Shown here piece after piece: positions 1 to 49,644 of a stretch of DNA of 49,644 nucleotides. The position numbers were made by a program, and so were the translations under genes. How positions within the stretch are numbered: the first letter of the stretch is position 1; the number at the start of each line of letters is the position of its first letter. The stretch spans positions 1 to 49,644 of the forward strand of contig JBJKYD010000008.1 of NCBI GenBank assembly GCA_045561295.1, read 5' to 3'. The notes beneath the pieces are model-generated. The model had not been told where the DNA came from. It saw only the letters and a program-made list of their open reading frames with translations, and made no database searches. Source of the stretch: Gammaproteobacteria bacterium. Lineage in GTDB: Bacteria; Pseudomonadota; Gammaproteobacteria; GCA-002705445; GCA-002716945.

Positions 1-1
1 T

Positions 2-430
2 TATTTTTTCCCAAAAATATTTGGAGGAGGGAAATCATATTTAGAACTAACTGATAATGACTTGCTAAATACTGGTGTTAATATTATGGCTAAACCACCT
101 GGTAAATTAGTCAAAAACTTAAACTTGCTCTCAGGTGGAGAAAAAGCTGGTACAGGAATTGCTTTTGTTTTCTCGATATTCAGAATAAATCCAGCACCGT
201 TTTGTCTACTTGATGAAGTGGATGCACCACTAGATGAGGCAAATAATGAAAGATTTTGTAACGTAGTTAAAGAAATGTCTGAATCAGTACAATTTATTTT
301 CATTACTCATAATAAATCAACCATGAAAATTGCTAATGTATTATCAGGTGTTACAATGAGAGAAGCCGGAGTATCTAAGTTGGTATCAGTCAATGTAGAA
401 GACGCGTTACAAATGACATCAAAAAATTAA
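2..430 (+). CDS. smc: Chromosome segregation protein SMC, C-terminal part (5' end outside the window)
   Basis: Frame is open from position 2 ([10 protein letters not shown]...). It has the ABC signature LLSGGEK, Walker B/D-loop [13 protein letters not shown] and the QFIFITH H-loop. Confidence 0.95.
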
Positions 431-444
431 GCTATCGTTAATGA

Positions 445-3231
<2,787 letters not shown>

Positions 3232-3235
<4 letters not shown>

Positions 3236-4539
3236 AATGTTTCTGGAACCTCATTTAGTATCTTATTCTGTTTTTTATCTTTATCTTCTAAAAATGAAAT
3301 TATATCATAGTATTGCTTAACATTTTCTATATATTGAACCGCCTCCCAACCACGTGCATATCCATATTTCATATGTTTATAATACTTTTTTTTATTTAAT
3401 TTTAGTAAGTATTCTTTAAGTGTATTCCAGTTTTCTAGTTTGACATTATGAGCACTAGCAAGTTCAATAATATCATTAATGTGACCAGGACCAAGGTTGT
3501 ATGCACCAAGTGTCATATTCAGCTTAGTGTCATTATCATAATTAATATATTTTTGACCTAGGCTTTTAATATACCTAGATGCTCCGTCTATACTCTCATC
3601 TGGAATTAATCTATCTACGTTTAACATATTCGCTGTATTTTCCGTAAGCATCATAAGCCCCCTTACTCCGGTCGGAGATATCGCGTCATTGTTCCATTTT
3701 GATTCTTGATAAGAAATTGCAGCTAGTAGTTTCCAATCAATATTATTTATAAATGCAGCTTTTTTAAATTTATCCTCATAAATCGGAAGTTTAGTAATCA
3801 TATCAGATATGAATATTCTAGAGCCTATGAATATATATGATGATATAGCATTCTTAGAATAATATTTATTGTTTAAATTTTTAATAAAAGAGGAGGTTTC
3901 TTCCAATTTTAAATATTTGAAAAGATTATTACGTAAAGAATTATCATCAAATGAGAAATTCCATAGTAGTTTTGTATTTCCAATCACTTTTTTTATGGAT
4001 AAATTAGGATAATATTTTTTATAAAATAGATATGAACTTCTTGTTACAATTGTATGAGATATTAGATTATTACTAAGATTATAAATTAAATCATCTAAAT
4101 GATTTTCTGTATATGTTATTTTATAATTATCTAGCGCATCAGTATCAATAAGGACTTTATTCATTATATCCACAATTTCAATAACATTATCCTTGATCTC
4201 TGAATCGTTAGCAACTAATAGAAGGTCTTCCTCATTTACAACGACACACGTTTTGCAGATATAAGATGAATAAAAAATATGTATATCATAATTCGTATTA
4301 TTAATTATAAATTTTTTTTTATTTAAACTATCTAAGTAATTTATTAATAATTCATATTGAAATCCAGATTTGTCATCTTCTAATGATAAAATAATTTCAG
4401 GCAGATTTTGAAGATTTACAAAAATTTCATCTTTCTTTTTAAATTGCTGGAGTGATGTCTGAGTGCTGTTCACATAAACTAAATAGATACCTGCAATGAT
4501 AAATACTGCAGCTATGAATCTAGCAAATAATTTTAACAT
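3232..4539 (-). CDS. mltF: Membrane-bound lytic murein transglycosylase F-like (SLT domain; degenerate N-terminal binding-protein domain)
   Basis: [15 protein letters not shown] (catalytic ES), [32 protein letters not shown]; N-terminal hydrophobic segment. Confidence 0.85.
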
Positions 4540-6353
4540 TAATCTTGGGTATTTCTAGACCGGGTATTTTTTGTATAATTTCTTCTATTATTTTTATATT
4601 TATTAAATTTGAAATTTTTATTATAACGTCTATTTTTATTATAATATCTTCTTGGTTTTGTAGATGTCTTTTCTTCTTCTTTGCCAAAAATGATATTAAA
4701 TATTCTCTTAAATATATTACCTTTAGAACCTGATTTATCTCTAGAAAAATTTTTTGGTTTTGGAGGTGCGCTTTTAGGAGCAACTGCGGCCATTAGTGCA
4801 ATTTCTTGATCCTGAATAATCTTTCCGTCAGATGCATTGGTAGTTTTTCTATTGTTACGTTGATTTTTATTCTTATTCTTTAACTGCTCCTTAAACTCAG
4901 ATTCACTTAAACCTTCATTATCTATTTCATAACTGGATGCATCAAGATCTGGATCTGGTACGATCTTAATATCGACCTTGTGCCTGGATTCAATATTTTG
5001 TATCGTCTCTTTTTTTTCATTTAGTAAGAATGTTGCTAGTCTTACTGGAAGATATACAGTCTGCTTTTCTTTTGCATTCATTGCTTCCTCTTCTATTATC
5101 CTTAGAAGGGATATCGCAAGAGATGATAGTGATTTAATTTGCCCAGTTCCATCACATGTAGGACAATTTTCATAGTTATTTTGAATTATGGATGATTTTA
5201 ATTTTTGTCTTGAGAGTTCCATTAAACCAAACTTAGAAATTCTAGCAAATTGTATCTTTGCTTTATCTTTTTTTGCATACTCTGCAACTTTTCTCATAAC
5301 ATTTTTCTGAGAATTAATTGACATCATATCTATAAAGTCTATTACAACAAGTCCACCTATGTCTCTAAGTCTTAGTTGAGTTAGTATTTCTATAGCTGCT
5401 TCAATATTTGTGTTTAGCGCTGTATCTTCTATGTCACTTCCTTTGGTTGATCTTGCTGAGTTAACATCTATACTTACCAGTGCTTCTGTTGAATCAATTA
5501 CTATGTTTCCACCAGAAGGTAGATTAATATTTCTTTTATAAACAGTTTGTACCTGTCTCTCGATTTTATGGTTGCTAAATATAGGTGTTAAGTCTGAGTG
5601 ATGTTCTGTTTTTATATCATGATGCGGCATAAAGAGTTTTTTAGCGCCAATAAAATCATCATAAAACTTTTTATCATCAATAAAGACTTCATTTATAGTT
5701 TCGTCGCAATAATCTCTAATAAGCCTAGCCATCATACTACTTTCTTGATAAATGAGAAATGGAGCTGTTTGTTGTACAGATGTTTCTAGAACAGACTCAT
5801 ATATCTGAATTAAATATTCAATATCCCATTTAACTGATTCATTTGATGCTTGAAGACTGGATGTTCTCAATATTACACTCATTCCTTGAGGAATTTGAAG
5901 TGATTCCATGAGTTTTTTTGCCTTCACTCTATCATCACCCTCTATTCTTCGTGAAATTCCTCCGGTCGAAGGATTCTTTGGTAGCAATACCAAGTACTTA
6001 CCAGCAAGGCTAAGAAATGTAGTTAATGCAGCGCCTTTATTACCTCGTTCTTCTTTATCGACTTGAATAATTAATTCTTTCCCAACTTCAAGACAATCAC
6101 GCGATGATTTATTAGAGTGTGAGAATATCTCTGGTGAAATCTCTTTGAAAGGAAGAAAGCCATGTCTAGTTCTACCGAAATTGATGAAAGCAGCTTCTAA
6201 ACTGGGCTCAACCCTGGATATTGTTCCTTTGTATATATTTGATTTGATGTTCCTTGAGGGAAAGTCTATATCTAAATCTATTAGCTTGTTGTCTTCTATG
6301 ACAGCAAGTCTCACCTCTTCCTTCTGAGAGGCGTTGAGTAATATTTTTTTCAT
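4539..6353 (-). CDS. rne: Ribonuclease E (short C-terminal region)
   Basis: NIYKGTISRVEPSLEAAF, IDVNS, IDFIDM, Zn-link CPTC and an amphipathic membrane-targeting-like segment GNIFKRIFNIIFG. Confidence 0.95.
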   Translation of the reverse strand: MKKILLNASQKEEVRLAVIEDNKLIDLDIDFPSRNIKSNIYKGTISRVEPSLEAAFINFGRTRHGFLPFKEISPEIFSHSNKSSRDCLEVGKELIIQVDKEERGNKGAALTTFLSLAGKYLVLLPKNPSTGGISRRIEGDDRVKAKKLMESLQIPQGMSVILRTSSLQASNESVKWDIEYLIQIYESVLETSVQQTAPFLIYQESSMMARLIRDYCDETINEVFIDDKKFYDDFIGAKKLFMPHHDIKTEHHSDLTPIFSNHKIERQVQTVYKRNINLPSGGNIVIDSTEALVSIDVNSARSTKGSDIEDTALNTNIEAAIEILTQLRLRDIGGLVVIDFIDMMSINSQKNVMRKVAEYAKKDKAKIQFARISKFGLMELSRQKLKSSIIQNNYENCPTCDGTGQIKSLSSLAISLLRIIEEEAMNAKEKQTVYLPVRLATFLLNEKKETIQNIESRHKVDIKIVPDPDLDASSYEIDNEGLSESEFKEQLKNKNKNQRNNRKTTNASDGKIIQDQEIALMAAVAPKSAPPKPKNFSRDKSGSKGNIFKRIFNIIFGKEEEKTSTKPRRYYNKNRRYNKNFKFNKYKNNRRNYTKNTRSRNTQD

Positions 6354-6552
6354 TATGAATCCTGTTAATCATTATATTTATGTATATATTTCTTTATTTA
6401 TTGCGCATTTTTTAGCTATTTTTTGCTCGCGCTTCTATCTAATTTATATATGTTTTTTGTTATATAAAATGTCTATGTTAATACATTTGAACTTTATAAA
6501 ACACTAATATAGCAATGATTGATGCTATCATCAATCTAAAATAGATAATCAG

Positions 6553-7467
6553 ATGATGAAAAAATCTAATATTTTTGAAATAAATCAAGAACTAAGCGGA
6601 CAAAGACTTGATAATTTCTTGATTAAAAGGCTAAAAGGCTTACCAAAAAGTCTTATTTATAAGCTCGTGAGAAGTGGGCAAGTCAGGGTCAATAAGAAGC
6701 GTAGTAAAGTATCCTATAGAATTTCAGATAATGACCTCATACGAATACCACCATATCTTCTTCAGGAGAATGTAATAGCAGATAAAATCTTATTAAATAC
6801 CAACGAATATATACATTATGAAAATGAAAATTTCTTATTAATTGATAAACCATATGGCATATCAGTCCATTCAGGGACTAATCAAGAAGTTGATTTCTTA
6901 TCTTCATTAAGAAAGGCTCAAAATAATATTAATTTATCATTGGTTCATCGTTTAGATAAAAATACCTCCGGCTGTCTCCTAGTATCAAAAAATTATCAGG
7001 TAGCATCCGACTTAGGTAAAAAACTAATGAATAAAAATGTTAAGAAAAAATATTATGCTTTATTAGTAGGAGTATTAGACAAGGAAATTATTGAAATAGA
7101 ATCAAAGATAGAAAAAGATGTTAAGTATCAAAAAATGATAGTGAATGAAGATGATGGAAGAGAGGCATATACCAAGATAACTCTTCTACAAAAGTATAAA
7201 TCTTTTTCATTTGTTGAGATCGAGATCGAAACAGGCAGAACCCATCAAATTAGAGTTCATACATCATCTATTGGACATCCTGTAGTGGGCGATAGCAAAT
7301 ATGATATATTAAATAGTAAAAAGATTAATAAAGAATTAAATTTAAAAAGGTTATTCTTGCATGCGTATTACTTGTCTTTCTACTATGATAAAAAATATGA
7401 ATTTATATTAGATTTACCTGATGACTTAAAAGAAGTATTATCAGTATTAGAGAAAGATAATGAGTGA
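6553..7467 (+). CDS. rluC: 23S rRNA pseudouridine synthase, RluC/RluA family
   Basis: S4 domain QRLDNFL, catalytic HRLD, TGRTHQIRVH and LHA; divergent from rne, as is typical. Confidence 0.92.
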   Translation: MMKKSNIFEINQELSGQRLDNFLIKRLKGLPKSLIYKLVRSGQVRVNKKRSKVSYRISDNDLIRIPPYLLQENVIADKILLNTNEYIHYENENFLLIDKPYGISVHSGTNQEVDFLSSLRKAQNNINLSLVHRLDKNTSGCLLVSKNYQVASDLGKKLMNKNVKKKYYALLVGVLDKEIIEIESKIEKDVKYQKMIVNEDDGREAYTKITLLQKYKSFSFVEIEIETGRTHQIRVHTSSIGHPVVGDSKYDILNSKKINKELNLKRLFLHAYYLSFYYDKKYEFILDLPDDLKEVLSVLEKDNE

Positions 7468-8356
7468 AAACGATAAAACATTAAATGATATAGTCTCTGC
7501 ACTCTTAGCAGAAAGAAAGCGAGATTATCGGAATAAGCTTATTTTTAGATCATTATTTGTATTAGTTATTTTTTCTATTGTCTTTTTTGCTCCGATGGCA
7601 AAAGATATTAATTTTAATGATCCACATGTTGCTATGATTGAAATAAATGGACTAATTTCATCAGAGACTCAATCTAGTGCCGAGAAGATTATTCCTCTCT
7701 TGCAAAGAGCAAGTCAAAATATAAATGCATCAGCTATTATTATTAAAATCAATAGCGGAGGTGGAAGTGCAACTCAATCTAAGATTATTTATGACGAAAT
7801 TGTTAAAATTAAAAACACATCGAATAAGAAGATCATATCTGTAATAGAGGATGTCGGTGCATCTGGCGGTTATTATATAGCTATGGCAGCTGATCATATT
7901 ATTGCATCGGAAACGAGCATAGTGGGTTCCATTGGGGTAAGGTTAGATAGTTATGATATAAGACGTTTATTTAATAATCTGGGTATTAAGTCAAGAACAA
8001 TTTATTCTGGAGAAAATAAATTAATATTAGACCCATTTCATGAATTAACATCAAAACAATATGATCATGTAAAAAGCTTAACAGATGAGATTCACACTCA
8101 GTTTATCAATGACCTAAAAAGTAGCAGAAAAGATAAAATCAATCCTGATGATAAACTTATTTATTCAGGCCTATTTTATACTGGCAATCAGGCCAAAGCA
8201 CTTGGTTTGGTAGATGATATATCTTCTATTTATAAGTTGAATAATGAAGAATATGAGAATATGAAAATCCAAAAATATAATAGTGAAGATAATTTAATCA
8301 ATCAGCTAATACAAACATCTTTTCATTATTTATTTCAAAGTAAAATAAACTATTAA
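7460..8356 (+). CDS. sppA: S49-family signal peptide peptidase (SppA-like)
   Basis: INSGGGS, GASGGYYIA, VGSIGV, GLVD; N-terminal TM segment. Confidence 0.88.
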   Translation: MSENDKTLNDIVSALLAERKRDYRNKLIFRSLFVLVIFSIVFFAPMAKDINFNDPHVAMIEINGLISSETQSSAEKIIPLLQRASQNINASAIIIKINSGGGSATQSKIIYDEIVKIKNTSNKKIISVIEDVGASGGYYIAMAADHIIASETSIVGSIGVRLDSYDIRRLFNNLGIKSRTIYSGENKLILDPFHELTSKQYDHVKSLTDEIHTQFINDLKSSRKDKINPDDKLIYSGLFYTGNQAKALGLVDDISSIYKLNNEEYENMKIQKYNSEDNLINQLIQTSFHYLFQSKINY

Positions 8357-9819
8357 TGGCAAATATATATTTTCATCCTGATATTGATTATCAAGGGATA
8401 AAAGATATTGAAAATAAATATACTTCTATTGATAAAGATTATTTAATAAATGAAGCTTCAGATTATATCTGTAAAATCTTAAAGAAATTAGTAAAAAAAA
8501 CAGACAGTATTCTTTTCATTTGTGGACCTGGTCATAATGGTCTCGATACTTTATTTACTGCACATAAACTCTTAGATCTAAAATATAATATCTCAATTTT
8601 TTTTGTACAAAAAAACACCCATCTAGAATATGTTAAAAAATATGACTTAAATAATTTTATTATTCAAGCCTATGATGCATGCGATAGTTATGCATATATC
8701 ATAGATGGTATTTTTGGATACGGATTAAATAGAAACCTTGATAACAATTCAATAGATCTAATTAAATCAATTAATAAATCATCATCGAAAGTAATTTCTG
8801 TGGATATGCCAAGTGGACTTAACCATGCTACTGGACAATCTATGCCTGTAAGCCTTAGATGTGAGCTTTTAATTTCATTATTAACTTTGAAAAGAGGCCT
8901 TTTTACTAATCAAGGCAGGGACTCTTGGAAAGAAATCACTATTTGTAAGCTTATAAATGCAGAGATTACATCTAAGAATTATTTAGTAACTGCTAATAAT
9001 AAATTTGGTAATGATTCATATATTAAATCTAAGGACTATTATTATGAAGAATCGCATTCAACACATAAGAAATCAAATGGAGTAAGTTGTATTGTTGCAG
9101 GAGAAAAACCGTATCATGGAGCGATGATACTTGCTGCCTCAGCAGCCATTCAAACTGGATCAAAGTATCTACAAATTTATACAGACTCTGAGTATGCCCA
9201 TACTTTACCAATGATTATGCCTCAGATCATCGCAAAGCCATTTTCGATATCTGATTTTAAAGATAACATTGGAACAGTCAAACATGTATTAATTGGTCCA
9301 GGTACTAATGATGTTAAGCCATATGTCGAAGTTGCGCTGGAGAATATTAATTCATTTAGTTCATTGATAATTGATGCAGGAGCACTAAGTTATATAGATA
9401 AAAATAAGGCATACTCAGATAAATTAATTATCACACCTCATCCAGGAGAAGCAGCTAGAATATTGAATATCTCGGTATCAGAAGTTCAATCAGATAGATA
9501 TAAAGCAGCTCGTAAGTTATATGATTTATTTAATTGCCTTATAATACTTAAAGGTTCAGGATCAATTATATTCGATGGGGATAGATTTTATACCTGCATG
9601 GACGGTAATTATAAAATGGGGACTGCAGGTATGGGCGATACGCTTTGTGGAATTTTATTAACGGAAACAGCATTATTTAAAAATAATCTTGATGCTTGTA
9701 TAAAAAGTGTTGTTTTTCACTCTTATACATCTGATGTCCTCTATCAGGAATCAAAAAATAAGAATATTACACCATCAATGTTATCAAATAAATATAGCGA
9801 ACTAACGTATGGAAAATAA
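8356..9819 (+). CDS. nnr: Bifunctional NAD(P)HX epimerase/dehydratase (YjeF/Nnr)
   Basis: CGPGHNG, IDGIFGYG and VDMPSG (epimerase); IDAGAL, ITPHPGEAARIL, LKG and TAGMGD (dehydratase); lies upstream of tsaE. Confidence 0.93.
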   Translation: MANIYFHPDIDYQGIKDIENKYTSIDKDYLINEASDYICKILKKLVKKTDSILFICGPGHNGLDTLFTAHKLLDLKYNISIFFVQKNTHLEYVKKYDLNNFIIQAYDACDSYAYIIDGIFGYGLNRNLDNNSIDLIKSINKSSSKVISVDMPSGLNHATGQSMPVSLRCELLISLLTLKRGLFTNQGRDSWKEITICKLINAEITSKNYLVTANNKFGNDSYIKSKDYYYEESHSTHKKSNGVSCIVAGEKPYHGAMILAASAAIQTGSKYLQIYTDSEYAHTLPMIMPQIIAKPFSISDFKDNIGTVKHVLIGPGTNDVKPYVEVALENINSFSSLIIDAGALSYIDKNKAYSDKLIITPHPGEAARILNISVSEVQSDRYKAARKLYDLFNCLIILKGSGSIIFDGDRFYTCMDGNYKMGTAGMGDTLCGILLTETALFKNNLDACIKSVVFHSYTSDVLYQESKNKNITPSMLSNKYSELTYGK

Positions 9820-10231
9820 AAATTACCTCATTAAAAATCTTAGTGATTATGAATCACTTTTTAGAAACATCAATCTTTATGACAATAATAGAATGGTAAT
9901 ATTTTTGAAAGGGGAGCTTGGTTCTGGAAAAACAACCTTTGTTCAAAATTATCTTAAATATAAATATGCTTTTACAAATACCTCTAGCCCAACATTTGGA
10001 ATAGTAAATACATATCTAATTAATAAAATAATGATATATCATTATGATTTATACAGAATCACAAAACCAGCCGAGCTTAATGACATAGGGTTCTATGATA
10101 ATTTAGATCAAGACGCTCTTCATTTTATCGAATGGCCTGAAATAATTCCTAAACAAATCTCTAAACCAAATATTATAATTAATTTTCAATTACTTTCTAA
10201 AGAACGAATAATATCTATCAATATTGTATGA
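9809..10231 (+). CDS. tsaE: tRNA threonylcarbamoyladenosine biosynthesis ATPase
   Basis: GELGSGKT, SPTF, HYDLYR, IEWPE. Confidence 0.96.
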   Translation: MENKNYLIKNLSDYESLFRNINLYDNNRMVIFLKGELGSGKTTFVQNYLKYKYAFTNTSSPTFGIVNTYLINKIMIYHYDLYRITKPAELNDIGFYDNLDQDALHFIEWPEIIPKQISKPNIIINFQLLSKERIISINIV

Positions 10232-11146
10232 ATAATATTTTTATCCTTATTGGACCTACCGCTTCTGGGAAATCAAATTTAGCTATGAAGTTGATGAGTA
10301 AATTCCCTTTTGAAATAATTAATGCAGATTTGTATTCTACGTATAAAGGGTTAAATATAGGAACAGCAAAGCCCTTAAAAGAAGAATTAAACAAATACAA
10401 GCATCATTTAATTAACATTCTTGAACCTACAATGGATTATAATGTTTCTCAATATTGTAAAGATGCAAATAAATGTATTAATGAAATATTATCATCAAAT
10501 AAAATTCCACTAATTACTGGCGGCTCCATGATGTATGTCTATCAATTGTTAAATGGACTTTCTCATGAGTATAATGTATCGGATACGGACTTAAAACTTA
10601 TCAAATTCATACAAAACCAATATACTAATGAACAAATAGTTAAGGCTATCTCTGGTTTTAATCCTGCTTTGATTAATAAAATTAATATTAACGATTCATA
10701 TCGTATAGAAAAACTTTTAGAGCGCTTGATATCAAATAAAAATAATAAACATAATTTTAAAGGTTTGTATAAAGAAAAAAATCTAAAAATTCATATTATT
10801 TTTATTACTATTGATGATAGAGAATTTTTGAGGGAAAGTATAAAGAAAAGAACTTCTGGTATGTTGAATGATGGACTGATTGAGGAAGTAAAAAATCTAT
10901 TGAGCAAATTTAATTTAAATAATAAGACTCAATGTATGAAAGCAATAGGTTACAAGGAAACTCTACAGTTCCTCAATAAAGACATTTCTCTCGATGATGC
11001 TAAATTCGTCAATAACAGTAGCAACTCAGCAGCTCGCTAAACGGCAAGTAACTTGGATGAATAAATTCAAGATCGACTATCGATTTTCATATCCTGAGAA
11101 TAATTACCACAGTCTTTTTGATTATATTAAAAAAATATTAAATTAA
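10228..11146 (+). CDS. miaA: tRNA dimethylallyltransferase, with an apparent +1 frameshift near 10995-11000 (about 305 aa if corrected)
   Basis: GPTASGKS, IGTAKP, GGSMMY, KAIGYKE. The conserved C-terminal ATQQLAKRQVTW lies in the +1 frame (from 11000) and ends at TAA 11144-11146. Confidence 0.9.
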
Positions 11147-11206
11147 ACTAATATAAAATTGATGAGCTGATATCTATGGTATATTATCTAACTGGAGATA
11201 ATATAT

Positions 11207-12327
11207 ATGGCATGGAACGAACCTGGTAATAAAGACCCTTGGGGCAGAAACAAGAATAACTCTAGTTTAGATGGAGTTATTCAAAGATTTTAAAAAAACA
11301 ATAGACGATCTACTGGGCGGTAAAGGAGGCTCCAGCTCCACCTTCCTCTCAAAAAAGCGCGGGATTTTTATCTGCAATCATTCTAGTAGTTTACCTTTTA
11401 TCTGGAATCTACATCGTAAACGACGGAGAAAGAGGTGTCGTTCTTCAGTTTGGTGGCTTTAACGAGATAACCATGCCCGGGCCTCATTGGTATCCGAGAT
11501 TTATACAAGCTGTTGAAATTGTGGATGTGAGTAATCTTAGATCTGTTCAACAAAAAGCTGTGATGCTCACAGAGGATGAGAATATTGTAAGTATAAGTTT
11601 TGCAATACAGTATGACATAAAAGATGCTAGTGACTTTATATTTAATCTACGCGAACCAGATGTAACTGTCTCACAAGCCGGGGAGAGCGCTATCAGAGAA
11701 GTTATGGGTCAAAATACAATGGATTATATTATCACTGAAGGTAGGACTGGTGTAGCTGCAGATACTAAAAAATTACTTCAGGGTGTTCTTGATAGCTATG
11801 GAGCTGGTGTAAATATTCAAACACTCAATATTTTAGAAGCACAGCCACCCGAGCAAGTTCAGGATGCGTTTTCTGATGCAATTAAAGCAAGAGAAGATGA
11901 GCAAAGATATATCAATGAAGCTGAGGCATATAGAAATGAAATTATTCCACTTGCAAGAGGTGAAGCAAAGCAAATGTTGGAGCAAGCCATAGCATATAGA
12001 GTTAAGTTAATCAATGCAGCAGAGGGTGAAGCATCTAGGTTCACTCAATTGTATAATGAATATAAAAAAGCCCCTGACGTTACTAAAGAAAGATTATATA
12101 TTGAAGCGGTTCAATCAGTTTTATCTAATAGCAGTAAAGTTATGATTGATATTGAAGGCGGCAATAACTTGATGTATCTTCCGCTAGATCAACTTATTAA
12201 CAACAACAAGCAGCCCAGAGTCAATAATGAAATACAAGAATCAGATAATGAAACCAGCATAATGGATCGTATAAATGCAAATAAAAATAATTTTAATCTA
12301 AGAAAAAGAGACTTATATAATGAATAG
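11207..12327 (+). CDS. hflK: FtsH protease modulator HflK, with two apparent +1 frameshifts (near 11273 and 11328; about 372 aa if corrected)
   Basis: ATG at 11207 follows GGAG and gives the canonical MAWNEPGNKDPWG. The reading continues ELFKDFKK in the next frame, then ...LLSGIYIVNDGERGVVLQFG in the frame of ORF 11473..12327 (SPFH domain). Confidence 0.9.
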
Positions 12328-13189
12328 TAGAAACTTAGTTACGGGATTAATAGCTCTTGTGTTAATTGCAATATCTTCAACATTTATAGTTGATGAAAGG
12401 GAAGTTGTTATAAAATTCAGATTAGGTGAGATCGTAACGACCTATAATGAGCCCGGTTTGTATTTTATGATTCCTTTTTTGAATAATGTTAAAAAATATG
12501 ATTCGAGGCTATTAACAATGGACTCTAAACCAGAACAGTTTCTTACAAGTGAGAAGAAAAACGTTATAGTTGATTCATTTGTTAAGTGGAGAATATCTGA
12601 TCCTAGGAACTTCTACAGATCATCTAAGGGTGATGAGAGAATCGGGGTTAATCGTTTATCACAAATAGTTAATGATTTAACAAAAAGTGAGTTTAGTAAA
12701 CGAACAGTTAATGATGTGGTATCTGGTGATAGAGTGGAGATAATGGCTAAAGTAACAAAAGAAGCAAACCAATTGTCTCAGACATTAGGAATTACTGTGG
12801 TTGACGTAAGGCTTAAAAAAGTGGATTTGCCAAGCGAGGTCAGTAACTCTGTATATGCTCGTATGGTGAAAGAAAGAGCTACAGTAGCTAAATCATTTAG
12901 ATCTAAAGGTAAAGAAGAAGCAAAGGGGATTACTTCTCTCGCTGAGCGTGAGTCCGAAACAATCTTAGCTGAGGCCTATAGAGAGTCTCAAGAAATAAAA
13001 GGACAAGGTGATGCTCAGTCTACACAAATCTATGCTGATGCATTTTCTGCTAGTCCTGACTTTTACTCATTTTATAGAAGTTTAGAGGCATATAAATCAA
13101 CATTTAATGATAAAGGCAATATGATACTTCTAAAACCAGATTCTGATTTCTTTAAGTATTTTAATGACACTGATGGTGTTACAAAATAA
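12320..13189 (+). CDS. hflC: FtsH protease modulator HflC
   Basis: SPFH domain, FLTSEKKNVIVDSFVKWRI, FYSFYRSLEAY; follows hflK. Confidence 0.96.
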   Translation: MNSRNLVTGLIALVLIAISSTFIVDEREVVIKFRLGEIVTTYNEPGLYFMIPFLNNVKKYDSRLLTMDSKPEQFLTSEKKNVIVDSFVKWRISDPRNFYRSSKGDERIGVNRLSQIVNDLTKSEFSKRTVNDVVSGDRVEIMAKVTKEANQLSQTLGITVVDVRLKKVDLPSEVSNSVYARMVKERATVAKSFRSKGKEEAKGITSLAERESETILAEAYRESQEIKGQGDAQSTQIYADAFSASPDFYSFYRSLEAYKSTFNDKGNMILLKPDSDFFKYFNDTDGVTK

Positions 13190-13377
13190 CAACTTTAGAA
13201 ACAGTAGCAATAGTTTTTGCATTTATTTTAATTATTGAAGGCATTATTCCACTTATATATCCAAATAAGTTCAAAAATTTTCTTTCCTCAATAATAGATA
13301 TGGATGATAAATCATTGAGAATGATTGGTCTTGCATGTATTATCTTTGGGTTGATTATATATTATTTGGTGCTGTAG
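13186..13377 (+). CDS. DUF2065 (YjeT-like) small membrane protein; start codon apparently ATA; absent from the ORF track
   Basis: Frame reads ...AIVFAFILIIEGIIPLIYPNKFKNFLSSIIDMDDKSLRMIGL...*. This fits the EGxxP..P...LR.IG pattern and the usual hflC-DUF2065-hisZ/purA position. Confidence 0.8.
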   Translation: MTTLETVAIVFAFILIIEGIIPLIYPNKFKNFLSSIIDMDDKSLRMIGLACIIFGLIIYYLVL

Positions 13378-13379
13378 AC

Positions 13380-16342
<2,963 letters not shown>

Positions 16343-16358
16343 ATAATGCAGTCAATAT

Positions 16359-16387
16359 TTGAAAAAACTAACTTAGTACTGTAGTAT
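16359..16387 (+). promoter_or_regulatory. Putative sigma70 promoter of rpsF-rpsR-rplI
   Basis: TTGAAA-17 nt-TAGTAT ending 16 nt before the rpsF ATG; the AT-rich background weakens the match. Confidence 0.4.
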
Positions 16388-16403
16388 CTTCCTAGGTAAA
16401 ATT

Positions 16404-16736
16404 ATGAAAAATTATGAATTAGTATTAATGTTTTCGGTCGGTGAAGATACCCTCACAAATCAGACGATTGATAAGTATAAGTCGGTAATTACTGAAAATA
16501 ACGGTTCAATTGACAGATATGAAGATTGGGGCTCTCTAAAGATGTCTTATGATATTAATAATGAGAATAAGGCTAGATACATATTAATCAATTTCAAAGC
16601 TGATAATAAGATAATAGACCAATTGAATGAGCTAATTAAATTCAATGATCATATTCTTAGACATCTGATAATTAATACAAAAGACGCTCATACGGAGCCG
16701 TCATTCATGAACAAAGAACAATTAAAATCAGCATAA
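16404..16736 (+). CDS. rpsF: 30S ribosomal protein S6
   Basis: MKNYEL, EDWG, FNDHILRH; first gene of the rpsF-rpsR-rplI cluster. Confidence 0.93.
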   Translation: MKNYELVLMFSVGEDTLTNQTIDKYKSVITENNGSIDRYEDWGSLKMSYDINNENKARYILINFKADNKIIDQLNELIKFNDHILRHLIINTKDAHTEPSFMNKEQLKSA

Positions 16737-16741
16737 AATAT

Positions 16742-16936
16742 ATGGATAAAAGTAAAAATATAATCGACTACAAAAACTTAGGCTACATAAAAAAGTATAT
16801 ATCTGAAGCGGGTAAACTTATTCCTTGTAGAGTTTCAGGTTTAAATGCTAGTGAGCAAAGAAAAATGAATAAAGCTGTCAAAATTGCAAGATTTTTAGCA
16901 TTGATTCCATATTGCGATAATCATAAAAGACAATGA
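16742..16936 (+). CDS. rpsR: 30S ribosomal protein S18 (short N-terminus)
   Basis: IDYKN, GKLIP.R.SG, QR...AVKIARFLALIPY. Confidence 0.95.
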   Translation: MDKSKNIIDYKNLGYIKKYISEAGKLIPCRVSGLNASEQRKMNKAVKIARFLALIPYCDNHKRQ

Positions 16937-17403
16937 AGTTAGTTTTACTTAAAGATGTTAAGCATTTAGGTAAAGTTGGCGAAGAAATCAATGTTAAAGC
17001 TGGCTATGCCAGAAACTATTTATTACCTACTCAATCAGCACTAACACCTACTAGTGAAAATTTAGAAATCATTGATAAAATGAAGGATGATCTTATTAAA
17101 AAAGAACAGGAAGTTAAAGATATTGCTATGTCATTAAAAGAAAAGCTTAATGGTTATAATCAGTTGCACAAAGTTAAAATAAAAGAGGATAGCAATGAAT
17201 TGTTTGGATCTATAACACTTCAAAATATTATAGATAAAATGAAAGAAGACGGTCATGTAATTGAAAAAAAACAAATAAATTTACCCTCTGGAGCAATAAA
17301 AGAACTTGGAACTTATCGTGCTAATATTTCACTTCATCCTGAAGTTGCATGTGATATTGAAATAATTGCTGAAAAATCTGAAGATACTGAAGAAACTGTC
17401 TAA
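16933..17403 (+). CDS. rplI: 50S ribosomal protein L9
   Basis: LGKVG..VKAGYARNYLLP, LFGSI, LHPEV. Confidence 0.96.
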   Translation: MKLVLLKDVKHLGKVGEEINVKAGYARNYLLPTQSALTPTSENLEIIDKMKDDLIKKEQEVKDIAMSLKEKLNGYNQLHKVKIKEDSNELFGSITLQNIIDKMKEDGHVIEKKQINLPSGAIKELGTYRANISLHPEVACDIEIIAEKSEDTEETV

Positions 17404-17446
17404 GTCAAGATTCTAAATCTATTATTTATCAGCTAATATACTGGTA

Positions 17447-18802
17447 ATGAGTTCACTTCCAAAAACACCGATATCAATTGAATCTGAGAAAGCACTATTA
17501 GGATCTTTAATTATTGATTCTGAATCTTGGGAGAAAATATCAAATATTATTACTCCTGCAGACTTTTATGATTCAAAAAATCGTGATGTCTTTTCTGAAA
17601 TCTATGACCTTCAAATAAATGACCAACCTTTAGATATATTAATTCTTGAGGAAAGTCTTAAATCGAGAGATAAGTTATTAAAAATTGGTGGTATTGAGTA
17701 TTTAAAAGAACTAGCTAAAACAGTTCCAACTTCTGCACATATCATCAAGTATGCTGAAATTGTAAGAGAAAAATCTGTGATGAGAAAACTTATCAGTGCC
17801 AGCACTAGAACAATTGAGAGTATTCATGAAGATAGCTCTGAAGACCTTAGAACAATTCTTGATAAAGCTGAGGCTGATATATTTTCAATTGCATCTGACA
17901 CAAAAAAACATGAGGGTCTCATTAAAATCGGACCAATCGTAAACGATATGGTGGATTCTATCTATAATAAAAGAAATAATAATATAATTGATTATCTGTT
18001 AACTGGATATAAAAAACTTGATGAATTGATGGGAGGACTTCAAAATTCTGATCTTGTAGTAATAGCTGCACGACCATCTATGGGTAAAACTGCATTAGCT
18101 ATGAATATAGCTCAGGATATTGTTTTTAATCAGAAGAAGAAAGTAGGATTCTTCAGTTTAGAGATGTCTTCTCAATCTATTGCACTTAGGATGTTATCAT
18201 CTTTAAGCACAGTAGAGTTCTCCAAAATCAGAACTGGAGACTATGAATCATCAAATGATGATACAAGAGCAGTTACCCAAGCTATTGATATGATGCAAGA
18301 TTGTTCCCTATATATCGATGATACTGGGAGTATCACACCAATGACCCTTAGATCAAGAGCTAGAAGAATGAAGAGGGAAACTGGTATTGACATGATTATC
18401 TTAGATTATCTGCAATTAATGACACTCCCAGAAAAAAGTGAAAACAGAGTAAATGAGATTGCTTCAATTACTAGACAATTAAAGAGTTTGGCGAAAGAAC
18501 TAGATATACCAATAATTGCACTTTCCCAGCTTAACCGTAGTCTAGAACAAAGAAATGATAAAAGACCATTTTTATCAGATTTACGAGAGTCTGGTTCTAT
18601 AGAGCAAGATGCTGATGTTGTAATGTTCATCTACAGAGATGATGTTTATAATCCAAACTCTGAAGATAAGAATATTGCTGAAATTAATATAGCAAAACAT
18701 AGAAATGGACCTACTGGTACAGCGAAATTAACCTTTTTATCACATTGCACAAGATTTGAGGATTATCATCCACAAATATTTGAGAATACTGAGAATTTAT
18801 AG
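17447..18802 (+). CDS. dnaB: Replicative DNA helicase
   Basis: AARPSMGKT, FSLEM, DYLQLM, LSQLNR, SDLRESGSIEQDAD, KHRNGP. Confidence 0.98.
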   Translation: MSSLPKTPISIESEKALLGSLIIDSESWEKISNIITPADFYDSKNRDVFSEIYDLQINDQPLDILILEESLKSRDKLLKIGGIEYLKELAKTVPTSAHIIKYAEIVREKSVMRKLISASTRTIESIHEDSSEDLRTILDKAEADIFSIASDTKKHEGLIKIGPIVNDMVDSIYNKRNNNIIDYLLTGYKKLDELMGGLQNSDLVVIAARPSMGKTALAMNIAQDIVFNQKKKVGFFSLEMSSQSIALRMLSSLSTVEFSKIRTGDYESSNDDTRAVTQAIDMMQDCSLYIDDTGSITPMTLRSRARRMKRETGIDMIILDYLQLMTLPEKSENRVNEIASITRQLKSLAKELDIPIIALSQLNRSLEQRNDKRPFLSDLRESGSIEQDADVVMFIYRDDVYNPNSEDKNIAEINIAKHRNGPTGTAKLTFLSHCTRFEDYHPQIFENTENL

Positions 18803-18806
18803 AATA

Positions 18807-19130
18807 TTATTCTTCTAATAACTTAAGTTTATCTGGTTTATTTTCCCATTCCTTTGCATCGTCTGGAGCTGCTTTAGCTTCTGTAATTAATGGCCAAGTT
18901 GCTGATAATCTTGTATTTATTTCCAAATACTTTTTATCCTCATCTTTCAAATCATCTTCAGATACTATCGCATTTATAGGACATTCTGGCTCACAAAGAC
19001 TGCAATCAATACATTCTTCAGGATTTATTACTAGAAAATTTGGTCCTTCATGAAAACAGTCCACAGGGCAAACTTCTACGCAATCTGTGTATTTACATTT
19101 TATACAATTTTCTGTGATTACATACGTCAT
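18807..19130 (-). CDS. fdxA: Ferredoxin, FdxA (7Fe) type
   Basis: [51 protein letters not shown]. Start reassigned to ATG 19130. Confidence 0.94.
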
Positions 19131-19327
19131 ATACAATGCAAATATTAACATACAGATTATTAAAAGACATTTCTTTAAAAAAGATCTGCATTGAAAAATA
19201 ATATGCCTGAAAAGAAGATAAATGTTAGTATTTAAATCAGCAATCTATCTGAAAATAAATACTAAATTCAATCTATTTAAATAAAGATTGAAGATTAGAT
19301 GCTTTTTTATTAATATCTTGTCATTAT

Positions 19328-19400
19328 TCCTCGGTAGCTCAGTTGGTAGAGCGAGTGACTGTTAATCACCAGGTCGGCGGTTCGAGTCCGTCCCGAGGAG
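19328..19400 (+). tRNA. tRNA-Asn (GTT), CCA not encoded
   Basis: Acceptor TCCTCGG/CCGAGGA, D-arm AGCTCAGTTGGTAGAGC, anticodon loop CTGTTAA, T-loop GGTTCGAGTCC. Confidence 0.96.
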
Positions 19401-19491
19401 AATGAATTCTTATTCAATTTCAACTTTTGAGGACTTGCAGGGCATTGTGTAGTATAGTGCTGAAAAATCTTTTCTTGAGAAACTAATATCC

Positions 19492-21300
19492 ATGGAACAA
19501 ATTAGAAATATAGCAATTATCGCTCACGTAGATCACGGTAAAACAACACTTATTGATTCTATAATGATGCAAGCAGGTATTTTTAGAGAAAATAAAGTGG
19601 TATCAGAGCGCGTTATGGATTCCGGAGATTTAGAAAAAGAGAGAGGTATTACTATCTTAGCAAAACCTACTTCTGTTTTATGGAAAAATACCCGCATCAA
19701 TATTATCGATACTCCGGGCCATGCAGATTTTGGTGGAGAAGTTGAAAGAGTATTAAGTATGACAGATGGAGTAATACTGTTAGTCGATGCAGCTGAAGGC
19801 GCGATGCCACAAACTAAATTTGTATTATCAAAGGCGCTAGCTCAAGGGCTAAGACCTATAGTTGTAGTCAATAAAATTGACAAAACTGATAGTAGAGCAG
19901 ATAAAGTAATAGATGATGTTTTCGACCTCTTCGTTTCATTAGACGCAACAGATAAGCAATTAGATTTTCCAATTTTATATGCATCTGGAAGAGACGGGTG
20001 GTGTACTTCTGATTTAGATAAAAAACAAGATAATCTCCATGAAATGCTTGATTTGATTTTAGATTATGTTGAAGAGCCAAAAGTCAGCCAAGACAAACCA
20101 TTTGCAATGCTGTGTACATTACTTACATCTGATAAATATTTAGGAAGATGTTTAGTTGGTCGAGTAGAACAAGGTTCTGCAAAAGTTAATGATAATGTTA
20201 AAGCCATTAATCTTTCAGGACAAAGAGTTGAATCTGGCCGTTTAACAAAATTATTTAAATATGAGGGAACAGAGAGAATTCCTGTAGATACTGTATATGC
20301 AGGAGATATAATTTGTATTGCTGGGCTAGCTGAAACATCTGTATCGGACACGATATGTAATGATATGAATGATACGCCAATTAAATCCACACCTATTGAT
20401 CCTCCAACAATGTCTATCACTATAACAGTTAATGATTCACCAATATCTGGCTTAGAAGGTAAAAAAGTTACATCAACTCTTATAAGAGAAAGACTTCTAG
20501 CTGAAGACGAGACTAATGTGGCTATTTCTTTTAATGAAAATGATCAAAGAGATTCATTCGAAATTGGTGGAAGAGGAGAGCTTCAACTCGGCGTCCTTGT
20601 TGAAACAATGAGAAGAGAAGGCTTTGAATTAACTGTATCAAGACCAAAAGTAGTTTACAAGGTTAATGAAAAAGATCAAAAACTAGAACCAATCGAGGAA
20701 GTCATAATAGATGTTGATGATGAATACTCAAGTACCGTTATCGATAGTATGAATAAGAGAAAAGCATCAATGATAGATATGACAAATATTTCTGGTAAAA
20801 CTCGATTAATATTTAAATGCCCATCAAGATCACTAATAGGCTATCAAAGCCAGTTTTTGACAGAAACAAGAGGGACAGGAGTGATTAATAGATTGTTTGA
20901 CTGTTATAATGAATACAAAGGTGATGTTGCATCTAGAAGAAACGGTGTACTTATTGCTAATTCAACAGGAACTTCAGTAGCATATGCGATATTCAATCTT
21001 CAGGATCGTGGAATTATGTTTATTGACCCACAAACAAAAGTTTATCAAGGTATGATTGTTGGTGAACATAATCGACCGAATGACCTTGAAATTAATATTT
21101 TAAAAGGTAAACAATTAACAAATGTTCGCGCATCAGGTACTGACGAAGCAGTGAAATTAGTACCACCAAGAAAAATGTCATTAGAACAAATGATGGCCTA
21201 CATAGATGAGGATGAAGTATTAGAGGTAACTCCTATGAGCTTGAGGCTAAGAAAGAAATATTTAGATCCGCACGAAAGAAAAAGAGCTGCAAAATTATAG
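19492..21300 (+). CDS. typA: Translational GTPase TypA/BipA
   Basis: IAHVDHGKTT, ERGITI, DTPGHADFGGEVER, GRGELQL, KQLTNVRASG. Confidence 0.97.
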   Translation: MEQIRNIAIIAHVDHGKTTLIDSIMMQAGIFRENKVVSERVMDSGDLEKERGITILAKPTSVLWKNTRINIIDTPGHADFGGEVERVLSMTDGVILLVDAAEGAMPQTKFVLSKALAQGLRPIVVVNKIDKTDSRADKVIDDVFDLFVSLDATDKQLDFPILYASGRDGWCTSDLDKKQDNLHEMLDLILDYVEEPKVSQDKPFAMLCTLLTSDKYLGRCLVGRVEQGSAKVNDNVKAINLSGQRVESGRLTKLFKYEGTERIPVDTVYAGDIICIAGLAETSVSDTICNDMNDTPIKSTPIDPPTMSITITVNDSPISGLEGKKVTSTLIRERLLAEDETNVAISFNENDQRDSFEIGGRGELQLGVLVETMRREGFELTVSRPKVVYKVNEKDQKLEPIEEVIIDVDDEYSSTVIDSMNKRKASMIDMTNISGKTRLIFKCPSRSLIGYQSQFLTETRGTGVINRLFDCYNEYKGDVASRRNGVLIANSTGTSVAYAIFNLQDRGIMFIDPQTKVYQGMIVGEHNRPNDLEINILKGKQLTNVRASGTDEAVKLVPPRKMSLEQMMAYIDEDEVLEVTPMSLRLRKKYLDPHERKRAAKL

Positions 21301-22476
21301 AGTCAAAGTGTTTTTAAGCCGTTCCATTGCATTTTTTAAAGAATCTATGTCGATAGCAATAGATATTCTTATATGACCTTCTATACCAAAGGCACTTCCT
21401 GGCACAACAGCAACTTTTGATTTTTCTAAAATATATAAAGCTAGTTCTTTATCATTTGAGACAATTTCACTTTTCTCAATAAAATTTTTAAAAGATGGAA
21501 AAACATAAAATGTCCCATCAGTAGGCTTGCATTCTACACCTTCAATTTGATTTAATTCTGATACAACAAAATCATGCCTTTCTTTGTATTGTTTATTCAT
21601 ATCGGGCAGCTCAAGACAAGCGTTACTTAAAGCCGCTTCCGCTGCAGCTTGAGATATCGAACTAGCACATGAAGTGCTTTGTGACTGAAGGGTTTTCATT
21701 TTTTTAATAATTTCTTTGTTGCCTGCAGCATATCCTATTCTCCACCCTGTCATAGAGTATGCCTTTGAAACCCCATTGAGAATAACCGTGCGTTCTTTTA
21801 GAAGAGGAGCAACGTTGAGTATATTATGAAATTTTTCGTCAGACCAATGTATATGCTCATAAATGTCATCAGATGAGATAAATATATTTTTATGATTTAA
21901 AAGCACTGACGCCAATTCATTTAATAACTTTGAATCATAATATTTACCGCTCGGATTATTTGGACTATTAATCATAAAAAGTTTGGTTTTTTCATTTATG
22001 AGACTTTTAAATTCATCAATATTAATATTAAAATTATTTTCATATTCTGTCTCTAACATAACAGGTACTCCACCAGAATATTTAACCATATCTGCATATG
22101 AGACCCAGTATGGCTGAGGTATAATAACTTCATCACCATTATCAATAATAACTTGAAGGAAGTTGAATATAGATTGTTTACAGCCTGCTGAAACAACCAC
22201 TTCGTCTAAACCGTAATCTAAATTATTCTCCGATTTAAATTTTTTAATTATGGCCTTTTTGAGTGAAAGCGTTCCGTCAACAGCTGTATATTTGGTCATA
22301 CCATTATCTATAGCAATTTTAGCTGAATCTTTAATATATTTTGGTGTATCAAAATCAGGTTCGCCAACAGTGAGTACAATTATATCTTCACCTTTCTGGC
22401 GGAGTTCATTTGCTTTAGATGTTAATGCCATTGTAGAAGATGGCTGAATTAAATTTATACGTTTTGAAAATTTCAA
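21295..22476 (-). CDS. PLP-dependent class I aminotransferase (aspartate aminotransferase type)
   Basis: GEPDFDTP, NSPNNPSG, DDIYE, SKAYSMTGWRIG; TTG start; divergent from uvrB. Confidence 0.92.
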   Translation of the reverse strand: MKFSKRINLIQPSSTMALTSKANELRQKGEDIIVLTVGEPDFDTPKYIKDSAKIAIDNGMTKYTAVDGTLSLKKAIIKKFKSENNLDYGLDEVVVSAGCKQSIFNFLQVIIDNGDEVIIPQPYWVSYADMVKYSGGVPVMLETEYENNFNINIDEFKSLINEKTKLFMINSPNNPSGKYYDSKLLNELASVLLNHKNIFISSDDIYEHIHWSDEKFHNILNVAPLLKERTVILNGVSKAYSMTGWRIGYAAGNKEIIKKMKTLQSQSTSCASSISQAAAEAALSNACLELPDMNKQYKERHDFVVSELNQIEGVECKPTDGTFYVFPSFKNFIEKSEIVSNDKELALYILEKSKVAVVPGSAFGIEGHIRISIAIDIDSLKNAMERLKNTLTL

Positions 22477-22545
22477 TAGTGTTCCTATAAAAAGGTTATA
22501 ATATCATGAATGTATTAATTAAGTAAGTGAGCGGAAAACATTATC

Positions 22546-24564
22546 ATGAAAAGACTAACCTTAAAATCTAACATGAAACCAAATGGAGATCAGCCAAAGG
22601 CGATCAAAGCTCTAGTTGACGGCATATCAAAAAGCCTAAGTCATCAGACACTTCTTGGGGTAACAGGCTCAGGAAAGACATACACCATGGCCAATATTAT
22701 CTCTCAAACTAACAAAACTACTCTTGTATTGGCTCCTAATAAAACACTTGCTGCACAACTCTATGCTGAAATGCGAGAATTCTTCCCAAATAATTCTGTT
22801 GAATACTTTGTCTCTTATTATGACTATTATCAGCCCGAGGCATATGTTCCAGTATCAGATACATTTATTGAAAAAGATGCATCTCTTAATGAACATATTG
22901 AACAAATGAGATTATCAGCAACAAAATCACTAACTGAAAGAAAAGATGCGATAGTAGTAGGAACTGTATCAGCTATCTATGGTCTGGGGGATCCAGAGAC
23001 ATATTTCAAAATGATACTTCACGTTGTAAAAGGTGATGTTATTCATCAAAGAGACATTCTTAGAAAGCTTACAGAGCTACAGTATGTAAGAAATGATATT
23101 GAACTTAGAAGGGGAACATATCAGGTAAAGGGTCAAGTCATAGATATATTTCCTGGTGATTCTGAAAAGCATGCTATCAGAGTTGATTTATTTGGGGATG
23201 AAATAGAAAATATATTTCTTTTTGATCCTTTAACTGGGGATGTGGTTAAACAACTTAATAGAGTCACAGTTTATCCGAAAACACACTATGTAACGCCTCA
23301 ACACAAGATTGATGATGCAATGATAAAAATAAAAAAAGAACTCAAAGAGAGAATAAAATATTTTTCAGATAACTCTAAGCTTATAGAAGAACAAAGAATA
23401 AGAGAAAGAACCAATTATGATTTAGAAATGATGAAAGAGATGGGTTATTGTTCTGGCATTGAAAATTATTCTCGGTATTTATCAGGGAGAAATCCTGGTG
23501 ACCCTCCACCTTGTCTTTTAGATTATATGCCAGATGACGGTTTAGTAATTATCGATGAGAGTCACGTTGGAGTCCCCCAGCTTGGAGGTATGTATCGAGG
23601 AGATCAATCAAGAAAACAAACTCTTGTAGATTATGGATTTCGTCTTCCATCAGCTATGGACAATCGTCCGTTAAAATTTGATGAATTTGAGGAATATAAT
23701 TTCCAGACCATCTATGTTTCAGCAACACCAGGACCATATGAACTTGATAAATCAACAGCTATCATTGAACAAGTGATACGACCTACTGGCTTAATAGATC
23801 CTATTATTGAAGTTAGACCTTCATCTAGTCAAGTGGAAGATGTTTTATCTGAAATCCATAAAGTTACAAAGAATGGAAACAGAGTACTTATAACAACATT
23901 AACAAAAAAAATGTCTGAAAACTTATCCGAATACCTGCAAGAACATAATATAAAAGTGAAATATCTTCACTCAGATATTGACACTGTAGAAAGAGTTGAG
24001 ATTATCAGAGATTTAAGAAAAGGGGAGTTTGATGTTTTAGTTGGCATTAATCTTTTACGTGAAGGTTTAGATATTCCTGAGGTTGAGCTGGTATCGATTT
24101 TTGATGCCGACAAAGAAGGTTTTTTAAGATCAGATAGATCTTTAATTCAAACTATAGGAAGGGCTGCTAGAAATATAAACGGAAGATGTATTTTGTATGG
24201 CGACAATATAACAGGATCTATGAAAAGAGCGATGGATGAAACCTCAAGAAGAAGAGACATACAGATGCAGTACAACGAAGACAATAATATTCAACCTGTC
24301 AGCATTAAAAAAGATATACGTCAAGCTCTGGACGAAGACTCATATATTGAAAACGATGCACTTGATAAGTTACAGCTAGTCAGCAGTAGTAAGAAAAAAT
24401 TTACTAAAGTAAATAGTGATAATGTCACATCAATAATTTCTCAACTTGAAAAAGAGATGTATAATCATGCAAAGAACTTGGAGTTTGAGCAAGCAGCTAA
24501 AATTAGGGACCAAATTAATGAATTACAAGAAAAATATCTAATGTTTCCAAAAGCAAAATCTTAA
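22546..24564 (+). CDS. uvrB: Excinuclease ABC subunit B
   Basis: [32 protein letters not shown] and a C-terminal UVR domain [11 protein letters not shown]. Confidence 0.98.
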
Positions 24565-24613
24565 TGGTTTTCTTGTCTACACATCAATGACATGTTAATT
24601 TACCAATTCTTAC

Positions 24614-24688
24614 AGGCGCGTAGCTCAGCTTGGTTAGAGCGCCACCTTGACATGGTGGAGGTCGTTGGTTCGAGTCCAATCGTGCCTA
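24614..24688 (+). tRNA. tRNA-Val (GAC), CCA not encoded
   Basis: Acceptor AGGCGCG/CGTGCCT, anticodon arm CCACC-TTGACAT-GGTGG, T-loop GGTTCGAGTCC. Confidence 0.96.
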
Positions 24689-24704
24689 ATTTAGTAAAGA
24701 AATA

Positions 24705-26591
24705 ATGAAAGTTATAATTAATAATAAAAAAATAGAAGTAGATGATAATGCAATTCTTGAAGATGTAATAAAAAAATATTTTAAAGAGAAAAATATAGTT
24801 GCAGCACATGTAGATGATGCACCAAGAGATCTATCTGATTTAGTTACAAATAATTCGATTATAGAGCCTATCACTACTGACGATAAGGATGGTCTAGATA
24901 TACTTAGACATACATGTGCCCATATATTCGGTCACGCAATAAAACAAATCTATCCTGAAGTAAAAATGGTCATTGGTCCTGTAATAGAAAACGGGTTTTA
25001 TTATGACATTTTATCAAAAAATCCAATCACGGAAAAAGATCTACAAATAATTGAAAATCGAATGAGAAAGCTTGCAAAAAAGAACTATTCAATCAAACGA
25101 GAAGTTGTATCGAAAGATAAAGCTATTAGTATATTTAAAGATAGAAAAGAACCCTATAAGATTGAATTACTTAAAGAAATTAATGAGGAAGAAATCATTG
25201 CTGTATACCATCATGAGGAATACGTCGATATGTGTAGAGGTCCTCATTTAACTAATACAAAACATATCAAAGCCTTTAAACTTATGAAAACATCGGGTTC
25301 TTATTGGAAGGGTAATTCTGAAAATCAAGCACTTACTAGGATATATGGAACAGCATGGCCAGATACAGACTCACAAGATGCATACCTTAAATCTCTAGAT
25401 GAGGCAGAAAAGAGAGATCATAGGCTTTTAGGTAAAAAACTTGATCTGTTTCACTTTCAAGAGGAGTCACCAGGTATGGTATTTTGGCATGATAAGGGAT
25501 GGACAGTATTTAACCTTATCAAAGACTTCATCACGCACCATTTAAGAAAAAACAGCTATAAGATCATAAATACACCACAAATACTTGATAAATCTTTATG
25601 GAAAAAATCTGGGCATTTAGATAAATTTGGTGATTTAATATTCGATGTTGGCTCAGAAAAGAAGGAATTTGCCATCAAACCTATGAGTTGTCCTGGACAC
25701 ATCCAGGTATTTAATCAAGGATTAAAGAGTTATAAGGACTTGCCACTAAAATATGCAGAATTTGGTGTAGTTCACAGGAATGAACCATCAGGTACTCTTC
25801 ATGGCTTGTTACGCATAAGGGCTTTCACTCAAGATGATGCGCATATTTTTTGCACATCTGATCAAATTGAACATGAAATATCATTATTAATCAATGATAT
25901 AAAGAGTATTTATGAAAGATTTGGATTCAATGATTTGAAAATTGAGCTATCTACTCGACCAGAAAAAAGAGTTGGGTCAGAAGAAATATGGGATAAAGCT
26001 GAAAGTAGCCTCAAAAAAGCTTTGGAGTCAAACAAGATTGATTTTACTGTGAACCCTGGTGATGGGGCATTTTACGGACCTAAGATTGACTTCTCACTTA
26101 GAGACTCTCTAGGAAGGGTGTGGCAACTAGGCACTATACAGCTTGATTTTTCTATGCCCGGGCGTTTAGATGCATCATATATAGATTCCGATGGAAATAA
26201 AGAGGTTCCTGTCATGATACATCGAGCAATTCTTGGATCATTAGAGAGATTTGTTGGTATATTGATTGAACATTATTCAGGGAATCTACCTTTATGGTTG
26301 TCACCCGTTCAAGTCATATTGCTCAATATTACAGATACTCAGAGAGAATACACATCGTCTCTCAATGAACAATTACAAGGATTAGGTCTTAGGTCAGAAT
26401 GTGACTTAAGTAATGAAAAGATAGGTTATAAGATTAGAAATCATGCAATGACTAGGGTACCATACATGATTATTATCGGTGATAAGGAGCTTCAGAGTAA
26501 AACAGTAAGCGTCAGAGACAGAGCTGGCAATGATTTAGGCACCATGAGCACCGAAAAATTTAGTGAATTGATTAAGAAGGAGATAGATTAA
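24705..26591 (+). CDS. thrS: Threonyl-tRNA synthetase
   Basis: RHTCAH, CRGPH, RDHR, KPMSCP, FTQDDAH, GAFYGPK, HRAILGSLERF. Confidence 0.98.
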   Translation: MKVIINNKKIEVDDNAILEDVIKKYFKEKNIVAAHVDDAPRDLSDLVTNNSIIEPITTDDKDGLDILRHTCAHIFGHAIKQIYPEVKMVIGPVIENGFYYDILSKNPITEKDLQIIENRMRKLAKKNYSIKREVVSKDKAISIFKDRKEPYKIELLKEINEEEIIAVYHHEEYVDMCRGPHLTNTKHIKAFKLMKTSGSYWKGNSENQALTRIYGTAWPDTDSQDAYLKSLDEAEKRDHRLLGKKLDLFHFQEESPGMVFWHDKGWTVFNLIKDFITHHLRKNSYKIINTPQILDKSLWKKSGHLDKFGDLIFDVGSEKKEFAIKPMSCPGHIQVFNQGLKSYKDLPLKYAEFGVVHRNEPSGTLHGLLRIRAFTQDDAHIFCTSDQIEHEISLLINDIKSIYERFGFNDLKIELSTRPEKRVGSEEIWDKAESSLKKALESNKIDFTVNPGDGAFYGPKIDFSLRDSLGRVWQLGTIQLDFSMPGRLDASYIDSDGNKEVPVMIHRAILGSLERFVGILIEHYSGNLPLWLSPVQVILLNITDTQREYTSSLNEQLQGLGLRSECDLSNEKIGYKIRNHAMTRVPYMIIIGDKELQSKTVSVRDRAGNDLGTMSTEKFSELIKKEID

Positions 26592-26609
26592 TTTTAAAGG
26601 AGAAATACC

Positions 26610-27125
26610 ATATCGAATATTAAAAGGATGCGAATTAATGATCGTATCAATGCAACAGAAGTACGCTTAATATCTTCCTCAGGCGATCAAGTAGGTGTTG
26701 TTACAAAAGCAAAAGCACTTGAGATAGCCAAAAGCGAGGAATTAGATCTTGTAGAAATAGTTGCTAACCAAACACCTCCAGTCTGTAGAGTTATGGATTT
26801 TGGCAAATATAAGTTTGAACAATCTAAAAAAGCACATGCAGCAAAGAAAAAACAGAAACAAATACAAGTAAAAGAGATTAAGTTCAGGCCCGGGACTGAA
26901 GAAGCAGATTATCAGGTTAAACTAAAAAATCTAATCAAATTCTTACAAGGTGGAGATAAAGCTAAAATCACTATGAGATTTAGAGGAAGGGAAGCAGCGC
27001 ATCAAGTAATTGGTCGTGAATTTCTTGAAAGAGTAGAAAAGGACCTATTTGAATATGGGTTAATAGAACAAAAGCCAGCATTTGAAGGTAGACAAATAGT
27101 AATGGTTATAGCGCCCAAGAAATAA
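26610..27125 (+). CDS. infC: Translation initiation factor IF-3 (probable non-AUG start, ATA at 26610)
   Basis: [39 protein letters not shown]. The SD AGGAG (26598-26602) sits 7 nt before an in-frame ATA. Confidence 0.95.
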
Positions 27126-27163
27126 ATAGGCTATACTACCCGAAATATTTAGTAAGAGAGATT

Positions 27164-27358
27164 ATGCCAAAAATGAAATCACATAGCGGAGCTGCAAAAA
27201 GGTTTAAAAAAACACCGACCGGTAGCGTAAAAAGAGGTCAATCTCACCGCAGTCACATTCTTACAAAGAAAAGCACTAAAAGAAAAAGACATCTAAGAGA
27301 TGATCTGGTAATTAGTCCTGCAGATAAAGCTGCAATAAACCGCATGTTGCCTTACTAA
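27164..27358 (+). CDS. rpmI: 50S ribosomal protein L35
   Basis: [15 protein letters not shown]...HILTKK..KRKRHLR. Confidence 0.97.
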
Positions 27359-27370
27359 GGAGATCAAGAG

Positions 27371-27721
27371 ATGGCAAGAGTTAAAAGAGGGGTAATTGCA
27401 GGAGCGAGACATAAAAAGATACTTAAACTCGCTAAAGGGTATAAAGGCGCAAGAAGCCGTGTATATAGAGTTGCAAAACAAGCTGTTATCAAAGCCGGGC
27501 AATATGCTTACCGTGATAGAAGACAGAAGAAAAGACAGTTTAGATCTCTTTGGATTACTAAAATAAATGCTGCAGCTAGACTTAATAACTTATCTTATAG
27601 TCAATTTATGAATTATCTTCATAAGTCTGAACTTGAAATTGACAGAAAAATGTTAGCTGACATAGCAGCAAATAATCCAGAAAAATTTACTAATATCGTT
27701 AAGACAGTAATTCCAAATTAA
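27371..27721 (+). CDS. rplT: 50S ribosomal protein L20
   Basis: MARVKRG, AKGY, YAYRDRR, FRSLWI. Confidence 0.98.
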
Positions 27722-27735
27722 GACTTCTTTTTGTT

Positions 27736-28719
27736 ATGGATATAAACCATACTGACTTAGAAAAATTACTAAAAGAAGATCTCGATTCGTGTAACAAAGA
27801 GCATGATTTACTTCAAATTAAATCTAAATATCTTGGGAAAAAAGGACACCTTACTTCATTATTTACATCACTAAAAAATATTAACCCAGATAAGCGTAAA
27901 ACTTTTGGCGCTGAACTTAATAATATTAAAAATACTCTCTCTTCCATGATAGAGATTAAACTTATTAGTTTAAGATCTTCGAATGAAGTTCCAGAAAAAA
28001 TAGATTTAGATGTACCAGCTAGACATCACAACAATGGATCCCATCACCCGATTTCATTGATTATAAAAAAGATAGAAAATATTTTTTTAGAGTATGGATT
28101 TGATATTCATGATGGACCTGAAATTGAAACTGAACATTACAATTTTGAATCACTAAATATAGCAAAAAATCATCCTGCACGTGATATGCACGATACATTT
28201 TATTTTGACAGTCAATTGCTTTTAAGAACGCATACATCTTCTGTTCAAATCCATGCAATGGAAACATCTAATGCCCCATTCAGGGTGTTGGCTCCAGGAA
28301 GAGTTTATCGTTGTGACTCTGACCCTACACACTCACCAATGTTTCATCAAATAGAGGGACTATGTGTAGATACAGATATAACTTTCAGTAATCTTAAATG
28401 GATTCTGAATAATTTCATAAAAGAGTTTTTCAATAGCAAAAGTATTAAAACTAGATTTAGACCATCATATTTTCCATTCACAGAACCATCAGCGGAGATG
28501 GATATTATGTTTAATGGTAAGTGGTTAGAGGTTTTAGGGTGCGGCATGGTTCATCCAAATGTACTAAAGAATGTAAATATTAATCCAAAAAAATACTCAG
28601 GATTTGCATTTGGATTAGGTATCGAGAGATTTGCAATGCTAGCTTATCAAATAAAAGACTTAAGGATCTTTTTTGAAAACGATATCAATTTCTTGGAACA
28701 ATTTAAAAATATTAGATAA
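27736..28719 (+). CDS. pheS: Phenylalanyl-tRNA synthetase alpha subunit
   Basis: HPARDMHDTFY, LRTHTS, FHQIEG, YFPFTEPS, GFAFGLGIER. Confidence 0.98.
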   Translation: MDINHTDLEKLLKEDLDSCNKEHDLLQIKSKYLGKKGHLTSLFTSLKNINPDKRKTFGAELNNIKNTLSSMIEIKLISLRSSNEVPEKIDLDVPARHHNNGSHHPISLIIKKIENIFLEYGFDIHDGPEIETEHYNFESLNIAKNHPARDMHDTFYFDSQLLLRTHTSSVQIHAMETSNAPFRVLAPGRVYRCDSDPTHSPMFHQIEGLCVDTDITFSNLKWILNNFIKEFFNSKSIKTRFRPSYFPFTEPSAEMDIMFNGKWLEVLGCGMVHPNVLKNVNINPKKYSGFAFGLGIERFAMLAYQIKDLRIFFENDINFLEQFKNIR

Positions 28720-28721
28720 TT

Positions 28722-30707
28722 ATGAAGATAAGTAAAAATTGGCTTGCTGAATACATCTCTCCACTCAAGAGTAATATCGCTCTTGAAAGCGACCTAACAA
28801 AGCTTGGCCTTGAAGTTGATACTATAGTAAAAAATAAAAATGATTATATTATTGATATCGAATTTACTCCAAATCGAGGTGATTGTTTATCTGTCTATGG
28901 CACAGCAAGAGATCTTGCGGCATATAATAAAAAAAATATAAAAAAACCAATCAACTCTCCATTCACATACGTAAAAGAAAATAAAAAAATAAAGAATATT
29001 GATTCATCTATTTCTCCAGAATATAGATATATGGAGCTTAAGAATATAGATGTTAAAGCCAAGACCCCCAAATTTATTATTGAAAGACTTGATAAATCTG
29101 ATATCGCATCCATAAATATTATTGTGGATATTTCTAATTATGTAATGCTAGAGATTGGTCAGCCTACACATGCATTCGACTTAGACAAAATACATGGAAA
29201 ACTCAGTATAGAAAAGCTTCAGAAAAAAAACAATTTCATAGGCATAGACAATAAAGAATATATAGTCGCAAAAGGAACCGAAGTCATAGTAGATGAGAAA
29301 AATATAATTCATGCGTTACCAGGTGTAATTGGAAGCAATATTTCTAAAGTTGATATTGAGACAAAAAATATCCTTTTTGAGGGTGCATTTTTTTTACCAG
29401 ATGTAGTCAGAGCATTATCAAGAAAATATAGAATACAAACTGATTCTTCTTACAGATTTGAAAGAGGTGTCGATTATAACTTGGCCGATTTCGCTCTTTC
29501 GAGAGTGCATTACTTATTATCTCAAGTTACTGATTTAGATAAATGTAAAATTATTAAGATAAGCCATAAACATAAACTAACAAAAATGAAATCATTTGAC
29601 TTTGATGCTAAGCTTTTTAAAAGAATATTGGGAATAGACATTGGTATCAAAAAGATTAAATCTATACTCATTGATTTAGGTATATCTTTCAAAGCTAAAA
29701 AAGTTATCATCCCGAGTTATAGATTTGATATAACAAATAATTATGATTTAGTAGAAGAAGTCAGTAGAATCTATGGCTTTGACAATATACCCGAAGTTCC
29801 GTTAGATGCTCATTACAGTAAGCCATGCAACAAGTTAAACATAAATGAAAAACTCGTGACGCTTGGGTATAAAGAAGTTATCAATTTTACCTTCATATCT
29901 CGTAATTACATGAAAAATACTAGAGAGTTAAAACTTGAAAATCCAATATCAATGGAGAAATCTGTTATGAGAGAATCTTTGATACCTGGATTACTGTCAA
30001 ATATTGCGTATAACGCGAATAGAAAACACAAAAGCATTAACATCTTTGAAAGAGGAAAGACATACCATAGGGATAAATCTAAAATAATAGAATCAAACAA
30101 AATATCAGCAGTAATATATGGCAACAAAGCATCGACAGACTTGGTATCTAATAATTATAAATATGGAATTGGTGATTTAAAATCAGATATATTATCCATC
30201 CTCCCGAATGTTACTTTTATGGCAACTGATAAATCAACATATTTTGATAATAACAACTCGCTAACTTTGCTTTTATGCAACAAAATTATTGGACAATGCG
30301 GGCTTGTTTCTCATCACATAATTAAGGATTTTGACATCAGAGGTAATATTTTCGGATTTGAGATATTGGAAGATGATCTGAATCATGAAAGCAATGTAAT
30401 ATTCGCTGAAATTTCTCAGTTCCCAGCCGTATACAAAGATATTACATTAATGACAAATAGTGACAATAATATCTTAAAGATTATTGATGAAATTAGAAAA
30501 GATAGCTATAAATATATGAAAAATATAAGAATAAAAGATATATTTATTAATAAAGATAACTTACAATCAAATAATAGAAGCGTTACTTTAGAGATATGTC
30601 TTCAATCTAATAGCAAAACTCTGAGTGATAAAGATATCAGTGATGATATCAATAAGGTAGTAGAAGATTTGAAAAATATACATAAATTACGCCTAAAAGA
30701 AGCCTAA
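28722..30707 (+). CDS. pheT: Phenylalanyl-tRNA synthetase beta subunit (short form lacking the B2 domain)
   Basis: [57 protein letters not shown]. Confidence 0.95.
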
Positions 30708-30709
30708 AT

Positions 30710-31006
30710 ATGACTATAACAAAAGATTCTCTAGTAGAAATGGTTCACAATGAAGTAGGGCTGAATAAAAGAGAAGCAAAAGAGTTGATCGAGTGCTTTT
30801 TTGAGCAGATTAAAGCATCTCTCGAAAATGGAAATGATATAAAATTATCTGGTTTTGGCAACTTTATGCTCAGAAATAAGTCCCCTAGACCGGGTAGAAA
30901 TCCAAAAACTGGCGAGGAGGTAACAATTTCAGAAAGAAGGGTGGTTACATTTAAATCAGGATTAAAGCTAAAGTCTAAGTTAGAGGCCTATGATGGAAAC
31001 GAATAA
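30710..31006 (+). CDS. ihfA: Integration host factor alpha subunit
   Basis: [25 protein letters not shown]; follows pheT. Confidence 0.96.
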
Positions 31007-31331
31007 CTCTATTGAGATACCTAATAAAAGATACTTCACAATAGGAGAAGTTTCAAAAATAACACACATAAAAACTCATATTTTAAGATATTGGGAAAAA
31101 GAGTTTGAAGTTTTGGAGCCAATAAAAAGAAAGGGCAATAGGAGGTACTACACTCAAAATGACATACTAACGATACTTAAAATAAATGACCTTATTTCAT
31201 CCCACGGTTTTACAATTGAGGGTGCAAAACAAAAATTACATTCAACATCAAATTCCTCTAACGAAGAGAACCCTACTTTATTATTATTAAAAAAAGATAT
31301 TCAAAAAATAATAGATGTCCTTGATAAATAA
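30993..31331 (+). CDS. MerR-family transcriptional regulator (the type usually found after ihfA)
   Basis: [35 protein letters not shown]. Confidence 0.92.
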
Positions 31332-31977
31332 GGGTATTATATATTCACCTTCCTTCGAGTACAGTAAACAGGAAGTCGTCAAACAAAATGACTTCAGATA
31401 TTACAAATTCAGTGATCTTTTGGTTCCGAGCGTTACATCCATACTAAGAATATCAAGGCCTAAACAAACATTTAATCATTCATCAAAACAAGCTGATTCA
31501 TTTGAAATTGGAAATCTTATGCATGAATACCTTGATTGTTATGTTACGGGTAAGAAAATAGAGAATCCAGACTTAGAAAACTCGAAAATCGCACTAAAAC
31601 TTAGTGAAGTAATAATAAATAATATTTTCCCAAAAATTGATACCTTTATCTCAACTGAAGCAACAGTCCATAATAATCATGAATATGCAGGAACACTTGA
31701 TTTACTGGCTTTGGTGGATGGTAAACTTACTATTATCGATTACAAGTCATCGTATAGACCAAAAAGTAGCCCTCAAATTGATGAACATTTTCAACAACTA
31801 GCTGCATATGCTTTAGCTCATGATAATATGCATAATACAAAGATAGAACAAGCAATGATATTTGTAGTATATAAAGAATCTTATAAATATGAGATACTTA
31901 CGTCAGAATTATCATTACTAAATAAATATAAGTTAATGTGGAATGAAACACTCGACTATTATAAGGAGATATCTTGA
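31315..31977 (+). CDS. PD-(D/E)XK-superfamily exonuclease (phage/MGME1-like)
   Basis: PSVTSIL, GNLMH, TE, YAGTLD, IIDYKSS and QLAAYA correspond to RecB-like nuclease motifs. There is no Cas4-type four-Cys set. Confidence 0.8.
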   Translation: MSLINKGIIYSPSFEYSKQEVVKQNDFRYYKFSDLLVPSVTSILRISRPKQTFNHSSKQADSFEIGNLMHEYLDCYVTGKKIENPDLENSKIALKLSEVIINNIFPKIDTFISTEATVHNNHEYAGTLDLLALVDGKLTIIDYKSSYRPKSSPQIDEHFQQLAAYALAHDNMHNTKIEQAMIFVVYKESYKYEILTSELSLLNKYKLMWNETLDYYKEIS

Positions 31978-33099
31978 TGACTAAACTAAGAGAGCAGGCA
32001 ATTGAAACTCTAGAGCATATCAAAGAAAATAAAGTCAAATTTTCTGAGTTAAGGGGGTTGGTTTGACTATAACTCTCTTGATAAAAAAATCAGCAACATA
32101 AATAATGACCTTAATGACCCACATGTATGGGAAGATAGAAACTTAACGACCGAGCTCAACAAAAAGCTAAAGCTTCACACAAACTTAAAAAATAGCATTG
32201 ATTCTATTAGCTCAGATTTAGAATTGGTCTCATATACCCTTGAGTCAATTATTACAGATGCAGATAATATCGAAGATGACAATTTAATTAATGAGATGAT
32301 AGAGCTGCAAAAAAAAGCCTCAAAAGAACTTGATACACTCTCATTTAGACAATTATTCAAAGGGGAAAATGATTACGCAGATGCTTACATTGACATTCAA
32401 TCAGGCTCTGGTGGAACAGAAGCTCAAGATTGGGTCGCAATGATAATGAGGATGTATCTAAAATGGACAGAGAAACATTCATTTGATACAGAAATAACAG
32501 AATCGAGCGAAGGGGATGTGGCTGGATTTAAAAATGTCACCATTAAAGTCAATGGCGATCATGCATACGGATGGTTAAGAACAGAAACAGGCGTTCATAG
32601 ATTAGTCAGGAAATCTCCATTTGATTCTGGCAATAGAAGACACACATCCTTTGCATCTGTTTTTATATATCCACAAGTTGATGATTCTTTTGAAATAGAT
32701 ATTAATCCATCTGATCTTCGAATAGATGTTTTTAGAGCAAGTGGAGCCGGTGGCCAGCATGTGAATACAACTGAGTCCGCTGTGAGAATAACACATCTTC
32801 CTACTAAGCTAGTTGTTCAATGTCAAAATGGTAGATCTCAACATAAAAATAAAGAATCAGCAATGAAACAGTTACGTGCTAAACTGTATGCATACGAATT
32901 AAATAAAAAAAATGAAATAAAGAATCAAATTGAGTCTGAGAAGTCTGATATAAGCTGGGGAAATCAGATTAGGTCATACGTACTAGATGATTCAAGAATA
33001 AAAGATCTAAGAACTAATTATGAAACTGGAAATACACAATCTGTTTTGGACGGTAATTTAGATGATTTTATTCAGGAAAGTTTAAAAAGAGGTTTTTAA
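31977..33099 (+). CDS. prfB: Peptide chain release factor 2, expressed via a programmed +1 frameshift at 32061-32067 (about 373 aa)
   Basis: ATG 31977 reads to an in-frame TGA at 32064-32066. The +1 frame continues DYNSLDKK...DPHVWED into ORF 32224..33099, which has SPF (KSPFD) and GGQ motifs. Confidence 0.95.
32052..32067 (+). promoter_or_regulatory. prfB frameshift cassette: internal SD, slippery codon and stop
   Basis: AGGGGG-TTG-GTT-TGA-C has the same geometry as the canonical AGGGGG-TAT-CTT-TGA-C. Confidence 0.85.
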
Positions 33100-34569
33100 A
33101 TGTCAGAAGATAATAAATTAATTATTGAACGAAAAAAGAAATTAGAAGAGCTTTCATCTCTAACAAAATTATATCCAAACTCTTTCAAACGTAATACTAA
33201 TAGCCATGATCTAAGACAAAAATTTGATAAAAAAACCAAAGAGGAGTTAGAATCAGAAGAAGGAATATTTTCTGTAAGCGGAAGATTATTAACTGTAAGA
33301 AAGATGGGTAATTCAACTTTTGCTAATCTCCATGATGACTCCGGTAAGATACAACTATTTTTATCAAAAAATGGAACTGGCAAGGACATGTATAAGCTTC
33401 TTGATCACACTGATTTAGGAGATATTGTTGGAGCGAAAGGAAGAATATTCAAAACAAAAACTGGTGAGTTATCGATTAACGTCACAGAATATAACGTTCT
33501 ATCAAAATCATTAAGACCTCTCCCAGAGAAATACCATGGACTCTCTGACATTGAGATAAAATATCGGCAAAGATATTTGGACTTAATGATTTCTGAGGAC
33601 TCGAGAAAAGTATTCAAAGATCGTATTAATATTGTTTCGAAGATAAGAAAATTCTTTGAAGAGGAAGCCTACTTAGAAGTTGAAACACCTATGATGCATC
33701 CTATAGCAGGAGGTGCAGCAGCTAAACCTTTCGTGACTCATCACAACAGTTTAGATATGGATTTATATTTAAGAATTGCTCCTGAATTATACTTAAAAAG
33801 ACTAATTATAGGGGGATTTGAAAAAGTTTTTGAAATCAATAGAAGCTTTAGAAACGAAGGACTTTCTGTAAAACATAATCCAGAATTTACTATGATTGAA
33901 TTCTACGCAGCCTATGAAGATTACGATTATCTTATGAATTTTATAGAACGACTAATTCGATCTCTGATTAACTCTGTTGGTTTAAGTGAATCATTTAAAT
34001 ATCAAGATTTTGAGATAGATACAAAAAAATCATTTGAAAGACTGAATTTTCATCAATCTATAATCAAGTATTGTGATGGCATAGCTATTGAGAATATAAA
34101 TGATTATTCTGCTCTTGAGAGCTTTTGTAAATTAAATGACATTGATATAACAATCAAAGGATCTATACATAAAACGCAGTTAGATATTTTTGATAAAATA
34201 GTTGAAAGTAAGCTTATCAACCCAACTTTCATAACAGAATATCCAACAGCAGTTTCACCTCTATCACGAAGATCAGATGATAATCCGGAAGTTGTTGAAA
34301 GATTTGAGTTATTTATTGCAGGAAGAGAAATTGCTAATGGTTTCTCTGAACTTAATGATCCACAAGACCAAGCGCAAAGATTTAGCGAACAGTTAGAAAC
34401 AGATGATGAAAAAATGAATTATGATTCTGATTTCATTACTGCTATGGAGTATGGTATGCCACCAACAGCTGGAGCAGGAATCGGGATAGATAGACTTGTG
34501 ATGTTACTGACTAACTCAGCATCTATAAGAGACGTATTATTTTTTCCGTTAATGAAGCCTAAGACTTAA
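33100..34569 (+). CDS. lysS: Lysyl-tRNA synthetase (class II)
   Basis: YRQRYLDL, EVETPMM, LRIAPELYLKRL, HNPEFT, GMPPTAGAGIGIDRL. Confidence 0.98.
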   Translation: MSEDNKLIIERKKKLEELSSLTKLYPNSFKRNTNSHDLRQKFDKKTKEELESEEGIFSVSGRLLTVRKMGNSTFANLHDDSGKIQLFLSKNGTGKDMYKLLDHTDLGDIVGAKGRIFKTKTGELSINVTEYNVLSKSLRPLPEKYHGLSDIEIKYRQRYLDLMISEDSRKVFKDRINIVSKIRKFFEEEAYLEVETPMMHPIAGGAAAKPFVTHHNSLDMDLYLRIAPELYLKRLIIGGFEKVFEINRSFRNEGLSVKHNPEFTMIEFYAAYEDYDYLMNFIERLIRSLINSVGLSESFKYQDFEIDTKKSFERLNFHQSIIKYCDGIAIENINDYSALESFCKLNDIDITIKGSIHKTQLDIFDKIVESKLINPTFITEYPTAVSPLSRRSDDNPEVVERFELFIAGREIANGFSELNDPQDQAQRFSEQLETDDEKMNYDSDFITAMEYGMPPTAGAGIGIDRLVMLLTNSASIRDVLFFPLMKPKT

Positions 34570-34794
34570 GAAATCAAACTCTGTAATTGAGAAAAGAAAT
34601 TATTATTAATTTTGTCAAAGCTATATTCTTTTGCTTGAGAAATAATTTCAATTTCACTGTTATTAAACTTAATTCTTATGACACTCTTCTCAAGAGGGTA
34701 AATCTCAATATTATTAGCCATGAACTTGATACTCAGCATTGTTGATATCTAAGTATTGTTCAATTAATGAAATTGAATCATGAACATTATTCAT
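34566..34794 (-). CDS. Small hypothetical protein downstream of purB (about 75 aa with one apparent frameshift, or 51-57 aa from an internal ATG)
   Basis: ATG 34794 overlaps the purB end: MNNVHDSISLIEQYLDINNAEYQVH, then a shifted frame NNIEIYPLEK...LQSLIS* ending at 34566. It fills the lysS-purB gap exactly. Confidence 0.45.
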
Positions 34795-36148
34795 CACATA
34801 GTTTAGAAGCGTAACCGATGTATTTTCTTGGAGTGAGTTTTGCAAGATTATTTTTCTCACTTTCTGGAATATTTAAGCTATTAATAATCTTCAATATTAT
34901 TTCCTGATTAACTTTTTCTCCTCTTGTATACTTTTTTAAGTACTCATAAGAATCAGGTATGTGATGTTTTCTAGCTACCATCTGTATTGGTTCTGCTAAA
35001 ATCTCCCAACTATTATCAATATCTTTATTAATATTATGTTTGTTAATATCAAGTTTATTTAATCCTATTAATATATTTTTATATGCAATTATAGAATATG
35101 CGAACGTTAGTCCAAGATTTCTCAAGACTGTAGAATCAGAGAGATCCCTTTGTAGTCGTGAGATTGTAAGTTTGTTTGCAAAAAAATGACTCAAAGCGTT
35201 ACTCATCCCAAGATTGCCCTCAGCGTTTTCGAAATTGATTGGATTGATTTTATGCGGCATCGTCGAAGAACCAATTTCTCCAGAAATATTTTTCTGAGTG
35301 AAATACCCTTTAGAAATATATGACCAGATATCTTGTGTAAAACCTATTAGAATAGAATTTATATGATTAATCCTATTGCACAATTCAGCAATATAATCAT
35401 GGGGCTCTATTTGAGTTGTATGAGAATTTAACTCAATTTTAAGACTTGAGAGATATCTTTTGATATTTTTTGGCCAATCTATATTTGGATAAGCAATACT
35501 ATGTGCAGAATAATTACCAGTTGCACCATTAAACTTACCTTTTATCTTGATTTCTTTAAGACCATCTATTTGAATCAATAATCTTTTTTGAAAATTAATA
35601 AATTCTTTTCCCATGGTTGAGGGTGAAGCTGGCTGACCATGCGTATGTGATAATATAGGAACATTCTTATATCTCTTACTCATTGCTTTAAGTTTTTTTT
35701 GTAATAAATCGGTTTGATGCAATAGAACTTCTCTTGCATCTTTAAGCATCAAAGCATAAGCAATATTATTTATGTCTTCAGATGTACAACATATGTGGAT
35801 ATGTTCTTTATGCTTATATATATTTTTATTTGATTTGATTTTTTCTTTAATAAAGTATTCAACAGCCTTAACATCATGTTTAGTTGTTTCTTCAATCCTT
35901 TTTACTCTTTTAGAATCTTGGTTACTGAAATTTAAATAGAGCCCTCTAAGTGTTTTAATTTGATTATCGGAGTACTTGGGAAGAGATTTAATGCCAGCAA
36001 GATTCGATAAAAAGATAAGCCATTCAATTTCAACTTTCACACGAGTTTTTATTAGATTATGTTCAGAAAAAATCTTGTTAATATCATCACATAAGGTTTC
36101 ATATCTTCCGTCTGTAGGAGAGGCAATATTGAGATTATATTTTTTCAT
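34787..36148 (-). CDS. purB: Adenylosuccinate lyase
   Basis: SPTDGRY, HDVKAVEY, TSEDINN, THGQPA, GSSTMPHKINP, SRLQRDLSDSTVLRN. Confidence 0.97.
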   Translation of the reverse strand: MKKYNLNIASPTDGRYETLCDDINKIFSEHNLIKTRVKVEIEWLIFLSNLAGIKSLPKYSDNQIKTLRGLYLNFSNQDSKRVKRIEETTKHDVKAVEYFIKEKIKSNKNIYKHKEHIHICCTSEDINNIAYALMLKDAREVLLHQTDLLQKKLKAMSKRYKNVPILSHTHGQPASPSTMGKEFINFQKRLLIQIDGLKEIKIKGKFNGATGNYSAHSIAYPNIDWPKNIKRYLSSLKIELNSHTTQIEPHDYIAELCNRINHINSILIGFTQDIWSYISKGYFTQKNISGEIGSSTMPHKINPINFENAEGNLGMSNALSHFFANKLTISRLQRDLSDSTVLRNLGLTFAYSIIAYKNILIGLNKLDINKHNINKDIDNSWEILAEPIQMVARKHHIPDSYEYLKKYTRGEKVNQEIILKIINSLNIPESEKNNLAKLTPRKYIGYASKLCDE

Positions 36149-36213
36149 ATTAAACAGCTTTTTAAAATGGTATTATAACACATAATTAACATTAATAATA
36201 TTTAGCGTGTTAA

Positions 36214-37593
36214 ATGAAAAAAAATAATAATAGGATTGAATCTGACTCATTAGGAAAAGTTAAAGTTCCGAAAAATGCCCTGTATGGCGCTCAAACACAA
36301 CGAGCGATAGATAACTTTAAAATTAGCGGCATTACTTTTGATCCTGCTTTTATCCAAGCTTTAGCTAGTCTAAAAAATGCATGCGCAAATGCTAATCTAA
36401 AGTGTAAAACATTAACTAATTCAAAAGCATCATGTATTTCAACAATTAGTAAGAAAATATCTAATAATCCTCTAGACTATATTGATCATTTTCCAGTTGA
36501 TATTTTTCAAACTGGTTCAGGAACTAGTACGAATATGAATATGAATGAGGTCATCTCTGAGGTTGCTAAAAGGGTTCATAAAAAATCAATACATCCTAAT
36601 GATGATGTTAACATGTCTCAAAGCTCAAATGATGTAATACCAACTACTATTAATATATCAAGTTTGACAATGAGCAAAACGCTTTCAACTTCATTAAACT
36701 TTTTATCTGAATCAATAAACAAGAAAGCTAAATCTTTATCACATATTATTAAATCTGGAAGAACTCATTTAATGGATGCTGTTCCAATATCTTTTGAACA
36801 AGAGCTTAATGTTTGGGAAGAGCAGGTTAGAGCATCTCAAGCTCAAGTGGACCTTTCTTGTGAAGAAATATCTTATTTACCTATAGGGGGAACTGCTATT
36901 GGAACTGGAATCAATGCTCCTAAGATGTTCGCAAAAAATGTTTGTAATGAATTAAACAAAATTTATAAAGAACTCAAAATTAAATTTAAACCTCTACTTG
37001 TAAAAGGTGAAATGATGAGCTCACAAAACCATATTCTAACTTTAAGCTCTTCTTTGACAAGATATGCTTCTTGCCTAACTAAAATAGCGAATGATATTCG
37101 CTGGATGAATAGTGGACCTATTTCAGGACTATCTGAAATATCTTTGAAACCACTCCAGCCTGGAAGCAGTATCATGCCAGGAAAGATTAATCCTGTAATA
37201 TCTGAATCAATCCTGATGGCTGCTGCTCATGTTAATGGAAACCACGTTACTATAATGCAGGCAAGTACCAGTGGAAGTTTTCAACTGAATACTATGTTAC
37301 CTTTGATAGCACATAATATCATCGAGTCACTATATCTAATGATTAATTGTACATTTAGTATGATTGAACTAATTGATAGTTTTAGTGTCAACGAGGATAA
37401 AGTTAAAGACAATCTATTTAGAAATCCTATTATTGCCACAAAACTTAATCAGGTCATTGGATATGATTTAGCCTCTAAAATAGTCAAAGAGGCTTATAAA
37501 ACAAATAGTTCTATTTTTGATATTGCAGAAAAAATGACGTCTCTTACTAAGTCAGAATTGATTAAAATACTAGATCCAAAAAAACTTATATAA
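36214..37593 (+). CDS. fumC: Fumarate hydratase class II
   Basis: YGAQTQRA, FQTGSGTSTNMN, HPNDDVNMSQSSND, GRTHLMDA, GSSIMPGKINP. Confidence 0.93.
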   Translation: MKKNNNRIESDSLGKVKVPKNALYGAQTQRAIDNFKISGITFDPAFIQALASLKNACANANLKCKTLTNSKASCISTISKKISNNPLDYIDHFPVDIFQTGSGTSTNMNMNEVISEVAKRVHKKSIHPNDDVNMSQSSNDVIPTTINISSLTMSKTLSTSLNFLSESINKKAKSLSHIIKSGRTHLMDAVPISFEQELNVWEEQVRASQAQVDLSCEEISYLPIGGTAIGTGINAPKMFAKNVCNELNKIYKELKIKFKPLLVKGEMMSSQNHILTLSSSLTRYASCLTKIANDIRWMNSGPISGLSEISLKPLQPGSSIMPGKINPVISESILMAAAHVNGNHVTIMQASTSGSFQLNTMLPLIAHNIIESLYLMINCTFSMIELIDSFSVNEDKVKDNLFRNPIIATKLNQVIGYDLASKIVKEAYKTNSSIFDIAEKMTSLTKSELIKILDPKKLI

Positions 37594-38241
37594 ATGAGTA
37601 AATCGAGCATAGATAATATTTTTATCTACTGGATTTATTTTATTTCTCTTATTTTTTTAGCATCTTATGCTTTAGAGTCTCTAGGATTTATATCTAGTAT
37701 ATTTCAGGAAGATATTAGCTATTTAACATCCCTGATTACTTTTATTCTTATCTTTTACTTATTTCAATGTGGTTATTATCTATATAAGCTCAGAGATGCA
37801 GTATTTTTCATTGAAACAAAAACTCATTATGATGATAGCAACCCTTTTATAATAATCTTAAGCGAATTTCAAATTGCAAATAATATTTTAAAAGATAAGC
37901 CTAAAGCATCACTACATGAAGAGTTTAAACTCAAACTTTATGAATTTGTTGATAATGGTTTTTTTATTTCTGACCTATTATTAAAATTAGGAATTATTGG
38001 GACAGTAATAGGCTTTATAATCATGTTAAGTTCCCTATCGGCTATAGATGAAATGAATATATCTAAAATGAACAATTTATTGCTCAGTATGAGCGCAGGA
38101 ATGAAAGTTGCTTTATACACAACTCTAACTGGACTAATTGGATCTATACTTTTATCAATTCAGTATAATTTTTTTGAAACTAAAATTAATATGTTTATTA
38201 ATCTAGTCATTAATATAGATAATTATGAGAAGAAGAAATAG
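37594..38241 (+). CDS. MotA/TolQ/ExbB proton-channel family membrane protein
   Basis: About four hydrophobic helices; LGIIGTVIG and GMKVALYTTLTGL are the family's last two TM signatures. Confidence 0.85.
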   Translation: MSKSSIDNIFIYWIYFISLIFLASYALESLGFISSIFQEDISYLTSLITFILIFYLFQCGYYLYKLRDAVFFIETKTHYDDSNPFIIILSEFQIANNILKDKPKASLHEEFKLKLYEFVDNGFFISDLLLKLGIIGTVIGFIIMLSSLSAIDEMNISKMNNLLLSMSAGMKVALYTTLTGLIGSILLSIQYNFFETKINMFINLVINIDNYEKKK

Positions 38242-38830
38242 AATTAGAACAGAGCCTTTTACGGATTTATTATTTAATACACTTCTAGGTTTCACATTTC
38301 TATTCTTTATAACGGTTCTTTTTATTAATCCTATTTCTAAAATAGGCAATGTTAATATGAAGGCAGAATATATTGTAACTGTTGATTGGAAAGACAGCTT
38401 ACCAGATGACGTTGATATATGGGTACAAGATCCAAACGGAGAGACAGTTTCTTATCTAAAAAAAGATGCAGGCTGGCTACATCTTGATCGAGATGATCAA
38501 GGTATAGTAAATGATGTAGTAACAATTGATGGTGAAGATATTATATATCCTATTAATAGAGAGGTTGTAACTCTAAGGGGCATTATTCCGGGCGAATATA
38601 TTTTAAATTTATATTTATATGAGCATAAAAGCGATCATCCAATCGATGTAAAAGTGATAATTGAAAAAGTAAACCCAACTTTGAAGTTAGTCTATGCAAA
38701 TAATATTACATTAGAAAAAAAAGATTCTGAAGTCACAGTAACAAGATTCTTTTTAGATGCGCAAGGAGAGTATTCATCTGGCGATAACCAAAAGAAAATA
38801 TTAACTCCGTACAACTTAAAAGGATTTTAA
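38225..38830 (+). CDS. MotB/ExbD-like single-TM partner (Asp in the TM) with a DUF2135-like soluble domain
   Basis: Basic N-terminus, TM segment PFTDLLFNTLLGF, then W...DDVDIWVQDPNGETVSY...LDRDD...E....PGEY. The domain call is from pattern memory. Confidence 0.65.
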   Translation: MRRRNRIRTEPFTDLLFNTLLGFTFLFFITVLFINPISKIGNVNMKAEYIVTVDWKDSLPDDVDIWVQDPNGETVSYLKKDAGWLHLDRDDQGIVNDVVTIDGEDIIYPINREVVTLRGIIPGEYILNLYLYEHKSDHPIDVKVIIEKVNPTLKLVYANNITLEKKDSEVTVTRFFLDAQGEYSSGDNQKKILTPYNLKGF

Positions 38831-38832
38831 AA

Positions 38833-39261
38833 ATGATATTATATCTTTATTTAATAGTTCTCCTAATAATATATATCATTCTTATTAGCCATTTTATTAA
38901 AGGTAAGAAATATAAACATAAGATATTAATAGTTTTAAGTATTTCAATATTATTTTCTTTCTTTTATGAAAGTATAAGAGAAAATGAGGGTTATGCTGTT
39001 ACAGAAAATCTACCCAAAAGTTTTTATGTACTAAATAGCTATGTATATGGAGACAACATCTTAATTTTAATCAAAGAAAACAACAATCGACCAAGGTTAT
39101 ACAAACTAAAAAAAACACTTAAACTAAATAAATTTCTAAAAAAATATAAAGGATTAAAAAATAATGGCCAAGATGTAATGGTAAAAAAGAATAATTCAAA
39201 GAGTGAAGACTCATTGGGCATGTATATTGAAAGTGTACAAAAGAAGTTGCCCCTCAAGTAA
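38833..39261 (+). CDS. Hypothetical membrane protein (two N-terminal TM helices and a basic soluble domain)
   Basis: 142-aa ORF starting 2 nt after the previous stop, preceded by AAGGA; two hydrophobic segments. Confidence 0.7.
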   Translation: MILYLYLIVLLIIYIILISHFIKGKKYKHKILIVLSISILFSFFYESIRENEGYAVTENLPKSFYVLNSYVYGDNILILIKENNNRPRLYKLKKTLKLNKFLKKYKGLKNNGQDVMVKKNNSKSEDSLGMYIESVQKKLPLK

Positions 39262-39327
39262 GACATAGAATTACAGGATTTTATTTGTTAGAATACTGCA
39301 GATTCTATATTAGAGGGAAAAGGAATT

Positions 39328-41913
39328 ATGTCAGAAAAATCAGAAATAACTATAAATAATAACAACTTCGATGTTTTTAATATAAATAAATACCAAATAA
39401 ATCACTTACCTTATTCTCTAAGGGTTTTAATGGAAAACTATTTAAGAAATGAATCTGATAATAATAAGTTTGACTCTATTATAGAAAAATTTACAAAATG
39501 GAATGGGAGCGCTGACGCTAATACCGAACTAACTTTTTATCCTAGTAGAGTTATTATGCAAGATTTTACCGGTGTACCTGCAGTAGTTGACTTAGCGTCA
39601 ATGAGAGATGCAATGACATCCTTAGATGAGAGTAAAGCTGATGCAGTCAACCCACAGTGCCAAACTGACTTAGTAATAGATCATTCTGTCATGGTTGATC
39701 ACTTTGGCACCTCTGAATCTAAAGATCTTAATACCAAGCTTGAATATGAGAGAAATACGGAAAGATATAAACTCTTAAAATGGGGTCAGCAAGCATTTAA
39801 AAATTTAAGAATAGTTCCACCTAACAACGGAATTATCCATCAGATCAACATTGAATATATTGCCAGGGTAATATATGAAAAAGAGGGACAGCTTTACCCT
39901 GACACAGTGGTTGGGACTGATTCACACACGACAATGGTAAATGGTCTCGGTGTTCTTGGATGGGGAGTTGGAGGGATTGAAGCTGAAGCTGCTATGTTAG
40001 GACAACCTATTCCTATGCTACTTCCAGAAGTAATTGGTTTTGAATTGACCGGTAAACTTGGTCAAACAACGACGGCAACAGATCTTGTGCTCACAATTGT
40101 CCAGATGCTTAGAGAAAAAAATGTTGTTGGTAAATTTGTTGAATTTTATGGCTCAGGACTAGATAACTTGAGTATAGCTGATAGATGTACAATCTCAAAC
40201 ATGGCTCCTGAGTATGGTGCTACTTGTGGATTTTTCCCAGTAGATGCTTTGACAATCGATTATTTGAAAATGACTGGTAAAGATGAAGATCATCTTGCAG
40301 TAGTAGAACAGTATAGTAAGACGTGCGGATTTTTTAGAGATGATAGTCAAGATATTAAATATACAAGCTCATTATCTTTAGATATGGGAGATGTTGAAGC
40401 TTGTCTCTCAGGTCCTAAACGACCACAAGATAGAGTTCTTCTCTCTGATGTTAAAGATGTATCTGAAAGAGAGATAAAGAAATTAAAAAAATCGCCCAGT
40501 TCAGATGGCGTGATTAATGATGGCGACATTCTTATTGCTGCTATAACAAGTTGTACTAATACATCAAATCCAAGTGTAATTTTGGGAGCAGGCTTGCTAG
40601 CAAAAAGGGCAGTAGAGAAAGGACTGGCAACGAAAGAATGGGTCAAGACATCACTCGCTCCAGGCTCTAGAGTTGTAGAAAACTATTTGAAAAAAGCAAA
40701 TCTTTTGGATTCGCTTAATAAGTTAGGTTTTAATATTGTTGGTTATGGGTGTACGACATGCATAGGGAATTCTGGACCACTCGATAATGAATATGTAAAA
40801 GAAATTAATGATAGAGATCTTGTTGTGAGCTCAATACTATCTGGAAACAGAAACTTTGAGGGAAGAATTCATCCAGAAATTAAGATGAATTTCCTTGCAA
40901 GCCCAATGCTAGTTGTAGCTTATTCACTTGTAGGAAAAATTAATGTAAATATAAATACAATCTCTCTAGGAAAAGACTCAAATGGTAACGATGTTTATTT
41001 AAAAGATATTTGGCCAAGTAATGACGAAATTAATAAAGTTATGACTAAAACTATTGATGGAGAAATGTTTAACCAGTCATACAAAAACCTTTTTGAAGGT
41101 GATAGTAATTGGATGTCTATTCCAACTTCTGACTCTGATAGATTCGATTGGGATGAAGAATCTACATACATTCAACCATCTCCATTTTTTGGTAAAGAAA
41201 AAGATGATCAAGAAAAATTACCTGCAATTGAAAATGCTTATCCACTTGTTATTTTGGGAGATAGTGTCACTACAGATCATATTTCACCTGCAGGATCTTT
41301 TAAGGATACAACTCCAGCCGGTAAACATTTGATTGATAATTCTGTGAATATTAAAGATTTTAATTCGTATGGATCCAGAAGAGGTAATTTCAAGATTATG
41401 CAAAGGGGCACTTTTGCGAATATCCGTTTATCAAATAAACTTGTTCCAGAGAAAACTGGTGGGTTCACAAAACTTTTGCCTCAAGGTAAAGAGATGTCAA
41501 TTTATGATGCAGCTCAAGAATATAAGAAAAGCGGCACTAACCTTATAATATTTGCTGGTAAAGATTATGGATGTGGATCATCGCGAGATTGGGCAGCAAA
41601 AGGCACTAAGTTGCTTGGTGTGAAGGCAGTCATTGCTGAGAGTTTTGAGCGAATTCATAGGTCAAATTTGGTAGGGATGGGAATTATGCCTCTTCAATTT
41701 AATAATGATGACAGCTTTGAAGCGCTTGGATTGAGTATGAATTCTTCTTTTGATATAGCAGAGATTAAGAAGGATGCAGATACCGTTACAATCACAGAAA
41801 AAGAAACGGGTAAATCTTTTGAGGCTAAAGTTAGAATTGATACAGAAAAAGAATGGGAATATTTCGTTAGTGACGGAATACTAAACTACGTCCTTAAAAA
41901 ACTTGCCAACTAA
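39328..41913 (+). CDS. acnA: Aconitate hydratase A
   Basis: QDFTGVP, DHSV, GTDSHT, AAITSCTNTSNP, GCTTCIGNSG, SGNRNFEGR, GSSRDWAAKG. Confidence 0.97.
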   Translation: MSEKSEITINNNNFDVFNINKYQINHLPYSLRVLMENYLRNESDNNKFDSIIEKFTKWNGSADANTELTFYPSRVIMQDFTGVPAVVDLASMRDAMTSLDESKADAVNPQCQTDLVIDHSVMVDHFGTSESKDLNTKLEYERNTERYKLLKWGQQAFKNLRIVPPNNGIIHQINIEYIARVIYEKEGQLYPDTVVGTDSHTTMVNGLGVLGWGVGGIEAEAAMLGQPIPMLLPEVIGFELTGKLGQTTTATDLVLTIVQMLREKNVVGKFVEFYGSGLDNLSIADRCTISNMAPEYGATCGFFPVDALTIDYLKMTGKDEDHLAVVEQYSKTCGFFRDDSQDIKYTSSLSLDMGDVEACLSGPKRPQDRVLLSDVKDVSEREIKKLKKSPSSDGVINDGDILIAAITSCTNTSNPSVILGAGLLAKRAVEKGLATKEWVKTSLAPGSRVVENYLKKANLLDSLNKLGFNIVGYGCTTCIGNSGPLDNEYVKEINDRDLVVSSILSGNRNFEGRIHPEIKMNFLASPMLVVAYSLVGKINVNINTISLGKDSNGNDVYLKDIWPSNDEINKVMTKTIDGEMFNQSYKNLFEGDSNWMSIPTSDSDRFDWDEESTYIQPSPFFGKEKDDQEKLPAIENAYPLVILGDSVTTDHISPAGSFKDTTPAGKHLIDNSVNIKDFNSYGSRRGNFKIMQRGTFANIRLSNKLVPEKTGGFTKLLPQGKEMSIYDAAQEYKKSGTNLIIFAGKDYGCGSSRDWAAKGTKLLGVKAVIAESFERIHRSNLVGMGIMPLQFNNDDSFEALGLSMNSSFDIAEIKKDADTVTITEKETGKSFEAKVRIDTEKEWEYFVSDGILNYVLKKLAN

Positions 41914-42518
41914 ACAGTAAGAGCTATTTCTGCTATCTTCTTTTTGAAGAGGAAGATTCTAAATTTAGTACCACCTGATTGTTGCCATAAAATGTATGAT
42001 CTAATTGCAGACAAAAGTAAGGCTCTAATCATCGAAGCATTTTTATTATCTGTGAGATATTTATTGTCACCATTTACTATAATTCTAGGATTGATTTTAC
42101 TGATTGTTCTTAAATAAAGATTTGATAAAAATTCGGCGTGTTCATGCAAATTATCTTCTGTCACATTTTCTGCATGATTAGACAATTCATCTCGTAAATT
42201 AGAAATAATTTCATTTTTTTTATTCATATTTCTTACTAATATATTTATTGCTTCGAAATATCTTGTTACTTCTGCATCTCTTGAAAATGCATCTCCTACT
42301 AATTGTTTCCTCAAGAAATCTAAACCAGTATTGAGACGTTTTAGATTAATATAAATATCTTCAATTTCATCAGATGTAGTTTGATATACGCTGTATATAA
42401 GAGGTTCAATAATTTTATTATTAATTTTTCCTTCCCAGGCTATCTTTTTAATTTCAGCACTTGCTTGATAGATTGCTCCGAGCGATATTACTTCGTTTCT
42501 TAGTTCTGGTTTAAACAT
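41910..42518 (-). CDS. hflD: High-frequency lysogenization protein HflD (DUF489)
   Basis: LGAIYQA, PRIIVNGD, IRALLLSAIRS..LWQQSGG; downstream of mnmA. Start reassigned to ATG 42518. Confidence 0.9.
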   Translation of the reverse strand: MFKPELRNEVISLGAIYQASAEIKKIAWEGKINNKIIEPLIYSVYQTTSDEIEDIYINLKRLNTGLDFLRKQLVGDAFSRDAEVTRYFEAINILVRNMNKKNEIISNLRDELSNHAENVTEDNLHEHAEFLSNLYLRTISKINPRIIVNGDNKYLTDNKNASMIRALLLSAIRSYILWQQSGGTKFRIFLFKKKIAEIALTV

Positions 42519-43588
42519 TTTGAAATAACTGTTCCTCCACCTATACATTGTGTACCAATATATAATACTGCAGCTTGACCCTGAGCAATACCTCTTTCAT
42601 TTTCTTTCAATGTTAAAATGTATTTATTATTTTTAATATTCAAAATACAGTCTCTAAGTTCACCACCATGACGGAATCTAGCTTTAACTTTTTCTCTATC
42701 TGATATTTCATTTATGGCATTAAATTGATCCAACTCAATTTCTCCTGTGTAATAAAGATGTGTCTGATCTTGGCTGACTATCAGTGAATTTTTATTTATA
42801 TTTTTATCAATGACGTACCATGGAGAATCTAAACTATCTTTTATCCCGCCAATATCAATACCTTTCCTCTGTCCTATAGTATATTTGCTTAAACCTTTAT
42901 GAATACCTATTATCCTGTCGTTATCATAATTAATTATTGGCCCTTTGATCGGCTCTACGTAACTGTCTATAAATGTCGAAAACTTTCTTTTTCCAATAAA
43001 ACATATCCCCATACTTTCTTTTTTTCTCTCTAGTCCTAATCCCAAGTCTACTGCAATTTTTTTCACATCATCTTTTTTTAGTTCCTCAAGAGGAAATATT
43101 GTATTCTTTAAAATCTTCTTATCCATTGTATATAAAAAATAAGTTTGATCTTTAACTTTATCTTTAGGTGAGTGTAGTTCAGCATATTTATTATTAATTT
43201 TTTTTGCATAATGCCCTGTAGCAATTAAATCAAAACCTTGGGACAGTGCATATTTATAAAATTGATTAAATTTAATTTCTTTATTGCAAAAAACATCTGG
43301 ATTAGGGGTGAAGCCTTTTTTTAAATCATTGATAAAAATTTCAAATACATTAGTCCAATATTTATCTGAGAAATTAATTAGATTTAGCTTTATATTAAGA
43401 AGCTTACATACTCTTTTTGCATCCTCGTAGTCTTCTTTTGAATTACATTCATCCTGATCATCCTCTTCCCAATTTTTCATAAATATACCCTCTACGTCAT
43501 ATTTATCCTGAGAAAGCAGGTATGCAGCTACAGATGAATCAACTCCACCTGACATGCCTATAGCAACTCTTTGCTTTGATTTAGTCAT
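42500..43588 (-). CDS. mnmA: tRNA-specific 2-thiouridylase
   Basis: MSGGVDSS, TPNPDVFCN, ATGHY, KDQTYFL, ESMGICFIG, YTIGQRKG. Confidence 0.97.
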   Translation of the reverse strand: MTKSKQRVAIGMSGGVDSSVAAYLLSQDKYDVEGIFMKNWEEDDQDECNSKEDYEDAKRVCKLLNIKLNLINFSDKYWTNVFEIFINDLKKGFTPNPDVFCNKEIKFNQFYKYALSQGFDLIATGHYAKKINNKYAELHSPKDKVKDQTYFLYTMDKKILKNTIFPLEELKKDDVKKIAVDLGLGLERKKESMGICFIGKRKFSTFIDSYVEPIKGPIINYDNDRIIGIHKGLSKYTIGQRKGIDIGGIKDSLDSPWYVIDKNINKNSLIVSQDQTHLYYTGEIELDQFNAINEISDREKVKARFRHGGELRDCILNIKNNKYILTLKENERGIAQGQAAVLYIGTQCIGGGTVISKCLNQN

Positions 43589-43654
43589 ATATTCTCTTTT
43601 TAGTGCACATTATAATTGAATATCCAAATCATGATAATAATTAGGCTATTTGAT

Positions 43655-43683
43655 TTGTCAAATAATCTTACAAGTAGTATCAT
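43655..43683 (+). promoter_or_regulatory. Putative sigma70 promoter of aceA-icd
   Basis: TTGTCA-17 nt-TATCAT upstream of the aceA SD (GAGGT). Confidence 0.45.
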
Positions 43684-43717
43684 CTAGCCAATTATTTTTA
43701 TGACTAATGAGGTAACA

Positions 43718-44998
43718 ATGAACAAAATGAGATCTGCAGCAGATATTCAAAAAGAGTGGGACAGTAATCCTAGATGGAAAAATGTAAAACGTGACTACAC
43801 AGCGGAGGAAGTCGCTAAATTAAGTGGAAGTGTAAATATTGAGTACAGTCTTGCTAAACAAGGAGCTGAAAAGCTTTGGAACGAAATAAATAACAGTGAT
43901 TTTGTAAATGCACTAGGCGCACTGACAGGAAACCAAGCTATGCAACAAGCTAAAGCTGGTCTAAGAGCAGTATACTTATCTGGTTGGCAAGTTGCTGGTG
44001 ATGCAAATACTGGCATGCAAATGTATCCAGATCAATCATTATACCCTGTGGACAGCGTCCCATCAGTCGTAAAACGTATTAATAACTCACTAAGAAGAGC
44101 AGATCAACTTAACATTGCCGAAGGTAATGATCCAGTAGACTACATGCTACCTATTGTAGCTGATGCGGAAGCAGGATTTGGGGGAGTACTAAATGCTCAT
44201 GAACTTATGAAGGCTATGATTGAAGCAGGTGCTGCCGGTGTACATTTTGAAGATCAATTAGCATCTGCAAAAAAATGCGGCCATATGGGCGGGAAAGTAC
44301 TTGTACCTACTCAAGAAGCCGTTCAAAAGCTTGCTGCAGCTAGGTTGGCAGCGGATATATACGGAACACCTACTGTCCTATTAGCACGTACAGATGCTGA
44401 AGCGGCCAACTTGCTTACAAGCGATGTAGATGAGAGAGATAGAGAATTTACTACTGGCGAGAGGACAGCAGAGGGGTTTTATCGAGTAAAAAATGGTATT
44501 GATCAAGCAATATCTAGAGGTTTAGCATACGCACCATATGCTGATTTAGTCTGGTGCGAGACAGGAGTTCCTGATCTTGATTTTGCTAAAAAATTTGCTG
44601 ACGCATTGAAAAAAGAGCATCCAGAACAATTACTAGCATACAACTGCTCACCTTCTTTTAATTGGAAGAAAAACCTTGATGATGCACAAATTGCTAAATT
44701 CCAAAAAGAATTAGGCGCAATGGGATATAAATTCCAGTTCATCACGTTAGCTGGTTTCCATGCATTAAACTACAGTATGTTTGAGCTTTCTAAAGGTTAC
44801 AATGCAGAGCAAATGACAGCATATGTCAGACTGCAAGAAGCTGAGTTTGCTGCTGAAAAAGATGGCTATACAGCTACTAAACATCAAAGAGAGGTTGGAA
44901 CTGGTTACTTTGACTCAGTTACACAAGTAATTACAGGCGGATCATCATCAGTAACTGCTTTAACTGGCTCAACAGAAGAAGAGCAATTTGATAAGTAA
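43718..44998 (+). CDS. aceA: Isocitrate lyase
   Basis: [50 protein letters not shown] precedes ATG 43718. Confidence 0.98.
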
Positions 44999-45011
44999 AG
45001 GAGTCTATTGA

Positions 45012-46328
45012 TTGAAGCTTAACATTCCATCGGACGGAACCAAGATTGGGCATGACGGCGAGAAGCTTGTTGTGCCTAATAATCCTATAATCCCATACAT
45101 CATAGGAGATGGAATCGGGATAGACGTAACTCCAGTCATGAAGCGCGTATTGGACTATGCAGTCAATAAAGCATATGGTAATTCAAGGGAAATCAAATGG
45201 TTAGAATTATATGCTGGTTCTAATTCTGAAGACTTATACGGATCCATATTGCCAGAAGAGACAATAGAGGCCATGAAAGATTATAGAATTTCAATCAAGG
45301 GTCCGCTCACTACACCTATTGGGAAAGGCCATAAATCTATAAATGTTAGGATCAGACAGAAATTAGATTTATTTGCATGCGTTAGGCCTATTAAATATTT
45401 CCCTGGAACTAGCACACCTATGGCTGAATCAGGCCTTACAGATATGGTGGTGTTTAGGGAAAATACAGAGGATTTATATTCTGGTATAGAATGGGAGCCA
45501 AATTCGCCTGGGGCTAAAAGAATTATAGATTTCATAAATAAAGAACTAGGTTGTTCACCATTTAGATTTGAAAATAACTGTGGAATTGGCATCAAACCGG
45601 TATCTGAAGAGGGTACAAAAAGACTTATAAGGATGGCAATAGATTATTCATTGGCAATGAATAAGTCTAGTATCACCATTGTACATAAAGGAAACATCAT
45701 GAAATATACAGAAGGTGCTTTTCGTGATTGGGCATATGATGTTGTTACAAATGAATATAACGGGATAATTCAGAAAGATAATACGTATATTATCGAGAAT
45801 TCTAAATTTAACTCAGAAATAATAGTCAAAGACTGTATTGCTGATAATTTTCTCCAACAAATTATTCTAGCTCCAGAGCAGCATGACGTAATTGCAACAT
45901 TGAATCTTAATGGAGATTACATTTCTGATGCACTAGCTGCACAGGTTGGAGGTATTGGGATGGCTCCTGGAGGTAATATAGGAGATGGATGTGCTGTTTT
46001 TGAGGCAACTCATGGTTCTGCAGAGCCATTTGCTGGCAAAAATAGAGTAAATCCTGGTTCTATTATTCTATCAGGTGAAATGATGTTGAGGTATCTTGGA
46101 TGGACTGAAGCTGCAGACCTCGTTATTAAAGGTGTCAAAGGCGCTATTCAGAAGAAACAGCTAACTTATGATCTAGCACGAGCTCGTGCAGGTAAGAGGT
46201 TAATTAGGGTTAAAACATCTGAAAAACATAAAACTATTGATGTTAAGGAAGAAATAGCAAAATTAGTTCCTGGTGCAACGTTAGTGTCAACAAGCGGCTT
46301 CGGCGACGCAGTTATCAACAATCTTTAA
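45012..46328 (+). CDS. icd: Homodimeric isocitrate dehydrogenase
   Basis: GDGIG, KGPLTTP, RENTEDLY, VHKGNIMK, NLNGDYISDALAA, EATHG; TTG start after AGGAG. Confidence 0.93.
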   Translation: MKLNIPSDGTKIGHDGEKLVVPNNPIIPYIIGDGIGIDVTPVMKRVLDYAVNKAYGNSREIKWLELYAGSNSEDLYGSILPEETIEAMKDYRISIKGPLTTPIGKGHKSINVRIRQKLDLFACVRPIKYFPGTSTPMAESGLTDMVVFRENTEDLYSGIEWEPNSPGAKRIIDFINKELGCSPFRFENNCGIGIKPVSEEGTKRLIRMAIDYSLAMNKSSITIVHKGNIMKYTEGAFRDWAYDVVTNEYNGIIQKDNTYIIENSKFNSEIIVKDCIADNFLQQIILAPEQHDVIATLNLNGDYISDALAAQVGGIGMAPGGNIGDGCAVFEATHGSAEPFAGKNRVNPGSIILSGEMMLRYLGWTEAADLVIKGVKGAIQKKQLTYDLARARAGKRLIRVKTSEKHKTIDVKEEIAKLVPGATLVSTSGFGDAVINNL

Positions 46329-46332
46329 TACT

Positions 46333-46551
46333 CTATTTATCTCTAAAAATAATTCGACCTTTGGATAAATCATAAGGGGTAAGTGCTACCATAACGCTAT
46401 CTCCTCTGAGTATGCGTATATAGTGTTTTCTAATTTTTCCAGATATATGAGCTGTAACTATATGCCCATTTTCAAGTTCTACTCGAAACATTGTATTAGG
46501 GAGTGTCTCTACGACTTTGCCGGGCATTTCAATCTGTTCTTTTTTTGTCAT
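46333..46551 (-). CDS. infA: Translation initiation factor IF-1
   Basis: [28 protein letters not shown]. Confidence 0.97.
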
Positions 46552-46602
46552 ATGTAATATATTGGTGAATATTGTAGCAAAATATTAAAATTTATAACAC
46601 AA

Positions 46603-47016
46603 ATGTTTAGAGCCGAAGAGAAAAAGAAAAAAAAAGAGTTTAAGGAAATTAAATTCAATCACTTGATGTCTATTTATGAATTGAATTACCATAATTTTAA
46701 ACAATTCTTAAATTTTAAAGCCAGAGAATCTTCAGAAAATTTAAATACAAAAAAAAACTTAATTATTGAAGATGTTTTTAAAGATAAATTCACGCGCATT
46801 TTCAGAATGTATCATAGATTTAGCTATGATGAACAACTTCAGGCTAACAGAACCTTTTCAATTAAATCACATTTGATTTTTTATATGTATGATGATGCCC
46901 AACTTCTTGAAGTAAAATCATTAAATGATAATAAAAAATTTGAAAGCACAATGTCTCATAAAATTAAATTGAACCTCAATTTATTTTATTGGATAAAAAA
47001 TTATATTAATCAATAA
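46603..47016 (+). CDS. Hypothetical protein, possibly DUF1249 (YqiB-like)
   Basis: LMSIYELNY...YDDAQLLEV...KIKLN..L..W resembles the DUF1249 pattern (from memory). Confidence 0.5.
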   Translation: MFRAEEKKKKKEFKEIKFNHLMSIYELNYHNFKQFLNFKARESSENLNTKKNLIIEDVFKDKFTRIFRMYHRFSYDEQLQANRTFSIKSHLIFYMYDDAQLLEVKSLNDNKKFESTMSHKIKLNLNLFYWIKNYINQ

Positions 47017-47074
47017 CTTAACAATATATTTCAATATTTTAATAATTTAACTGTTTTAAATTTATTGTAATAAT

Positions 47075-47128
47075 ACAGTTGACTAGGTTGAAATAACGAT
47101 ATTAAACCTTACAATATTAGTCAGGAAT
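47075..47128 (+). promoter_or_regulatory. Putative iscR promoter with IscR type-1-like boxes
   Basis: AAACCTTACAATATTAGTCAGGAAT (47104-47128) matches 21/25 positions of ATASYYGACTRWWWYAGTCRRSTAT. A half-site ACAGTTGACTA lies at 47075-47085. Both flank or overlap TTGAAA-16-TACAAT. Confidence 0.6.
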
Positions 47129-47160
47129 TAAGGAAAAATCATTTTAACGGAGGTTATAAA

Positions 47161-47607
47161 ATGAAACTATCAGCAAAAGGAAGATATGCTATTAAGGCGT
47201 TAGTAAATATTGCAACAAATGATTCAAATTCGCCTAAAACACTATTAGAGATATCTAAGTATCAGGGGATATCTTTATCATATTTAGAACAGTTGTTTTC
47301 TTTACTAAGGAAACACGATCTAGTCAGTGGCGTTCGCGGACCAGGTGGAGGTTATAGACTTAAAGATAATCCTGATAACATCACAATTGCAAAAATCATA
47401 AAGGCTATTAATCCAGAGGGAGTAAGTCAGGTCGATAATGATAAAACAGATGATGCAGTATGGGATAAATTTAGTAAAAAACTTACTAACTACCTTGATA
47501 CTGTTACGCTTGGCAGTTTGATTGATGAGACTAAAACTACTAGAAATGATATTGATTTAGAGGAGTTAACAAACTATTATCAGCAAGATCAAGATTTAAC
47601 TGATTAA
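47161..47607 (+). CDS. iscR: Rrf2-family regulator, IscR-like, lacking the Fe-S ligand cysteines
   Basis: KGRYA, QGISLSYLEQLF, VRGPGGGY; upstream of iscU; no Cys anywhere in the protein. Confidence 0.85.
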   Translation: MKLSAKGRYAIKALVNIATNDSNSPKTLLEISKYQGISLSYLEQLFSLLRKHDLVSGVRGPGGGYRLKDNPDNITIAKIIKAINPEGVSQVDNDKTDDAVWDKFSKKLTNYLDTVTLGSLIDETKTTRNDIDLEELTNYYQQDQDLTD

Positions 47608-47632
47608 TTTAATCTTAGAATAGGGAGATAAG

Positions 47633-48010
47633 ATGGCATACAGTGATAAAGTTTTAGATCATTATGAGAATCCTAGAAATGTAGGTACTTTTGATGGTGA
47701 AAATAATGTAGGAACTGGCATGGTTGGTGCTCCGGCATGTGGTGATGTTATGAAACTACAAATAAAAGTCAGTGATGATGGCATTATTGAAGATGCTAAA
47801 TTTAAGACTTATGGTTGTGGTTCTGCTATAGCATCAAGCTCGTTACTAACAGAGTGGGTAAAGGGTAAATCATTAACTGAAGCTTCACTAATCAAGAATA
47901 CTGACATTGCTGAAGAACTTGCTCTGCCACCTGTAAAGATACACTGTTCTGTTTTGGCTGAAGATGCCATAAGTGCAGCTATCGAGGACTACAAGAGTAA
48001 GAAAAAATAA
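47633..48010 (+). CDS. iscU: Fe-S cluster scaffold IscU
   Basis: MAYSDKVLDHYENPRNVG, APACGDVM, YGCGSAIASSS, LPPVKIHCS. Confidence 0.98.
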   Translation: MAYSDKVLDHYENPRNVGTFDGENNVGTGMVGAPACGDVMKLQIKVSDDGIIEDAKFKTYGCGSAIASSSLLTEWVKGKSLTEASLIKNTDIAEELALPPVKIHCSVLAEDAISAAIEDYKSKKK

Positions 48011-48069
48011 CATTGCGATTGTATATATATTTTAATATTATATAACTAAGCAAAATAGGAGTAAATATT

Positions 48070-48279
48070 ATGGCAACTACACCAAAAACAATGTGTACAA
48101 ACATTGGCGGTATGGAGAGAATGATTAGGGTAGTAGCTGGTATAGCTATACTTTATATGGGACCTGGCCTTGGACTAGGCATGTGGTCTCTAATAGGTAT
48201 TATACCTATACTTACTGGCTCAACTGGATGGTGTCCTTTGTATATACCATTTGGAATAAGCACATACAAAAGCCAATAG
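48070..48279 (+). CDS. DUF2892 (YgaP-like) small membrane protein
   Basis: NIGGMERMIRVVAG...GWCPLYIPFGIST; SD AGGAG. Confidence 0.88.
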   Translation: MATTPKTMCTNIGGMERMIRVVAGIAILYMGPGLGLGMWSLIGIIPILTGSTGWCPLYIPFGISTYKSQ

Positions 48280-48289
48280 TAAATATCTT

Positions 48290-48320
48290 TAGCAGGCGTG
48301 CTTTTAAAGTACGCCTGTTA
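48290..48320 (+). other. Stem-loop (possible terminator or translation-initiation-blocking hairpin)
   Basis: TAGCAGGCGTGCTT / AAGTACGCCTGTTA form a 14-bp stem with two G-U pairs; no clear U-tract. Confidence 0.5.
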
Positions 48321-48961
48321 TGAGTTCAATAAAAAATTCAATACCTACTTATTGGTCTTCAGGCATAGAGCACTTGTCAAGAGTTGATCCAATATTATCC
48401 AATATTATAAAAAAACATAAAAAAAAAGACTCATATCTGAAATGTACAAACACTATATTTAAAACTTTTTTTAGCATAATATTAGGTCAACAAATTTCAA
48501 TAGAGGCTGCAAATTCAATAGAAAGAAGAATCAAGTCTCAAATCAAAAGGATAACACCTAATAATGTGCTCAATACAAGCGATAATAATTTCCGTTCAAT
48601 GGGGCTATCATTTAGAAAGACTCAATATATAAAAGGAGTAGCTAGTCTAATCGTAAGAAACAGAAACTTTTTTTCTAGTTTATCAAAGATGAATGATGAT
48701 GATGCCATAGCAGCATTGTCAACTCTATATGGCATCGGACCTTGGTCCGCAGAAATGTTTTTAATATTTCAATATAACCGGCAGAATATTTTGCCGCTTG
48801 GAGATATAGGCTTAATAAATAGTTTTTGTAATAACTATAAAATCAATAAAAAAAATTTTTTAAAAATAATACCTCGCTATAAAAAAATTTGGGAACCATA
48901 CTGTACTGTAGCTACTTGGTATTTATGGAGAGATATAGATGAAGATATTGTACAATACTGA
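48320..48961 (+). CDS. alkA: DNA-3-methyladenine glycosylase II (HhH-GPD, AlkA-like, short form)
   Basis: ILGQQIS, GLSFRK, GIGPWSAEM, LPLGD, WEPY...ATWYLW. Confidence 0.9.
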   Translation: MSSIKNSIPTYWSSGIEHLSRVDPILSNIIKKHKKKDSYLKCTNTIFKTFFSIILGQQISIEAANSIERRIKSQIKRITPNNVLNTSDNNFRSMGLSFRKTQYIKGVASLIVRNRNFFSSLSKMNDDDAIAALSTLYGIGPWSAEMFLIFQYNRQNILPLGDIGLINSFCNNYKINKKNFLKIIPRYKKIWEPYCTVATWYLWRDIDEDIVQY

Positions 48962-48981
48962 AAACATAACTACTAAATAAA

Positions 48982-49644
48982 ATGAAAATTTTGATAATAG
49001 GAGGCGCAGGATTTATAGGTTCCCACCTCTGTGAAGCATATATTCAAAAACATGATGTTACCTCCATTGATAACTATATTTCTGGTAAAAAAGACAATCA
49101 TATAAAAGGTGTGGAGTATCTTCAGATGGATGCAAAAGACATATTATCCTTAAATGATGACTTTGACCTTATATTTCACCTAGGCGAATATTCAAGAGTA
49201 GAAAAGTCTCTTGAAAGAATTGATTTTGTTCTTCAAAATAATAGCCTGCCTATTCTTAATATACTAAAATTTGCGAAACGCTCTAAAGCTAAACTTATCT
49301 ATGCAGGCAGTAGCACTAAATTTGCGGATAATGGCAAAAATAAATTTAAGAGCCCATACTCTTTTTCTAAATGGCAGAATTCTGAATTGGTAAAGTTTTA
49401 TTGTGAACTCTGTGATATCTCATATGCCATTACTTATTTTTATAATGTCTATGGAGGAAGAGAAAATTCAGATGGTGAGTATGCAACTGTAGTTGCAAAG
49501 TTTCTTAATAGATACCGCATGAATAAAAAGTTACATGTAACAAAACCTGGTACACAAACTAGAAACTTTACATACATAGATGACACTATAAATGCATTAA
49601 AAATCATTGCAGAAAACGGCGCCGGAGACGAATATGGTATTGCT
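48982..49644 (+). CDS. NAD-dependent epimerase/dehydratase (extended SDR); runs off the 3' end of the window
   Basis: MKILIIGGAGFIGSHL, YAGSS, YSFSK (YxxxK), YNVYG, TRNFTYIDD; no stop within the window. Confidence 0.92.
   Translation, partial: MKILIIGGAGFIGSHLCEAYIQKHDVTSIDNYISGKKDNHIKGVEYLQMDAKDILSLNDDFDLIFHLGEYSRVEKSLERIDFVLQNNSLPILNILKFAKRSKAKLIYAGSSTKFADNGKNKFKSPYSFSKWQNSELVKFYCELCDISYAITYFYNVYGGRENSDGEYATVVAKFLNRYRMNKKLHVTKPGTQTRNFTYIDDTINALKIIAENGAGDEYGIA

Follow-up and report, generated by a model that had tools for sequence, protein, structure and literature searches.

A conserved three-gene cassette between fumC and acnA encodes a candidate family of MotA/ExbB-type ion-driven motors

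We identified a cassette of three adjacent genes whose products are probably subunits of one inner-membrane machine, from a family of MotA/ExbB/TolQ-type (5:2) ion-driven motors not described before. The cassette was found in a 49,644-nucleotide stretch of a gammaproteobacterial genome, hereafter the window, between fumC (36214-37593, ORF list and Pfam), which lies directly upstream, and acnA, which starts at 39328. From the ORF list, gene 1 (A subunit, 37594..38241, 215 aa), gene 2 (B subunit, 38225..38830, 201 aa) and gene 3 (C subunit, 38833..39261, 142 aa) all lie on the + strand. These are the same three tightly coupled reading frames that the initial annotation had placed here: the ATG of gene 1 begins at the base right after the fumC stop, genes 1 and 2 overlap by 17 nt, and genes 2 and 3 are separated by 2 nt. 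The motifs quoted in that annotation were also recovered from the translations (LGIIGTVIGF and GMKVALYTTLTGL in gene 1; PFTDLLF, DDVDIWVQDPNG, LDRDD and PGEY in gene 2). By Pfam, the cassette is flanked by genes for adenylosuccinate lyase (purB), fumarase C, aconitase, DUF489 and an MnmA-type tRNA methyltransferase, and no flagellar, TonB/TolA, Pal or Zorya partner gene adjoins it, as first noted. A scan for + strand terminators between fumC and acnA returned none, and promoter-like sites in the cassette scan were fewer than in shuffled sequence. The three-gene pattern is far beyond chance, given the match of gene 1 to PF01618, the many relatives of gene 2 and the conservation of gene order in distant genomes.

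We placed gene 1 in the MotA/ExbB superfamily by its match to Pfam PF01618 (38.9 bits, cut-off 22.9, E 8.4e-10), which was also obtained in a genome-wide search and spans residues 132-203 (model positions 59-123 of 127). Hydropathy gives four hydrophobic segments, in agreement with the roughly four transmembrane helices first proposed, together with a short loop, predicted to be cytoplasmic, and a C-terminal tail of ~25 residues. The PF01618 match was confined to the last two of the helices. The threonines and glycines of the motifs LGxxGTVxGF and ALYTTLxGL were conserved in all 79 bacterial homologues and in 66-78 of the 78 viral ones. In particular, T137 was present in all 79 bacterial homologues and in 77 of the 78 viral ones, T177 in every homologue of both sets (79/79 and 78/78), and T176 in 79/79 bacterial homologues, with T or S at this position in 78/78 viral ones; G133, G136 and G140 were conserved like T137 and T177. 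Gene 1 thus appears to carry the conserved polar threonine of the superfamily on both predicted pore-lining helices, a pair that we take to be equivalent to ExbB T148/T181.

Despite this membership, gene 1 scored far under the cut-off of every NCBIfam equivalog, including TolQ (18.4 bits, cut-off 221), ExbB (13.3 bits, cut-off 206.2), MotP (13.5 bits, cut-off 373), PomA (10.7 bits, cut-off 341) and ZorA_2 (22.5 bits, cut-off 100). Its best named matches were ZorA models, with E 5.3e-5 in NCBIfam and E 5.8e-6 in PADLOC (best 23.4 bits). In a quick-search tree of 133 columns with long branches, built with ZorA, GldL and AglR left out, all 50 bacterial and viral gene 1 proteins fell on one branch (SH-aLRT 93, length 1.62). 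The 24 ExbB/TolQ-type rows stood apart with support of their own (SH-aLRT 95), and five MotA/PomA-type paralogues also fell outside the gene 1 branch. Bacterial copies grouped apart from viral ones (SH-aLRT 81), and viral gene 1 proteins were shorter still (147-210 aa). Taken together, the PF01618 match, the equivalog scores and the tree agree with the initial placement of gene 1 within the superfamily and outside canonical ExbB, TolQ, MotA and ZorA.

Gene 2 has a single membrane helix behind its basic N-terminus and, after a short linker, a beta-sandwich head. In an AlphaFold2 model, the helix comprises residues 10-33 (38252..38323, + strand) and contains Asp14 (codon 38264-38266, + strand) within the motif PFTDLLFN. 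This Asp was kept in 159/160 homologues (79/80 bacterial and 80/80 viral, the lone exception being a contig end), so the single Asp-bearing transmembrane segment first described holds in the model and across relatives. Relatives were numerous, with 3086 at E <= 1e-3 falling into 1771 representative clusters. Searches of gene 2 against Pfam, NCBIfam and PADLOC returned no family, with nothing in Pfam even at E <= 1, and its profile matched no PDB sequence below E 0.13. The reported lack of an ExbD or OmpA-like domain was borne out by Pfam searches of gene 2 and its relatives and by a search of the genome for OmpA. Pfam ExbD matched one of 57 gene 2 relatives (E 0.005), and an hhalign comparison with the ExbD of the same genome gave a probability of 0.8% over nine columns around the Asp, which is not significant. 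The ExbD/TolR domain of known partners was therefore not found in gene 2, and its assignment as the B subunit is made on architecture, the Asp and synteny. One 411-aa database protein carries a MotA_ExbB match followed by a gene 2 region, a single fused form; by Pfam, one of 12 mid-length gene 2 relatives (P0195) had an extra domain, MotA_ExbB. A search for fused or longer versions also turned up a 406-aa protein, encoded on a contig of 1.4 kb and bearing Pfam domains of unrelated kinds, which was set aside as probably a bad gene call.

The head of gene 2 (residues 49-185, 38369..38779, + strand) is predicted to be periplasmic. Modelling from a 57-row alignment gave a pLDDT of 90.3 and superseded an earlier model from 13 close relatives (pLDDT 64.5, no Foldseek match at E <= 1e-3). 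As modelled, the head has a TerD-like fold, both by Foldseek (E 3.4e-4) and by VIA-align, which matched it to the TerD homologue 2qz7_B (Z 9.3, rmsd 4.1, 132 aligned) and to 2kxt (Z 8.6), with the next chain at Z 5.9. The TerD sequence family was not matched by gene 2 and was absent among the 25 commonest of the 27 families in its 57 relatives. The initial description of gene 2 as DUF2135-like stood up to remote-homology methods and failed against the Pfam model itself. Compared by hhalign with a single target, a YfaP-like protein (L095) that itself scores 50.2 bits to PF09906, the 57-row profile gave a probability of 89.3 (E 2.1e-6, 77 columns), and the head matched an Atlas cluster auto-named 'YfaP (DUF2135 family)' with a score of 0.98. 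PF09906 was not matched by gene 2 in Pfam or genome searches and was found in one of 57 relatives at E 0.063. The head shares the motifs D.DL.V..P.G, LD.D and PG.Y with the YfaP-like protein, and differs from YfaP/DUF2135 in an insertion of ~16 residues and a fused membrane helix. These comparisons suggest that the head is remotely akin to YfaP/DUF2135. Seven head residues (W55, D62, D64, D90, D91, E113 and R118) were kept in 160/160 loci. TerD-family proteins bind Ca2+; judging from the modelled fold and its acidic residues, the cluster of D62, D64, D90, D91 and E113 is a probable site for Ca2+ or another cation.

Gene 3 opens with two membrane helices (two hydrophobic segments by hydropathy, matching the two first annotated), which are followed by a conserved domain of ~60 residues with the pattern G-[WY]-[PA] ... 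LP..F ... PR.Y, a linker of variable length and a C-terminal LPLK motif. It matched no family in Pfam, NCBIfam or PADLOC; in the Atlas it matched viral 'hypothetical' clusters (0.91-0.92), with one structural neighbour in a lysozyme-bearing cluster. G53 was invariant, and R88 was present in all 78 bacterial loci and in 67 of 80 viral ones. The ending [LFMIVP]P.[KR] closed 66 of 78 bacterial and 41 of 80 viral gene 3 tails, and was present in 58 of 1286 other bacterial and 33 of 926 other viral ORFs. The loop between the helices holds a median of two Lys/Arg and the N-terminus none, a distribution that would fit a periplasmic C-terminal domain. The linker is about a dozen residues in the window version; phage gene 3 proteins reach 270 aa, with the linker lengthened to low-complexity Gly/Glu/Lys and the end motif retained. 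By eye, the longer viral proteins inspected contained linkers of low complexity and nothing recognisable as an additional domain. TonB and TolA engage their motors by way of a Ser/His motif. Helix 1 of gene 3 has no conserved His or Ser and no SHLS-type motif, and a Pfam search of the protein gave no TonB_C or TolA domain.

To evaluate synteny, we sampled 80 bacterial and 80 viral loci with gene 2 homologues. Gene 1 was the immediate upstream neighbour in 79 of the bacterial loci and a gene 3 homologue the immediate downstream one in 78, with contig ends accounting for all three gaps; the corresponding viral counts were 78 and 80, and in both sets the trio was syntenic as far as the contigs extended. 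The translationally coupled triplet is thus conserved as a unit in other genomes, distant bacteria included. fumC was upstream in 17/80 and acnA downstream in 14/80 bacterial loci, all closest relatives of the window. Since the flanking genes differ beyond these relatives, the conserved unit is the trio. Among 25 diverse loci there was no general conserved neighbour beyond it: a DUF255 thioredoxin-like protein lay directly upstream in four and downstream on the opposite strand in one, IspA was present in four, YkuD with DUF302 in three, and vWA-FHA in two. Some neighbours are envelope genes, including IspA/YciB, a YkuD L,D-transpeptidase and BamD. Across 401 sampled Pseudomonadota genomes, the cassette was present in 15, scattered, and absent from 386. 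In one genome of the same genus as the host (G003), stop codons interrupt gene 2, indicating that the cassette is not indispensable everywhere. It is therefore not peculiar to the streamlined host genome, and it is also carried on real phages, including isolated Rhizobium phages such as RHph_I1_9; culturable Bradyrhizobium has it likewise. A comparison of nine viral loci with PHROGs assigned none of the cassette proteins to a family at E <= 1e-8.

The cassette shares several features with ExbB-ExbD-TonB and TolQ-TolR-TolA, namely an A subunit from one superfamily whose Thr-bearing pore helices are conserved, a partner whose single helix places an Asp in the membrane, a third protein that is anchored in the membrane and has a linker and a C-terminal interaction element, and a three-gene operon. 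It departs from them in every subunit. Gene 1 has four hydrophobic segments whereas the Ton/Tol A subunits have three, scores 13-18 bits against cut-offs above 200 and occupies a separate branch; in gene 2 a TerD-fold, YfaP-related head replaces the ExbD/TolR domain; and gene 3 is a helical hairpin protein without the SHLS motif, TonB_C or a TolA domain. By analogy, we infer that the cassette resembles Ton/Tol in design and belongs to neither. A canonical ExbB/TolQ placement with a cognate TonB elsewhere, which the initial annotation had raised, is not what the genome holds: gene 1 is on its separate branch, and the only TonB_C lies beside other ExbD genes, with a different ExbB/ExbD set, on contig C13. 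With MotAB/PomAB the cassette has in common the four-helix topology of the A subunit and an Asp on the partner helix. Unlike these, it scores 10-14 bits against cut-offs of 341-373, has no OmpA-like domain and has a cytoplasmic loop of only ~65 residues in gene 1, and no FliG (FliG_C) was found in the 92%-complete host genome.

A closer parallel in layout comes from TolQ-like motors predicted to have 'transpore helix'-vWA partners (Mol Biol Evol 2025;42:msaf138; PMC12204202). As presented in the available text of that paper, these also pair a TolQ/MotA-like protein with an Asp-bearing helix attached to a head outside the ExbD and OmpA-like types; direct force transmission from inside the pentamer is proposed for them. 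In the same text, their head is a vWA domain, whereas that of the cassette is a YfaP/TerD-related beta-sandwich, and they have a heterologous pair of B genes where the cassette has one; the cassette adds a conserved third gene and carriage by phages. Section 8 of the paper does not describe the cassette family (PMC12204202). In the literature covered, which leaves subscription journals outside, we found no account of the cassette, no mention of 'DUF2135' and no joint mention of 'SAR86' and 'Tol-Pal'.

We propose the following mechanism. Five copies of gene 1 would encircle two gene 2 helices, and protons (or Na+) would cross via Asp14 and the Thr ring, making one part of the machine turn relative to the rest. 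The heads of gene 2 would stand ~15 residues above the membrane, where their invariant acidic cluster probably takes a cation such as Ca2+. Gene 3 would be anchored through its hairpin of helices and expose its domain to the periplasm, either riding on the motor or worked by it, and would relay work through the variable linker and the short C-terminal LPxK-type motif to some envelope component. From synteny and architecture we infer that gene 3 may be the output subunit. Our best guess for the physiological role is cell-envelope housekeeping, with phages bringing their own supply. The uncharacterised motor class proposed initially was upheld as regards a superfamily gene 1, its distinct branch, the membrane Asp and the conserved triplet; the 5:2 assembly with a buried Asp stays a prediction. 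Modelling a complex of one gene 1, two gene 2 and one gene 3, with gene 3 as the partner (a 1:2:1 mix, whereas 5:2 is expected), yielded scores of 0.04 and 0.02, below the 0.32 mark, an outcome that speaks neither in favour of binding nor against it.

We then weighed other explanations of the cassette. It might do the work of Tol-Pal, or of a Ton-like energiser, with gene 3 acting as TolA/TonB to connect the energised inner membrane with the wall or outer membrane, in this lineage as the sole connection serving integrity of the envelope or cell division. The layout of gene 3 (anchor, variable linker, end motif) and the envelope genes among the neighbours would suit this reading, as would the gene content of the host family. 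Of 24 genomes of this family (~1-Mb genomes), 22 retain the cassette, and across 25 family genomes (the 24 plus G000, from which the window comes) we found no OmpA-like domain, in the 92%-complete host genome or any other, and no TolB over cut-off, the lone match at E <= 0.001 being below the cut-off (G021); of the 16 other families in the class, 15 have both TolB and OmpA-like proteins. However, simple complementarity between cassette and Tol-Pal was rejected, because four genomes of other families (G034, G036, G038 and G039) combine the cassette with TolB and OmpA-like proteins and genome G031 lacks all three. Bradyrhizobium has the cassette alongside TolQ and ExbB paralogues, gene 3 has none of the TonB_C, TolA or SHLS-type signatures, and its linker of a dozen residues in the window is too short to span the periplasm. 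We therefore regard replacement of Tol-Pal as unlikely.

The cassette could also be a gated ion channel or sensor, whose head senses a cation or the envelope state and opens a proton leak, with bacteria tuning their membrane potential and phages timing lysis or excluding other phages. The invariant acidic residues of the head, set on a fold shared with the Ca2+-binding TerD family, would be at home in such a device, no peptidoglycan-anchoring domain was found, and the portions of gene 1 predicted to face the cytoplasm are minimal, and smaller again in the shorter phage versions (147-210 aa), which suggests that there is no torque-generating interface like that of MotA. In one viral contig (L130) the cassette directly follows an endolysin and an Rz-like spanin, but such adjacency was seen in just one of nine annotated viral loci. 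Moreover, a third subunit with a linker and end motif, present in 158/160 loci, fits transmission better than gating, and the studied superfamily members, as covered in the available text of two papers, all couple ion flow to mechanical work (PMC9389320, PMC12204202). Both the channel and its use by phages thus seem quite improbable. We hold anti-phage defence of the Zorya kind, with the phage copies serving counter-defence or superinfection exclusion, to be the most improbable explanation. It draws on the ZorA models being the best named matches of gene 1 (E 5.3e-5 and 5.8e-6), on the MotA-like topology shared with ZorA, on the occurrence of the cassette in both phages and bacteria and on its patchy distribution among genomes. 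Yet the ZorA score is far under the cut-off (22.5 vs 100 bits), gene 1 has ~25 residues after its last helix in place of the long ZorA tail, and neither a peptidoglycan-binding ZorB domain nor a ZorC/D/E neighbour was found. In the host lineage, the cassette occupies a fixed core-genome site between fumC and acnA, its retention in 22/24 family genomes is the behaviour of a core gene, unlike that of a defence island, and bacterial copies group apart from viral ones (SH-aLRT 81).

An ion-driven motor with an envelope output remains our preferred reading. The flagellar, Ton/Tol and gliding/T9SS motors make up the established branches of the 5:2 class. In its boldest form, our reading would make the cassette a fourth major branch, the sole energised envelope link in an abundant streamlined marine lineage, filling there the place of Tol-Pal, and a means for large phages to hold or reshape the host envelope. 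This extension leans on a lineage that shows neither TolB nor an OmpA-like protein, and we consider it doubtful.

To our knowledge, there are few routes by which inner-membrane energy reaches the periplasm or outer membrane, and all of them use MotA/ExbB-type motors. The cassette would be a compact three-protein version of such a motor, with two partner proteins outside known families, and it is retained in ~1 Mb genomes apparently without Tol-Pal and OmpA-like wall-binding proteins. Its retention in small genomes and its presence in Bradyrhizobium and in isolated Rhizobium phages suggest that it is ecologically widespread and open to experiment. The YfaP/DUF2135 domain of E. coli would gain its first functional context. 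Once found, the target of the cassette would constitute a new output for this class of motors and could explain why phages invest in it.

The cassette consists of three tightly coupled ORFs on the forward strand: gene 1 (37594-38241, 215 aa), gene 2 (38225-38830, 201 aa) and gene 3 (38833-39261, 142 aa). The end of gene 1 and the start of gene 2 share 17 nt, and a 2-nt gap separates genes 2 and 3. The stop codon of fumC (36214-37593) directly abuts the gene 1 ATG, and acnA starts downstream of gene 3 at position 39328. The ORF coordinates thus confirm the coupled arrangement between fumC and acnA described in the initial annotation, and all of the motifs it cited were found in the translations. 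The flanks encode adenylosuccinate lyase, fumarase C, aconitase, a DUF489 protein and an MnmA-type enzyme. No terminator-like sites were found on the forward strand from fumC to acnA, and promoter-like sites, scanned against shuffled sequences, were no more frequent than in the shuffles.

Gene 1 belongs to the MotA/ExbB superfamily, with pore-type residues conserved. It matched Pfam MotA_ExbB with 38.9 bits (cut-off 22.9), the match being confined to the last two helices. All named NCBIfam families scored far below their cut-offs, including ZorA_2 (22.5 bits, cut-off 100), TolQ (18.4, cut-off 221), ExbB (13.3, cut-off 206), MotP (13.5, cut-off 373) and PomA (10.7, cut-off 341), and the PADLOC ZorA models reached 23 bits at most. 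An alignment of 36 rows yielded the motifs D-L-x-L-K-L-G-L-L-G-T-V-I-G-F and G-M-x-V-A-L-Y-T-T-L-x-G-L. Counted over all loci, the pore-helix threonine T137 was present in 79/79 bacterial and 77/78 viral homologues, and T177 in 79/79 and 78/78, respectively. The gene 1 product is MotA-like in topology and almost without cytoplasmic mass: besides four hydrophobic segments, it has a ~65-residue cytoplasmic loop and a ~25-residue tail.

The cassette is distinct from the named families. We built a quick-search tree from the C-terminal parts of 80 gene 1-type proteins (133 columns), comprising 37 bacterial cassette rows (the window's and that of locus L219 included), 13 viral rows (every sixth match), 29 PF01618 paralogues from five cassette-bearing genomes (the source of L219 as well), classed with NCBIfam, and the host genome's own ExbB-like protein. 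In this tree, which has long branches and leaves out ZorA, GldL and AglR, all 50 cassette A proteins fell on one long branch (SH-aLRT 93), separate from the 24 ExbB/TolQ-type rows (SH-aLRT 95) and the 5 MotA/PomA rows (SH-aLRT 95). Bacterial copies clustered together (SH-aLRT 81), away from the viral ones.

Gene 2 had no match in Pfam, NCBIfam or PADLOC, and its relatives, where named, are annotated as hypothetical proteins, those of cultured Bradyrhizobium included. Among 3149 candidates, 3086 were relatives at E <= 1e-3, and a profile recovered 1771 representative clusters, with 1125 reaching E <= 1e-10. The Asp of its membrane helix is conserved: D14 was found in 159 of 160 loci (80 bacterial and 80 viral), the exception being cut by a contig end. 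In the same 160 loci, W55, D62, D64, D90, D91, E113 and R118 were present without exception. In a 57-row alignment (31-76% identity to the window's gene 2), D14 was nearly invariant, and W55, D62, D64, L87, D90, G93 and E113 were completely so.

For the gene 2 head, the analysis establishes both the fold and a remote kinship. An AlphaFold2 model built on the 57-row alignment (pLDDT 90.3) has a helix at 10-33 that a linker of ~15 residues connects to a beta-sandwich at 49-185. An exhaustive structural search with the model ranked two TerD-family chains on top (Z 9.3 with 132 residues aligned, Z 8.6 with 133), ahead of the runner-up fold at 5.9, and Foldseek again returned TerD (E 3.4e-4). The initial annotation had called gene 2 DUF2135-like, a description that holds as remote homology and not as family membership. 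The gene 2 profile aligned with one target, a YfaP-like protein of another genome, over 77 columns (probability 89.3, E 2.1e-6), with an insertion of ~16 residues in the gene 2 family, and a neighbouring Atlas cluster was auto-named 'YfaP (DUF2135 family)'. The Pfam DUF2135 model itself gave no match in the window's gene 2 and matched one of 57 relatives at E 0.063. At the level of sequence, likeness to ExbD is not demonstrable, as hhalign against the host genome's own ExbD gave a probability of 0.8% and a sole aligned stretch of nine residues around the Asp. In one database protein of 411 aa (P0195), a MotA_ExbB match (160-230) precedes a gene 2 region (268-407); the protein represents a natural fusion of genes 1 and 2 or else a read-through gene call.

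Gene 3 likewise had no match in Pfam, NCBIfam or PADLOC. At their N-terminus, members of the family have two helices; a conserved stretch (G-[WY]-[PA] ... L-P-x-x-F ... P-R-x-Y ... L-H) comes next, and a length-variable linker leads to an end motif, for example F-x-D-L-P-x-x-L-P-x-K. G53 is invariant, and R88 occurs in all 78 bacterial proteins and in 67 of the 80 viral ones. Within their last 20 residues, 66/78 bacterial and 41/80 viral gene 3 proteins carry the pattern [LFMIVP]P.[KR], against a background of 58/1286 and 33/926, respectively, for other ORFs of at least 120 aa at the same loci. Phage versions extend up to 270 aa through low-complexity linkers rich in Gly, Glu and Lys. Charge distribution suggests that the gene 3 domain is periplasmic, as the median number of Lys/Arg is 2 in the inter-helix loop and zero at the N-terminus (27 of 36 rows, those with two helices called). 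No conserved Ser/His pair was seen in helix 1 of the alignment. At one locus (L096, genome G153), genes 1 and 2 are followed by tandem gene 3 paralogues at 1756-2280 (174 aa) and 2298-2810 (170 aa).

The three genes show strict synteny across bacteria and phages. Pattern-matched stretches from the genome collection encoded a gene 2 relative in 572 of 599 cases, and bacterial synteny was counted over the best 80 of these 572 loci. Gene 1 lay directly upstream of gene 2 in 79/80, one locus being cut, and an iterated profile placed a gene 3 homologue directly 3' of gene 2 in 78/80, the other two loci ending there. The flanking genes were conserved only among the closest relatives of the window, with fumC upstream in 17/80 and acnA downstream in 14/80; elsewhere, the neighbours were unrelated housekeeping genes. 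Gene 2 was present in 22/24 host-family genomes, in 4/16 other families of the class and in 15/401 genomes sampled from the phylum.

A genome of the same genus (G003, contig C2, 651160-651760) carries gene 2 in three pieces with TGA and TAA stops, which may reflect a pseudogene or an assembly error. Genome G185 (contig C4) holds two cassettes at ~48.2 kb and 88.0 kb, 40 kb apart; one of its gene 2 copies is part of a 378-aa frame with a TAA stop inside it. Among 25 diverse loci, four (L036, L046, L053, L072) encode a DUF255 thioredoxin-like protein (~600 aa) immediately 5' of the cassette and on its strand, and two (L084, L089) a vWA-FHA membrane protein just downstream of gene 3. In L032, a DUF255 protein adjoins the cassette downstream on the opposite strand.

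Gene 2 relatives with 35-36% identity also occur in 29 phage records, 27 of them for Rhizobium and 2 for Sinorhizobium phages. Rhizobium phage RHph_I1_9 encodes the full trio (148, 200 and 144 aa, all annotated as hypothetical) between gyrase genes and a late sigma factor. In IMG/VR, 202 of 237 matched stretches were gene 2 relatives; among the best 80 of the 202, gene 1 lay upstream in 78 (two were cut) and gene 3 downstream in all 80, adjacent in 76. PHROGs annotation of nine of these 80 loci returned terminase, head protease, head-tail adaptor and primase and, at one locus, lysis genes, which shows that these are phages. No PHROGs family was assigned to the cassette proteins at the nine loci. 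In one of them, a large phage contig (L130, 3687-5075), the cassette is immediately preceded by genes for an endolysin and an Rz-like spanin.

The window is contig C8 of the host assembly (1.03 Mb, 19 contigs, ~30% G+C), which has a completeness rating of 92% and a contamination rating of 6.8% and comes from what we take to be a SAR86 type of organism. According to their labels, its nearest named records come from uncultured marine Gammaproteobacteria; the few with other labels are probably binning or naming errors. This probably also applies to two records with the same fumC-cassette-acnA order and a gene 2 76-95% identical to the window's (L017, P0016), labelled Flavobacteriaceae and Pelagibacterales. 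Besides gene 1, the genome has one PF01618 gene, on contig C13, in a region that also holds two TonB-dependent receptors, two ExbD genes and the genome's single TonB_C match. All three motor proteins there scored below the NCBIfam TolQ/ExbB/TolR/ExbD cut-offs. The region (~11.9-18.8 kb) is laid out as a split Ton system, with TonB and two ExbD genes on the minus strand followed by the two receptors and the ExbB-like gene. The Ton system is thereby located on C13, and the cassette constitutes another motor, separate from it.

FliG, TolB and OmpA-like domains were not found in the 92% complete draft of the host genome. Across 25 host-family genomes (24 plus the window's own), none had TolB above cut-off, the sole match at E <= 0.001 (G021) being sub-cut-off, and OmpA-like domains were not found in any of these drafts. 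Both TolB and OmpA were present in 15/16 other families of the class. The host lineage thus seems to be without Tol-Pal and without any OmpA-type wall anchor; our literature search found no paper naming SAR86 together with Tol-Pal.

A literature search returned no description of the cassette. The closest published idea, outlined in section 8 of PMC12204202, concerns TolQ-like motors whose Asp-bearing 'transpore helices' carry fused vWA heads. Compared with the motors outlined there, the cassette has another head plus a third gene, and that section does not describe it. We conclude that the cassette is a real, conserved and hitherto undescribed variant of the 5:2 motors, in which five A subunits would surround two B subunits. 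Ions would flow through Asp14, and the acidic cluster of the gene 2 head, presumably located in the periplasm, may bind a cation. Gene 3 may act as a TonB/TolA-like transmitter. The cassette is amenable to experiment in Bradyrhizobium and in Rhizobium phages.
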